This document shows, piece by piece, positions 1-64,000 of a DNA stretch of 64,000 bases. The DNA is taken from the NCBI GenBank assembly GCA_951406725.2, contig OX597814.1, positions 168,640,001 through 168,704,000 on the forward strand. The letters are read 5' to 3'. This DNA is from Octopus vulgaris (Eukaryota). The notes beneath the pieces are model-generated. The model did no database searches and was not told the DNA's origin. It saw only the letters and a program-made list of their open reading frames with translations. Both the position numbers and the translations under genes were made by a program. Within the stretch, counting starts at the first letter, position 1, and each line of letters opens with the position of its first letter.

Positions 1-147
1 ATATGTATGTATATATATATATATATATGTTTATCACGGAATCGGCCAGACTATTGGATGTTGTTATACATCGCTGGTCACAATGCACTTCACATCGTCT
101 CTCAGCTATCGAATAATGTCAACACCGGTAGTTAGGCGAGCAGGCTA

Positions 148-198
<51 letters not shown>

Positions 199-732
199 GC
201 AAAACACTGCTGATTTACAAAGTAATGATTTATGCACTAGAGGAGCTATAATATATTTGTTAGTGCCATGTAAATGATCAACAAATACAAAATTAACATC
301 TATTACATGATTCAATAAATGAACAGGAATTGAGAATTTCTATTTTACAATGTTTAATGTTTAGAAATGTCTTCTCTGTTTTTCTTTTTTTTTTAATAAG
401 TTTATTTTATTGGAATTAATTTTGGAAAGAGATTGTGAGTGTACATGACTCTTGTGAACATTGTATTATATGTACATGGATAATTGAATCTATCACAATC
501 AATGAATGACATTTTTAGATAGTTTTAGATACAGTCTAGTATGTCAGTTTGATCGGCAGTTTGCTTGCCTGTGAGTTTGTTTGCTTGTTTGTTTGTTTGT
601 GTGTCCTTGTGTATGCGCCCGTGTCTGTGTGTGCGTGCGTGCGTTTTTGCAGCAGGAATGTCCCCTACGTTAGAAGCAGTACTCCGATTTCTATATCAAA
701 TATTTTCGGTTCAGGTCAGAAACTCCGTATAT

Positions 733-778
733 TTGTCACTGAGGAGACCAAACCAGGTTGAAACAACCTGTCTGACGA
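733..778 (+). ncRNA. Type I hammerhead ribozyme (minimal, Penelope/retrozyme type)
   Basis: TTGTCA-CTGAGGA-GACC aaacca GGTT-GAAA-CA acc TG-TC-TGACGA. Stem I TTGTCA/TGACGA, intact CUGANGA and GAAA core, stem II GACC/GGTT, short stem III, GUC cleavage triplet (cut after 772). Confidence 0.75.
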
Positions 779-1984
779 TCTCCTGACATTCTGAGCAAAG
801 CTATGTCTTTTCTTTTTATTATACAAGTGTCTTTCAGAAGTTTCTCAAAGACAAAATATAACAGCATTTGGCATTCCATGTTTGTATGTACATTATAAAT
901 ATACATACGTGTGTAAAACATTTTTGAACCCTTCATAAATTAAAATAGCTTCTTAAGTTTGGTGGATCCTTGAAAATAAATTGTACCGCTAATTTTTTTC
1001 TCTATTGTTTCCATCCCTAGAACATGCTTTCTGTTCTTTTGAAATTTCTGTTTCTATAACATTCCCAATGTGGGAATCTAAATGCTAGAAATAACAACGA
1101 AATTCTATCAAATCACACGCTACTACCTTACAAAAGAAAAAAAACCCTACCACTTGAAATAGCGTAGTCTGAGATTTACTATTTTTTTTTAAAGAACAAA
1201 ACTGGGTGGTTTTGGCGGGACCGTCTTTTGATCTTGTCTGTTCGATCAGTGTTGATCAGGGGCCAAAGGACAATAACAACCTCTCCTTTTCTCATTTTAG
1301 TCATGTTTTTGTCTCCCTCTCAGATTCCATCCTAAATACTCTGCCAAATTCTTCACCCCACTTCCAGTGCCACAACTGCATTCGTTTGGTCCGCCTTTCG
1401 TGTTTCTGTATTTCCTTCAACAATTTTAACTCGACTTCAAATGTATTAACTACCCCACTCCCCCATCCGCACTCATTCCACTCCTTTGGCTAAGGGAAAG
1501 GTCTAAAAGGGGAGAACCATTAGTGTGCTGTCTCTCCTCCTTATACTGACGAATCGAAAAACCAGAAACGAAAGCAAACAAACAAATAAATAAATCTATT
1601 TGAATTACAAATCTGTGATTTGGAATAATTTTATCGATTATTTTGTTCTGCAATTTCATCCGATTTATAGAATCAGTATACTTTTTTTTATGTCTTTATA
1701 AAAAAATTACTCTAAAATCTTCAGATCACACAAGGCATGACTGTATTTTCGGCAATTTTGAAAGCACTATTATTATTAGTTTCGCTTATTATGGTTTTGT
1801 TTTAGTCATTTCTACATGCAACGCTGGCCATAACGTAGCCAATGACGTTTATTGAATAAAAAAAAAAGGAAAAGAAAAAAAAAAGAAAAAAGATCATTGC
1901 TTGCTGAAAACAACTGTACTAAATTATGTTTTATGAATGAAAGACAGAATAAAATTTGTAAAAATAAATAAATGATATGGACAC

Positions 1985-2150
1985 AGTCATGGCTATGTGG
2001 TTAAGAAGTTTATTTCGCAATCATATGATTCTGCGTTCGACTTCACTAGAGGGAAGCTTTTGATAAGTATCTTCTACCACTGCACTGGGTCAACCAAAGC
2101 TTTGCAGATGAAATTTGTTAGACGGATTATGTATAGAATCTCGTTGAGTG
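1985..2150 (+). mobile_element. Degraded tRNA-derived SINE head (family A)
   Basis: GGCTATGTGGTTAAGAAG...GCGTTCGACTTCACT...CAACCAAAGCTTTG aligns by eye with the intact family A copies at 29071 and 48917. Confidence 0.55.
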
Positions 2151-2368
2151 TGTATATATATTTTTTCCTTGTAGTTTCATTCAGTCTTTGGACTGCAGGC
2201 GTGCTGCATCACCTCCTTCAACGGTCTTATGTTATTTATATCAACCCCCAGGACTGATTTCAATCTGGTAATTAATTATCGAATGGTTAGGTTATCTTTA
2301 GACGTGAAGGGACGCAATTCGACATACTGTTTTACACTAGTATACACTGACACATAGACCTACACACA

Positions 2369-2406
<38 letters not shown>

Positions 2407-3169
2407 ATGTATGTGTGTCTGTCTGTCTGTATGTATGTATGTACTACGTATGTACGTATATACGTATGTGTGTATGTGCGATTTTATGTATGTGTGTATG
2501 TATGTCACTCAAGTTCGGGAGTTCTGGAGTTGTAGGGAGCGTGGAGTCACTCCTTTATTGCCATTACTCCTAGGTCCCTTCTGATCCGGAATTGTAGTAC
2601 CTGTCAGAATCCCATTTGTGGGTTAAATAGATTTCTCAGAGGTAGAGAAGGCTCCGGTTGATTTTAGCGAAGCCGTGGGGAAGGCAGCTCTTCTAGGAGA
2701 AAAATATTCTCAAAATAGTACCAATCATCTTTCAATGCTTGAGACTGGAACCTTCTATAGCGATCGAGAGAGTGGCAAACGTGTTGCACAAGCTTTTATC
2801 ACTTAAATCCAATGTCTCACTATCATTTCATTTCTTGATCCGTTTTTGTATTTTATATGTCAATAGATGCGTGGCTGAAAAGCCATATCTGCACACATGC
2901 AAAGATGGAAGTGAGACGGCTATCATCTGACAAGACGAGGCAATCATCATGTATGTTTGCTTAATAGTCGTCCTGCAGACGGATAAAATTGTGTGCCGAA
3001 ATCTTTGTTCACGCTTTGATTGAATACGCAATGACTAAAGCTGCATTAACGACCCGGAACATTCTTATATGATAAAAATAACATGCTAAAGCATTTTTAG
3101 TGTGGTCATTATTTGTCTGTGTTATATGAGAAAAAAATAACTACACAAGAAAATTCTATCGCTTTATAC

Positions 3170-3540
3170 AATATTTTAATTTAACGTATGCCTCTAAAGA
3201 ATGTCTGAATACCAAAATATTCCCTGCAAAAGATCGATTTCCATTCTTTTTCGTTGCCATAATGCTAAGTCTACATGAATTTCCTGCTCTGGACATGATT
3301 ATATAAAACTGGCCGTAGGGGAATCATGCGTAGTTCTTTTAGGTAGATATCGACCTTTGAAAGCATTTGGCCTTGAACTTTGAAAATTGGAAGATCCCAA
3401 CAGTAGCTTGATATGAAATATTGCCTTTGCATTTGGAATTGGCAGTGCTTAATCACTCGGTGGCATATGTATTCTTGGAATAAATAAATCTTTCCCTTTA
3501 TAAGCGCCAGAAGCCATAACAGCGTAAATAACTTTGCCGA
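3170..3540 (-). pseudogene. Helitron Rep-Hel (PIF1-like helicase) C-terminal fragment, frameshifted
   Basis: Translations GAYKGKDLFIPRIHMPPSD and KVQGQMLSKVDIYLKE match PIF1 motifs (FIPRI..PSD; KSQGQTL.KVGIYL). Same region as the better copy at 57286-58445. Confidence 0.7.
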
Positions 3541-3552
3541 GCGAGAGCGAGA

Positions 3553-3608
<56 letters not shown>

Positions 3609-4526
3609 GAGAGCGAGTGAAAGAGAGAGAGAGATAGATTGGATAAATAAATAAATAAATAAATAAATAAATATATAAAGGCAGAAAGGTCAGAAATGTT
3701 TGGTTTGATGATGTTTATGTAACTATACATATTTCTAATCCGTAATGTTCTTTCTTTTTCTGTATCATATTCCCACTCGCGCTTCTTTTCTGTCTTGCCT
3801 TTCTTCTTTTCTCTCTTTTATTTTTATTCTCCCACACTGTCTTTTCTCTTTGCTTTCTTACCCGGCATCGATTCTTGCTATAATTCTCTCTAACTTTCCC
3901 CCATCAAAAATTGTAACGACGGACACTCTTCTCTTTCTCTATGTCATACTTTTTTCTTTCCTTATCTTTCCTACGTCTCTCTCTCTTCTTCCTTCACTTC
4001 ATTTCTCTTTTTCTCCACCTGCGTAGGTGCGATTTATAGATATTTCGATTTATTTCCGGAGGCACATATAAATACATTGCAAATCTGTACTACGTACGTA
4101 CGTACGTACGTACATAGATACATACATGCATACATACATGTATTATGCAACAGTGAAAGATAGCAGAATCGGTGTGTCCAAGAAAAATACATTGTTGTAT
4201 ATAGCTACGTTCCTCTGGATTTTAGCATTTACTGTTTTATATTTCGAGGTCGACAAAATAAGTACCAAAGTACTTATGCTGACATCATAATTTAAAATTC
4301 TTTTCCGTTGGAACCCGTGACACCGTGACACCAAAGAGGGAACTTCTATGCAGTCGTATCAGTTGCCAGAAGCAACCGATCAAATCGCCCTCAAATTACA
4401 CCCTTCTAGTTTAAACTGGGTAAATGCATTGGATAACTCAGCCAAATATATAATACAGCGCAAAGACAGGATGGTCATTGATATTTTCGGGGATCATATA
4501 ACTGTCAGACGTATTAATGGATCACA

Positions 4527-5043
4527 TAAAAAATAAATAAATGCGCCCTTTTAAAGCCTAGCCAGGCTCATGGGCCCGGTTTCCCGGTTTCTATGGCGTA
4601 TGTGTTCCCCAGCTGGACGGGATGCCAGTCCATCGCAGTGTTACTCATTTTTGCCTGCTGAGTGAACTGGAGCAACGTGAAATGAAGTGTTTTGCTCAAG
4701 AACACAACGCGTCACCCGGTCCAGGAATCGAAACCACAATCTTACGATCATGATGCTGACACCTTAACCACTAAGCCACGCGCCTCTACAAAAAATGTTC
4801 CTTCTCTAGCCATGCCATGCTCATAAGGGACGGTTTCCCGGTTTCAGTGGCGTAGAAATTCCCCACCTGGACGGGATGCCGGTCCGTCGCAGGATTACTC
4901 ATTTTTGCCAGCTGAGTGAACTGGAGCAACGTGAAATGAAGTGTTTTGCTCAAGAACACAACACATCGCCCGGTCCAGGAATCGAAACCACAACCTTACG
5001 ATCATGAGTTCAACACCCTAACCACTAAGCCACGCGCCTCCAC
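4527..5043 (-). mobile_element. Two tandem tRNA-derived SINEs (family D head, CORE-like centre) inside one TSD
   Basis: Two ~255-bp units, each with minus-strand A box GTGGCTTAGTGGTTA and B box GGTTTCGATTCC. TAATGGATCACA occurs at 4515-4526 and 5044-5055. Confidence 0.85.
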
Positions 5044-5139
5044 TAATGGATCACACAGCTGTACATAATGAAGAGTTAAATAAGTTCCCACTACTGATGG
5101 ATCTCATTGCTGTTGCACATTCCAGTATGTCACATAGTT

Positions 5140-5548
5140 GGGATCTTTTCGATTTGACCGGCAGTTTTTAAAAATAATTTCCACGTAACTAAACACTTTT
5201 AAACTTCGTATACTGGTAGAATGTGTTTATAAAACATCTTTTTCTCTTGGCTTTATTGAGAAAATTCCATAGTTTGTAAGATATTTGTTGTCTTTTTCTT
5301 CAGTTTCTGCAATTTCAACCAATCAATGACGTCTATTGAGGTGAAAACATTCTGTGCCGTATGAATGTGTCCCTCGTTTAAGAAACAGATTGGGTTTATT
5401 TACATTTGTGAAGGAAAAAGATACTCTCCCCCCCACCCCTAACCCTAAAACAGATTGAAATGCAATAGATCGATACTAGGGTCATAATTATGGGTGACAA
5501 TTTCATATGACACCGCTAGAAAAAAAGCCGGTCAAACGAAAAGATCCC
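5140..5548. mobile_element. MITE with ~30-bp TIRs and 6-bp TSD
   Basis: GGGATCTTTTCGATTTGACCGGC at the left end and GCCGGTCAAACGAAAAGATCCC at the right. ATAGTT at 5134-5139 and 5549-5554. Confidence 0.85.
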
Positions 5549-6729
5549 ATAGTTGATCCACACTAATGGATTATATAGTTTCCGTGTCCACTAATGGAAC
5601 ACAAAGTTGCTGCTAAAAAAAAAAAGAAAAAAAAAACTTATTACAAATGCCTATTCCAAAGTAGTTTCCTTCTATTCTTTCGTTAGACAATTTCCTAAAC
5701 CGCCAAGTTATTATCTGAAACTCTTCAAGAATTTCACTGATTATTACTATTTCTGTTCTTGTCATCCATACCAGTTAAATATCAACTATACATGTTAGAA
5801 AAACTGCGCTAGTACCGCTAATAGCTATTGCCGTAAATCTATTATGTTACCTTGGCTCTGTTCTGGTCTCTGTTGTCATTGCTTTTAACATCAAATTTCA
5901 TGTTCCCAGCACCTATTCATTTATACGAAGAAGGCTGTATACCACCCGCGTATTTTAATGTTACTGATATGCTTTCTTGTTGTAGCATTTGTTGTCTTTG
6001 TTCTAAATTAGCCTTCGCAAATAATCTGAAGCAATTATCTGTCACAGCGCACACCCGCTATGCTAATCTTACCGTCGTACAATTTAATGCTTCTAACGCA
6101 TACATCAAACAGTGCTGTCACAACCTCATTTCCTATGTATATTCACAACCCCCAAACCTCTGAATGCAACACTGTTAACTTCTGATTACTTCGACCCATA
6201 CATTGTCATTATACTCTCACACTCATATTTAATTCCATTTGCTGCAATTTATAACTTGAGCATTAGATGCTGTTTTGCTTCTCCCGGAAGAATTCATCAT
6301 ATACATAAATCAATATAGAATAATAGATTCTCTGACACAAAAGTAAGGATCTGTTTGTAAATTCATTTCAGTTCCATGCAGGAAAAGTATTCGTCTGTTC
6401 TTGTTCTTTATTTCGTAAGGTTACTGAACTTTAATACAGATATTCTAACCTGGCTAGAGTGGGGACTAGTTTTCTTATAGTTTAATGTCATGTTTTAACT
6501 ACTTGGCAAAAGATGCTGGGAAATATTCTTTGCAAGTGTCTTTTCATCCAGTTGTTTTATGAGATGTAATAGCCGTGAAATTGTTTAGCACAACAGAACA
6601 GCGGATTAAGTTCAACATTCTAAGTTTAAATCATCAGGATCGACTTTATTTTTTGTCCTCCACAAAAAGTAAATGCTAGGAATATACTGACGTTAATTGA
6701 AAGGGTTGTCAAACGCCTCTAGGGATTAG

Positions 6730-7311
<582 letters not shown>

Positions 7312-8562
7312 TAGTCTTATTTTTATAACGTGCTTTCACTACACTACCGAGCGTAGCTCTGTGTGCCTTGGGTATGTGCTGTGGTTTGCTGTGATGATCC
7401 CCCACTACTTCTGCTCGTGATCAGAGTTGCACATATCGCCAGCCACAAAGGGACATACTCAACTGGTTAAAGTCAAGCAACTGACACACAAATCTGTAGT
7501 ATTGAGCAGAATATTTGCTGTAGCCCATCTTTTATGCCAAGACAAAACATGTAAATGATAACACTTCCAACCAGTTAAGATCCGAAGCCATGAGAGCCAG
7601 TGACTAGTTTCAGTGTGACTAGCTAGAGAATTGTCTATAACCTCTGTACGTCTTTTTAATCTGGTGAAATAGATGCATTTGAGGTACAGCTAGAACTTTT
7701 GTAAGTCGGCGATGCCTGTTGGAGGAAACAGGAATAAGGAAGGAATTTCAGAAGGTTCTAGGAAGAACAAAATGTTTAGGGAATGGGGGTTTTGAGTTGA
7801 GGCATAGTAAGATGAAAAGGAAAAACTGCATGTGGTGTACAACTCAATGGTTCAATGGAGTAGAAGCTATTATTGTAGAGTCACAAGAGACAGTGAGAAA
7901 ACACAGCACATATTGTTGGTCATTGTGTGCTGGTTGATGAGACTTTGCCAATCAGCTGGGTACCATGTGAAATAGATTGTTTATGTAACAACAACAGCAG
8001 TAGCAGCGGCGGCGGCAACGCTAGCGGCTGCAGCAATAACGCTATCCCAAATAAATGAGCTGTACTTTAATTTTTGGTGGCTTTCATTTTGGAAAGGATT
8101 GATAATTGATATTTATGTGAAGTATTTTCTGTCTCTGAAGAAAAACCAAGTTTTTGGGCCGCCATTTTAGCAATATTGTATACATGCGTCACTATAGCCC
8201 ATTTTTCTGCAGTTCTGAGAGAGATTTGGTTGCTGTTTCTAGCGGATCGAGTGACTGCGTCTAGGCTCCTTCATTGCTCCATAATGCGGTTATCCTCTGT
8301 CTACGCATGTGTGTGTAGTTTGAAGCAACAATAAGTTGTTTACATTGTGCTAAGTCACAAGAAGCTAAGACGAGATTTCATTGAGTTTTCACTACAATCG
8401 GATCTTATTCGCTTCCATCAAACTAATAACGGTTTTAAGTTTTGCCACAAGGGCAGTCATTTTGGGGGAGGGAATGGGTCGATTACATTGACCCCACTCT
8501 TCAATTGGTAAATAGAGGAATTTATCTGTATATGTAATATGTGACAATTATTCGGTAGCTAT

Positions 8563-8623
8563 GATAAAACTCCGAGTTTCGGATGCCGAGGTGGAAATCC
8601 ATGCCGCCATCTCTTCAGTTATC
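8563..8623 (-). ncRNA. Type I hammerhead-like motif (left arm of palindrome)
   Basis: Minus strand GATAA-CTGAAGA-GATG...CATCC-GAAA-CTCGGAG-TT-TTATC. Stem I GATAA/TTATC is perfect. Confidence 0.55.
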
Positions 8624-8665
8624 CGGCCATCGGAAAGAATGCTATGAAAATCTTTCCGATGGCCG

Positions 8666-8726
8666 GGTAACTGAAGAGATGGTGGCGTGGATTTCCACCT
8701 CGGCATCCGAAACTCGGAGTTTTATC
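8666..8726 (+). ncRNA. Type I hammerhead-like motif (right arm of palindrome)
   Basis: GGTAA-CTGAAGA-GATG...CATCC-GAAA-CTCGGAG-TT-TTATC. Near-palindromic stem III, GUU triplet, one extra C at the base of stem II. Confidence 0.55.
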
Positions 8727-8756
8727 ATGGCTACCGAATAATTGTCACATATTACG

Positions 8757-8809
<53 letters not shown>

Positions 8810-9489
8810 CACGCGTGTACACGCATGCGCGATGGATTTCCATACAGCTTACATCTACCAAATTCACTTACGTGGCATTGGTCGATTGATTGCTGTGGAC
8901 CTATACTAGAAGACACTCGCTCAAAGTGCCACGCAGTGGGACCGACCCTGAGACCACACGTGGTTGCAACCCAATAAACTATTTATATTCTTCGAAGATA
9001 CAGTGTACTCACCCTTAATCAACAATGATATTTGTAACAATAAGCCAAGTCTAGAAAATCAGTTAAGCTGAAAATAATATATAAATAAACAGAGAAAAGA
9101 GAACTACAATTGAGATATTCGCAATGTTAAAATGAAGTGTTTGTTCAGTAGACACAATTTAAGATGGGGGTCATTGTGTTCAGCACTTTCGCTTCAAGGA
9201 GGAAGCCATTTTATATATTTTTTTAAACTTGAAGATTAGTATCCGGTAAAAAGCTTTTAAGAAATTGTTGAAGCTTCTGGGGGATGGGATGGGAAGAAAG
9301 GTAATTTTTTTTTTCCCCCCACCAAGTCTTTTTTTTTTACGAGAAATAAAATTAAAAAGTGAAATGTTCAGACATGCAACATAAAACAAAAACATGTTTA
9401 CGCGTATAGAAGAAAATATAACAAACCTGACAATTCAGTCATAAAGAGAGAAGCGTCTGATGCTATTGTTGAAAGCGCGCGCGCACACT

Positions 9490-9546
<57 letters not shown>

Positions 9547-9739
9547 CATATCGCTCGATTAAACCGCTTCAAGGCGGTGGGTGCCCCAGCATGGTCGCAG
9601 TTTAATGACAACATGAAAAAGATAAAAGAGATATATACGTACATACATACATATATACATACTTACCTACACATACACATATACGTTTCATGACGACCTG
9701 TGGCCACATATGCATGTAGATGCATGTACATATACGTAT

Positions 9740-9813
<74 letters not shown>

Positions 9814-9818
9814 TATAT

Positions 9819-9895
<77 letters not shown>

Positions 9896-10422
9896 TATTG
9901 GAAAAAGACATCCGGTATAGAGGAATTTAAATCGTGAATAGCGAACTAGCTGTGAAAAAATGAAAAAGGGGAAGTGAAAAATAATAAAAATAAATAAAAG
10001 AACCGCTTGTACTCGTGAAAGGTCAACCACTGTTTTGTGAGAGTATGCGAGTAATGCGACAATATAACGCTTACAATACAAGTTAGATATACATTGTCAA
10101 ACAGATTTTGTGCCCATACTGGAAAAGACATGTATAGGCAGACATATATATATATATATATATAAGCTTCGAATGTCTCGTCCGTGTTTTTTCTATCGTC
10201 TTCTAAATGTTTTACGTTCTTGTCCCAGTTTGTATTTTTCTACATATAATATATATATAATATAAGGGATATTAGCCAACTGAATATGGCTAGGGACAGG
10301 GCAGGGTGGTGGGGGTGTCACTGTTGCATTTAGCCCCAGGCGAACATCAACGTCACCAGATAGGCCGACGCCATCACGGCGTCCTCTATCTTGCAAAGGG
10401 AGATCATTCACCAAGAAGCGGA

Positions 10423-10476
10423 TACCACACACGGACCTAGGTTTCAAGGTGTATTGCCTATTATCAACGTGTGGTA
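10423..10476 (-). ncRNA. Type I hammerhead ribozyme, U3-A8 core variant (copy 1)
   Basis: Minus strand TACCACACG-TTGATAA-T AGG caataca CCT T-GAAA-CCTAGG-TC-CGTGTGTGGTA. Palindromic stem III, GUC cut between 10434 and 10433. Confidence 0.75.
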
Positions 10477-10777
10477 GGCATCGCTTCTCGATGAACGACC
10501 AACCGTGCAAGATACATATAAATATTTTCAAGTAAATACATTTACTGATTTCGAAAATCTGTTCGACAGCAATAATAATTCTCTAAATGAGATATAGACA
10601 GTGACTGCTCCATAATATAAGGGATATTAGCCAACTGAATATGGCTAGGGACAGGGCAGGGTGGTGGGGGTGTCACTGTTGCATTTAGCCCCAGGCGAAC
10701 ATCAACGTCACCAGATAGGCCGACGCCATCACGGCGTCCTCTATCTTGCAAAGGGAGATCATTCACCAAGAAGCGGA

Positions 10778-10831
10778 TACCACGCACGGACCTAGGTTTC
10801 AAGGTGTATTGCCTATTATCAACGTGTGGTA
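10778..10831 (-). ncRNA. Type I hammerhead ribozyme, U3-A8 core variant (copy 2)
   Basis: Same motif as copy 1, with stem I 3' strand CGTGCGTGGTA. Cut between 10789 and 10788. Confidence 0.75.
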
Positions 10832-10883
10832 GGCATCGCTTCTCGATGAACGACCAACCGTGCAAGATACATATAAAGATTTT

Positions 10884-10939
<56 letters not shown>

Positions 10940-10947
10940 AGAGAGAG

Positions 10948-11016
<69 letters not shown>

Positions 11017-11292
11017 TAGGAGGAGAGGTGGGAGATGATTGTATGACTGAAGTGTCTATGTGTGTTCTGGTATGAGGTCACACAAGAGAGATAGGTAGAT
11101 AGATAGATGGATAGATAGGGAGAGGGAGAGAGAGAGTGAAAGAGGAAGGAAGGGTAGAAATCAGTGCAGTGTGATGTAAATAAATAGAATGAAAAGAAAG
11201 AAATCAGACACATTTAACCGTTCCTTTGAATATTTTTGAATAAAACCAATAAATCAATAAACTTGATGATCAGTAATGTTTGAAACGAGGAA

Positions 11293-11373
<81 letters not shown>

Positions 11374-11478
11374 GGAAAGAGAGAGAGAAAGAGAGAGAGG
11401 AAGCTTCCTTATTTTAGTGCAATGATCCAAAGAGAAACAAATTAATATTACATTGCAAGAGGATAAAGAAGAGATAAA

Positions 11479-11546
<68 letters not shown>

Positions 11547-11906
11547 CAACAATAATAATAATTCTTTCAAATTTTGGCACATTTTAAGGGGAAAGGGCAA
11601 AAATAATAATAGCAATTTCTAAAGGAAGAATCAACATAGATAATCTTTATTGATTCTGCTCTTATAATTACTGGTTTTCTTATTATTGAGAATGTGTGTG
11701 TGTGTGTGTGTGTGTGTGATGCCAACTAGTACTCTTAGTCACTTTAGTGAAGTCTATACTTCTGCCTTTCGGTTGTAAATTGCGAATAAGCCACCTTTAT
11801 AATTTATAATTTTCACTTTTACCTTTTAGGAAATCAGCGTACGAGCTCTACGGTAACACATATAACCTGACTAAACGAGCTAGCATAACCCACTAAGCAG
11901 ATGGGT

Positions 11907-13639
11907 GGTTGGATTGTGTAAATTGTTGAATGTCAGTCACTGTTTCGTTTGCACCTGCATAATCCCCGTCTACGGGAGGATTGAAGAAAGGAAGAGAGAT
12001 GGAGAATAGACGAAGTTACGCAGCGGCAACGACACAAGGAATAAATGCCAACGCCCTGGAAGTACAGGAAATAGAAATTGACACAAGAAAGAAGAAGGAA
12101 GGAAGAAAATTTATTAAAAAGAAGTGAGTCAGTCTAAAGCTGACTCCCCCAGAAGAACTGATGAACAGCGTAGCGAAGAGAACGATAGTATACAGAACGT
12201 TGTCTACGTCCTCGAACAAGATAGAGTTAGCAGCAACAGAAGAAATAGAGGAATGTCTCGAAAATGTTAAAAAATTGACCACATTCTATACACGTGGAAA
12301 AAATTATGGCTCACTGGAAGTAAGGTTTGGCAACGAAGGAGATGCCATAAACAACTCCACGGACCAGTTACGGACAACGGAATGGATACTACTTCCGACG
12401 TACTGTGGCAAACGCGTTGCTAGAGTGAGAGTTGGAAGAGTGCCCCCCGAAATCGAGGAAGAATGGCTGGTAGCAACCATAATGCACGATATGAAGGATG
12501 GGGTAGAGATCCTCAAGATAACGAGGATCTAATGGGTCAATTAGTGGAGATATGGCCTCGAAGTGACCATGCAAGTATGGTCTTTGGAAGACTTGCATAG
12601 TATAACGGAGGAAATAATACTCCCGGAAGACACCAGACTTCGAATAACAGTAGAAGGAAAATCACCAACATGCTTCCAATGCGGCAAAAAAAGGGCACAT
12701 GAAAGCAAAATGTCCCGAGAAGGAAAACGAAGAGGAGAAGAAAAGTGAAGAAAACAATACCGAAGAAGTAGTACCAATAAAAGTAGGAACCCTTCACAGT
12801 AGTAAACACGAGGAAGAGAAAGGAACAGGTGAATTCTCCCCCAGACAGTCAAAAAAGGTTAAAAGAGATTGTGACGGAAGAAAAGAGAAATAGGTGTGAA
12901 GCACCAACAGAAGCAATGGTGAAAGAAGGCACACAGAAAAAAACAGCATTACAACAGGGTGAAAGACGAAGCGTTTATAAAATCTGTTATGATGTTTCTG
13001 CACGCCCGAACAGATCAGGACGAGAGCCGAAGCAAGCAGAAGTGAAAAGGAAGAGATGTAAGTGAAAAGGAAGAGATCACGTATTCCGAAAGCAAAGAAA
13101 TACAGAAAACGATTGTTAAATATATATCGGTAATAAGAGTAAGGCTGTCGCCAAGAAAATACCCGGAATACACTAAAGGAATAGTCACAGACAAAGAGAC
13201 ATTTTTGAAATTGAGAGAGATGTATGAACTTTTCATAGACCCACTGGGGTTGAAGTCGAGTTTGACGAACTCTCACTGGTCGTGGAATTAGAAGATTTGA
13301 AACCCTTTATGAACATTTAAAAACAAGTAAAATTTGTACTTCATATTAGAAAACGAGGAAAATAGACTTAAAAAGTTTAAAGAAAACAGAGAAAAAAAAA
13401 ACGATCCAAAAAAAAGAGACTAAGAAAAAGAACGAGCTAAAAAAAGGAAAAAAAAAGAAGACTGTAAGAACGTTTAATTGTAAAAAATGAAATCACGGTT
13501 TCGTCTCGGAGCGGGGCCGAAAAAACCGTCTCATATTCATTGTAATTCATTGTAATTCATTCTTTCATATGTTTTTCTGTTCCTGCATGTTTGTGCATGT
13601 CTCCTCTGTATTCAGGTCTTGTGCCTATAATAAAGGGAA
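11907..13639 (+). mobile_element. ORF1-only non-autonomous non-LTR retroelement (HAL1-like)
   Basis: Perfect 15-bp TSD ACTAAGCAGATGGGT (11892-11906 and 13640-13654). AATAAA at 13629. Only a gag/ORF1-like frame inside, no endonuclease or RT. Confidence 0.8.
11999..13325 (+). pseudogene. L1/Tx1-type ORF1p (RRM-like region plus CCHC zinc knuckle), disrupted
   Basis: MENRRSYAAATT N-terminus; ARVRVGRVPPEIEEEWL; ITVEGKSPTCFQCGKK-GHMKAKC (CX2CX4HX4C, split by a frameshift in the A-run near 12690). Several stops. The 3' limit is approximate. Confidence 0.75.
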
Positions 13640-13650
13640 ACTAAGCAGAT

Positions 13651-13711
13651 GGGTAAGAACCACTGACGAGCATTAATGAAATGCGAAATCACTGGTGATC
13701 TGGCTATGCCC
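13651..13711 (+). ncRNA. Type I hammerhead ribozyme with extended stem I
   Basis: GGGTA agaa CCA-CTGACGA-GCAT taatgaa ATGC-GAAA-TCAC tg GTGA-TC-TGG cta TGCCC. Intact core, AUC triplet, cut after 13700. Confidence 0.8.
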
Positions 13712-13831
13712 CGGATGCTGTAGGGAGCCAGCCTCCCTTGTCAGTGCTTTCTCGTGGGTAAGAGTTCTTTTGATTCTTATTTCTAGCAATGCTGGCGCTA
13801 ACTAGTACCCTTAATTACTTTAGTTTTTAGT

Positions 13832-13908
<77 letters not shown>

Positions 13909-13910
13909 TT

Positions 13911-13967
<57 letters not shown>

Positions 13968-14025
13968 TATATACATACATATACATATACATATATATAT
14001 ACATATACATACATATATAAATACT

Positions 14026-14742
14026 TAAATCTTTAAAAATGTTTTAGCCCGAAGGCCGCGGCCATGCTGGGGCACCACCGCTGAATGAGCTACACTAGTT
14101 TGTGAATCCACCTCTGATACGTGGCACTTGATCAACAAGGGAGTTCGATGCTGCTGCCCGCATCCGTGTCTCCTGTCGTGAGGTAGGTTCATCTGGGACT
14201 CCCAACAAGAAGAGATCCAGTTTAGTTTTAAAGAAACCCACATCCACACCATGTAAGTCTCTCAGGCATTTAGGGAGGATGTTAAAGAGCTGTGGTCCTC
14301 TGAAACCCAAGCTGTTGCAGTATCTGGACCTGTATTTTGATGGTGATGTTGGAATCCTTGGCACCACGCAGCGGCGCCCCGTTCTGCGGTTGGAGTAACT
14401 TTGAATGTCAAAGTTTGGGACAAGACCCTCCAGGATTTTCCAGATGTATATCACTGCATATCTCTCCCGCCTCCGCTCCAGGGAGAAGAGGTTTAATACC
14501 TTCAGTCTTTCCCAGTAGCTGACATTTTGCATTGAGACGATTTTCTTTGTGTAGCTTCTCTGAGTTGCTTCGAGTTCTGCTGTTTGTTTTATATTGTGTG
14601 GTGACCAAAGTTGGGAGCAGTAGTCCAAGCGGCTGAGGACGAATGTTTTCCATAGGACCATCAGTGTCTCCTTCTCTCTTGTTCTGAAAGTTCGGAGAAT
14701 CCATCCAGCTAGCCGTCTGCATTTTATCACCAGATTAGCAAT
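14026..14742 (-). mobile_element. 5'-truncated CR1-clade LINE (ORF2 C-terminus plus 3' tail)
   Basis: Open frame GWILRTF...SRLDYCSQLWSP...LEATQRSYTK...YWERLKVLNLFSLERRRER...FFKTKLDLFL, stop at 14095. Tail GGTGCCCCAGCATGGCCGC. Confidence 0.9.
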
Positions 14743-15013
14743 ATATATATATATATAAACATATATACAAGATAAGAAAATGGAGAAATACATCTAAATC
14801 AAATATCAATTACCAGATAATACTCAATCACATACTTTATTAAACCACCACATAAGAGACTGCAGGGTTAAATATAAAAAGCAGAACAAATCAGTGTACA
14901 TAAACGGAATGTACATAAAAAAGTGTACATAAAAGAGTAATGTTGTATAATAATTAGAGTATATATAAAAAATAATATAAATACAAGTAAATATAAATAT
15001 AAGTATAAATTAG

Positions 15014-15140
15014 ATCTTACAGCTGTTTCGGCCATGTCGTTAATTATGTCTCATTTTACCAATATTAGCCCTTTATGGTTGGTCAATATATAGATATAAA
15101 TGAGACATTAACAAAAATATCACAAGGCCTCTTCGGAGAT
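15014..15140 (-). ncRNA. Degenerate type I hammerhead with ~100-nt stem II (PLE pLTR relic)
   Basis: Minus strand ATCT-CCGAAGA-GGCC...GGCC-GAAA-CAGCTG-TA-AGAT. U4C substitution, palindromic stem III, internal ATGTCTCATTT/AAATGAGACAT pairing. Confidence 0.6.
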
Positions 15141-15668
15141 TATGTAATATAACACAGTCCACACATATACCCACATGGGTGTGGGTGCGTACCCACAATA
15201 CAACATATATATATACATATGAGTGCATATACTCACACTATACAAAATACATTTACATAATGATATAAATAAATAATATAAATTAGTAAACATATATATG
15301 TGTTCCACACCCAATGTCTCAGTTTTTCGACTTAATATTGTGATAATAAACATACACAAATTAGTACCTAGATGTAAATATACATAGTCAATAGTACATT
15401 ATATTACTTCATAATAGTTTCCAAAGTGTCATTAAAGTTAGTATCATTATCGTTGCCAATACAATTTATGTTATCATTGTTATCATACATAATATTATTA
15501 ATAACTCTTACATTATGATCCAGAGCAGAATATATATATATATATATTTAAATAATGAGGGAGATAAATTTAATATTAATTTAATTAATATCAATTTAAA
15601 ACCAGTAGTCTAGCATACAAAAATCAGAGAAAAAAAAAATATATATTTATATATACGTATACATAATT

Positions 15669-15706
<38 letters not shown>

Positions 15707-15744
15707 GTAGGTAGGTATGTATGTCTATATATGTATATATATAC

Positions 15745-16065
15745 GTGAAGGTGCGTGGCTTAGTGGTTCGGGCATTCGACTCACGAGCGTACGGTCGTGA
15801 GTTCAATTCCCGGCGGCGCGTTGTGTCCATGAGCAAGACACTTCATTTCACATTGTTCTAGTTCACTCAGCTGGCAAAAATGTGTAGTACCTGTATTTCA
15901 AAGGGCCGGCCTTGTCACACTTTGTGTCACGCTGAATATCACTGAGAACTACGTTAAGGGTACACGTGTCTGTGGAGTGCTCAGCCACTTGCATATTTAT
16001 TTCACGAGCAAGCTGTTCCGTTGATCGTATCAGTTGGGACCCTCTTCGTCGTAACGAAGTGCTCC
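15745..16065 (+). mobile_element. tRNA-derived SINE (D head plus tail X)
   Basis: GTGGCTTAGTGGTT A box, GAGTTCAATTCC B box, GAGCAAGACACTTCATTTCAC core. The 3' part is shared with 35533-35927. Confidence 0.85.
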
Positions 16066-16164
16066 TATATGTATATATATATATATATACACATATATGT
16101 GTGTGTGTGTGTGTGTGTGTATGTATATGTGCATACACACACACACACATATATATATATGAAT

Positions 16165-17075
16165 ATACAAAATGAAACAAAAACGCAATAGAGGACAATG
16201 CAAAGGCGGACAGGAAAAAAACCACAATTAGAGTGACAGGAAAAAAAAGGACGGGTCATTCGTAGCCTTCTTTCGTCAGTCAAGTAATCAGATGTTCCTA
16301 CAGTTTCGAGTAGTTAAACTGGAGACTGTTCAATCTCGTTGCCCTCCACCCCACCCGCCAAAAAAATCTAAGCTAAGAAGGCAAGCGAATGTGTACGACA
16401 ACAAAGACAAAAAAATGGGGATCACGTTACACAATTACAAATACAAACAAGAAGAATACAACAACAGGCGTCTTTCGACTTTTCGACTGAGGACGAATCA
16501 AATTGAGCTGGCGTGCATAAAGTGAAAGCCTTAAGGCAGGAACATAGGAGATAGACATAAGAGATGTTGGCGGTCGGCAGTAAGACCAAGAAAGGAAGAT
16601 CATGGCTGGCCGAACACCGGTTACGTGGAACGAGGAGAGAGGGGTAGGGGGCAGCGGGATTGAAGATTAGGGGAAGAACGGGAAAGGTAGAGAAAATCAA
16701 AGAGACAAAGGAAAAGGTACAGGGGAGATAAACAAGGGGGAAAAGTAGGAGTTAAAGAAAGAGAGGGCCAAGAAATGTGAGAGAGGAGGAGCGAGTAAAA
16801 GAAAAGAGGAAGAGAGTATGATGGGGATTAAAAGACAGTAAAAGAATCCTACAAAATTAAGATACATACTTACAAGCTGATCAAAAATACGCACGCCGCT
16901 ATACGTATATAAAAATTGAACAAAAATGCAATAGAGGACAATAAAACATCCGGACAAATAGACGATACAAAAGCGGACAGGTAAAAAAAACAACATTCGC
17001 AGCCTTCTTTCGTCAGTCAAGTTACCGGATGTCCTTACAGTTTCGGGCAATTACACTTGAGACTGTTCGATCTGG
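16165..17075 (-). repeat. Diverged direct repeats (~160 bp) ~740 bp apart, pLTR-like
   Basis: GCAATAGAGGACAAT...CATTCGTAGCCTTCTTTCGTCAGTCAAG...GAGACTGTTC at 16165-16335 and 16910-17075. Confidence 0.7.
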
Positions 17076-17154
17076 TTATGAATACCCCCCACACACATAC
17101 ACACTGACACACGATCCAGGGATCCGAGTGTAGGAAGTGTAGGAGTGTAGGGTT

Positions 17155-17373
17155 TCTGTGTATCTGAAAGAGGTGTCAACGGAAAAAAGAAGGAAAGAAA
17201 GAAGGAAGAGAGAAAGAAGAAAAATGTGCTGACATCTTTGCAGCTGGTCAGTTATTTCAATAGAAAGTGATTCTTGGCTTTTAGAAATGGCAAACCTAGG
17301 TGGCCACTCCAAGGGGGGTTAAATGTTATTTTTCAAAAAATTGTCTGGATTTCTTTTTATCATTGTCTTGTGT

Positions 17374-17410
<37 letters not shown>

Positions 17411-17815
17411 TGATGGAGTGTGTGTGTGTATATGTATGTGGACGTGTGTGTGTGTGTGTCTGTGTATCTGAAAGAAGTGTCATTGGAAAAGAGAAGGAAA
17501 GAAAGAAGGAAGAGAAAAAGAAGAAAAAATGTATTGATATATTTGCAGCTGGTCAGTTCTTTCAATAGAAAGTGATTCTTGTCCTTTTAAAAAATGGTAA
17601 ATTCAGGTTTGGATTTCAAAAAAATTTTTTTTGTCTGGATTTCTTTTCATCATTGTCCAGTGAGAGAGAGTGCGTATGTGTTTTTTTTTGTGTGTGTGTG
17701 TGTGTGGGGGGGCTGTGTATCTGAAAGGAGTGTCAATGGAAAAGAGAAGGAAAGAAAGAAGGAATAGAGGAAGAAGAATTGTGTTGATATCTATACCGCT
17801 GTTCAGTTCTTTTAA
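17155..17815. repeat. Tandem repeat, ~250-305-bp unit, ~2.4 copies
   Basis: CTGTGTATCTGAAAG..GTGTCA..GGAAAA recurs at 17155, 17459 and 17713. Confidence 0.85.
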
Positions 17816-17964
17816 TCCAATGTTTGATTCCTGTGCTGGTATTTCATTGTGCTAGAAATAGCAACAAAAAGTTTGCCATGTACTATCCTAACGTCTTAAA
17901 AATAAAAGAACATTAGCTAATTTGAATTTAGTCCAAAGTACAGTGAAGGGGAAGTTAAAATTTC

Positions 17965-18205
17965 CTTCTCGAGTCACGTCGATTCATAAAGGTCGGTTTC
18001 CCGGTTTCCATGGCGTATGTATTCCCCACATGGACGGAACGCCGCTCCGTCGTAGGATTACTCATTTTTGCCGGTCGAGTGGACCGGAGCAACACGAATG
18101 AAGTGTTTTGCTCAAGTATACAACGCGTCGCCCGGTCCAGGAATTGAAACCACGAGTTTACGATCATGAGTCCAACACCCTAACCACTAAGCCACGCACC
18201 TCCAC
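17965..18205 (-). mobile_element. tRNA-derived SINE (D head plus tail Y)
   Basis: Same sequence as the units at 4527-5043 (CCCTAACCACTAAGCCACGC...CTCCAC). Confidence 0.85.
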
Positions 18206-18468
18206 TAGGCACGGTATTATAAGTGAAAAAAGACAGATGGTCACGGTTGGAACGAGTTTGGTCCTAAGTTTCTTTCATAGGAGCTATTAACCAGCATCAA
18301 CAGGAATACGGTTAAATAACAGCAACAGCGGTAGCAGTCTCTAATTTCAAAAATTATTTCCGAAGATAGGTTCACAAGAAATGTTAAACAGGTGTATGTC
18401 AGATATAATAACAGCAAGTGTGTGTGTGTGTGTCCGTGTGTCCGTGTGTGTGTGTGTGTCCGTGTGTG

Positions 18469-18503
<35 letters not shown>

Positions 18504-18542
18504 GTGTGTGTGTGTGTGTGTGTGTGTGTGATGTGTGTGTGC

Positions 18543-18595
<53 letters not shown>

Positions 18596-18801
18596 TGCGT
18601 GTGTGTGTGTGTGTGATGTGTGTGTGTGTGTGTGTGTGTGATGTGTGCGTGTGTGTGAGTGCGTGTGATGTGTCCACGATATCATTTCGTTACTGGAGCC
18701 AATTTCCTTTCCTTCAGAGACAATTCAGAATTGGCAAAACTGTCTTATTGTATTATGAAGATTAATAAGAAGAAAATGCAATATGGGGGGGAGGGGGGAG
18801 C

Positions 18802-18833
<32 letters not shown>

Positions 18834-19699
18834 ACGATAGAAAGAAACAGACAAACAAAGAGAGGGAGAAAGCGCGTGTGTGTGTGCGCGCGTGTAGTTT
18901 AACTTACTTCGTATCTTCTAATAGATCCTAAAGTACAGTTGGAAGAAATGAAAGTTGAGAAGCTTATCTATGAAAAGTAGAGGAATTAATGGGATAGTTA
19001 GGAAATCACTGAAAACTTCAATTTCAATCATTCTGTTTTATGATTTCCTGTTAAAATCTCCGCGCCCGTCAACGATGGTTGGAAGCGCAGAATTACAAGA
19101 TAACGTTATGAGGTGTCACTTTTACAACATTGCCGCTGTTTAAATCACCGGAGTGTTGTTTAGTTGCATGCTGACCGTGAACGATAGATTTAGTGTTTTT
19201 CAGTAACCCAGCCGCTCGGGTGCTTCTTTTGATCGACTGACACGTCATGTATACAAGACTTTTAACGCAGAATCCTTTTCTCAAACCCACCGTACTGTAT
19301 CTACATGTTTTTATCATCCCTAAAAGGTAAAAAAAAAAAAACCCAGAAGGGCGGGGGGTGGGGGTGAACCCCGGTAAGATTTGCACACAGAGTGTGTGAG
19401 TGCGCGTGCATGTGTTTGTCTCTGTGCTTGAGTTCCACCAAGCCTGACAACCGGTGTAGGTGTGTTTACATTCCCGTAACTTAACGGTCCAGCAAAAGAA
19501 CTCGATAGAAATGTACCAGGCTTAAAATTAATACTGAGTCGATTCGATAGGCTAAAAATTCTTCAAGGCGGTGCCCCAGCATGGCCGCAGTCTAGTGAGT
19601 GAAACAAGCGAAAGATAAAGAGAAAATAGTTTTAAATGCACAAAATCTGGAAAAGAAAAAAGAGAAAGAAAACAAAAGATAGTGTACTCACGGTAGAAG

Positions 19700-19859
19700 C
19701 AGGGTCGTCTTAACAGTGTTATAGGACTCCATGCAAATCAATACAGTGGGATCTGCATTGTTTATTTATTGATAGCAAATCCACGCTATCATTGGTCAAA
19801 ATTGGGCCCCTACACTCGTGTGGTAAATGCGCAGTGTGCTCATACCTTAACCGGCACTG
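19700..19859. mobile_element. hAT-type MITE
   Basis: Ends CAGGGTCGTCTTAA and TTAACCGGCACTG. Imperfect 8-bp TSD GGTAGAAG/GGTATGAG. Confidence 0.55.
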
Positions 19860-21745
19860 GGTATGAGCACCTTTGATCTATTCGACCCGAGACTAAACAA
19901 CGACATCATTGAACCGTCTCCTCCACAGTATGGTAGATTGGAATATTGGGAATGAATTATATTTGCCAGAGATAGAAGACACGAATCATTGACCCGACAT
20001 ACAACAATATGTTGGTACGTAAATATTACTGGAAGCTGGTACGTTGTCCCTACAACATGTGCCACCAAAAAACAACAAAAAAACAACAAAATCCCCTCAA
20101 AAATAGTTAATCGTTAGTTTTGAGTATTTGGTTATTTTATATTCTTCAATCCAAAATTGAAAACCTCACGTTCTTCGATCTAAATTGTAATATATAGGAA
20201 GCTTCCACAACTCCACACCACAATTATCAGTTCTGGGCTTTGCTTACTCTTTCTCCTCTTTCTTTTTTTTACCAATTAAGCCAAAAAACGAGCCTCTACG
20301 TAATCGATCTAGCGGTTCAAAGTAGCAGCCCTAAATCTCCCTCAAACCACATTTTAAAGTTTTTAGTACGCCTGAAATGTTCTTTAAATTGGACAGATTA
20401 GACAATATAATCCTCGATACCCATTAAAAAACCTCAAAGAAATCAAAACCACAACGAGAATACCCTTAATCATATGACTGATCGATTAACCATAACAACA
20501 CCCAAGTAACCAATTCTATACGAACTACCAGCCACATTCTTTCTGCACATGCTTTTTTTTACCATTCTCCTTCCTTATTTTACCAGGTGATATACTTCTG
20601 AAGCTTACTTTCAGTGTTCTCTCGATCGAAATCTTCGGCTATTATAACACTAAAAGAGAAAGAAATTTCTCAGATTACATAAAGAAAGCATGATTATGTA
20701 AGTCCAAACCTGTAGTGAATAAAAATTGTCCTTAATTTAAAATTATACCAGTTGTTAAGAGAAAAAAAATCATTTGCTTTATAGATTTATTCGTGTCAAG
20801 AAAGACAAGGGAAACGACTGAAGAAATAAAATTCAAAATTAAATAAGTATGCTGTGGGAAAATGTGGGATAACTCCAGATATGTTTCGGTTTTATTAACC
20901 TTCTCAGCGATGTGTATTTTTATCAGTACTTATTAAATCGTAGGTAAAACAGTTAATAAGGATTTTGAGGGAAAACTATTCAATCTGAACTCATGAGCAA
21001 AGTATATACTTTTCGAAGTAGTTGTGAGAAAATCATTAAGTAAAAGTATAGTATTGCACTCTAACTGGTATAGAAAAAATGGTATTTTTTACAGAATAAC
21101 TAACAGAGAGTGCCATCCTTGTGGGAAACAATAGTCAAGTTAATAGCAAGAATATTAGAAAATTAACCAGAAATAATTATGCAGTAAAAAGCAGTAGTAT
21201 TTAATGATTATTATGATTTAAATTTGCATACAATATTATTTTTCTAATTAACTACTTGTGAAAGATTTCTCGCTCTGCTTTGCTATAAACAAACAGCAAT
21301 CTTATATTTTGTTTTCCTTTCTCAGAAAAAAATATAAAGATTGGTTTTGGAGATTTTCATTGAAATTCTCTCGCATTTTCATATTTTTTGTTAACAAAAA
21401 GAAAGCGTTTTTGTCGTCTGGTTTCCTCGGAATTATATACCTTTGTTTACATAAGAACCCGATGTTACTTTACTTCACTTCAAATTCGCCTTCTTGAGAC
21501 ATCTAAAAATGAATGAGATATAGTTCAATTCAAGCTGTAATAAAATCATTTAAAAGAGATTTCACGATCGAGAAAGAAATTTTTGTAGTTTAATGTCTTC
21601 TATTTTTAAACAAGCATCAAGTGTTTTTTATTCATTTCTTAAAAATCTTTTTCTTGTAGTAGATCTTATAAGCAAAACACAAAGAAGCAGTTATAAATAC
21701 TCAATCATATTTCACTTCAAATTTCACTACACTGTCTACAAATTG

Positions 21746-21873
<128 letters not shown>

Positions 21874-22197
21874 GTACCGACGTGGCTGAAATGTTCGCTT
21901 TGCAGCCGCATGTATATGTATGCCTTTTATTGTTTCCGGGCCTGCAAAAAGGACACTGGACTTGTAAAGTATGTTGGGCCAGAGTGCTCATCGTTTTTGT
22001 TCCAGCTTTTTTTAATTGCGGGGTTCAAATCACGCCATGACCTACTAGAGGAGTAGACTTCATAGTGACCCTATTAAACACCACCGTACCTTGATTGCTT
22101 TTAGCGGAGGCCACCCAGTTTTAAATATTCGGGCCAGTTCTCCTCGTCCCTCTTACCAAACTTAGGTCATGGATTATACTATATGTATATCTATATA

Positions 22198-22255
<58 letters not shown>

Positions 22256-22259
<4 letters not shown>

Positions 22260-23660
22260 AAATAAATGAGAAGTATATAACGATATGTAAGTTAAATAAA
22301 ACCCTATAGTCCTGGAGAAAGATATATCTTCCTTTGCAATTGCGTGAAGCTATTATTAGGAATTTTCCAAAGAATTCTAGGTATTACTCTATTATCAACT
22401 CACACACGGTTAGGATTTGTTTTTCCAACGCGAAAAAAAATCTCTTACAAATTATCTCCTCATATAGCCTGTTAAATAGGGATACATTTACTAATACTAA
22501 CATTAATTTAGATTATACCACCTATCCCCCTAGAAAAAAAAGGTTATTGTATCTGGAGTCAATTACAACGGAATCAAGTTTATGTCAAGTAACTCTAAAA
22601 TTAAAAATTCTTTATACCAGTGTAAAATTATTTCTGATAATGAAGTATTTTTTATATAGGCAGCTCATCTTCTCAGTTATCTAAAAGAATTTCTAATCAA
22701 TACTCTACATTTAGGGATAGGAATAAACGTAACAGTACAGGGCTTATTAAATTAATTTAGTATCTAAAAGACCACAATAAACAATTTAAATTAGATTGGT
22801 TGATCCTCTCAATTTCGATACCTTATGATAAAGGCAAGGAATTTTGTCTTCTCTGTAATTCTGAGCTATTTACTCTTTACTCTTTACTCTTTTACTCTTT
22901 TACTTGTTTCAGTCATTTGACTGCGGCCATGCTGGAGCACCGCCTTTAGTCGAGCAAATCGACCCCGGGACTTATTCTTTGTAAGCCCAGTACTTATTCT
23001 ATCGGTTTCTTTTTTGCCGAACCGATTTATTTTTTTCCTAAAAATCCCCTTTTAAACATGGTTATAGAGCGTGCATACCGATGTAAACACCTTGGTTCAT
23101 ATAAGTGATATCTATTATTATATATAATTTAAACATTGATTTTCTTCTTACATTTCACATTCACTAGATATATCTTTTTCCAAGACTATAGAATTTTATG
23201 TAATTTACATATCGTTATATACTTATTTATTTGGTTTCTTTCTTTTACTCATCATCTTTCTATATGCTACCTTGGACGTTATCCATCTAACGTTTTTGTT
23301 AAAACAAACTTGATAGCGTTCAGTTAATCACTATACATGTCCATCATATTCTTTTAAAATGTCTTATTGACGAGTTTCATTTCTTCATTTCCCTGAAGAG
23401 AAGCTTACATTGTTTTACTCCATTTTATTCCTTTGGAATAATACCAGTGATATCTTCGAAACATGTGTCGGAAGTAAAAGAATTTGAAGAACACCTGCGT
23501 TTAACTCCATTTATTTATATATATTATACAAAATATTTCCCGTAAAACCGGAGTTTCTACCTTTAAAAACAAGGAGTTACAACCTTTTTACTTGTGTGAT
23601 TTTTGCTACCCTGGTAACTATTTATTTTTTCCGTGTTAATTGTTAACAAGGGAAAAATAC
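22256..23660 (+). mobile_element. 5'-truncated Penelope-like element (Naiad-like) with inverted 5' segment and HHR-bearing 3' pLTR
   Basis: IIRNFPKNSRYYSIINSHTVRICFS resembles the PLE linker at 40560 (KHFPENHRYRKIFNRRSVKLSYS). 22256-22328 is the reverse complement of 23167-23237. HHR at 23387. A SINE tail is inserted at ~22870-23025. Confidence 0.7.
23387..23475 (+). ncRNA. Type I hammerhead ribozyme
   Basis: ATTTCC-CTGAAGA-GAAG...CTTC-GAAA-CA tg TG-TC-GGAAGT. Intact core, GUC cut after 23469. Confidence 0.75.
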
Positions 23661-23669
23661 ACACATCAA

Positions 23670-23803
23670 TTTATGTATATGTGTGTATATATATATGTAT
23701 ATATATATACATATATATATACATATATATACGTATATATATATATATATGTATGTGTATACATTTGTATAAACATATGTATACATTTATGCATGTATGT
23801 GCT

Positions 23804-23844
<41 letters not shown>

Positions 23845-23858
23845 GTGTATATATACAC

Positions 23859-23899
<41 letters not shown>

Positions 23900-24026
23900 T
23901 GTGTGTGTATGTGTATGTGTATATATATATGTGTAAATGTGTGTGTAAATGTATATATGTATAGGTATATATGGGTATGTTTATATGGATGTATCCGTTT
24001 GTATAATGGGTAACTGCACGTATATA

Positions 24027-24100
<74 letters not shown>

Positions 24101-24277
24101 TGAGTATGCATGTATGTATATATGTATATGCCTGTATGCATGTATGTATTTATGAACATAAGGAGGCGCGTGTGTGTGTGGATGTGTATGCATATGTATA
24201 GACATATGTATACATTTATGCATGTACGTACTTATGTGTATATATAGATGCGCGTGTGTGTGTGTGTAGGTGTACGC

Positions 24278-24361
<84 letters not shown>

Positions 24362-25060
24362 ATGTGTATATATGTATGAATGTATATGTGTATGTTTATG
24401 TATATGTATATATATGTATATATATATGTATATGTGTATGTATATGTATGTATGTGTATGTATGTGTATATGTATATGTGTATATATATTAATTAGTGTA
24501 TATGTATGGACTAGTCTTCTGTGGGTGTGTTGAGGTATGTATGTGTATGCGTGTATGTGAATATACGTGAATGTATGTAGATGTATGCGTGTATGAATAT
24601 AAACGTGCGTGTGCGTATGTGTATGTGTGTACGTGTGAGTGTGTGGGCGTGAGTGAGTGCTTGCGTTCGTATCAGTGAGTAGATAGATAAACGGAATCTT
24701 TAGATCATCCTTTGAGACCGGCTGACCGGTCAAGATAAAAATAAAGATATAAACAAAAGTAGTAATAATAAAATTAAAATAAGAGAATAAAAATGTGTGT
24801 GTATGTGTGTGCATGTATATGCATTTGTATATATATGTGCGAGTGGGTATACATATATGTATGTATATGTATGTATATGTGTATCTGTGTGTACGTACAT
24901 GGGTATGTGTATATATATGTATATATATGTATATATATGTGTATATGTATGTGTATGTATGTATATATATATATGTATGTATATGTGGGTATGTATGTAT
25001 ATGTATAGATATATGTAAATATGTGGGTGTATATATGTATATATATATATATGTAGTTGT
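23670..25060. repeat. Complex (TA)/(TG)/(ATT) microsatellite region
   Basis: Degenerate TA/TG dinucleotide tracts with (ATT)n at ~24030-24100. Confidence 0.95.
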
Positions 25061-25275
25061 ACAAGTGAGAGTCTCCCTACTTACCTAAAACTCTATTTTT
25101 CTATTTATATTTTTTTATTCTTTTATTTATTCTTTTATCTACTTTACCACCGATTCCTTTGACCACTCCCCTAATAATGACAGTTTTGCGCCATGCCTAC
25201 CCCCAAAAAAGTCCCCCACCACCACCCATTTAAACCTGCCTAAATGTATAAATGCCAAAACAACTCTTGTCTACT

Positions 25276-25326
25276 AGCTTCCTGATGATTTCTTTTGAAT
25301 GAAACAGTTCTAGTCCTGTAGAAGCT
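25276..25326 (+). ncRNA. Type I hammerhead ribozyme
   Basis: AGCTTC-CTGATGA-T TTC tttt GAA T-GAAA-CAG ttctagtc CTG-TA-GAAGCT. Perfect 6-bp stem I, canonical core, GUA cut after 25320, U-U at 10.1/11.1. Confidence 0.75.
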
Positions 25327-25346
25327 CCTTCTATATAATAAATTAA

Positions 25347-25416
<70 letters not shown>

Positions 25417-25528
25417 GTATGTATATACGTATATATATATATATATACGTATGTATATACGTATATATATATATAAATATATACGTATTTATATATATCT
25501 ATATCTATATCTATATCTATCTGTCTAT

Positions 25529-25581
<53 letters not shown>

Positions 25582-25671
25582 CCTTCCCTTCTTTCCTGAG
25601 CGTCAAATAATACTTTAATTGTTCCACGTCCTCGCGTTGCTGTGTTTTTTTCTGTGTTTTCTTGTTTGGAT

Positions 25672-25758
<87 letters not shown>

Positions 25759-26432
25759 GTGTTGTTGAAATTTCTTTGTGTCCATTTTGTCCAACTAAGA
25801 CTAAAACCATTATACGAAGAAAGGATTTTTTTTGACCGAATAAAGAGAAAGGAATAAAATGACAGTGAGAGAAAGAGAAAAGGAAAGGGAGAAAGAGAGA
25901 GAGATGAGAGAGAGAGGTGGGAGAAAGCGAGAGAGAGGTGGGAGAAAGCGAGAGAGAGTTCTTAGTGCTTGATTCATTGCCTGCTTTTCCGAACTCTTGT
26001 CAAATGGTCATTTGATAATCCAAAATCGATTCTTTATTGCTACATATCAGTTTCACTGCATTTCTTCATCGATATTAAACTGGATAGTTGGTGAAATTAT
26101 TGTGGGTGTCGGAAGACGATAGGGAAGTTAATACCAAAAGAGTTTCAAAGCTGTTCTGAAGCCGAGGGTGCAACAGAAAGGCAATAAAACCATTGAGATG
26201 TGGTTTTCGAAGTGAGAAATTAAGCCATAACAGATTCAGAAAAGTCATAAACGGTGAATGCGTTCACAATTGTATGAGCAAGCGTTATTATGAAGTGTCG
26301 GGGGAAATTTGTCTGTAGGCTCACACAAAATCCTGTATAAGTGTGTAGAGGATGCATACATATTACACATACGTACGTCTTTCATGTGTATGAATGTGTG
26401 TACGTACATACATACATACATACATACATACA

Positions 26433-26464
<32 letters not shown>

Positions 26465-26465
<1 letters not shown>

Positions 26466-26635
26466 TCTTTTATTCTTTTACTTGTTTCAGTCATTTGACT
26501 GCAGCCATCCTGGAGCACCGCCTTTAGTCGAACAAATCGACCCGAGGACTTATTCTTTGGACGCCTAGTACGTATTCTATCGTCTCTTTTGCCGAACTGC
26601 TAGGTTACGGGAACGTAAACACACCAACATCGTTC
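26465..26635 (-). mobile_element. SINE family A 3' half
   Basis: CTTGTTTCAGTCATTTGACTGCAGCCATCCTGGAGCACCGCCTTTAGTCG. Similar pieces at 19410-19625, 22870-23025 and 33340-33530. Confidence 0.8.
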
Positions 26636-26639
26636 CGTG

Positions 26640-27265
26640 GACCGTGCATCTGTTCTCTCCTCCTGAATCTGCCCTGCAGTCTCCCGTCTCCCTTTTCCCC
26701 TCACCTACCACCCACCAACCTACCTCTCCAACGCACCATTCTTCGAGCTGTCCGGCATCTCCAGTCCGACCCGTCCACTTCACACATCTTCCCTAACCGA
26801 CCCCTCTTCTCATTCAAACGAGCCCACAACCTACGAGACCTCTTGGTCCACAGCTTCTTCTCCAACCCAACCTCCCAACCTGGCTCGTTCCCCTGCCGCA
26901 CTTACCCTAACCCCTCCAACACCACTCTCCTCACCGGCACTCATCATCGACCCTATCACATTACCGACTCCTTCACCTGCACTTCTACCAATATCATCTA
27001 TTGCATCTCCTGTTGTCTCTGCCATTCTCTGTACATCGGACAACCGGGACGCCGCTTGGCTGACCGGTTCGCGGAACACCTCCGAGACATCCGCCTCGGC
27101 AATGACACCCCGGTCTCACGCCATTACCACTCTACCGGTCACTCTTTGCAACACCTGTCCGTGTTCGGATTGTCCTTGCAAAGAGGCCATCCGAACTCCC
27201 GTTTGCGCCGTGAACAGGGATTAATCTTCTCTCTTCGCTCTTTTGCGTCACATTGGCTCAAATTT
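26640..27265 (+). pseudogene. Penelope-like element GIY-YIG endonuclease fragment (Neptune-type)
   Basis: FKRAHNLRDLLVHS...FTCTSTNIIYCISCCLCHSLYIGQPGRRLADRFAEHLRDIR...PVSRH...RLRREQGLIFSL: NIIY/YIG motifs with CxxC and the catalytic Arg and Glu. Confidence 0.9.
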
Positions 27266-28018
27266 TCCTCCCCTCTTCATTTAATCTCCTCCCCTTGCTT
27301 CTCTCCCCTCCCCTCCCTCCTACTTCCTCCCACCCACCTCTCCTCTCTTTCTACTACTCCTACTTCTCTTCACTCCTACTCTCTTTCTCTCTTCTCTCAT
27401 ACCCACCTTCCCCTTCCTCCTTCATCGTCAACCCTTCCGCATAAGCCCACCCCACCCCTACACATTCCTACCCCACCTTCCCTATCCTTCCCTATCCTTC
27501 TCATCCCACCCATCCCATTCCTTACACCCTCTCCCACAAACCCCACCTCTACCCCCACCATCTGCCTACCCACATACCCACCTCTACCCCCACCCTCTGC
27601 CTACCCACATACCATAACTCTACCCCAACCAACAGCCTAACCCACACCCCACCCGTGCTTTCCCCACTCTCATCTCCCCACCTCCCAACACCATCACCAT
27701 CACACCACACCACACTACACCATACCACACAACACCTCACATCACAACACACCACCACGCACACACCAGCACTGACTAATTCCTATTCCCACATTTTCAC
27801 ACCTACACATACACATACGCACACATCAAGATCACCAGCCCTCTTTCACACGCACATACGTACTCTCTTACACACGCGCGCACCTTCGTTTGGGGATCAC
27901 TACTACTTTGTTATCTCCCCTACTTCTTCGTTCTCCTGTGTGATCCTTCTGTCCGGCATTCACCATGATAGATCGGTAGCCACTACACATTTTTTCTCTC
28001 CTTGTTTCTTTTTGCGTT

Positions 28019-28056
28019 CCTTTCTGTGGAAGAGCGTAGGCTCGAAATGTTAAAGG
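28019..28056 (+). ncRNA. Degenerate minimal hammerhead at the 3' end of the Neptune-type PLE
   Basis: CCTTT-CTGTGGAA-GAGC gtag GCTC-GAAA-TG-TT-AAAGG. Stems I and II intact, core altered. Confidence 0.45.
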
Positions 28057-28109
28057 CTTTTTCAATTTCCGAGCGTTATACTAATGCATCTGTTTGTTTC
28101 CTATACCAT

Positions 28110-29504
28110 CTGCGACAAGGCAGTGGGTCGTACGCAATGTTTCGAGAGGCACAGGCGCTTCAAAAGTAGAACATCCCTGGAGGACGATTAGCGATCTGGA
28201 AGACCTACCACAAGCATCACCCCCGGGAGTGTGGGAAAAATTCATGAGTTTGTGCATGAGGCTTGACGAAGTACAATCAACAACATTGTCTGATGTTGTT
28301 GGTTTATCGTATGGGTCCATGCAGGCAATCCTAACGTCTGAATTGAGTATGCAGTGTGTCTCTACCAAGTTTGTACCCCACTTGCTGGCCGCTGATCAGA
28401 AAGAACATCGCGTTGAAGTCTGTCAAGGTCTGTGTCAAAGTGCCGCTGATGACCCGTCCTTCATGTTGAGCATCCTCACCGCTAATGAGAGTTGGCTCTA
28501 TGGGTACGACCTTGGGACGAAGCAGCAGTGGTCACAATGGAAGAGCCTTTCATCTCCACGACCAACGAAGACACAACAGAGTCTCAGTTCGATTAAGAGT
28601 ATGCTCATCGGTTTTATTTCAACATTCGCATTGTATATCCAGAATTCGTCCCCCTGGGCCCGACCGTCAATCGAGAGTTCTACTGCGACGTTTTGAAGCG
28701 TTTGGAGGGGGACATTCGGCAAAAATGGCCGGATCTGTGGAGCGCGAATTGGATTCTTCACGGCGACAATGCACCTTGTCACTGAGCTCTTCTTACTAGT
28801 GAATTCCTCACCAAAACAAAATATTGCTTCCGCACCCACCCGATTCGTCAGATTTAGCAACTATAGACTTCCATCTCTTTCCCAAGATGAAAATGCAGCT
28901 CAAAGGTCACCGTTTCAACACCGTTGTCGAGATCTAGAGCGAATCGCGGAAGGTCCTCGACTCGCTTATGAGAAACTATTGCCAGGCCGGATTCTAAAAG
29001 TGGCAGGAACGCTGGGATGGATGTATTGCTGTGCAACGTGATTGTTTCAAAGGAGATGATGCTAAAACTTAGGTATGGCTGTGTGGTAAGTATCTTGCTT
29101 ACCAACTACATTGTTCCGGGTTCAGTCCCACTGCGTGGCACATTGGGCAAGTGTCTTCTACTATAGCCTCGGGCCGACCAAAGCCTTGTGAGTGGATTTG
29201 GCTGACGGAAACTGAAAGAAGCCCGTCGTAAATATGTATATTTGTGTGTGTGTGTGTGTGTTTGTCTCTCCAACATCGCTTGACAACCGATGCTGGTGTG
29301 TTTACGTCCCCGTAACAGAGGTTCGGCAAAAGTTTCCGATAGAATAAGTACTAGGCTTACAAAGAATAAGTCCTGCGGCCAATTTGGTCGACTAAAGGCG
29401 GTGCTCCATGATGGCCACAGTCATATGACTGAAACAAGTAAAAAAGTTTAAAAAATAATTTGTTTTTTCATTAAACAAAAGTAGTCCGAGAACTTTTTAA
29501 TACA
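28110..29504 (+). mobile_element. Mariner (DD34D) transposon, degenerate, interrupted by a SINE
   Basis: KFVPHLL (WVPHEL-like), ILTANESWLYGYD, HGDNAPCH, HPPDSSDLATIDFHLFPKMK (YSPDLAP-like). TIR-like GTAGTCCGAGAACTTTTTAATAC at 29481-29503. Confidence 0.9.
29071..29445 (+). mobile_element. tRNA-derived SINE family A (full length)
   Basis: GGCTGTGTGGTAAG A box, GGTTCAGTCCC B box, TTGGGCAAGTGTCTT core, internal (GT)n, tail GGCGGTGCTCCA..ATGGCCACAGTC. Confidence 0.9.
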
Positions 29505-29892
29505 TACATACACGTGCGTTTCCAAGAACAGACGAGAGATGTAGAATATTAGTTCGAAGCTGATGAATAAATTCCACTATTCCTCCATGTCTCTTGCTTT
29601 TGCGTGTTTTCTTTTCTACAATTTTTGTTATATATATATATATTTCACTCCACAGACATAAACGTCTAAATATTTTACAGTCGTAAATTTTTGTTCGTTA
29701 CCTGAAGAACCTACATACGAAGACCAACGGAGGAAAACCTCAAAAATAAAGAAAATAAAGAGAAAACTAATAATAATATAGATCGGTTAGACAGACAAAC
29801 AGATAGATAGATAGACAGACAGACAGATGGATGGATAGACATAAATAACAAGATAGATAGACAGACACAGCCAGCCAGCCAGACAGACAAAT

Positions 29893-29931
<39 letters not shown>

Positions 29932-29952
29932 TAGACAGATAGACAGATAGAC

Positions 29953-29985
<33 letters not shown>

Positions 29986-29999
29986 CTTAGACCGACAGA

Positions 30000-30093
<94 letters not shown>

Positions 30094-30181
30094 GATAGGT
30101 AGGTAGGTAGGTAGATAGATAGATGGATGGATGGATGGATGGATGGATGGATGGATGGATGGATGGATGGACGGACGGAAG

Positions 30182-30235
<54 letters not shown>

Positions 30236-30254
30236 TAGATAGATAGATAGATAA

Positions 30255-30341
30255 GTTTCTTTATTGGCCACACAGGGCTGCACACAGATGGGACAAGTTA
30301 CAAGGTAGAGCTTTTCTTTTGGGGGATGAAAAGCTCTACCT

Positions 30342-30342
<1 letters not shown>
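30255..30342 (-). mobile_element. Very short LINE 3' end in (GATA)n
   Basis: Minus strand ...TTGTCCCATCTGTGTGCAGCCCTGTGTGGCCAATAAAGAAAC. Same family as 30408-30753. Confidence 0.7.
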
Positions 30343-30407
<65 letters not shown>

Positions 30408-30753
30408 TGTTTCTTTATTAGCCACACAGGGCTGAACACAGACGGGACAAATTACAAAGTAGAGCATTTCGTTTGGGAGAGAAAAAAGAAAGTGGGGTAG
30501 GTTTTAGATCAAAAGGGATCGTAAAAAGGAAAGAAAAAAAAACGATCATTAGGAATTGTGTATCACAGAAATGTCGAAACAGATAAGATTTATCGGCGGA
30601 AAGAAAACCCTACGGAAAAGACCACGGTAACCTCGGTCAATAATGTCACATGTTAGCACATTTATTTTGCAAGTAAGTCTCTGTTTTAAATTTTTCCGGG
30701 TTCATAGGATCATGCTTAAGGATGGCACGTCATTCATACGTGCCATCCTTGCT
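30408..30753 (-). mobile_element. 5'-truncated non-LTR element 3' end (probably L1/Tx1-like) in (GATA)n
   Basis: Minus strand short frame ARMARMNDVPSLSMIL*, then a 3' UTR ending CAGCCCTGTGTGGCTAATAAAGAAAC. The clade is inferred. Confidence 0.6.
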
Positions 30754-30776
30754 AGCTAGCTAGCTAGCTAGCTAGC

Positions 30777-30849
<73 letters not shown>

Positions 30850-31311
30850 GGAGAGCAGGAGAGAGAGACGGAAGGAAGGTGAGCTGGATGAAATGATAGA
30901 TCGATAAACCCGTGTGGTTGCTTGCTTAAGTGTCTAGTGGAGATATATCAATCGAAATGCGTGTGTGCATTATCAGCGTTGGAGAGGACATGGAAAAGCG
31001 GTGTGAAAGAGTGCGTATGTTTGTATTCGTGTGATAAAGAAGATGATGGTCAACATTGGATTGGATGGGCGACCAATAAGCAAGTAGGGTCTATGGGGAC
31101 AGAGGTATGTTGTGTGTTTGTGCGTGCATTTGTGTGTGTGTGGGGAAATGTATTTTAGCAAAGGAAAACTGCTAAACATACGTGTCTGAAACTGTTTGCG
31201 TGTCGGTCTGTGAGCGAGAAAGTGAGAGAGAAAGTGACTAAAAGGGAAGCAAACAGGTATGTACTTTGAGAGTGTGCGTGCGTGTATATGTGCGTACGCG
31301 CGCGCGCGCGC

Positions 31312-31350
<39 letters not shown>

Positions 31351-31973
31351 CTTAGTTGTCTAGTGTTTGAGCGTAAATTTGTGTTTGCGCGCAAGCCGAG
31401 CATGTGCGTGTGTGATAGTTAGGGCAAAAGAAAACATAGATAGCTTCAGTGTTTCTTTGTGTGTATGTGCTTGTGTGTGTGTATCTGTGTGTGTGTAAGA
31501 GAGAGTTTGTGAATTCAAGCGCGCAGGCGTGCGTAATAGTCTAAGGGGAAAATCATGCAAATAGCCTTTGCATGTGTATGCCACAATTAATAGAGTATTA
31601 GAAGATATTCTGTATGCGTGTGTGTGTGTCTATGTGAGAAAAAGAAAGAGAAAGAATGAATGCTGGTGAAAGAGATGTACATATGCGTGTGTATGCGTGC
31701 GTGTGTATAGTGTGTCTGTGTGTGTGTGATAGTGTATGTGTGAGTGTGTGCCTGTGTGTGTGTGTGTGTGTGTATCTGCGCGCGCATGTGAAAAATGGAG
31801 AGAATGTATGTCTAATTTCGTTTAACAAGATAGAGTATGTTAGTGTATTTGTATGCGTACTTGCATGATCGAAAAAAAAATCGAAAGAAAAATCGGAAGA
31901 GAAACCTATCTTGGTTGGATTCGAGTGTTGCCAGAGTGAGTATAATTAAAAATGTACGTGTGTGTACATTTGT

Positions 31974-33318
31974 ATGTGTGTGTCGTGAGTTTGTGTAGTC
32001 AAATCGTAGGAGAATTGTTTGAGCCGTAAAAAGGGTGAGATGTGTGTGGTATGCTTGGGTATCGAAAAAAAAATATATATGTAACAAGTTTATTAATATC
32101 GTAACGTAGTAAGTTACATAGTTCGTCCCATATTGAAATCGAAAGGAATTTCGATAAACAGACGGTCACCATTGAAACAGACGTCAGCTCATCGAAATTT
32201 CTTTTGGTTTACAATATGGGACGAACTATGTAAACGATGTTAATAAACTCGTCTTATCGTATATTGTCTAACCCTTGTCATCTCTACTAGGCTGAATATA
32301 TAAATGCATACATGTGTGTGTCGTGAGTTTGTGTAGTGAAATCGTAGGAGAATTGTTTGAGCCGAAAAGGGTGAGATGTGTGTGTGGTATGCTTGGGTAT
32401 CGAAAACAATATATATATATGTAACAAGTTTATTAATATCGTAACGTAGTAAGTTACATAGTTCGTCCCATATTGAAATCGAAAAGAATTTCGATAAACA
32501 AACGGTCACCATTGAAACAGACGTCAGCTCATCGAAATTTCTTTTGATTTTCAATATGGGACGAACTATGTAAACGATGTTAATAAACTCGTCTTATCGA
32601 ATATTGTCTAACCTTTGTCATCTCTACTAGGCTGAATATATAAATGCATACATGTGTGTGTCGTGAGTTTGTGTAGTGAAATCGTAGGAGAATTGTTTGA
32701 GCCGAAAAGGGAGAGATGTGTGTGGGTATGCTTGGGTATCGAAGAAAATATATATGTAACAAGTTTACTAATATCGTAACGTAGTAAGTTGCATAGTTCG
32801 TCCCATATTGAAATCAGAAGGAATTTCGATAAACAGTCGGTCACCATACAACCGTCAGCTCATCGAAATTTCTTTTGATTTTCAATATGGAACGAACTAT
32901 GTAAACGATGTTAATAAACTCGTCTTATCGTATATTGTCTAACCCTTGTCATCTCTACTAGGCTGAATATATAAATGCATACATGTGTGTGTCGTGAGTT
33001 TGTGTAGTGAAATCGTAGGAGAATTGTTTGAGCCGTAAAAAGGGTGAGATGTGTGTGGTATGCTTGGGTATCGAAAAAAAAATATATATGTAACAAGTTT
33101 ATTAATATCGTAACATAGTAAGTTACACAGTTCGTCCCATATTAAAATCAGAAAGAATTTCGATAAACAGACGGTCACCATACAACCGTCAGCTCATCGA
33201 AATTTCTTTTGATTTTCAATATGGAACGAACTATGTAAACGATGTTAATAAACTCGTCTTATCGAATATCGTCTAACCTTTGTCATCTCTACTAGGCTGA
33301 ATATATAAATGCATACAT
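31974..33318. repeat. Tandem array of four 331-340-bp units, each with a long internal inverted repeat
   Basis: TCGTGAGTTTGTGTAG recurs at 31983, 32321, 32661 and 32992. Fold-back at 32087-32249 in unit 1. Confidence 0.95.
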
Positions 33319-33664
33319 ACATATAAATATTTGGTTTTTATTTTTAACTTGTTTCAGTCATTTGACTGTGGCCTTGCTGGAACACCGCCATAAAGGGTTT
33401 TAGTCGAAGAAATCGAGCCCAAGACTTATTCTTTGTAAACGTAGTACTTATTCTATCGGTCTTTTTTGCCGAACTGCTAAGTTGCGGGATGTAAACACAC
33501 CAACATCAGCTGTCATCGATGGTGGGGGACAAGCAAGGACACAAAGACACACGCATAAATACACACACACACACACACACGCACACACACACACGCACAC
33601 ACACACACCTGCGCGCACGCGCATACCCACACATACACACACACATTTCCTTCTCTTGCACTCG

Positions 33665-34405
33665 CGACGATAACTTAAGTTGGAGTGTTCACATATACAA
33701 GAAAATCGACATGGCCTGCAGGGCGTGCTCCTGGATCCTCAGGACTTTCCGGTCTAAAGATACTCCAACCATTATCCTCCTTTTTTCTACCTTTGCCCGC
33801 CCTCACCTTGAATACTGTTGTCCGCTATGGTCTCCCTACACGAGTCAGAATATTAAAAAGCTTGAAGCACCCCAGAGATCAATTACAAAAAAAATTGATG
33901 CTATGTCTGGTCTTAATTACTGGGATCGACTCGCGAATCTCAAACTATATTCTCTCCAGTGCCGTCGAGGGCGCTTTATTATTTGTATGACGTGGAAATT
34001 GTTCCGACAGTATTGCCCAAATGATATCGGTATCACTTTTAAAATCCACCCAAGGCTTGAACCCCTTGCCATGCGTCCTCTACAGAAATCGTGCTCTCAG
34101 CACATCACAACACTAAAACAGAACTACTTCTCCACTACTGGGCCTGCTCTCTTTAACATCATTCCAAAACATATAAAGGAGGAAAAAGATTTCATAACCA
34201 TCAAAATGTTCCTGGATGAATATCTCCAACAAATTCCAAATAAACCACCTACACCCTGATACACTGCTGCAAACAACAACTCTTTAATCGAATGGGCAAT
34301 GGTGCCTGAAAATAATTATATGCAAAAATACTTTACTAAATGTCTTTTCCAGGTGGTGCTATTAAGTTAGCTATGGCCTGGACCAGTGTGGCCGAAACCT
34401 ATCTC
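33665..34405 (+). mobile_element. 5'-truncated CR1-clade LINE (ORF2 C-terminus plus tail)
   Basis: [10 protein letters not shown]...SWILRTF...RPHLEYCCPLWSP...LEAPQRSITK...YWDRLANLKLYSLQCRR. Confidence 0.9.
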
Positions 34406-35532
34406 AGTATCTAAGTGGTGCTTGTGTTCCAAAGGTACAATGAGAGGGCCCAGGAGAAGGATAGAAATATGGGATGGAAGGGAAGAAAGAGGGAAGGAAA
34501 GAAAAGAATGGAAAGTGAAAAGGTAAACTGGGGCTCTGAAGTGAGTGCTAAACAGGAGATGAAACAAAATACATGTCTTACCTATGCACTGTTCAAATAG
34601 AAAAAAAAGATGTGTGATAAAAAATTGGATAGTCTTTTGGTACCAAAAAGCGAAGAAAGATAGACAGAGTGGAGCAGAGAAGTACGAAGAAAGAGGGAGT
34701 GCAGAGAAAAAAAGGGAATAAAGATAGACAGTAGGTGGTTGACAGAGATGGACAAAGGAAGAAATGGAAGGTAGGCAGCAGATAGGTAGAGAGGCAGATA
34801 GAAATAGATGTGGAAGGTTTTGTGTACACGAGGGGATAGGAGAAGGACAGAGAGATGGATAGAAAAGAGAGAAAATCTTGCACCAAATATTGAAGTGGGA
34901 ACAGAAGTGGAGTGTGTGACGTTACATTGACTAACAACCATAAAATGTTACGCAGAAAATCGAAACGCACACACACACACACACACACACACTCCTTTCC
35001 TCGACCTTCCGCATACTACCTTTCACCAATGCCCTTGGGGCCAGCAAAAAGAGTTTGACAAAGACACACACCAATGCATCCACGTACACATACGCACGCC
35101 CCTAAAAGGCGGACACTCCGCATATAACTATCCCCCCCAGAACATACCCCCTCACGTACATTGTACCCCCACATATACACAGACCCTCCACACACACATA
35201 CATTACACAACGCACGTTAATATAAAAAAAAACACAGACCAACGAACGCAGCGCTATATATACCTAAACCCCCAGAAAATGTTATACATATGGCACCGCT
35301 ACACATACCATACACCCCATCCCCACAGGAACACCATATTATTAATACACACTTTCCCCACTTCAAGATAACTCTTGCCGGATTCACAAGATACCTAACG
35401 AAGGGACATTACTCCTAGCCCATTTTTCATTTCACCACTTATTGCGCAGCAGCCGCTGACCGGATGTGGTAGTCCACCTCCGGAAGTGGAGAGCAATCGC
35501 CATATTCCCTTCCATATCGGCTACAGCTATAT

Positions 35533-35927
35533 GTGGAGGCGCAATGACCCAGTGGTTAGGGCAGCGGACTCGCGGTCATAGGATCGCGGTTTCGATTCCC
35601 AGACCGGGCGTTGTGAGTGTTTATTGAGCCAAAACACCTAAAGCTCCACGAGTCTCCGGCAGGGGATGGTGGTGATCCCTGCTGTACTCTTTCACCACAA
35701 CTTTCTCTCACTCTTACTTCCTGTTTCTATTGTACCTGTATTTCAAAGGGCCGGCCTTGTCACTCTCTGTGTCACGCTGAATATCCCCGAGAACTACGTT
35801 AAGGGTACACGTGTCTGTGGAGTGCTCAGCCACTTACAGGTTAATTTCACGAGCAGGCTGTTCCGTTGATTCGGATCAAGCGGAATCCTCGTCGTCGTAA
35901 CCGACGGAGTGCTTCCAATCCAAATCC
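35533..35927 (+). mobile_element. tRNA-derived SINE (C head plus tail X)
   Basis: GTGGAGGCGCAATGACCCAGTGGTTAGG, GGTTTCGATTCCC. TSD ACAGCTATAT at 35523-35532 and 35928-35937. Confidence 0.9.
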
Positions 35928-36106
35928 ACAGCTATATATATATATTTATATATATATATATATATAGCTGTAGAAACCATGACAAATCAGACTGAAACCT
36001 GGTGCCACTCCCTAGCTTACAAGTTTTCAGTCAAACCGTCCAACCCAAGCTAGCATGGAAAATGGATGCTAAATGATGATCATTATGATGATCATAATAT
36101 ATATAA

Positions 36107-36740
36107 TACAGGGTGCGGTGAATGAACTGTCGTGTAAATCACGCAAAAATGAAAATAACACTGACATCTCATTTTAACAGATATATTTAGCAAAATTACA
36201 TAAAAATATCTTGAAATACTAAAGAGTAAATTTATTCACTGAAACCGCCATTCGTTTCAATCACGGTCTCCAGAAGACTTCAGAATCTCCTGCAACTCTT
36301 CTGGACGGTCTTCTTGTTTAAGTTGGTGAATGCTGCCAAATTCCTTGCCTTCAATTCATCTTTGGTGTTACTAGTAGTTTTGTTGGTCTTTCACTCAACT
36401 GCGGCCTACATATAATAATCAAGGAGGTTGCTGTCTTGGGAGTTAGGTGGCCAGATGTTAGCGGTGATGTGGTCGCAAAAATTGTCTGAAAGCCACGACT
36501 GGGTTCTCCTGCTTGTGCGGCATGGTGCAGAGCCCTGTTGCTAGACATAGGGTGTTCCAGCAGCCACCCTCTTACCCAGAATAGCACTACCTTCTCCAGA
36601 CACTTGATGCAGACCTCCGTGTTAAGTGTAAGGCTGTGTGGGAAGATGAATGGAAACATAACGTCGCCATCACTAGTGATCACTCCAAACACCATGATGT
36701 TGACTGGATATTTGATTTTTATCACTCTCGGTATATGTTT
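36107..36740 (-). mobile_element. Tc1/mariner-superfamily (maT/DD37D-like) transposase 3' fragment with TIR
   Basis: PVNIMVFGVITSDG..PFIF, QQGSAPCRTSRRTQSWL, WPPNSQDSNLLDY (WPPNSPDLNPLDY-like). End TA|CAGGGTGCGG. Confidence 0.8.
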
Positions 36741-37299
36741 TTGAGACTCAGACTGTCACCCAACACTCTGAAATATTCGTATTGGCGCTTCCGGTGCAAA
36801 TGCCAAGCAGTACAGCACATCATTTCCAAAACTCTCAAATGGTTATTTGGTGCTGCTACGACTATCAGATTACATGATTTCAGTCTGATTTGACCTTATC
36901 AATGATAGACTTCAAACAGCTGAAAATAGCAGCAACTGCCGTGCTAGCAATACACATAGAAATACAGAGCCAAAAGAGGCGTTAACTGGTAATTATGTGA
37001 GTCTGTTTACCAAAGGGAAACAATTGACCAGAAAGAGCGGGAAATTATCAAAGAGAAAATAAGACAGCAGAGAGAGACATTCTTATGAGATTAGCAGATA
37101 TTATCGAATTTCTGGTAAAATAAATTTGGGTTTTAAGAGACATCATGAAGTATTGGAGAACAAAACTGAAACTGGACGTAATGATTTCAAAATTAGAAGG
37201 AATTTATTGGTGGCAGTGGAATTCCGTTCAAAATATGATCGCTCTCTTGAAAGATCAACTCCTTTGAACTAAGATGAGTGACACAAGAATGTCCTGCTT

Positions 37300-37600
37300 T
37301 CTTATTTTTTCTTTCTTGTCAATTGTTTCACTTCGGTAAATTCTGACTTCAGTTTCTATCCGTTGTGCAAACATCATGCAATGTACTTGACTTGGTTCAT
37401 GCTCTTTGATTTTTGGGGATTGAAACTCCAAAAGCTGATCATTATCAGAAGTGAAACGGATTTACTCCATTGTGTAAATTACAAACAACAAAAGCAATAC
37501 AATAAATTATTAGAAGGAAAATAAATCCTCCATGTGCTAATCAAGTTTTCTTCTTTCCATAAAATCGCGTGACATCTTTCTCATTTCTCCTTTACATTTT
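37300..37600 (-). pseudogene. hAT transposase relic (TTF-type zinc finger, ZMYM1-like)
   Basis: Minus strand STWRIYFPSNNLLYCFCCL*F...PKIKEHEPSQVH fits RxWLxYSxxxxxxYCFxC...HE.S..H. A hAT-like end may lie near 39015-39068. Confidence 0.5.
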
Positions 37601-37856
37601 TTAAATCGAAGTGATATCACTTCTTGTCCCCTTCACCTCAGAAACATCCCTATTCACATGCTGAACTATGGAGCTACTTTGGTGAAGTAAGATCATAAAT
37701 GTATCATCATTTATAATTTCTGGCCTTAAACCTGCATCTTTCAAGTTCATCTGCTGAGGTTTTGTCTAAACCGTTTTTCTTATTATTATGAACAGACCCA
37801 TCTTTATGTCTGTCATCTGAAATAGATGAAGAAATTATTGGAATTGTCTCCCTTTT

Positions 37857-38086
37857 TACCTGAATCATTGTGAAGGGTTTGATGACATTAAAGGTCCTAA
37901 TGGACCCTATTATCACTGTAAGCAGCCCAAAAGTTTGTCAGAAGCTTTATTAACATCTTTCGCATTCACAATACCTGAATCATTGTGAAGGGTTTGATGA
38001 CATTAAAGGTCCTAATGGACCCTATTATTACTGTAAGCAGCCCAAAAGTTTGTCAGAAGCTTTATTAACATCTTTCGCATTCACAA
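37857..38086. repeat. 115-bp tandem duplication
   Basis: TACCTGAATCATTGTGAAGG...CGCATTCACAA twice (37857 and 37972), nearly identical. Confidence 0.95.
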
Positions 38087-39143
38087 ATATAGGACATCAT
38101 CTTTTTATTGTGGAGTTCCATGTTTATTTTGATGTCCATTCCCGACATCTTACTTCAACAATGACCCTTCATTTGTTGCATTTCTGATCTTTCTGGTGTC
38201 TAAAGATGGACGTTTATGCGTGTGAATCTCTTTTTCAAACGTAATTCTAGAGAATTACAGAAGAAAATTTATTTTATCATGTCTTACTCATTTTGCCCCG
38301 CCTAAATTTGTCTTGTATATGCTCAAAGATAACAGTGATAATTTTCTGAAATAGCGTTCTGGATATGTAATAGGTTTTACTGCATTTAAAAAAGGTCTTT
38401 ACTTTGCTGATATAATTTTTGCAAGGTAGTGAACATTTGTGAAAAATATTACTCACTGTACCCCACCTGCTCCTACTGGAAACTGGAAAAGCAGATTTTC
38501 GGAAATAGCTGTTTGAATTTTCCTGTTTTTATTAGGACGTCCCCTTACTTTATTTTTCACGCATTGCAAAACAATGAAGGGAATCCGTTTTAAAAGAAGA
38601 ATCCATGTTTTTAAATATTCGTGTCTCCACCCACCTACCCCTCACACACACACACACATACACACAAACATCATGCCTTTGGAACAGCAAGAACCACAAA
38701 AAGGATTTTTTTCCCTTTCGTAATTTTCTGTCATTTTCTCTTATTCCACATTCTGAAACATTCGTAATTCGCATCAAAAGAACAAAAAATCTTACTCCTT
38801 CTCCACTTCTTTGTACTTTTCACAATGAAAGAACACCCAAATACTGCAAATGGATGTGTGAAAAATGAAATTCGAATTTTGAAAAGTGTACCTATAAAAT
38901 GACATTTTCAGTAATTTAAACTTTCTCTGCTAATTCATCAAATTCAGTTACATGAAATAGATGGGTCTTGTGATTTAAATTTGGTAATTTTCTAAGATTT
39001 CAATTCTTATGTATAAGGGGCCCACTAAACTTGAAGTGCCCCAGGATCCCCATGGTTTAAACCCCGGTCTCATCTGGAAACATGTGGTTGGGAAGCAAGC
39101 TTCTTAACACACAGTAACGTCTGCACCTATATATAATAATAAT

Positions 39144-39281
<138 letters not shown>

Positions 39282-39577
39282 AAGAAGAAGAAGAAGAAGA
39301 AGAATAAAAGCAAATGAAATAAGAGAATTAGACCAAAGCCATACAGACATATACCTTTTTTGGAATCAGGATGATCCTGGTATTGAAAATCTGCCTTTCG
39401 TTTGGTTCTTGAACATCCAGCATTGAAATCTGATTTCAAAGCATTTGGGTTGCTATTTCTAACAGGTAAAGCTTGGCTCTGATTCACGCCAGCTTGGTTG
39501 ACGTTTGTCAGATGACGTCAGGGATGAAGGGGAAGATAGGGGGAGAATAAAAGTCCGCACGAAGTGCGGCTTTAAGG

Positions 39578-39638
<61 letters not shown>

Positions 39639-39744
39639 CTCTATATATAAAATCATTATTATTAAATAAACAAAATATATTTTTATGCGAAGAAAACAGC
39701 ATTATTAACACGCCTGGTAGCTAAAAAATTCCCAAGAAATCAGA

Positions 39745-41190
39745 GAGACCACTAGGTTACAACAATGGATTAATAATTTTAGTGTAATAGATTAGTTTAA
39801 GAACCTTAAGAATAAGTATATAGCTAGATTTACTCAGTTCAATATTATAGCTTTTTATCCCTCCGTATCAAGTTCACTGTTTGATAAAACCATCGAGATG
39901 GCCAACTCACATGTTGATATAGACCCTGCAGACTTATACTTTATCATGGATGCGAGAAAAGCGCAACTGTTTAGTAAGGGCTCAGCATGGGTAAAACTGT
40001 CCGATAATGATGAATTGTTTGATGTATCAATGGGATCGTACGACAGTGCTGACGTCTGCAATCTTGTAGGTCTCTTTGTATTAAACACATTGAGGTCCAA
40101 TTACCCATCCTACAACGTTAGTCTATGCCGAGACGACGGATTAGATATTTCCAACGGCTGTGATGGTCAAACCCTAGATAAATTTAGGAAACAACTTACC
40201 TCTGCCCGCAGTCAATTGAGCCTTAAAATCCCAGTCGCTACTAATCTGTCTAAAGTTGATTTTTTTAGATGTTTTCCTAGACCTAAACTCGTCCTCTTAT
40301 AAACCTTATCATTAGTCCAACGAGAAACTTTCCTATATTCACAGTCTTGTCACCCCAGCCCCCATACTATTTAAAAACCTGATGCCAACATTAGTAGCAG
40401 AGTATCTAATATCTCTTCCTCTAAAGAAATTTTCGAGAAGGCAGCCCCCTATTACAACAATGCCCTAGCCAATAGTGGCTTGAAGGATAAATTAATATAT
40501 AACTCCTCTAAAAATAATGCGAACAATATTAATAGAAATAGACCTAAAAATAGACCTAGGTGAATAATTTGGTTAGCTTCTCCGCTTTTTCCCTTAATGT
40601 TAAAAACAACATAGGTAAAAGATTTCTGTCTCTTTTAGACAAACATTTTCCAGAAAATCACAGGTATAGGAAAATATTCAACAGGCGTTCAGTTAAATTA
40701 TCATATAGCTGCTGCCCCAGTATGAAAAGCATCATTACACGCAAACATCACCAAGAACCTACTCCCAGTTGTAACTATCGAGACCCAGGAACGTTTCTAC
40801 TCGATCAGGGATGCATGATTAAATCCGTTATATATGAAGCAGGACGCTAGATGAAAACATAATCGTAAAGAAGAGCTACACCGGGCGATGTGAAGGCGAC
40901 TTCAAACATCGTTATACCAACCACCTATCTTCCTTCTGACACAGGAACAAAAGTAAAGCCACTAAGTTAGCTAGACATGTATGGGATTTGAAGTCTAACG
41001 CCACACCACATACAATAAAGTAGAATATAGTTCAAAAGTCCACACTATATGTCAACGGATCAAAAAAATGTAAGCTATGCGTAGCTGAAAGAACACAGAT
41101 CCTTTTCAGATCTAAGAACTCTATCCCATTGCTGAATTCCAGATCTGAAGTTTTCAGCGATTGTAAATATATGGATAAGTTCCTGTAGGC
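39745..41190 (+). pseudogene. Penelope-like element RT plus GIY-YIG (Naiad-like), degenerate
   Basis: FTQFNIIAFYPSV, FDVSMGSYDSADVCNLVGL, LCRDDGL (YRDD-type), CNY..GCMIKSVIYEA, SYTGRCEGDFKHRYTNH, CKLCVAE, LLNSRSE..CKYMDKFL. Multiple stops and frameshifts. Confidence 0.9.
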
Positions 41191-41756
41191 GAATTGGAAT
41201 CCACATTTTTCAAAATTGTCATACAAGTTCTCGACCTATTGTTTTCATCAGATGCACTGAAAGATTAATGAGAAAAGACTGATCTCTCAGTTCTTTTTCG
41301 AGGTATTCACGACCGAAACCTGATAAAGTGAAGAATGCTATTGTTTTCAGTTGAAGTAACTGAGTTACGAAGACTATAAATACACATGCTAAATACTTTT
41401 CTGTCTCTTTGGATCGATCAGTCTCATGGTCAAAGGGCAACACTTCGTAGTATGTTGATCGACGTGCGAAGGTAGACCTCTTATCGTTTCTATCTATCAA
41501 TATTCTTTACACTCTTTCTTTAGCACTCGCAGAGATGAAACTAATAACTATCATACAGACTGGACTGGAGTTTACAAACAAGCTGTGTACACACAAGCAA
41601 TTGAACGAAGTTGTATATTCTTATATACTGTAACGACTAATATTATCATTATATGATAAAAATGGGTATATAATATGGCCATTTGTAACATACCAATTAT
41701 TATTTTTCTTCAAATAATATTTTTCTTCGTCATATCTGATCAGTATCATGGACATT

Positions 41757-42073
41757 GTGGAGGCGCAATGGGCCAGTGGTTAGGGCAGCGGATTAGCGGT
41801 CGGAGGATCGCGGTTTCGATTCCCAGACCGGGCGTTGTGTGTATTTATTGAGCGAAAACACCTAAAGCTCCATGAAACTCCGGCAGGTGGGGGGGGGGAG
41901 ACCCCTGTTGTACTCTTTCGCCCCAACTTTCACTCTTTCTTCCTGTTTCTTGAGTAACGCTGTGATGGACTAGCATCCCGTCCAGCTGGGGGGGACACAC
42001 ATACGCCACAGAAACCAGGAAACCGGGCCTATGAGCCTGGCTAGGCTTGAAAAGGGCGCATAAATAAAAATAA
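41757..42073 (+). mobile_element. tRNA-derived SINE (C head plus tail Y)
   Basis: Same head as 35533. Tail GATGGACTAGCATCCCGTCCAG...AAAAGGGCGCAT as in 4527. TSD ATCAT(G/A)GACATT. Confidence 0.9.
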
Positions 42074-42494
42074 ATCATAGACATTAAAATTTCATTGTTA
42101 CAGACGTAGTCAGAGGAAAGAAGTTGGCACCCTTGAACCTTCTTAAGGTCACTGTGATTGGTGAGAAGAAATTAGGAAGTTACACTTATATCGTAGAACT
42201 AAATGCTTGCATCAAACTGGACTCGGTTAAAGACACCCGAGCGCCATATAGTAGGGTTAAACTGAGTGACAGATTATTATACTACCAAAGAACAGAAATA
42301 GCCACTCTGACAGGCTTCAACGCAGTTTCCATGCAACAAATTTCACTCAAAAGCATTCGCTAGATCCGAAGTTATGGTAGAAGATACCACATTGTGAAAT
42401 CAAACCTGATCTAATTACCTAGTTGAGAAATTAAATGTTCAACCACAACCGCTATGAGTGGACAAAACAGTTTGATATCTTTCAAATCATACCA

Positions 42495-42700
42495 CGGTGA
42501 CGGTGGTGGTAGTGGTGGTGACGTTGGTGGTGGTGGTGGTGGTGGCGGCGGCGGTGGCAGCGGTTGCGGAGGTGGCAGCGGTGGCGTGGTGCGGTGGTGG
42601 CGGTGGTGCGGTGGTGGCGTGGTGCGGTGGTGGTGGTGATAGTGGTCGCAGTGGTGATGGAGGCGGCGGCAGTGGAGGTGGCTGTGACGGCGGTTGCGTT
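42495..42700. repeat. (GGT/GGC)n low-complexity tract
   Basis: Degenerate GGT/GGC triplets. Confidence 0.9.
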
Positions 42701-43152
42701 AATGGTATTGCTGTGGCTTAACCCACAAACATCTTACAGACCACACACGCACACAAGAAAAGCCATTCTGCTGATTAGCAAAGAATCACCTACTAACATA
42801 CTATAACTACCACCTCACAGATACGCACCTTCTCTCTACCACAACGGCTTCTGATCATCACATCAAGAAAGCTGTACGCACCCTTCCATCCAAGCTCATA
42901 CAATGTACACGTCCCTTTTCCTCTCATCAACAGCTTTTTATATATTTCTTTACTACCCACAAGGGGCTAAGCATAGAGGGGACAAACAAGGACAGACAAA
43001 CGAATTTAAGTCGATTATATCGACCCCAGTGCGTAACTGGTACTTAATTTATCGACCCCGAAAGGATGAAATGCAAAGTCGACCTCGGCGGTATTTGAAC
43101 TCGGAACATACGTATACATACAGCATATTCGCCCACTATCATACATCTGTAC

Positions 43153-43195
<43 letters not shown>

Positions 43196-43419
43196 ACACA
43201 CACACACACACATTCCTCCGTAAAACTGGGTCCTTGTGGAATGCCCTCCTTCCCTTACTGACATCAGCATATGATAGTTCAAACTAAACATTAATCGCAC
43301 TGATTTTTTTTTTGTCTTGGAGGGAGGACCAACGAAGGTCAAGAACTCTAGACATCCTTCCTCCATTAATTACCAATAATAAATACGTATACATACAGCA
43401 TATTCACTATCATACATCT

Positions 43420-43495
<76 letters not shown>

Positions 43496-43597
43496 ACACA
43501 TTTGTATACATTCGAATACACAAAGGCAATCAATTACGTTGTTTATAGTTGCGTATGAATTATACATAAGCAGTGATAAAATCATGCATCTACATGC

Positions 43598-43640
<43 letters not shown>

Positions 43641-45835
43641 ACGCACACGCACACGCACAACGCACACGCACACAAACACACACATACACCACACACATAC
43701 ACAAAACGAAGGAAAATGCACGGAAATGTTATGTTGTACAAAATATATTTATATTTTTTTATGAAATAAAATATTTACAAAGACTACCGGTTTTGCTTAT
43801 GCTGAACACAAACATATTCTCGTGAGTGTGTGTGCGCGTGTGTATACATTATACATACATGTACAAATTAATGCGCGAATGCAGGCAAGCACACGACAAA
43901 CGCACACAGTGAACATGCTCACATATACACAGGGTCTAGCTTACACTCACCAATTGATAAAACTGGCGATTCATCAACTCATTTTAGCTATTTGAAAACA
44001 CTATAGAGTTCTGGAACCACATAGTGTCACCAATTGATGCTGGATGACTAATGTCAGTAGAAGTTTACAATGACATACACAGGTACACATACACTTAAAT
44101 TTTGCCAGATAAGTTAACAAGGCACAATGAATATCTGGCGTACATACACACACACGCGCGTGCACGTGCAACTACACACACACAGGCACATTATTAAATA
44201 ATTACCTTCGCATGACAACACACATACACTCGAATATACGCGCTCGTTCGTATGTATGCCTCTATAGGCAAATAAAGAAATACGCCCGTTGACATTCTTT
44301 GGCGCTGCATCGAAGAAACCGAAGAGCAAAAGAAAAATAGAGTAAGAAAAAACACCAGAGCTGAAGACAACTCCGAAAGGAGACGGGGCGCCACGTCGAA
44401 AACGGGGCGCCACGTTAGAGGAATAGGGGCTGAAGCCGGACGTGGTTCTTCCTGATGATGTCTTTAGCCACTGGATCCTATAAAGGAGCTGTTGAGGTAG
44501 CGAACCACGAAACCTTTTGGAATTCCTCCTTAGTTACCGTTCAAAGCTCTATTTCAACCAAGCAGCAAATTAAGACAGCTACCTTAGCTGAAACCCACTC
44601 TTCTATAGCGTCAAAATTCGACTTTGGAAATAATTATACGTAGAATAGACTTTAGCCAGTGAAAATCATTTTTGGCTGTTTTGCTTCTAAACCCTTAATT
44701 CTATGGGATTGTAATTAACAGATGTGGAATGTCTGATGAAAAGAGATTTCTATACGATCCACGATTTACATACAGTTTTTTTAAATGTGTATGTGCGCTT
44801 CGAATGTGAATGTAGGAAGATGGAAAGAGAGAAAGAGAGTGAGAGAAGTGGTCTCCTATAATTTGTTGCTGTGGCTGTGTTGGCGTATTTTTCATATTGT
44901 GTAGTGAGAAAGGTGTCAAAATACAATTATGGAAAGATTTATGATCCTTTGATCTCTCAATGTTTAAAAGTTATTGCCCTAATTTACTCGTTTCCGTATT
45001 TTATTATAAAAGTGTGACAGGGTTTGTCATTTGATTTGATCTTTACCCGAGCCATCAGACAGAAGTTCTGTGTGATGTATTATATGTAACCGGGCGTAAA
45101 GCGGAAATGTAACAAAGTGAAATTGTTGAGTGGAAACAGAGACAATTCCTTTGTACTGTAATCCCTCGCCATACTGCGGTTTATTATTTAAGCTTACGTC
45201 GATTCCTCTGTGATGTTGTTTCGCATTTATAATAAAATAGATATATACGAATTATAATATATATATATATATATAGTCGAGGGATTGCTCTATTCAAATT
45301 TTACTTTTTTTTTTTTATTGTACAATAAGATTTTTCCATAAACTATCATTTCAGACAGAATTTGTAACAAGATAGTTTTTAATCAAGCAATAGCTTAATT
45401 TAAAACTACCATACTTGTTTTAGGTTAATATATAGTTTTGAGGATTAAGAAATGGAAGTAAATTGACCGGAAATAACGATGATGATACCCGATAAACTCA
45501 TGATATAATCAATGCATAGAACATACATATATTTAATATAATATGAAAACCAGTTTATAGTACATGTATTTTTATATTTATATAAAGTATACCTATATTT
45601 TATACAAGATGAAAGCAATTATTTCCGCTGGGTTGGAACGGTGTACTTCAGATGGTATTTCTGAAATACTTAAAATATCGGATTCGAATTTTGGCACAAG
45701 GCCAACAATTATGGGGAGAGGGTGGGCAGGTAAATCGATTTCATCGACCTCGGTGCTTATTTATGTCAGAGAACTCATCAGCTTCAAACTACTAACCTCC
45801 TTTATGTAATTCGTTTTCAAACGAAGACTGTGGAC

Positions 45836-46419
<584 letters not shown>

Positions 46420-46507
46420 CGTTTCTTTGTATATTAGTGTGTATACGCTCGCGCTCGCGTGTGCGTGTGTGATTCTGCGTGTGAATAGCCGTTATGTACG
46501 TTTAAGC

Positions 46508-47440
46508 TCACATAAGTACCTTATAAATACCTGACGACATGTGGAACAACATGAAGTCAGCAATATATGATTGTGCATCGATGGCCTTTGGAACGGATCG
46601 ACTTTCCAAGGAGGACTAGATCGAAGCCAATGCATCAATACTAATGCCAATACTTGAGAAAAGGCGCAAGAACTTCATAAAGCACAATAGAAAGCCAATA
46701 GAAAGTACAAAACAACAGCTACGTGCTGCAAAATCTAACCTTCAAAAAGAAACTAGAATATGTGCCAACCAGTACTGGGATAAATTATGCTTAGAAATTC
46801 AACAGGAGAGTGATTTGGGTTACATCAGGAAAATGTATGAGAAGATTAGAGTTGCTATCAAACCAACAGTGAGTAAAGTGGCACCTCTCAAGTCTGCAAA
46901 AGGTGACCAGTTGACGGACAAGAAAAAACAAATGGAAAGATAGGTGGAACATTACTCTAAATTGTACACAAAGGAACGAGATGTTGATAGACAGCATGAG
47001 GAGGCCATTCCTCAGCTCCCTGAAATGACAGAACTTAATATACCACAAACAGAAGAACTCTCCACTGCAATCGATGAACTTGCAAACGAAGCAGAAAAGC
47101 ACCCGGCAATGACAATATACCTGCTGAAGTGTTGAAAGAGAACAAAGATGCCCTCCTTCCACATTTATACAAGTTACTAAAGACGTGTTGGCTGGAAGTA
47201 AAAATTCCACAGGATATGAAAGATCCCAAGATCATCACTCTCTACAGAAATAAAGGGGACAAGGGAGATTGAAATAACTACAGAAGCATCTCACTTCTGA
47301 GCATCACTGGAAAAGCTTTTATGAGGATCATTCTGAAACGATTTCAGAAGCTAGCAGAAAGAGTACTACCAGAGAGCAAGTGCGGTTTTAGATCTAACCG
47401 CTCAACAATGGATATGATCTTCTCCATTCGTCAACTTAAC
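46508..47440 (+). pseudogene. RTE (BovB-like) LINE ORF2 internal fragment
   Basis: KAPGNDNIPAEVLK, IPQDMKDPKIITLYRNKGDKGD*NNYRSISLLSITGK, LPESKCGFRSNRSTMDMIFSIRQL (RT domains 0-2). Confidence 0.9.
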
Positions 47441-47748
47441 AAAAATAAAATAAAACATGCAGCAACTCTCTCAAAGGAAGAGACATTATTTTCCATTAAG
47501 GATTTATAGAACAGCTCTGAAAAAGTCGAGAATACTAAATATAAGAGAACTATCGTTTCACCAGATTACTTATTTTATAAACATAAAACCGTTTGTTTAA
47601 TTCGCATTGTCGCTTTGGAAACGGAAGCGTGAAACTTTGTATGCGATGAGCTACATATAGTACTTCTCGTTGCATATATGTGCGTGTCTGTATGTATATG
47701 TGCGCGCCTGTACATATGCATGCTTGTTTCTGTGTTATACAGTAATGT

Positions 47749-48136
47749 TGTTGTCGTGGCACTCCGTCGGTTACGACGGCGAAGGTTCCAGTTGATCCGA
47801 TCAACGGAACAGCCTGCTCATCAAATTAATGTGCAAGTGGATGAGTACTCCACAGATACGTGTACCCTTAACGTAGTTCTCGGAGAGATTCAGCGTGACA
47901 CGAGTATGACAAAGCTGGCCCTTTGAAATACAGGTACAAAAGAAACAGGAAGAAAGAGTGAGAGAATGTTGTGATGAAAGAGTACAGCTGGGTTCGCCAC
48001 CACCCTCTGCCGGAGCCTTGTGGAGCTTTAGGTGTTTTCGTTCAATAAACACTCACAATGCCCGGTCTGGGAATCGAAACCGCGATCCTACGACCGCGAG
48101 TTCGCTACCCCAACCACTGAGCCATTGCGCCTCCAC
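47749..48136 (-). mobile_element. tRNA-derived SINE (C head plus tail X)
   Basis: Reverse complement of the 35533 family. TSD ATACA(G/A)TAATGT at 47737 and 48137. Confidence 0.9.
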
Positions 48137-48916
48137 ATACAATAATGTACGTATAAGCCAAAAGAAAAAACCTGAGGCAGATATGACACGATTCAGCCAT
48201 TAAGATCTCAGTGTGTGTCCTGATGATTGAAGGTATGTTTAGTGATTATAGACTACCTTTGTGTAAACAGGGTCAATTAAATACATGAATTAAAAATTTG
48301 AAACGAGCTAATGGACATAATTCGAACATAATCAATACTGTTTTAGATTTAAAAGACAAGACACGCTCTATACATTTCCAGTGTTGATGTCTGGTGAAGT
48401 ATTGTAGCTATAAAAATAAAAGTAAACACGGTCAGGGTTTTCTTAAGAAAAATGTTATCCCCATTACGTCATTATAGAAATATTTCAAAAGATTTCTTTC
48501 TATTGAAAGCTAATCGTATTTCTCTAAATGATATATATATTAAAAAAAAAAAAAACAAAAAAAAAAACGCAAATTTCGTGACATCGTAACAGAATATTTC
48601 CTTGACAGAAAAGTGCTGATTTAAATGGTTCCGAAATGTTGGAAGATGAAAGGCTAAATAGTCCTCAGTGGGAATTGAATTCAAAATGTTGAAGGAAAAA
48701 ACTTTTTCTCCGTTTATTCTCTTCATTCTATTGAAAATTCAGTGACTTGCATTATTTATTTTTTTGTTTGTTTGTTTATAAGGGGAAACATTTGCCAAGA
48801 TACAGATCCATTTCTCTTCTATTTTTTCTTGCTGTGTTCGTCAAGTAAGATTAGCGACGTGGAATATGGAAAATATATGTATAAAAGAGTAATAATGACG
48901 GTACTATTGTCGAAAA

Positions 48917-49086
48917 ATGTAGGTGTGGCTGTGTGATAAGTAGCTTGCTTACCAACCACATGGTTCCGGGTTTAGCCCCACTGCGTGGCACCTTGGGCAA
49001 GTATCTTCTTCAATAGCCTCGGGCCGACCAAAGCCTTGTGAGTGGATTTGGTAGATGGAAACTGAAAGAAGCCCGTCGTATATATG

Positions 49087-49122
<36 letters not shown>

Positions 49123-49350
49123 AGTGTGTGTGTGTGTATGTTTGTGTGTGTGTGTGTTTGTCCTCCCAACATTCCTTGACAATCGATGCTGGACTGTTTA
49201 GGTCCCTGTAACTTAGCGGTTCGGCAAAAGAATCCGATAGAATAAGTGCTAGGCTTACAAAGAATAAGTCCTGGGGTCGATTTCCTCGACTAAAGGCGGT
49301 GCTCCAGCATGGCCACAGTCAAATGACTGAAACAAGTAAAAGAGTAAAAG
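48917..49350 (+). mobile_element. tRNA-derived SINE family A (full length)
   Basis: Aligns along its length with 29071-29445. Confidence 0.9.
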
Positions 49351-49356
49351 GATATC

Positions 49357-49577
49357 TACGAAGGGTTGCTAAAAAGTTCCTAGCTTTGGGTACAAGAAAA
49401 TACAGGAGGATCAGTTAATTATGATTTTATTCAACATATTCTCCTCTCAGGTTCATACACTTATTACAGCGGTCCTTCAGTTTTCCTAAGTCTTGTTAAA
49501 GAACTAGGAAAGTTTGGCCACCATCCAAACCTTTCGCGACATCATTAAAGCCAGGAACTTTTCAGCACCCTTTCGTA
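49357..49577. mobile_element. Mariner-derived MITE
   Basis: TACGAAGGGTTGCTAAAAAGTTCCTAGCTTT and AAAGCCAGGAACTTTTCAGCACCCTTTCGTA (TIRs with TA at both ends). Confidence 0.85.
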
Positions 49578-49594
49578 TATGTGCGTGTGTTTGC

Positions 49595-50232
49595 ATGTAT
49601 GTATGTACGCATGTATGTATGTATGTATGTATGTATGTATGTATGTATGTATGGATTATGTATGTATGTATGTATGTATGTATGTATGTATGCATGTATG
49701 TATGTATGTATGTATGCATGCATGCAAGTATGTATGTATGTAAGTATGTATGTATGTATGTTTGTATGTATGCATGTATGCATGTAATGTATGTATGTAT
49801 GTATGTATGCATGTATGTATGTGTGTATGTATGTATGTATGTATGTATGCATGCATGTATGCATGTAATGTATGTATGCATGTATGTATGTATGTACGTA
49901 TGTATGCATGTATGTATGTATGTATGCATGTATGTATGTATGCATGTATGTATGTATGTATGCATGTATGTATGTATGTATGTATGTATGCATGTATGCA
50001 TGTATGTATGTATGTATGTATGTATGCATGTAATGTATGTATGTATGTATGTATGTATGTATGCATGTATGCATGTATGTATGCATGTATGCATGTATGT
50101 ATGTATGTATGTATGTATGTATGTATGTATGTATGTATGTATGTATGTATGTATGTATGTATGCATGTATGCATGTATGTATGTATGTATGTATGTATGT
50201 ATGTATGTATGTATGTATGTATGTATGTATGC
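49595..50232. repeat. (TATG)n microsatellite with CATG variants
   Basis: ~640 bp of TATG/CATG. Similar tracts at 45938-46030 and 58860-59005. Confidence 0.95.
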
Positions 50233-50274
50233 ATAAATAGACTGTTACGGCTTGGTGTTTGAATAAATATGTTT

Positions 50275-50668
50275 GTTATTTCTTTATTGCCCACATGGGG
50301 CTAAAACATAGAGGAGACAAACAAAGACAGACAAGGGGATTAAATCGATTACATCGATCCCAGTGTGTAACTGGTACTTAATTTATCGAACCCGAAAGTA
50401 TGAAAGGCAAAGTCGACCTCGGCGGAATTTGAACTCTGAACGTAACGGCAGATGAAATACCTATTTCTTTTACTACCCACAAGGGGCTAAACAGAGAGGG
50501 GACAAACAAGGACAGGCATAGGTATTAAGTCGATTACATCGACCCCAGTGCGTAACTGGTACTTAATTTATCGACCCCGAAAGGATGAAAGGCAAAGTCG
50601 ACCTCAGACGAAATACTGCCAAGCATTTCAGTCGGCGTGCTAACGATTCTGCCAGCTAGCCGCCCTTG
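50275..50668 (-). mobile_element. Two nested or tandem SINE family B copies
   Basis: Two TTTCTTT..CCCAC..GGGGCTAAA...AAGTCGACCTC blocks, with head GCCAGCTAGCCGCC. Confidence 0.85.
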
Positions 50669-51001
50669 TATAAATATGTTTGAGTGCGCGCAGCGTGTGT
50701 GCGCGTGCACGCAGGCACGGGCGTGTCGCGTCCGTGAAACCTTTGTATTTGCTTTGAAAGTTTCTTAATGTGAAATCATGGGTTTTGCTTCAGATGTTCT
50801 ATTGTAGGTGAGTCGTTCTACCAATGATATACTCGTACTGATTATTTTTGTCAGTATTAACCAACAGGTTTACTAATTTATCAATGAATTAATGGGATGC
50901 TTCAAAAGGTTCCGACAACCAAACTGATTGATTGATTAATTGATCAAACGATTTGTTAAGCAATCGTTTTAGTTAATTAGTTCACTAGTTCGCTAATAGC
51001 A

Positions 51002-51091
<90 letters not shown>

Positions 51092-51094
51092 GAT

Positions 51095-51455
51095 GAAATA
51101 CAAGCGGTTTTTTTGAACGCCGGAGAAAAGTACTTAACGGTATTTTGTCTGTCTTTATGTCCTGAGTTCAAATTCCGCCGAGGTGGACTTTGCCTCTAAT
51201 CCTTTCGAGGTCAATAAAATAAGTACCAGTCGAACGCTGGGGTCAATGTAATCGACTAACCTCTTCTCCTCAAAACTACTTGCCTTGTGTCAAAATTTGA
51301 AGCCAATATGCTCTCGCAGGATAAAGCGGTGAGCTGACAGGATCGTTAGCACGCCGGATAAAATACTTAACGACATTTCGTCCGTCTTTACGTTCTGAGT
51401 TCAAATTCCACCGAGGTAAACTTTGCCTTTCATCCTTTTGAAGTCGATAAAATAA
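51095..51455 (+). mobile_element. Two diverged SINE family B heads
   Basis: CTGAGTTCAAATTCC(G/A)CCGAGGT..ACTTTGCC twice. Confidence 0.75.
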
Positions 51456-52585
51456 GAGCTCTAACTCGTCGGTATATATTCGGAAGTGCTGTTTTTTGGA
51501 TATTAATCTGTTCGATGACGCTTGGTCGAATGAATATCTTAATTATTAGTGCGCTCATATTTATAATTGAAATACTATTCAGAAGACGGAAATAAGTGAG
51601 TAAGGATAAATTTTATATCTCTTTAATCCAGAAACGCATATATAGTTGATTAAAGCCGGGTGGATTCGTTATTTTTTCTCTTTGCCTGCGTGAGTTGGGA
51701 GTATTGGTGTCTGGGAGATATCTTATGGTAGCAGAATAGTATTTAACTGCTATTTCTAAATTTCGGCATGTGGTAAAGCAAATTTGCTGAACTCTAATTC
51801 TAATTATGCTTATAATTATAGAATTTTTGTGCTTGTGTGTGTATACATACATACATACATACATATGTAGGTGAAGATGTTAATTAATCCATAGATTAAT
51901 TTGTATCCATTAGATCTCTCCGTTTTCAAACTTAATAATTACATATATATAATCCCTTCTTTCTCCTTTTCTCTTGGTCACTGATTCTGTCCCCTGCCTT
52001 CCACCCTCTTTGATTCCCTCTCTCTCTGTCTCTCTTTCTCTCTCTCTCTCCTGCAACCTGCTGCTTCTTAAACCATTCTGTTGGCCATCGTATCTCGACC
52101 AACATGTGTCCCCGCTACCGAAACGGTAATTATTTCTACGCCAGCTGCTATGTTGTTGTTGTTTCTGTCTCATTTGGTCTAAAGTCGTATGACAACCACC
52201 GTTATATATATTTTTGTTTATTCATTACTGTTTTCAATTTCGTTTTCGTCTCTTGTATTTACATCCGTCTTGTGCGTTCACATTCCTGTCTTCTACCAAG
52301 AAATCTAATGCTTACAGCTTAGTTTTTTTCTTGGGGCTGGCCGAGTTGGAGCAAATATCAGAATTGAACAGCCGAAATTTGCTATGATGATTCGGTGTCT
52401 GACTGAAGATTGAAGGCTTCGAATGATTTGTCTGTGTTCCGTGTTCGTCCCTTCCTGTATTTCACGTTCATTATATATAAAAACATTCATTCTTATATAT
52501 ATATATATATATCGATAGATAGATAGAGAGAGAGGGGGGGAGAAAGAGAGATTATTTTGAAATATTTACCAGCTACTTGTCATAG

Positions 52586-52963
52586 AAACAAGAGCACTCA
52601 GAGAGCGCAAACTTCCGCCAAGACAACATCAGCATCCTCTCAATGATTAACCGGAGACGATTTTTAAAATGAGAATATCTGAAATATATACGACTGCTCT
52701 CACAAACGAGAATACTAAAAATGAACCCGACCGCTCTCAAAAATTAAGTAATAAAAAAAAATACGGAAAAATAATCCAGAATCTTTGTCCGCTACCGGAT
52801 CGATCCCCAAATCTAATCAGTTCGTGCCAGTCACGAGGTCAGATATCTCTGAAAGTTTCATTTAAATCCATCCAGCGGTTCTTGAGATATCTTGTCCACA
52901 GAGAAACAAACAAACAAGCACGACTGAAAACAATACCTCCACCTTCGTTAGGGCGGAGGTAAT
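52586..52963. mobile_element. Helentron-associated non-autonomous element (HINE/DINE-like)
   Basis: Subterminal AC(T/C)TCC(G/A)CC near both ends, terminal hairpin TACCTCCACCTT cgtt AGGGCGGAGGTA, short (AAAC)n, no TSD. Confidence 0.65.
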
Positions 52964-54271
52964 AATATATCTATAACAGATTATGCCTCCGATTTCGCAG
53001 CAGAATATTACAGATCGAATTCTTCCTTCGGCATCTAACCGACAGATTTGTACGTGTGGTTTACAGGCTATTGATTCAACTCCAATATCTGACTGGTATA
53101 GATTTTCTCAATTCACAGAAAGGTGAAATTTTAAGTCAACTTCAGTGAGAATCTAACTCAAAACGTCGAGGGACAGAATTAAATAGCCAGACGTCCTTTC
53201 GCTTTTGTAATTCTACTTTCACTCCATCAGCTGAATTGAAATTTCTCATGGCTTCCTTTATTTACTTACTTTCTAGGAGCAGCACGAGCTGAAGCAGTAA
53301 TAATTATAATAATACTGCACCTGTTACCAGTTCACATTGAGATTATATGCTTACAAACTGGTTAGTTGCAGACATTGTAGGAATACACAGAGGACAGTTA
53401 TTCTCTTCGTATCTCAAGAAATTCTTCTGACTTCACTTCCATGTCTACCTAAGATTATTCCAGACAAACAGTATTCTTTTCCTCATTAGCCATAGTTTTC
53501 GATTTATAGAATCCAGTACTTTGCAGTTTGAAATGAATTTTCTTTTTTTATCCTTTTCTCAAAATAAATACTCGACGTTCCGAATAATATTCAGCACAGA
53601 CTAATAATTTGATACTCATAATTATTTAGGATTGTTAGAGGCAAACTTATCTTAGGATAATATTCCTTCTACTATAGGCACAATGAGACAGAAGAAATGC
53701 TTGCTAAAGATTTTGCCCGGCGTGATAACCATTTTGCCAGATTGCCACCTTGAGTTAAGATAAAAGTTAAGTTTAGCGTTTAGAGGCTGTGGTAGGGTTA
53801 AAGTTTGTGAGTGTACATGCGCTTGCACGTGTGTGTGTGTGTGTGTGTGTCTGTGTGTGTGTGTGCAATTTAGTACGTATACACCAAGAAAAAACTCTTA
53901 CCCGAGATATAATCCGAGTTAGTAATTTTTATTTTGATGTGTTTCGTGTGTGTAGAATAGCCAAAGTTTCTTGGCTAAATGAACGCCAAATTCTTTGTCC
54001 ATCTACGGTCAGTGAAATACATTAAGGCAGTGTTGGATTTAATATATATCAGCACGGTCTATATAATTCTACTGATGGTGTCTGCTCAAGTAATGAAGAC
54101 ACGAAATAACTGTGACCTAAGTTAGGATTTTAATTTTAAAAAACTACGAACATTATTACGTCACAAAGACAATGCAAATTATTACATCACAATCAAGCAT
54201 GCGCGCGCACACACAGACGCAGACATACACATAGTCACTCACACGCGCGGGCGCATCTCCGGTTGGATTTA

Positions 54272-54514
54272 TTTCTTTTATTGCCCACAAGGAGCTAAAC
54301 ATAGAGGGGACTGACAAGGACAGACAAGGACAGGCAAAGGGATTAAGTCGATTACATCGACCCCAGTGCGAAACTGGTATTTAATTTATCGACCCCGAAA
54401 GGATGAAAGGCAAACTCGACCTCGGCGGAATTTGAACTCAGGACGTAACGGCAGACGAAACACGGCTATGCATTTCGTCCGGCGTGCTAACGGTTCTGCC
54501 AGCTCGCCACCTTA
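54272..54514 (-). mobile_element. SINE family B
   Basis: 17-bp TSD ATCTCCGGTTGGATTTA at 54255-54271 and 54515-54531. Confidence 0.92.
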
Positions 54515-54953
54515 ATCTCCGGTTGGATTTACAAGCAAGATGGAAAAGTAAAGAAATAGGATCTTCTCTGCTGCTATCACAGTTTTCAATTGTTAAAATT
54601 TTGTTCCTGTTGTTTCCAAAGTTGGTGTATTGATATACGGCCTATATCGCCGACTATTACTATATGCTAAATGGTTTAAGAAGCATGTGTTGGCATGTCC
54701 CAACGTTTCATGCCACAGAAAAAAATTCGAATATGAATTAGCTTGCAGTAGGCTTTGTTCGGTACGTGACATTGAGAAGTCATAACTATGAGGGAACATC
54801 GATGTCTGTTGATCCGAAACGGGACCTGATGTGAGTTACCTCGATTGACTATGACTTACTTTCAGGTGTTTTTAACACCAAATGCATTGAGAATGTATTC
54901 TCTTACGCCTAAAACGCAACCGATCCACGAACTAACGACACACATCCTGTGTA

Positions 54954-55426
54954 CCGTAAATCCTCGAGTATAGTCCGCTCTTGAGTATAATACGCACGGG
55001 ATTTTTAGAGGGCTGTACCTCTGAAAAACCCAAACCTTGTGTATAATACGCACCCCTTCTCTAACTTGAGTCAAGGAGGTCTATATAACGTCCTTGGTTG
55101 TAAGAATGCATACGGCAACGTGTAGCTTTTTTGTGCATTTTGTTTGCAGAAAATAAAGAAATAACAGTAATAACGTTTAATAAATGTTGCATACTGCAAG
55201 TTATGGATGATTCTTTTATGACTTCATTGCTTTCAGGCTTAGCTTAAGGTACTTTCGCACCCGACATCACAAAATGCGTCTGAATAAACATTGCCGGACA
55301 GCAAACAGAGACTCGGACATTGTTTAGAAAATATCTTTCTGTTTAAACCTCGTATATAGTACGCACTAGGGATTTTGACCTTTAAATTTTGGGGGAAAAA
55401 TGCGGATTATACTCGAGGATTTACGG
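54954..55426. mobile_element. Pogo/Tc2-type MITE
   Basis: TA|CCGTAAATCCTCGAGTATAGTCCGC...GCGGATTATACTCGAGGATTTACGG|TA. Confidence 0.9.
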
Positions 55427-56147
55427 TATGTGTGTTAGATTTTGTTTATGTACCTCAAGCTGCTTCTTAAACCATTTAGCATATAGTCACAGTCGGCCGT
55501 ATAGCTTGTGTATGTCAATACACCAAACTTGGAAACAGCTGGAACGAAATTAAAATGATTGAAAACTGCGACAGCAACAGAGAATATCCCACTTCTTTAC
55601 TTTTCCATCTGGCTTGTAAATCCAACCGAAGATGTGTGTGTGTGTATGTGTGTGTGCATGTGTGCGCGCCTGCATGTTTGATTTATGTGTGTGTGTGTTG
55701 TCTTTATTGATTTGGTAATTTCTTTTTGGCTTACCCACTTTCTCCCGCTGCTCATTCTTCTCCCACTGTCTCTCTCACACACATAATACTCTGTCTCTGT
55801 CTGTCTCTCTTTCACACGCACATAGACACACGCACGCGTGATCTCATTATATCTAGGGATGGATGGATGGATAGATGGATGGATATAAATATATGTACTT
55901 GTGTGTGTATTTTATGTGACTTAGCATGCAGATACATACATTCTGATTTCCTCTTTCTCACTGTCTGTTTCTCCTCCACCCCTACCCACCATCACAAATA
56001 CTCCCTCAGATACATCGTAGAAGATTTCCATCAATTACATTGGCCTCTACTCAAGCGTTCAATGATATATCGCTTATATCCAATCCTTGTAAACACTTGT
56101 TCACATGAAAGATGTGTAGACATGGAATTCCTATGTGTAGGTACACG

Positions 56148-56192
<45 letters not shown>

Positions 56193-56465
56193 CGCAGGAC
56201 ACATACATAAGCACACAATCAGGCAAGCAAACATACACGCATATAAACAAACACACAAACTGTGATACATACGTGTTTACTCAAGTGTTCGAGCTAATAT
56301 GTATGTACGTATCTATGTACGTACGTACGTACGTATGTATGTATTTGTGTGTACGAATGTGCGTATGTATGTGTATCAATCCATCTATACATACATTCAC
56401 ATGCACGCGAGCACACACGCACACACACATACACACACTTGCCTTTTATCATGCTAAGCAATATA

Positions 56466-56508
<43 letters not shown>

Positions 56509-56673
56509 AATTGAGATAGGGGTTGCAAATTCAACCCACCATGGGATAACAGTGGTTCAATAAAGTATATGATTGGGCATTATCTGGTAGTTGATAAATG
56601 ATTTAGATGTATTTCTCCATTTTCTTATTTTGTATATATATATATATATATATATAATTCTTAATTATAAATA

Positions 56674-56931
56674 CTAGCAGAAAACCGCCCAGAGAGCGGT
56701 CTCGATATTATTTCTACATTTGATTCCTACTTCTACTAATTTTTATGATATTTTACGTCTAATTATTTCTGTGTATAATAGTGCTCACTTCCTTAGTAAA
56801 TATTGCTTTCATTATTTTATCAGTCATAATCTCTCTTTTTTAAAGAGTCAATCTATTATATATATTTATCATTAATAACTGGTAGAACTTACATTAATAA
56901 TTGGTAGAACTTACATAGGTGTGCATAGATT

Positions 56932-57026
<95 letters not shown>

Positions 57027-58445
57027 GCATACATGCATGGATAGATGGAGGGATACACACACTCACACACACAAAAGCCTGGTGCTGTGAGAATACATGA
57101 GAATGACGTTTCCTGACTTTTTCAAATATACTAAAATTTTAAATGATCTAATATAACGATATCATTCATTTGACATGTATTGAAACATGCCAAAACGGTT
57201 TAATCTCACACAAATATATATTACTTTGCATATGATTTATGTGATAATTCTATTTACTGAAACTTGCTAAAAAGTACGTTTTGCTTTAAAGTAGTATCTC
57301 CTTGTAGACACAATTGTCAGTAATCATACTGTTTCCATATCTCTCAGTCAATATTTTTACATTAGCCTTCTTTCGAACTCTAGATAATGCAACATACAGT
57401 TGACCATGTAAGAAGTCGGAAGACATATTCCAATTTGTTCGAAAGTCTGTCCCTGTGCCTTGTTCCACGTCAAGGCAAAAGTTGGCTTGACAGGAAATTG
57501 TTTGCGTGTAAATGTGAAATGAAATTCCATTTCTTGAGATATATGTGGTATTCTTGGGATTAGCAGAGTTGATCCCGCAAAAGGACCAGAAGCAACTTCA
57601 GCCTCAATAACATGATCATGTAAACTGACAATGATGTAGTGTGTGCCATGAAAAGCGGCGAGCTGGCAGAAACGTTAGCACGCCGGGCGAAATGCTCAGC
57701 GGTATTTCGTCTGTTTTTACATTCTGAGTTCAAATTCCGCCGAAGTCGACTTTGCCTTTCATCCTTTCAGGGTCGATTAAATAAATACCAGTTACGCACT
57801 GGGGTCGATATAATCGACTTAATCCGCTTGTCTGTCCTTGTTTGTCCCCTCTGTGTTTAGCCCTTTGTGGGTAGTAAAGAAATAGATATAGTGTGTGCCA
57901 TTGCAATGTCCATTAGTAGCATCTAAATTTCTCAGACGCATTATGCATAATTTTTTCTTCAATTTGAGAATGTGTGGTGGAGACCCTGATGATGTAAGTT
58001 TGTTGATGAACTCGATTGGGTACCGAGTTTCATTATCAACTGTATCTGAGCTTCTGTATATATATTTTTAGCTCACAAGGGATCCTGATCAACAGAAAAT
58101 CATTCACAAGTTGTACTGCTTCATTTGTTGGAGTAACGATGGCTCAATTTGCAAGCTACACAGGGTTTGAGAAGTTATTTTTGAGGTCTGCATATATAAA
58201 ATCACATAGATCTGATAGAGTACCACTTTCGAGGCAAAAGTCATTGGGTAGTTTGATTTTGAATTCACCTAGGCTTTGTTCAACAGAAACGTTACCATTT
58301 CCTACATCAAGAAGGTAATTAGCAAACTCTCTTTCATCAGAATGACCTTCTGTAAGAAGTCTTAGATTGGTTGTCAACTCCACTACTTCCACATGATCGC
58401 AAAGAAAAAATCTCTTAAGTGTTGCATCAACAATTTGTGATCTGA
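56674..58445 (-). mobile_element. Helitron 3' portion (PIF1 helicase relic plus canonical 3' terminus)
   Basis: LTTNLR..FANYLLDVGNG, AIVTPTNEAV, SGSPPHILKLK..RNLDATNGHCNGT, LIPRI..RKQFPVKPTFALTWNKAQGQT, HGQLYVALSRV..NCVYKEIL*. End GACCGCTC tct GGGCGGTT ttctg CTAG|T. Confidence 0.92.
57650..57888 (+). mobile_element. SINE family B inserted in the Helitron helicase
   Basis: 13-bp TSD TAGTGTGTGCCAT at 57637-57649 and 57889-57901. Confidence 0.92.
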
Positions 58446-58453
58446 CACATATC

Positions 58454-58509
<56 letters not shown>

Positions 58510-58565
58510 TTATATATATATAAAACATAAACGTGTCAGATCTTGTTTACACGTGGTTGTAGATA

Positions 58566-58850
58566 TTTAAGAAATAAAAATTTGTAAAAATACACAGGAG
58601 GTTTGTATGATAAAATTTATGCTAATATTAATATCATAATGAAACAAAAAGTTGCAACAACAAAAATGGCGTCCTCATGAGTTAAAACTGAGACTTAGGA
58701 AGTTCGATAAGCATAAGACGCGAACCGGTACTCCCAGTTTATTTTATTATGTGTTGTAATACAACTCTTTGTTTCATTTTGATATTAATATTAGCATAAA
58801 TTTTATTATACAAACCTCCTGTGCGTTTTTACATATTTTTCTTTCTTAAA
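58566..58850. repeat. Inverted repeat (~90-bp arms) around an HHR-like relic
   Basis: CACAGGAGGTTTGTATGATAAAATTTATGCTAATATTAATATC vs GATATTAATATTAGCATAAATTTTATTATACAAACCTCCTGTG. Confidence 0.85.
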
Positions 58851-58856
58851 AAGAAA

Positions 58857-58889
<33 letters not shown>

Positions 58890-59080
58890 TGTATGTATGT
58901 ATGTATGTATGTATGTATGTATGTATGTATGTATGTATGTATGTATGTATGTATGTATGTATGTATGTATGTATGTATGTATGTATGTATGTATGTATGT
59001 ATGTATGTGTGTGTGTGTGTGTGTGCGTGTGTGTGTATATATGTATATATGCATATATATATATATTATTTATATATATA

Positions 59081-60228
59081 CAGAGCTGGGTGTAAGTCCA
59101 TTAATCCGTTAATCGTTAATTAACGAAGTTAACATTTTCGTTAACAATTTGACTTTCAAGTTAACTTTGAAAATCATTATCGGACTAATTAACTTCCATT
59201 ACATTTAGCTTCCGTTAACTAAAGCCCGTTAATCCCAAAATTTCATAAAAACCGGTAAACATTTAAAAGGCCAAAAAAGCTGATTTTATGGTTTTGGCGC
59301 TTTTTAACACTTCAGTGTTTAAACCGGCCAAAATCCGTTCGTATCTAATTCCTCTACGAAATCTTTTAAAAGATAAACAAATCACGTTAGTGAATTCCCG
59401 TAGCTTTGAGATAATGTCAGGGTTTTTCTTCCACAAAGCACAGAACTGGGGAAAAAAGCAAAAGTAACTGACGTGGATGTCAACAGAGAAAATATTGACT
59501 TTCATCAAGTGGAAAAATAAATGGCAGGAAAAAAGTTGGTAAGTATTTTCGGTATGAACGCAAATAGCCGTTACGTGTGGTAGCAGGACATGCTAGAAAT
59601 AACAATCAAATCTTTCCTTTTCTTGAAAAAGAAGCCGTTTATGCGTGATTTCGATGTCACATTCGTTGAAAGCATACAAAATAACCTAGTAAAAACGCCG
59701 CGGAAAAAAACTTCGAGGTCCCCATCACCTTTTCTACCTTTCTTTTCCGGAAAAAAAGTGGCTTGCGACGAGTTTGGAGGTCAGATACATTGAATGCACC
59801 CGAAAAAAAAAAAAAACTGTGGAAAATATTATTCCACACCGAGGTACGAAATATTTAGCGAAAGAATAAAACCATGTACCGATTATATATGTATTTTAAT
59901 TAATTCAAATTAATGTAGCTCATCTTGAAAAGTGGCAAAATTTTTGTCGGTTGCCATCTGGGATAATTTTAGTAACAAATCAAACAGGTAAGATGCATTA
60001 ATAATTTCAAATTTAGTGTTCACCCATACATGCAATTTATAGGATATAAGCGATTATTTGGTGAAAATTTCGTTAAAAAGTATCCATTTTTCTGGAATTA
60101 TGAAGCAACAAAGTCGGTGGGTTATTAAACTGTAGTTACGCTTTTTTCAATAAAAGTTCACGTCAACGGATAAATAAATGATTAACAAAGTTAACTTTTT
60201 GATTATAACGAAGTTAAATTTTCGATTA
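59081..60228. mobile_element. Possible non-autonomous hAT-like element
   Basis: Starts CAGAGCTGGG with clustered GTTAAC/CGTTAA subterminal motifs at both ends. The right TIR is not found. Confidence 0.4.
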
Positions 60229-60984
60229 TATATATCTGTCCCCCTCCCTTCTTTCTGGTTTCCTTTTCTTCTACTTTAATTTCTCTCCCTCCCTCTCTTT
60301 CATTCTTCATTCTTTCTGGTTTTCTCTACAACCATTCCTCTTTTTTCTCTCCCCTTCCCTTTCTCTTACTTCTCCTCCCCTGTCCCGTCGCTGGTCAGCG
60401 ATGAGGAAACTACTGTCTTTTCTGACCTTCCTTCACTCGAGTGCAGACAGCATTTTCTGTGGCTCCTTCGCCGTTCTCAAAAATAGCGTTCGTAATATTT
60501 TATCTCGTTCGGCTTAACAGCCCTTCTTGTTTGTGTTACTGTCATTTTCCTTGTCCTGTATTTTACTGTTTATATTTTGTACTGCCGTTACTGTCCTGTT
60601 TTTGTTACCATTTTTACCCCTCCGCGAAAAAATCTCAAATTTCATTTAATTTGCTTTTCTCCGGAAGGAATGTTTCAGTGGAAGTCGCGTCTCGCCTTCA
60701 CCTTCGAAACGCGAAGTAGATGAAACCATGGCGACTGAAGAAGGGTAATTTTCCTTGTGTTATTTGTCCTGTACTCTATTTTTTCATTGTTTAAGAAAAA
60801 TGTCCAGTAACTTGGTTTTCTGTTTATGTTTTCGTTTCTCATTGTGTTCGACGTTTTTTTTTTTTTGGTGTCTTGTACCCATATATATATATATATATGC
60901 ATGTACATATAGATGTAGATGTAGGTACGTACATATATGTATGTATATATGCATATGTTTTATTTTTTAATTTGGTATATATAT

Positions 60985-61205
60985 ATAGTTAATCCAAACA
61001 TGAAAATACAAAGAGAAAACACAACAACGTGGGGACGTGGAACAAGTATAGTGTTATTGGACGCTCAGGAAAGGAAAGAAAGAAAGAAAGAAAGATTTAA
61101 CATTTCGAGTGGAGCTCTTCATCAGGAACATAGGAAAAGGAAAGATTCAAGGAAGAGAAGACGGGGGGGGGGGGGAATCGCCAACGGTACACACGCGGTC
61201 ACATC
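60985..61205 (-). mobile_element. PLE pLTR-like repeat with degenerate minimal HHR (61096-61129)
   Basis: Minus strand CTGATGA-AGAGCTCCACTC-GAAA-TG-TT. A partial opposite-strand copy lies at 25578-25678. Confidence 0.55.
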
Positions 61206-61233
61206 AATGAGAAATGAAGATGTACAGTTGTCA

Positions 61234-61320
61234 AATCATTACGGCCATTTCAAGCCACTCCTTTAATTGATTAATAAAAATATTACATCATTAGAAAGAA
61301 ACCATTCTCGTCAGATGACC
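61234..61320 (-). ncRNA. Type I hammerhead ribozyme (sense pLTR)
   Basis: GGTCAT-CTGACGA-GA...TT-GAAA-TGGCCG-TA-ATGATT. Intact core, GUA triplet, imperfect base of stem II. Confidence 0.65.
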
Positions 61321-62081
61321 GCATAGACTTCAAACATAGGGGATGAAACCACTGCTTTAACATATTCATAGCAATAATGGAACTCAAAATATTTACATTG
61401 TTTCTGTTGTCATATCCCTGGCAGAAAGAGTTTAGAAAGTAATGCATGCCTTGTCAAGTCTATTATAATTTAGAGAGTAGCAGAGGAAATAGTGGAGCTA
61501 AGGAGAAAAAGAGTAGTGACCTAGTTACTTACACTTGGAAGAGAATACGAAGAATGTAGTCTTCAACCCTCTAGAATCAAATCTATTGGGAGTTATCAAC
61601 TGTATTCTAATTAATGGTGATAAATCAATTAATGTCAGAAAATCTACTAAACTCTCTATATACTGCAACCATATATCCAGCTTTGCCTACGCAAAAGTGT
61701 AGGGTGTGGAATAGTAATAACGGAATGCCTGATGGAGAAGGGATGATAATTGAAAGAAAGAAGGATAGGAAGAGCCAATACTTATTTTGATTATCATATT
61801 AAAGGGAAAGATAATGAAAAAACCCAAAGGGATACGTAATATAAATTTAGGGGTAGAATTTAAAATCAGAGAATAAGGGAGGTGTTATATTATAACTTAG
61901 CAAATTTGTAATGTTAAAGCGAGAACATATAATCAATATATAGAAGGTTAGAAATTAAATTTAGAACTTAATAATGGGATACTTTAATATTTAAGAAAAA
62001 ATATATTAAGACTTTTTATAAACATAGAGTATAGAAGATAATGGTACAAATATTCTATAATGAATATACAACGGAATTAAA

Positions 62082-62311
62082 AGGCGGCGAGCTGGTAGAA
62101 TCGTTAGCACGCCGGGCGAAATGCGTCGCCGTATTTCGTCTGCCGTTACGTTCTGAGTTCAAATTCCGCTGAGGTCGACTTTGCATTTCATCCTTTCGGG
62201 GTCGATAAATTAAGTACCAGTTACGCACTGGGGTCGATGTAATCGACTTAATCCGTTTGTCTGTCCTTGTTTGTGCCCTCTATGTTTAGCCTCTTGTGGG
62301 TAATAAGAAAC
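62082..62311 (+). mobile_element. SINE family B
   Basis: AGGCGGCGAGCTGGTAGAA head, GAGTTCAAATTCC B box. TSD AACGGAATTAAA at 62070 and 62318. Confidence 0.92.
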
Positions 62312-63679
62312 ATATATAACGGAATTAAATTATCTTATAAATAGAAACTTATATTATACGTTTAACTAATATACGAATTATTCGCTTCATTACGGGAGAA
62401 TCGATATAAGATTTCGTAAGAAATGGCATCCAATATATGGTTCAATTAAATTAGCGATATTTCAAATATATAAGGGAGTATATTTAGATAGCATATTTAA
62501 ACAAATTTGGGCATATAAACACTTAATGATTATACTGCATGATTAAAAATATAAAATAAGAATTCACATATACAATGAATTATAAAAAAATCTTATAAGT
62601 CGTCAAAAACATTTTATAAATTATAAACACTATGAAAGTGTAAAAAAGGATATAAAAACGTATAAAAATACCAAATATGAAATATAGCTATTTATAAAAT
62701 ATGTGTAATTACAAATATAATAATATAATAATATAATATTAGATTGAACAGTGATTTATATGAAAAGAAATTATAAACTACCAAGCGATTTATAAGCTAT
62801 AAAAGCTACTCAAATGTATAAGAAGGTATATAATTGCATAAACATTTAATAATATAAAATATAAGAACAAAGTTCTTTAAAAAAAACGTTTTACAAAATG
62901 ATATAAAAGGTATAAAAGAGATATAAATAAGGATATAGAATAAAATGAAATAAGGACTATTTTATAATGATATTGGTATATAGAAAAAATTTCCTAGACA
63001 TATTATTATTATTAATGCAATATAAAATAAAATATATGTGTCAAATATTAACGGAAATAAAATTCCCTTTGGAAATGGGATTATAAAATATTTCTAAAAT
63101 ACATCAAAGACAATGAACTAGATAGAAAGCTAACAGATCTTAGAGAATATATTTTATGCTTAGGAGAGGTGCGAAATTTATTAATCGATTACAAAATGTA
63201 TGTTATACTAACTATGAGGGGTAAATACATATTGTAATTATTGAAAGTTTATAGATCAAAGAGGCTAAAAGTCACTAGAAAGCATTATTGAATAGGTTTC
63301 GAGCTAATAGAGGGTATGCTATAAATGATATGGCACCCCGATAAACTCGAGCTACAAAGGTGCAGTATGAGATACTTATTATTACCTGCATTTAAATTAT
63401 TTAAAGGTACGTGTAATCCTATGAAGACATTACACTCTGAGATCTTATTTAGTATTAAGTTTTGTTTATCTCTATATTTGAATATTTCATATATCTCCAT
63501 ACAGCATAGCTTACATCCATACCGGCCATTTGTGCATAGTTGAGCTTTAGCACTATATCCTACTTTAGTTTGAATTTAATATTATTATCTTTGAGTTCCA
63601 AGATTTTCGTACATTATGAGGTTCTGCTGGCTCTACGACTAAGTCTAAAGGACGAAAAAATGGCCATTCAAGCATCTTT

Positions 63680-63760
63680 TCATCTAACGAGAACGGTCTC
63701 TTTCAAATGATGTAATATTTTCATTAATTAAAGGAGCAGCTTGAAACAGCCGTAATACAT
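63680..63760 (+). ncRNA. Inactivated hammerhead copy (inverted pLTR)
   Basis: TCAT-CTAACGA...-GAAA-CAGCCG-TA-AT. G5A substitution in the core. Confidence 0.5.
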
Positions 63761-64000
63761 TGACACCTGTACATCTTCGTTATTAATTTATATTTTATTC
63801 AACTACATTGGAAGCAGCACTCAGAAATACTATAGAAAGTATTTATATATAAAGTAAATGTCTGAACAACCAAGAGCGAATCTCTTCATTTCTGTGGGTT
63901 GTGTTGTCTGTACACACGGAAGGGACATCAGGTGCAAGCACTCCTGCATAAAGTTTTGATACTTAATATTCAATTAATATTGTTTATGTGCGCGGATTAC

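Follow-up and report, generated by a model that had tools for sequence, protein, structure and literature searches.

The stretch of DNA analysed here (the window) comprises 64,000 nucleotides of Octopus vulgaris contig OX597814.1, and holds on its minus strand, at 10257-10886, an insertion built on a repeat with a period of 355 nt. Two copies of 275 nt (10257-10531 and 10612-10886) differ by two mismatches (10429/10784 and 10523/10878), and with the 80 nt between them the insertion measures 630 nt, or 1.77 units. Thus, the two near-identical copies 355 nt apart that the first-pass annotation described are indeed present, and of its 355-nt tandem unit the period stands and a full double unit does not. 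Unit positions are counted from the first base past the predicted cut (position 1 = 10788). Read on the minus strand, the insertion starts with a ragged 5' end at about unit position 258, contains both predicted cut sites, stops at the short fixed 3' end (unit position 177), and is a single arm. The predicted 355-nt monomer lies between the two cleavage sites at 10434-10788 (minus strand). Also on the minus strand are a 44-nt 'tail' (10568-10611, unit positions 178-221), which spans the distance from the short to the long 3' end of genomic copies, and a conserved superfamily motif of 25 nt at 10671-10695, about 94 nt past the cut site, with a second copy at 10316-10340. The flanking sequence consists of an (AT)n target run at the 5' junction (10887-10916) and a short AT run at the 3' junction (10246-10256). 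No reverse transcriptase (RT) or endonuclease is joined to the unit, which has a GC content below 50%, no LTR, and a length that is not a multiple of 3.

Tail to tail with this insertion, the 3' piece of another abundant repeat lies at 10165-10250 (plus strand) and likewise ends in (AT)n. Its contig depth was very high in the sequencing runs examined, and longer copies contain a CUGANGA...GAAA...GUC-like motif by pattern.

Each window copy has on the minus strand the elements named in the first-pass annotation: UUGAUAA, an AGG/CCU stem II with a U·U at 10.1/11.1, GAAA, the palindromic stem III CCUAGG, and GUC, with predicted cuts after 10789 and after 10434. The upstream type I hammerhead occupies 10783-10828 (core 10822-10816) and the downstream one 10428-10473 (core 10467-10461), both on the minus strand. 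As in type I hammerheads, there are a Watson-Crick 3-8 pair, G5, A6, A9, G12, A13 and A14, an A15.1-U16.1 pair, H17, and three stems with stem I open. Stem II has 3 bp and is opened by the U·U. The downstream ribozyme has an intact 6-bp stem I, and a change at 10784, private to the window locus, produces an A·C mismatch in stem I of the upstream ribozyme. The hammerhead pattern occurs on one strand only of the unit. An Rfam search of the window region returned no hammerhead at the gathering score or at E<=10, as had been predicted for a variant core in standard searches; an Rfam match is not defining for such cores.

The suggestion that this core variant was undescribed did not hold, as both U3-A8 and U10.1·U11.1 had been published (PMC3088659, PMC4209133, PMC7229834; here and below, statements on cited work refer to excerpts of the texts). 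Natural U3-A8 covariation and U10.1·U11.1 were reported in PMC3088659, such 3-8 pairs having earlier been shown to be active in vitro, and about 1,300 minimal U3-A8 hammerheads were tied to Schistosoma PLEs (Penelope-like elements) in PMC4209133. The axolotl retrozyme Amex2 contains the U·U, is weak as a monomer and efficient as a dimer, and is circular in vivo (PMC7229834). By its title, a study of PLE hammerhead variants that cleave as dimers (PMC5785218) may cover such core variants as well. The combination of U3-A8 and U·U within one core may make a slow ribozyme. The core variant alone is ordinary; yet searches for the canonical core undercount retrozymes.

Stem I is extended on the minus strand (10387-10514) by a 19-bp helix (10402-10420/10482-10500) and a perfect 9-bp helix (10387-10395/10506-10514); this extension has compensatory changes from one subfamily to another. 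The 19-bp helix includes four G·U pairs when read on the minus strand, and on the plus strand these four positions are mismatched, in agreement with the earlier description of wobbles working on one strand only. When folded as a circle, a check that the first-pass annotation had put forward, the minus-strand monomer reached -112.9 kcal/mol (z -5.0), and none of 100 dinucleotide shuffles was as low; the plus-strand circle was also lower than 100 of 100 shuffles, but with a z of only -2.6. The rod-like shape claimed for the unit is found in the ribozyme-adjacent half of the monomer, and the far half is multibranched. For stem III, ACCUAGGU, a duplex of two copies was computed at -11.4 kcal/mol, compared with 0.0 for the hairpin in a monomer.

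The genome assembly searched has 2.8 Gb in 227 contigs. Relatives of the window unit gave 77 matches from the 40 scored of 1,505 candidates, and a 34-nt core was found in 121 exact copies genome-wide (control 0). A looser core pattern gave 443 matches (control 13). Among these are sister cores: some have U3·G8, some are further U3-A8 variants, and some belong to a canonical C3-G8 family that is homologous to the window unit along the unit. The 25-nt superfamily motif matched 5,615 times (control 0), and a general hammerhead core pattern 5,854 times (control 223). More than 20 large contigs carry dispersed copies, which stand in tandem arrays of up to about 9 units and fall into several non-coding subfamilies with units of 352-364 nt that spread on their own. 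As in non-LTR retrozymes, the tandem unit measures 150-450 nt, and two or more neighbouring units each bear a type I hammerhead. By its sequence, the window insertion can be assigned to a young subfamily (the 121 exact cores) in a superfamily of about 5,600 motif copies.

Several other repeats were noted. A sister subfamily of 360 nt, with the core CCGAUGA (U4C, C3-G8) and stem III CCAUGG, forms an array of about 9 units plus 3 inverted ones, with short and long ends, at L172:804-5209 (C1:31009303 onward). This subfamily is very young, is frequent among the core-pattern matches listed, and is likely the best one for bench tests. Further families of hammerhead-like repeats ending in (AT)n were found at L081-L086, L108, L110, L118, L124 and L136; these have U3-A8, U4C or an 8-nt palindromic stem III. 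In the window itself, a 340-nt unit occurs four times at 31974-33318; its copies are 94% alike and contain long inverted repeats. A pattern search found no hammerhead in this unit, a weak blank because the same pattern also misses the window's own U·U ribozyme. A repeat that we take to be SINE-like, with two copies 254 nt apart, lies at 4577-5040 and also flanks many of the loci examined.

Selection on the RNA was assessed in an alignment of 12 units (typically 75-97% identical, one at 56% to the window unit). Of 84 named pairs, 21 change on both sides, a number reached in none of 500 shuffles, with 3-7 for slid controls; the shuffle test is inflated by relatedness, and the structure was taken from the same alignment. 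These two-sided changes indicate that the fold is selected as RNA. Thus, copy number (121 exact cores and 5,615 motif matches, both with controls of 0) and covariation support the retrozyme identity, the strand and the predicted cut sites proposed in the first-pass annotation.

The 3-8 pair is U-A in six of the aligned units, U·G in three and C-G in three. A tree of 32 fragments built without the core requires at least seven changes of the 3-8 state, to which recombination between subfamilies could add, and in it a C3-G8 subfamily nests among U3·G8 subfamilies. C·A was seen at 3-8 in none of 50 distinct motif-linked ribozyme rows selected by a script that demanded a paired stem I, and in two single copies of an old canonical family (L079 and L080) that look decayed. 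The first-pass annotation had taken U3-A8 as one double substitution of C3-G8; since sister subfamilies have U3·G8 and C3-G8, the change is better read as steps via a wobble. Stem III palindromes occur in six spellings (CCTAGG, CTGCAG, CTCGAG, CTATAG, CCGG and CCATGG), with one-base breaks of the palindrome in 7 of the 50 rows. The core, stems I-III and the rod all remain paired through the seven or more core changes.

The most informative part of the analysis, absent from the first-pass annotation, is how the copies end. In a survey of best BLAST matches or first-listed pattern matches (not a random sample), 89 locus records were merged into 83 blocks with 128 outer ends; several long or diverged insertions (L173, L178, L065, L066) were split in the process, so that there are fewer insertions than the 83 blocks, and some blocks counted as 'single' are one half of an inverted pair. 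The outer 3' ends fell at unit positions 171-178 (57 ends) or 214-224 (56 ends), with 15 elsewhere, and the exact junctions are at 177 and 221, 44 nt apart. (AT)n adjoined 99 of the 113 fixed ends versus 2 of the 15 others, and target-site duplications of the retrozyme are unreadable within (AT)n. Among 45 head-to-head blocks, 38 combined a short with a long end, none had two short or two long ends, and 7 had an atypical end; the chance of the short-plus-long rule would be 0.5^38 if the ends were independent. The 5' ends were scattered over the unit in 72 arms of 40 insertions, with arm lengths of 32-1056 nt. Five of the 72 arms begin at unit positions 1-10 versus 2.0 expected (P=0.055), a possible trace of linear cleaved templates.

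PLE insertions are known as partial tandems with an inverted 5'-truncated copy and a tail of 30-40 bp at one end (PMC8557442, PMC3846280), and a PLE protein was shown to cut both strands of AT-rich DNA and to start cDNA at two neighbouring internal sites, between which the tail lies (PMC11167929). The octopus copies stop at either of two fixed 3' ends that delimit a tail, are truncated at the 5' end and occur as head-to-head inverted arms, as expected of a PLE-mobilised family. Taken together, the two fixed ends, the (AT)n flanks and the short-plus-long rule can be recognised as the PLE 'tail' signature, and they appear to provide strong genomic evidence that PLEs mobilise this new non-LTR retrozyme. 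The rule, held in 38 of 38 cases, also bears on the unsettled PLE mechanism of two-strand priming by a dimer.

To what helper this footprint might belong was addressed by searches for GIY-YIG, which found a young PLE family with many intact 781-aa frames (RVT_1, CxxxxCxxC, with GIY-YIG at the C terminus). The Cys motif before the endonuclease fits the description of the Neptune type in PMC8557442, to which the family would belong. Its copies have two end points in (AT)n, separated by 38 nt (of 24 records, some of which overlap, 16 have the short end and 7 the long one, and 1 is unclear), and it carries the UUGAUAA (U3-A8) core with a CAUG palindrome in stem III. A second PLE family (785 aa, 74% identity to the first) has UUGAAAA with CCGG. 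Because stem I of both families is short and AT-rich, their ribozyme calls are weaker. Both Neptune-type families are young; beside their intact frames of 781 and 785 aa they have tails, hammerhead-like motifs of the U3-A8 kind and (AT)n as target, and they are represented at L217:1245-4665 and L236-L241. In the window, a decayed C-terminal PLE fragment with the GIY-YIG motif and 30% identity to the Neptune protein was noted at 26693-27094 (plus strand).

A homologous pLTR (pseudo-LTR) was sought with blastn and with a profile built from the 12 aligned units. Neither revealed one at the 3' ends of the 79 sampled loci with PLEs, which represent a small fraction of the PLEs in this genome; four matches were all judged by position or strand to be separate insertions or chance. 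Therefore, a helper can be named by analogy only, and by that analogy it would most likely be a Neptune-type PLE family of the same genome. Naiads may be an alternative, as (TA)n-targeting Naiads occur in Octopus spp. (PMC8557442). The helper tried at the start, a PLE family with a GIY-YIG fragment beside L090 (30 loci), was set aside as it is without the superfamily motif, and a 'CTC-loop-GAG' hairpin common to retrozyme and Neptune tails is too short to count. The window element itself was also considered as an autonomous PLE, and no RT plus GIY-YIG ORF between pLTRs was found; as a viroid-like replicon it was rejected because genomic DNA copies exist and the hammerhead is on one strand only.

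What RNA served as the template can be approached from the arms. Measured from the cut, the start sites are 177 and 221 nt downstream. Even so, 61 of the 72 arms cross the predicted cut site and 22 cross it twice (counts inflated by the choice of loci), which would make the template either a circle closed by religation or a multimer left uncleaved. In the 616 cells of diagnostic columns, copies of the same insertion agree in 607 and differ in 9, compared with about 227 differences expected from random copies. Of the within-insertion differences, 125 are private and 26 common to other insertions, many of them lying, by eye, at CpG-like sites. Eight variants are private to an insertion and yet present in all its copies, and five of the eight span both arms. 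In the L172 array, seven units differ from the first by 0, 0, 0, 0, 0, 2 and 0 bases. Since every copy is shortened at its ragged 5' end, length must be restored at some step. With a circle, both the uniformity of the units and the recovery of length are explained; uniform units would also be expected from a young multimer that was itself uniform.

Sequencing runs were inspected as well. In the run listing, 19 of 24 rows, from 6 studies and under organism labels A-D, contain part of the stretch, and none is on record as RNA. Among four runs guessed to be RNA, X2 and X3 each have a 390-nt contig, a 360-nt unit plus 30, which in our reading is the length expected from a closed path of 31-letter words. 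These contigs match the L172-type sister (C3-G8, U4C, stem III CCAUGG), and the U3-A8 subfamily of the window appears in the guessed-RNA runs in short pieces only. Such contigs cannot show ends, strand or circularity, and they were dropped as evidence of a circle because tandem DNA or read-through gives the same contig.

We consider it probable that the window element is a dispersed, non-coding, hammerhead-bearing tandem non-LTR retrozyme, whose 355-nt monomer is likely released, likely circularised and likely pasted into the genome by a PLE. In the mechanism that we propose, a multimeric transcript would cleave itself after GUC, two copies pairing to form stem III, and a host ligase such as RtcB would close the monomer, by analogy with PMC7229834. 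A PLE RT-endonuclease, most likely the Neptune-type one of the same genome, would then cut both strands of an (AT)n run, and cDNA would begin at unit position 177 for one of these strands and at 221 for the second. Each cDNA would travel round the circle through the religated site until drop-off, yielding 0.1 to 9 units, and the ragged 5' ends would be joined head to head, or one arm would be lost, as may have occurred in the window insertion.

The same PLE machinery could also copy an uncleaved linear multimer, with a weak ribozyme serving 5' processing or regulation and circles unneeded. We regard this as rather unlikely, though published work speaks for it: hammerhead cleavage was unnecessary for insertion by a reconstituted Anolis PLE in vitro, where hammerhead mutants were without effect (PMC11167929), many animal hammerheads have low activity (PMC4209133; bioRxiv 10.64898/2026.07.22.740005), and 8 of 9 predicted Xenopus retrozyme dimers showed no cleavage in vitro (bioRxiv 10.64898/2026.07.22.740005). 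Genomic arrays of up to about 9 units are possible sources of such a multimer. However, linear copying alone cannot keep arrays long when ragged 5' ends shorten the daughters (arms of 32-1056 nt), parent-like mixed patterns are rare within insertions (the 9 of 616 diagnostic cells), and a dispensable ribozyme is at odds with a core, stems and rod that stay paired over the core changes counted above.

It is improbable that the unit is the detached pLTR of an unsampled autonomous PLE and the copies its 5'-truncated debris. What lies upstream of each 3' end is another unit copy, up to 9 times, rather than RT or endonuclease; the Neptune protein matched by tblastn only 5 loci below L187, none joined to the unit; and the several non-coding subfamilies of 352-364 nt spread independently. 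The idea draws on the type I hammerheads and tails that occur in PLE pLTRs, on the relation of Xenopus retrozymes to pLTRs (bioRxiv 10.64898/2026.07.22.740005), and on the scoring of PLEs having covered the best 150 of thousands of candidates. That the repeat is a DNA satellite or minisatellite, made by unequal crossover and with a chance or dead hammerhead-like motif, is scarcely credible: the tandem layout and the missing Rfam match would suit it, and local tandem amplification has been discussed (bioRxiv 10.64898/2026.07.22.740005), but a satellite would not account for short arrays, scattered over more than 20 large contigs, that have fixed 3' ends, inverted arms and flanking (AT)n, or for strand-specific G·U pairs with compensatory changes.

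A further element was observed inside retrozyme relatives (L107-L136; for example, L061:1440-3100 and L110:1501-2853), and also in tandem arrays (L167-L171). It is 1.8 kb long and has one ORF of about 450 aa, an AATAAA end and no RT; 150 matches were scored of 13,152 candidates. The protein gave a weak zinc-knuckle match below the cut-off, and its Atlas neighbours are CCHC and ZCCHC3-like proteins. Of 30 loci, 21 could be oriented, and 19 of these have a duplication of at least 12 nt (range 12-23 nt), shuffles giving at most 11; a hammerhead-like core lies 25-40 nt past AATAAA in 16 of the 21. The duplicated targets differ between the host retrozyme families. This ORF1-only element is possibly a target-specific LINE derivative that parasitises several retrozyme families just 5' of the core, and presumably resembles the HAL1/Tx1-type target-specific elements. 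The element at L061 was also considered as a coding version of the retrozyme unit and was rejected, as its target-site duplications show a separate insertion.

Joining these parts, we tentatively offer a reading that we hold with less confidence than the retrozyme assignment itself: the copies may document, across the genome, how the Penelope reaction proceeds on an RNA circle. In it, one PLE dimer would prime both cut (AT)n strands at two fixed sites, 44 nt apart on a single hammerhead circle, and roll round that circle, from which the strict pairing of a short with a long end would follow; the core would walk between C-G, U·G and U-A and back without losing the pair; and an ORF1-only LINE, landing just 5' of the core in many different retrozyme families, would parasitise this one too.

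The window family shows every sequence-level feature of a non-LTR retrozyme, and it would work like a non-autonomous PLE. The mobilising enzyme of animal retrozymes and the circle as template were stated to be open in PMC7229834 and PMC7761336, the latter reporting no motif in metazoan retrozymes that points to their helper. Here, a non-coding retrozyme has a PLE-unique footprint with a defined target and exact starts (177 and 221), and its genome also contains candidate helpers that are intact; the question of the mobilising enzyme is therefore open to a direct test in vitro. A literature search found no account of the window family or of tail or short-plus-long signatures in retrozymes; Repbase, subscription journals or supplements may already list it as a non-autonomous Penelope.

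Like the metazoan non-LTR retrozymes of Acropora, Mytilus and axolotl (Amex2) in PMC7229834, the family has a non-coding tandem unit of about 350 nt with one type I hammerhead each, a weak palindromic stem III suited to a dimer, a self-paired fold, thousands of copies and PLEs in the genome, and it shares with Amex2 the U·U at the base of stem II. Unlike them, it has a U3-A8 core, and circles were shown for theirs and are predicted for the window family. Its mostly 1-3 units, fixed 3' ends, 44-nt tail, inverted arms and (AT)n flanks had no counterpart in term searches of the PMC7229834 text. U3-A8 in place of C3-G8 in a PLE-linked type I hammerhead is shared with the minimal hammerheads of the Schistosoma mansoni PLE Cercyon (PMC4209133); those are mostly single motifs with truncated PLEs, whereas the window family has a full stem III palindrome, a non-coding tandem unit and a long rod. 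With EN+ PLEs (the Neptune clade and Anolis Poseidon PAc; PMC11167929, PMC8557442, PMC3846280) the family has in common two 3' ends, a tail (30-40 nt in theirs), 5' truncation, head-to-head inverted copies, AT-rich or (TA)n targets, and a hammerhead upstream of the start sites; it differs in having no ORF, a tail of 44 nt, starts 177 and 221 nt past the cut, and no homology to the sampled autonomous families. The same conclusion, that PLEs mobilise animal retrozymes, was reached for vertebrates in bioRxiv 10.64898/2026.07.22.740005, where retrozymes were argued to be PLE derivatives. In the available part of that text, from which the term 'tail' is absent, the evidence is co-occurrence and Xenopus pLTR homology, whereas for the octopus family it is the insertion footprint.

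Follow-up and report, generated by a model that had tools for sequence, protein, structure and literature searches.

A probable decayed solo retrozyme with a PLE-like tail, split by an ORF1-only element, in Octopus vulgaris

Retrozymes as a kind are already known from many animals, and the octopus unit described here is a further member. Metazoan retrozymes are 150–450 bp long, have a GC content below 50% and carry a type I hammerhead; the non-LTR forms are expressed as both linear and circular RNA, with Penelope-like elements (PLEs) as the proposed helper (PMC7229834). Retrozymes have also been described as PLE derivatives among which solo monomers are common, and many of their families are related to the pseudo-LTRs (pLTRs) of PLEs (bioRxiv 10.64898/2026.07.22.740005). 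The accessible parts of these two sources name no octopod host, and the supplement of PMC7229834 may list cephalopods. Our literature search, which yielded PMC8557442 alone, found no octopod hammerhead retrozyme; this does not establish that none is in print. The words "ribozyme" and "retrozyme" have 0 occurrences in the main text of the 2026 Octopus vulgaris repeat annotation, which records 31 recently active (young) PLE families in this species (PMC13282606).

Insertions of PLEs often carry a terminal "tail" of 30–40 bp, and in the Naiad/Chlamys PLEs a bias for microsatellites hides the target-site duplications (TSDs) (PMC8557442). For an anole PLE, reverse transcription in vitro has two internal start sites on the RNA, and the distance between them gives the tail; hammerhead cleavage is not required for this tail, and uncut RNA is used (PMC11167929).

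The locus lies within a 64-kb window of Octopus vulgaris DNA, the window being the whole stretch that was analysed, between a (TG)13 microsatellite at 11693–11718 and a (TCTA)19 microsatellite at 13832–13908. The left half of a plus-strand unit (186 nt, 11721–11906) closes with the left target-site copy of an insertion. The right half (142 nt, 13655–13796, +) is followed by a 28-nt terminal repeat, or tail, at 13797–13824 (+), in which a second copy of the unit begins. The left copy of this repeat is the opening 28 nt of the unit itself (11721–11748, +); the two copies are identical at 24 of 28 positions, and a 7-nt spacer (13825–13831) separates the end of the unit from the (TCTA)19 tract. 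Removing 11907–13654 leaves 356 nt, i.e., 328 + 28. This is the arrangement that the first-pass annotation had proposed, and a direct check of the sequence bears out both the coordinates and the 328-nt unit with its 28-nt redundancy between microsatellites. The unit has 42% GC, no ORF of its own and no LTR pair. A comparison of the flanks of this one insertion reveals no target duplication common to both outer sides of the 328-nt unit, and no further copy of the unit or of the insert was found within the 64-kb window.

At the right junction (13825–13836), 7 nt that echo the end of the element are followed by TCTAT, which also occurs at 11753–11757, shortly beyond the left copy of the 28-nt repeat. 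Judged from the letters, microhomology between TCTAT at this junction and the (TCTA)n target is possible. A short motif of the unit (12–20 nt, 13777–13788) recurs on the opposite strand at 1083–1094, 17850–17861 and 59591–59602, making 4 occurrences against 0.66 expected in the window. The three other sites resemble a dispersed repeat, and homology with them was rejected, since the similarity is 12–20 nt long, falls on the other strand and goes no further.

The 328-nt unit shows no similarity to a 355-nt family in the same window (best E 9.9), as had been claimed. That family forms a tandem unit of ~1.8 copies, 99% identical, at 10257–10898 between (TA)n runs; it holds a minimal hammerhead-like core near 10545 and looks much younger than the 328-nt unit. 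Further features lie elsewhere in the window. A second canonical-looking type I hammerhead with a 6-bp stem I is located at 725–790 (+), its core at 739. A 340-bp tandem repeat (31974–33318; 4 copies, 94% matches) has long internal inverted repeats and gives no match to the hammerhead descriptor. A loose descriptor match with a long stem II loop at 23393–23470 is probably due to chance. The region 14340–14730 (−) may be the 3' part of a reverse transcriptase gene of CR1/L2 type, which it resembles.

The unit contains a type I hammerhead at 13651–13711 (+), with a full core, an internal loop in stem I and a near-palindromic stem III. The core elements are CUGACGA at 13663–13669 and GAAA at 13685–13688, every conserved core base is present, and the predicted cut site is after C13700 on the plus strand. 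Distal stem I pairs 13651–13655 with 13707–13711 (one G-U pair) and proximal stem I has 3 bp; stem II has 4–5 bp, depending on a fifth (U-A) pair, and a near-palindromic 12-mer holds stem III, with its 4 bp and tetraloop. Our own strict type I descriptor matches once in the window and in 0 of 300 block shuffles, and the type I motif is not a chance product. Rfam gives no hammerhead match here at either gathering or E-value thresholds. Descriptor and sequence agree with the first-pass annotation on a canonical hammerhead with an internal loop in stem I. Its 7-nt loop II holds with the fifth pair open; ViennaRNA closes this pair, leaving 5 nt.

In ViennaRNA predictions, which have neither tertiary terms nor a known hammerhead as positive control, the monomer prefers a competing helix over the active fold: the active fold lies 5.9 kcal/mol above the ensemble in isolation, 7.0–7.5 kcal/mol above it in the pre-insertion context and 11.7–11.9 kcal/mol in the present context. 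For the dimer, the active fold is predicted at −34.6 kcal/mol, compared with −35.1 for the best dimer fold and −31.8 for two monomers. These predicted energies would be consistent with a dimeric mode of action, as reported for the type I hammerheads of metazoans (PMC4209133; PMC6155905). Retrozyme circles have been described as highly self-paired, whereas folding of the circular unit, as represented by this diverged octopus copy, is at the level of shuffled sequences (z −0.13, 60 shuffles).

Other copies were sought in contigs of four public runs, aligned to 11719–13830 at 80% likeness. Runs X1 and X2 are guessed to be DNA and the kind of run X3 is not given; the three come under two organism labels. 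They contribute 1549, 1912 and 1463 aligned contigs, respectively, over unit and insert, most of them below 95% identity and with tens of distinct contigs per position. From these numbers and this divergence, both the unit and the insert are many-copy families. The fourth run (X19, guessed to be RNA) gives 17 contigs, which are no evidence on expression either way. The summed contig depth is higher over 13707–13830 than over the left half, a measure that cannot rank the parts. No contig in X1–X3 bridges the whole locus. Pattern scans for other copies gave 0 matches in metagenome_contigs (two scans) and 0 in genome_contigs; a looser pattern matched 13 times in viral_contigs, which we take to be chance or unrelated.

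The joints within these contigs reveal how the parts of the unit are connected in other copies. Each joint is carried by 1–3 contigs per run, and those given here are the best supported among the joints listed. A joint from 11837 to 13660 is present in X1, X2 and X3 with 63 letters on the shorter side, in X1 with 35 homologous letters between, so a copy without the insert exists. At least four further joints connect the left half with the right half. In the other direction, the joints 13794–11739, 13795–11734, 13812–11763 and 13813–11753 go back from the right end to the left end in all three runs, among the joints listed; 13794–11739 and 13813–11753 have 47–57 letters on the shorter side in X1–X3. 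Another such joint, 13727–11720, is found in two runs. Contigs also continue past 13824 (42, 63 and 44 in X1–X3), where their consensus agrees with 11749–11778 at 22, 26 and 25 of 30 positions, counted by eye. With left-to-right junctions that lack the insert and right-to-left junctions both present, the unit closes on itself at ~330 nt. One opposite-strand joint per run resembles the inverted ends of PLEs. The copies differ in length: among the loose ends listed, many have ~10 extra letters near 13745, and one copy is ~38 nt shorter between 11838 and 13658. Thus, 328 nt is the length of this copy, and the family varies around it. No tandem of two complete units, each with its hammerhead, was seen in these contigs, which are too short to show one.

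These junctions also bear on the nature of the 28-nt repeat. In other copies the repeat continues into the unit and the right end runs back into left-end sequence, so the ends are not fixed and the repeat belongs to the element and did not arise by duplication of the target. An ordinary target-site duplication would account for a direct repeat at both ends of the unit, but with the repeat belonging to the family sequence such an origin is hardly credible. Measured against what is known of PLE insertions, this single insertion has a tail of 28 nt as opposed to 30–40 bp, microsatellite flanks and no TSD.

In the first-pass annotation the repeat was taken as the trace of a reverse transcriptase that ran slightly more than one lap around a circular monomer RNA. 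The head-to-tail continuity of other copies, in which the redundancy is the start of the next unit, speaks for this reading, and circular monomers have been shown for the retrozymes of coral, mussel and axolotl (PMC7229834). However, a linear tandem transcript gives an identical junction. The repeat lies ~96 nt downstream of the predicted cut and so does not mark the ligation junction, and mismatches between its copies at 4 of 28 positions make the event old. Moreover, the in vitro tail of the anole PLE arises from internal priming on uncut RNA (PMC11167929); with the tail explained in this way, the repeat is no proof of a circular template. A circular template is possible and not needed. In its strict form the reading is rather doubtful; it is compatible with the explanation that we favour, from which it differs in the template alone.

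The octopus unit resembles the animal non-LTR retrozymes in its type I hammerhead, its non-coding unit, its many copies and its head-to-tail junctions, and at 328 nt it compares with mussel units of 350–390 bp (PMC7229834; bioRxiv 10.64898/2026.07.22.740005). It differs from them in consisting, at this locus, of one monomer followed by a tail of 28 nt, in lacking a TSD and in being split by another element. Its stem III has 4 bp, whereas 1–2 bp are usual in animal retrozymes. With the pseudo-LTRs of EN+ PLEs it shares a short terminal extension, microsatellite flanks, the absence of a visible TSD, a hammerhead and inverted junctions; unlike them, it has no RT or GIY-YIG ORF, its tail is 28 nt long and no partner PLE was identified for it. 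By the definitions of Li et al. (bioRxiv 10.64898/2026.07.22.740005), a locus consisting of a monomer plus 28 nt fits the "solo" and not the "active" class.

We suggest that the locus is an old, decayed copy of a solo non-LTR retrozyme of an octopod, inserted by the reverse transcriptase and endonuclease machinery of a PLE, with a probability of roughly 0.7. The retrozyme-like nature of the unit, already proposed in the first pass, is supported by its type I motif, size, GC content, many copies and head-to-tail junctions. The anatomy of the locus (the unit, its 28-nt tail, the microsatellites, the missing TSD and the inverted joint) fits insertion through PLE machinery. Tandem source loci would be transcribed, and the resulting multimers would be cleaved into unit-length RNA by the hammerhead, either as a monomer or as a dimer formed via the palindromic stem III. 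A nick at or near a microsatellite would be made by a PLE protein, which would begin reverse transcription slightly inside the next unit on an RNA that is either multimeric or circular. Priming inside the next unit would leave the 28-nt tail and no TSD. Later, a 1733-bp ORF1-only element would have split the copy, leaving a perfect 15-bp duplication. This copy has a single hammerhead, is interrupted by the insert and has diverged from most related copies; as a retrozyme it is probably no longer active.

The same PLE signatures (a terminal repeat of about tail size, flanking microsatellites, an inverted joint and the lack of a TSD) would also be expected if the locus were the solo pseudo-LTR and tail of an autonomous PLE, i.e., a 5'-truncated insertion with no independent retrozyme cycle. 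In Xenopus, 24 of 57 retrozyme families match known TEs, and 21 of the 22 TEs are PLEs (bioRxiv 10.64898/2026.07.22.740005), so this reading overlaps with the retrozyme reading. However, the junctions seen in both directions in other copies close the unit at ~330 nt, and among the loose ends listed within the unit none resembles a run into an ORF. A search of 11721–13824 found no ORF with RT and GIY-YIG. The hammerheads of metazoan PLEs are mostly minimal, the pLTR form lacking helix III (PMC4209133), whereas the octopus motif is canonical with a 4-bp stem III. We therefore regard a PLE pseudo-LTR as unlikely. Less likely still is a dispersed remnant of a satellite DNA, spread by recombination at the DNA level and carrying the hammerhead as an inactive relic. 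The weak predicted folding would suit such a relic, as would the Xenopus dimers, 8 of 9 of which gave no cleavage product when tested (bioRxiv 10.64898/2026.07.22.740005), but a lone, short-tailed unit flanked by two unlike microsatellites suits an insertion event, and all conserved bases of the hammerhead core have been kept.

The element that splits this retrozyme copy is 1733 bp long (11907–13639, +) and belongs to a many-copy family. It is bounded by an exact 15-bp target-site duplication, with a left copy at 11892–11906 (+) and a right copy at 13640–13654 (+), the latter holding the first bases of hammerhead stem I. When the 2.1-kb stretch was shuffled 200 times, no exact repeat exceeded 14 nt (0 of 200 reach 15). 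The 3' end of the insert consists of AATAAA (13629–13634) and 5 nt, with no poly(A). A decayed ORF1-like gene at 11999–13290 (+; 3' limit approximate) encodes two predicted RRM-like domains, a CCHC knuckle and a charged tail, a layout that we take to be linked to Tx1/L1 ORF1. Three in-frame stops interrupt its first 245 codons, and frameshifts follow. No RT was found within the insert. One contig of run X3 has a copy of the insert with an internal deletion, joining 11990 to 13282.

A full phmmer scan retrieves 393 relatives of the insert protein at E up to 0.001, whereas word-index protein searches gave no relative and Pfam, run on six ORF pieces of the insert, nothing useful. Ten relatives were looked up; the eight that are named are all from octopods (Octopus bimaculoides, O. 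sinensis, O. vulgaris and Argonauta hians). A Pfam zinc-knuckle family is present in 6 of 20 relatives scanned, and the C-terminal match is weak (E 0.67). The predicted model of the first 245 residues (pLDDT 83) matches RRM proteins: Foldseek finds tandem RRMs (best E 1.3e-5), and against single RRMs the Z-score reaches 9.2 (rmsd 2.0, 73 aligned). For the parent clade of the insert, the Atlas gives no more than a lead, a ZCCHC3-like cluster at 0.90.

From these features, the insert reads as a broken ORF1-only, HAL1-like element. HAL1 (half-L1) is non-autonomous and encodes only an ORF1-type RNA-binding protein (Kojima 2018, PMC5753468). The insert is like HAL1 in coding for an ORF1-type protein alone, without RT, in its many copies and in its 15-bp TSD. 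It is unlike HAL1 in its octopod ORF1 family, its predicted RRM-RRM-CCHC layout and the lack of poly(A) in this copy. It is thus HAL1-like in action and not classed as HAL1, as this copy has no poly(A) and a partner was not found.

Because the insertion falls at the 5' edge of stem I, the ribozyme is preserved downstream of the insert. A hairpin at 11888–11906, closed by ACCC/GGGT and consisting of the left copy of the 15-bp duplication and the 4 nt before it, is predicted directly upstream of the hammerhead and can sequester the 5' strand of stem I. An insert-free copy in run X1 keeps both hairpin arms, with a shorter and different loop, and the sequence hints at a conserved switch. It can be speculated that the insert is a target-specific, Tx1-derived parasite that settles at the 5' edge of stem I and keeps the ribozyme whole behind it, a reading that we consider very improbable. 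Its insertion would do away with the upstream hairpin, which can otherwise block stem I; the host ribozyme would cut the 3' end of the tail-less element transcript 61 nt downstream. If true, this would be three-tier parasitism in octopods (LINE, half-LINE and a retrozyme on a PLE).

Taken alone, this decayed copy changes little. The unit likely extends hammerhead retrozymes to octopods, and a monomer with a PLE-sized tail lends small support to the idea that PLEs mobilise the retrozymes of animals.

Follow-up and report, generated by a model that had tools for sequence, protein, structure and literature searches.

A decayed, ORF1-only retroelement beside a hammerhead motif in a likely Penelope-derived repeat of Octopus vulgaris

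The window, i.e. the whole 64-kb stretch of Octopus vulgaris DNA that was analysed, carries on its + strand a 1733-bp ORF1-only non-LTR retroelement (11907..13639) with a 5' UTR of 92 nt and a 3' UTR of 319 nt. It is bordered by an exact 15-bp target-site duplication (TSD), ACTAAGCAGATGGGT, at 11892-11906 (left copy, +) and 13640-13654 (right copy, +). The right copy doubles as the distal 5' strand of stem I of a hammerhead motif. An element of this length with a perfect 15-bp TSD had been proposed in the initial annotation, and the boundaries found here agree with it. Besides the TSD, the two 161-nt end regions share no match of at least 8 nt, and the chance expectation of the 15-bp match is 6e-5. 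An AATAAA polyadenylation signal (13629..13634, +) is followed by the last 5 nt of the element, the final two of which are A; a poly(A) tract is absent in the window copy. Within the 64-kb window, neither a second copy of the element nor one of the repeat that it entered was found. Chance probably accounts for a 20-nt match found at 59591-59610. A reading of the element as LTR/Gag was ruled out by the absence of LTRs, the 15-bp TSD and the RRM fold described below. The element is decayed and codes only for a predicted RNA-binding protein.

ORF1 is broken and extends from an ATG at 11999 to a stop codon at 13318-13320 (11999..13320, +). Three in-frame stops (12125, 12530 and 12542) all lie in its first half, i.e. 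the first 232 codons. The tblastn frames change near 12690, 12785, 13040-13077 and 13250, and the first of these changes splits the CCHC knuckle. At 13040-13077, the window copy alone contains a perfect 20-bp tandem duplication; contigs of other copies differ there. With the stops read as X, the N-terminal 231 residues match an Octopus bimaculoides protein at 57% identity. They also match an O. sinensis protein that spans the C-terminal half too, contains a Pfam zf-CCHC domain and ends in the same C-terminal residue as ORF1 of the window. In an exhaustive search, 398 relatives were obtained at E up to 0.001. A structure model built from 111 of 151 stored relatives (pLDDT 91) displays two RRM-type domains, which are predicted at about 12143-12664 (+). 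The best Foldseek matches of this model are tandem RRMs (IMP3 RRM12, E 9e-6), and a VIA comparison yielded Z up to 8.3 with an rmsd of 4.4 over 83 residues. The RRMs are followed by the CCHC knuckle (12671-12713, +), a charged linker and a predicted ferredoxin-like C-terminal domain (about 13062-13317, +). zf-CCHC is matched in 20 of the 111 aligned relatives, and it is through the knuckle alone that Pfam recognizes the ORF1 family. The C-terminal domain of ~80 residues is conserved after the charged linker in four other stored proteins (E under 1e-7). Its low-confidence model gives generic ferredoxin-like matches only (best Z 6.9), from which no family can be named. Based on the structure model, ORF1 is predicted to be of type I (RRM-RRM-CCHC).

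Pfam searches gave no match on the window's ORF pieces, no Transposase_22 match for ORF1 and no endonuclease or RT domain in the 25 longer ORF1 matches that were scanned, four of which are fusions with other gene models. A search for longer, fused relatives of the ORF1 protein returned none, which is weak evidence. DNA of ORF1 relatives was absent from metagenome, viral and prokaryote collections, as expected for an animal element. In the Atlas, ORF1 points to ZCCHC3 RBD and DUF4283 clusters with scores under the Atlas bar. Pieces of the ORF1 family are also fused to WD40, LDL-receptor, astacin/ShK and fibronectin III gene models (P0007, P0094, P0108 and P0140). These fusions are probably annotation chimeras that arose from intronic copies.

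The type I hammerhead motif (13645..13718, +) was located by a descriptor search and a constrained fold. It comprises the core (13663-13669), a 5-bp stem II (13670-13684), GAAA (13685-13688) and a self-complementary 4-bp stem III (13688-13699), all on the + strand. All core nucleotides (CUGANGA, GAAA, NUH) and three helices are present, and the motif is open at helix I. Stem I is two-part: in the constrained fold, 13645-13655 pairs with 13707-13718, which bears out the earlier observation that the TSD overlaps the distal 5' strand of stem I. The predicted cleavage site directly follows C13700 (+) and lies 61 nt downstream of the element's end. The descriptor search returned 0.01-0.06 hits per shuffled window. 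Rfam scored no hammerhead family here at the gathering threshold, and none when E values of up to 5 were admitted. The active monomer fold is 6.2 kcal/mol less stable than the predicted minimum, whether or not the end of the element is included, and has a pair probability of 0.002 or less, while a stem III duplex with a second hammerhead copy reaches -14.4 kcal/mol; these predictions leave out tertiary contacts and Mg. According to the folding models, the lone hammerhead would need a dimer partner, and its cleavage would be weak, as no second hammerhead lies nearby. Metazoan type I hammerheads are described as working as dimers (PMC4209133). The initial annotation had referred to an intact hammerhead on the same strand as the element. 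The full core and the cut 61 nt downstream support this, but at the level of sequence only, as Rfam is silent and the monomer fold disfavoured.

Two further hammerheads were found in the window. At 733-778 (+), there is a second type I hammerhead with its core at 739, a stem II of 4 bp, a stem I of 6 bp and a cut after about 772; its sequence is unrelated to the target repeat. The third one (36902), at about 36862-36908 on the - strand, has a stem I of 6 bp and a U3-A8 core variant known from Penelope minimal hammerheads. Neither of the two is related to the target, and both were missed by Rfam. On the strand of the third hammerhead and 3' of it, a transposase-like reading frame fragment was observed that has no Pfam match. 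This means that octopus DNA is dense in hammerhead motifs: the 64 kb hold three, none of them scored by Rfam, and the two beyond that of the target compare with 0.06 expected from shuffling.

When the element and one TSD are removed, a 328-nt unit with a 28-bp terminal repeat and a GC content of 42% is obtained. Its upstream half lies at 11721..11891 (+) and its downstream half at 13719..13824 (+). The tail-like terminal direct repeat at 11721..11748 (copy 1, +) recurs at 13797..13824 (copy 2, +), 97-124 nt past the cut; blastn within the window aligns 24 of 28 nt (86%, E 8e-4). A polypyrimidine tract with AG, ending at 11829 (+), is a putative 3' splice site, and a GT at 13758 (+) is a putative 5' splice site. 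The 148-nt intron that can be inferred from them (13758 to 11829) would span the head-to-tail unit junction. The unit is flanked by a (TG)n microsatellite on its left (11693..11718, unstranded) and a (TCTA)n array on its right (13832-13908). Four forward frames of the repeat gave no Pfam match.

Contigs from four public runs, three of them DNA-like (X1, X2 and X3) and one presumed to be RNA (X19, not taken as evidence of expression), were aligned at 80% likeness. Among the best 15 of 147 joints, five go back from the downstream to the upstream half of the target unit (13794-13813 to 11734-11763), and loose ends behind 13824 read on like 11749 onward. Therefore, the unit is arranged head-to-tail elsewhere. 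A joint from 11837 to 13660 with 35 letters between, present in all three DNA runs, was judged by eye to be a repeat copy that crosses the site without the insert. The summed depth of the target amounts to 13,600-45,400 vs about 40-70 for single contigs, and the conserved part of the unit reaches 525-893x the single-contig depth. The repeat is common and likely represents a Penelope-derived retrozyme/pLTR unit, with which it agrees in its size, its low GC content, its type I hammerhead, a tail-like end repeat, a putative 5' intron and the bias towards microsatellites. The target had previously been called a hammerhead repeat, which is correct, but its Penelope-type unit with the terminal repeat had been missed.

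Non-LTR retrozymes and pLTRs are described as units of 150-450 bp with a GC content under 50% and a tail of 30-40 bp (PMC7229834, PMC4209133, PMC8557442, PMC11167929), and Penelope pLTR/retrozyme traits are also treated in bioRxiv 10.64898/2026.07.22.740005. The target resembles them in its type I hammerhead, whose helix III is palindromic, its 328 nt, its GC content of 42%, its head-to-tail copies, its tail-like terminal repeat, the putative intron across the unit junction and its microsatellite neighbours. Unlike them, the unit in the window is solitary and split by an insertion, its tail-like repeat of 28 bp falls slightly short of 30-40 bp, and neither an attached Penelope ORF nor an autonomous Penelope partner was observed. 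For the element itself, the closest known systems are the ORF1-only derivatives HAL1 (half-L1), HeT-A (Jockey) and Ag-Sponge (CR1) (PMC5786205, PMC3627910, PMC5753468). It shares with these a single ORF1 protein, UTRs, a long TSD, multiple copies and a non-autonomous state, and differs from them by a type I ORF1 with two RRMs, one CCHC and a ferredoxin-like C-terminal domain. It also has no Pfam Transposase_22 match and, in the window copy, no poly(A) tract, and its host is an octopus. Database searches found no autonomous L1-clade parent of the element; the likeness to HAL1 is one of layout. The combination of RRM and CCHC defines a type I ORF1, which occurs in L1/Tx1 and other clades (PMC5203782). 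Tx1L, Keno, Kibi/Koshi, Tx1-Mar and other L1/Tx1-clade elements share with the octopus element such an ORF1 as well as an insertion inside another repeat; unlike them, it contains no APE-RT by which it could be placed. In short, the element works like HAL1 inside a solitary Penelope-type unit, and the locus is a nesting of two known kinds.

The locus is probably best explained by an ORF1-only non-LTR element that was mobilised in trans and landed by chance in a Penelope-derived repeat. The element RNA would end at its own polyadenylation signal and be packaged by ORF1p. The endonuclease of an autonomous L1/Tx1-type partner would nick the DNA 5 nt upstream of the outermost helix of the ribozyme, the position at which the nick site is located in the window. 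In the usual step order of target-primed reverse transcription, a duplication of 15 bp would follow and restore the sequence downstream of the first nick, so that the ribozyme survives without selection. The insertion would split a solitary retrozyme/pLTR unit, and the ORF would decay afterwards. No selection is needed to account for a whole ribozyme, since all sequence 3' of the nick is copied when the target site is duplicated. For O. vulgaris, 13 L1-Tx1 families with recent activity have been reported (PMC13282606). Since type I ORF1 proteins are found in several clades, the L1/Tx1 affiliation of the mobilising enzyme is putative.

The initial annotation had left two options, chance or a family that targets the hammerhead repeat, and had suggested that such a family may gain ribozyme-made 3' ends. 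It is rather unlikely that the family is moved by a target-specific Tx1-type endonuclease which cuts the hammerhead repeat, with read-through transcripts being trimmed by the ribozyme 61 nt beyond the end of the element. In detail, a target-homologous 3' tail would pair with the nicked DNA and stand in for poly(A). Hammerhead cleavage generates a cyclic phosphate end and no poly(A). The same orientation, the whole ribozyme and the missing poly(A) tract fit such a mechanism. Tx1 families are known to target other repeats, so the prior for targeting is real: PMC4494074 describes Tx1L in Tx1D, Tx1-Mar and SINEU-3 in Mariner-N4, and insertions into microsatellites, and it states that specific integration can be reinforced when target sequence is transcribed along with the element. 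Furthermore, an alike hammerhead sub-type has a summed depth of 1800-3600 at 13715-13720, of the same order as that at the element's 3' end. The estimates of chance weigh on both sides. When two hammerheads per 64 kb are scaled to the 2.8-Gb genome (O. vulgaris paper), an insertion has a probability of ~1e-3 (range 1e-4 to 3e-3) of ending up no more than 60 nt upstream of a hammerhead in the same orientation. About 9 in 10,000 insertions, irrespective of the element, would thus show this arrangement, which counts against targeting. A single family with 30-100 copies, however, would produce it with a probability of only 0.03-0.09 (range 0.003-0.34), and this low value per family counts in favour of targeting.

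Against targeting stands the depth at the 5' junction. In a family with one target, >20% of the copies would be flanked by it, the criterion given for target-specific Tx1 families in PMC4494074. In the junction bin 11862-11932, depths of 826/560/495 were found in the three DNA runs. The values predicted under the assumption of flat depth over 50 nt are 842/515/451 for copies that end at 11907 and 1328/812/711 for copies with a common TSD; copy number cannot be read from summed contig depth. Going upstream from 11958 to 11858, the depth decreases to 4-18%. This drop just upstream of the 5' junction agrees with flanks that are unrelated and not with a TSD in common, and it does so in 3/3 DNA runs. 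Similarly, 12-15 contigs per run that carry the common variant at 11958 begin at 11908 in 3/3 DNA runs, a start which a variant at 11938 could also cause. No contig with the common 11958 variant enters the TSD among the best 32 of 5364 pieces. The 3' junction depth is uninformative (5821 to 2567, 4782 to 5147 and 2062 to 1755). In X2, 18 contigs that carry this hammerhead have a median of 96 loose letters upstream of it, which match nothing in the element, and no loose ends occur at 13700 among the best 24 of 1199. The element's own AATAAA, the predicted disfavour of the monomer fold and the density of hammerheads in the window also speak against targeting. As the window contains two more hammerheads that are unrelated, chance adjacency is cheap. 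Unlike in the target-specific Tx1 families, target specificity is unsupported by junction depth. The choice between the two options leans to chance by junction depth, the extra hammerheads, the element's own AATAAA and the predicted need for a dimer. The suggested ribozyme-made 3' ends are so far unsupported. It is quite unlikely that an octopus Tx1-type system targets Penelope hammerhead repeats and that an ORF1-only passenger borrows the target's ribozyme for its 3' end, with the resulting target-homologous tail priming the next insertion. If targeting were true, Tx1-type elements would have a new class of targets, and a ribozyme would serve to form the 3' end of a retroelement to which it does not belong. 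Among the titles and abstracts listed by the literature searches, none dealt with a retroelement targeting hammerhead repeats or with cephalopod ORF1-only elements; Repbase or the Zenodo library of PMC13282606 may hold the family.

Alternatively, the window copy might be an internally deleted copy, or belong to a small sub-lineage, of a two-ORF L1/Tx1 family, with the hammerhead neighbourhood again due to chance. This is unlikely. The window copy agrees with the previous claim that an ORF1/gag-like zinc-knuckle protein is the sole product: it contains one broken ORF with a CCHC knuckle and no ORF2. From the ORF1 stop to the element end, the longest stop-free frame comprises 49 codons, and these 319 nt contain no ORF2 remnant. 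In each of the three DNA runs, 30/30 bins of the compared region are covered. The median depth over the element is 25-42x the single-contig depth, a rough value that is not a copy number, and ~82% of the aligned element contigs are under 95% alike. The contigs suggest a family of, roughly, tens of old copies. Diverged contigs tile the ORF stop and the 3' UTR (X1 record 8, 13081-13382; X3 record 30, 13248-13479), and further ones lie where ORF2 would sit (13388-13487 and 13448-13558; X19 records 15 and 16 reach 13558). They are collinear from ORF1 via its stop into the same 3' UTR up to 13558-13581, and an X1 variant at 13521 has 61 letters of flank on each side. In addition, the DNA runs display no internal pile of loose ends among the best 24 of 1199. 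On the other side, the last 58 nt (13582-13639), where the depth is among the element's highest, are unbridged among the best 32 of 5364 pieces. The depth of the 3' UTR is 2.3-3.0x that of the ORF, which could mean that it is shared with an autonomous partner, but 5' truncation would equally give a higher 3' depth. One contig of ~1.1 kb per DNA run (X1 record 6, X2 record 23 and X3 record 29) diverges near 13052-13064 and continues 3' with ~700 unexplained letters that could stem from a longer relative. Because the diverged copies keep the layout of ORF1 stop and 3' UTR and the O. sinensis protein terminates at the same residue, ORF1-only status would very probably be a trait of the whole family. 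Hence, the earlier description as an ORF1-only, HAL1-like element can probably be extended from the copy to the family, with the ~700 unexplained letters in one contig per DNA run counting against it.

It is very improbable that the whole 2.1-kb block (repeat half, element, hammerhead and tail) is one Penelope-mobilised composite. In its favour, the block as a whole is bordered by the 28-bp terminal repeat, and the mobilisation of other sequences in trans is known from Penelope-like elements (PMC8557442). A composite, however, would be expected to have equal depth on both sides of the 5' junction, whereas the depth at 11858 is only about one to five times that of single contigs, and only one hammerhead is present.

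In its most likely reading, the locus adds a mollusc example to the ORF1-only retroelements, for which the cited sources name mammals (HAL1), flies (HeT-A) and mosquitoes (Ag-Sponge). The nesting of element and hammerhead is useful for annotation and unsurprising. Additional repeats were observed elsewhere in the window. At 14095-14793 (-), there is a 232-codon stop-free frame without Pfam match that we take to resemble the C-terminal end of a LINE ORF2. It was rejected as the missing ORF2 of the element, since it lies on the opposite strand, beyond the microsatellites, and is a separate insertion. A direct repeat of a LINE-like fragment with 355-bp spacing is located at 10261-10877. A 254-bp unit, presumably SINE-like, is present in 1.8 tandem copies at 4577-5040, and at 31974-33318, a 340-bp unit in which no hammerhead core was found forms four tandem copies with 94% matches.
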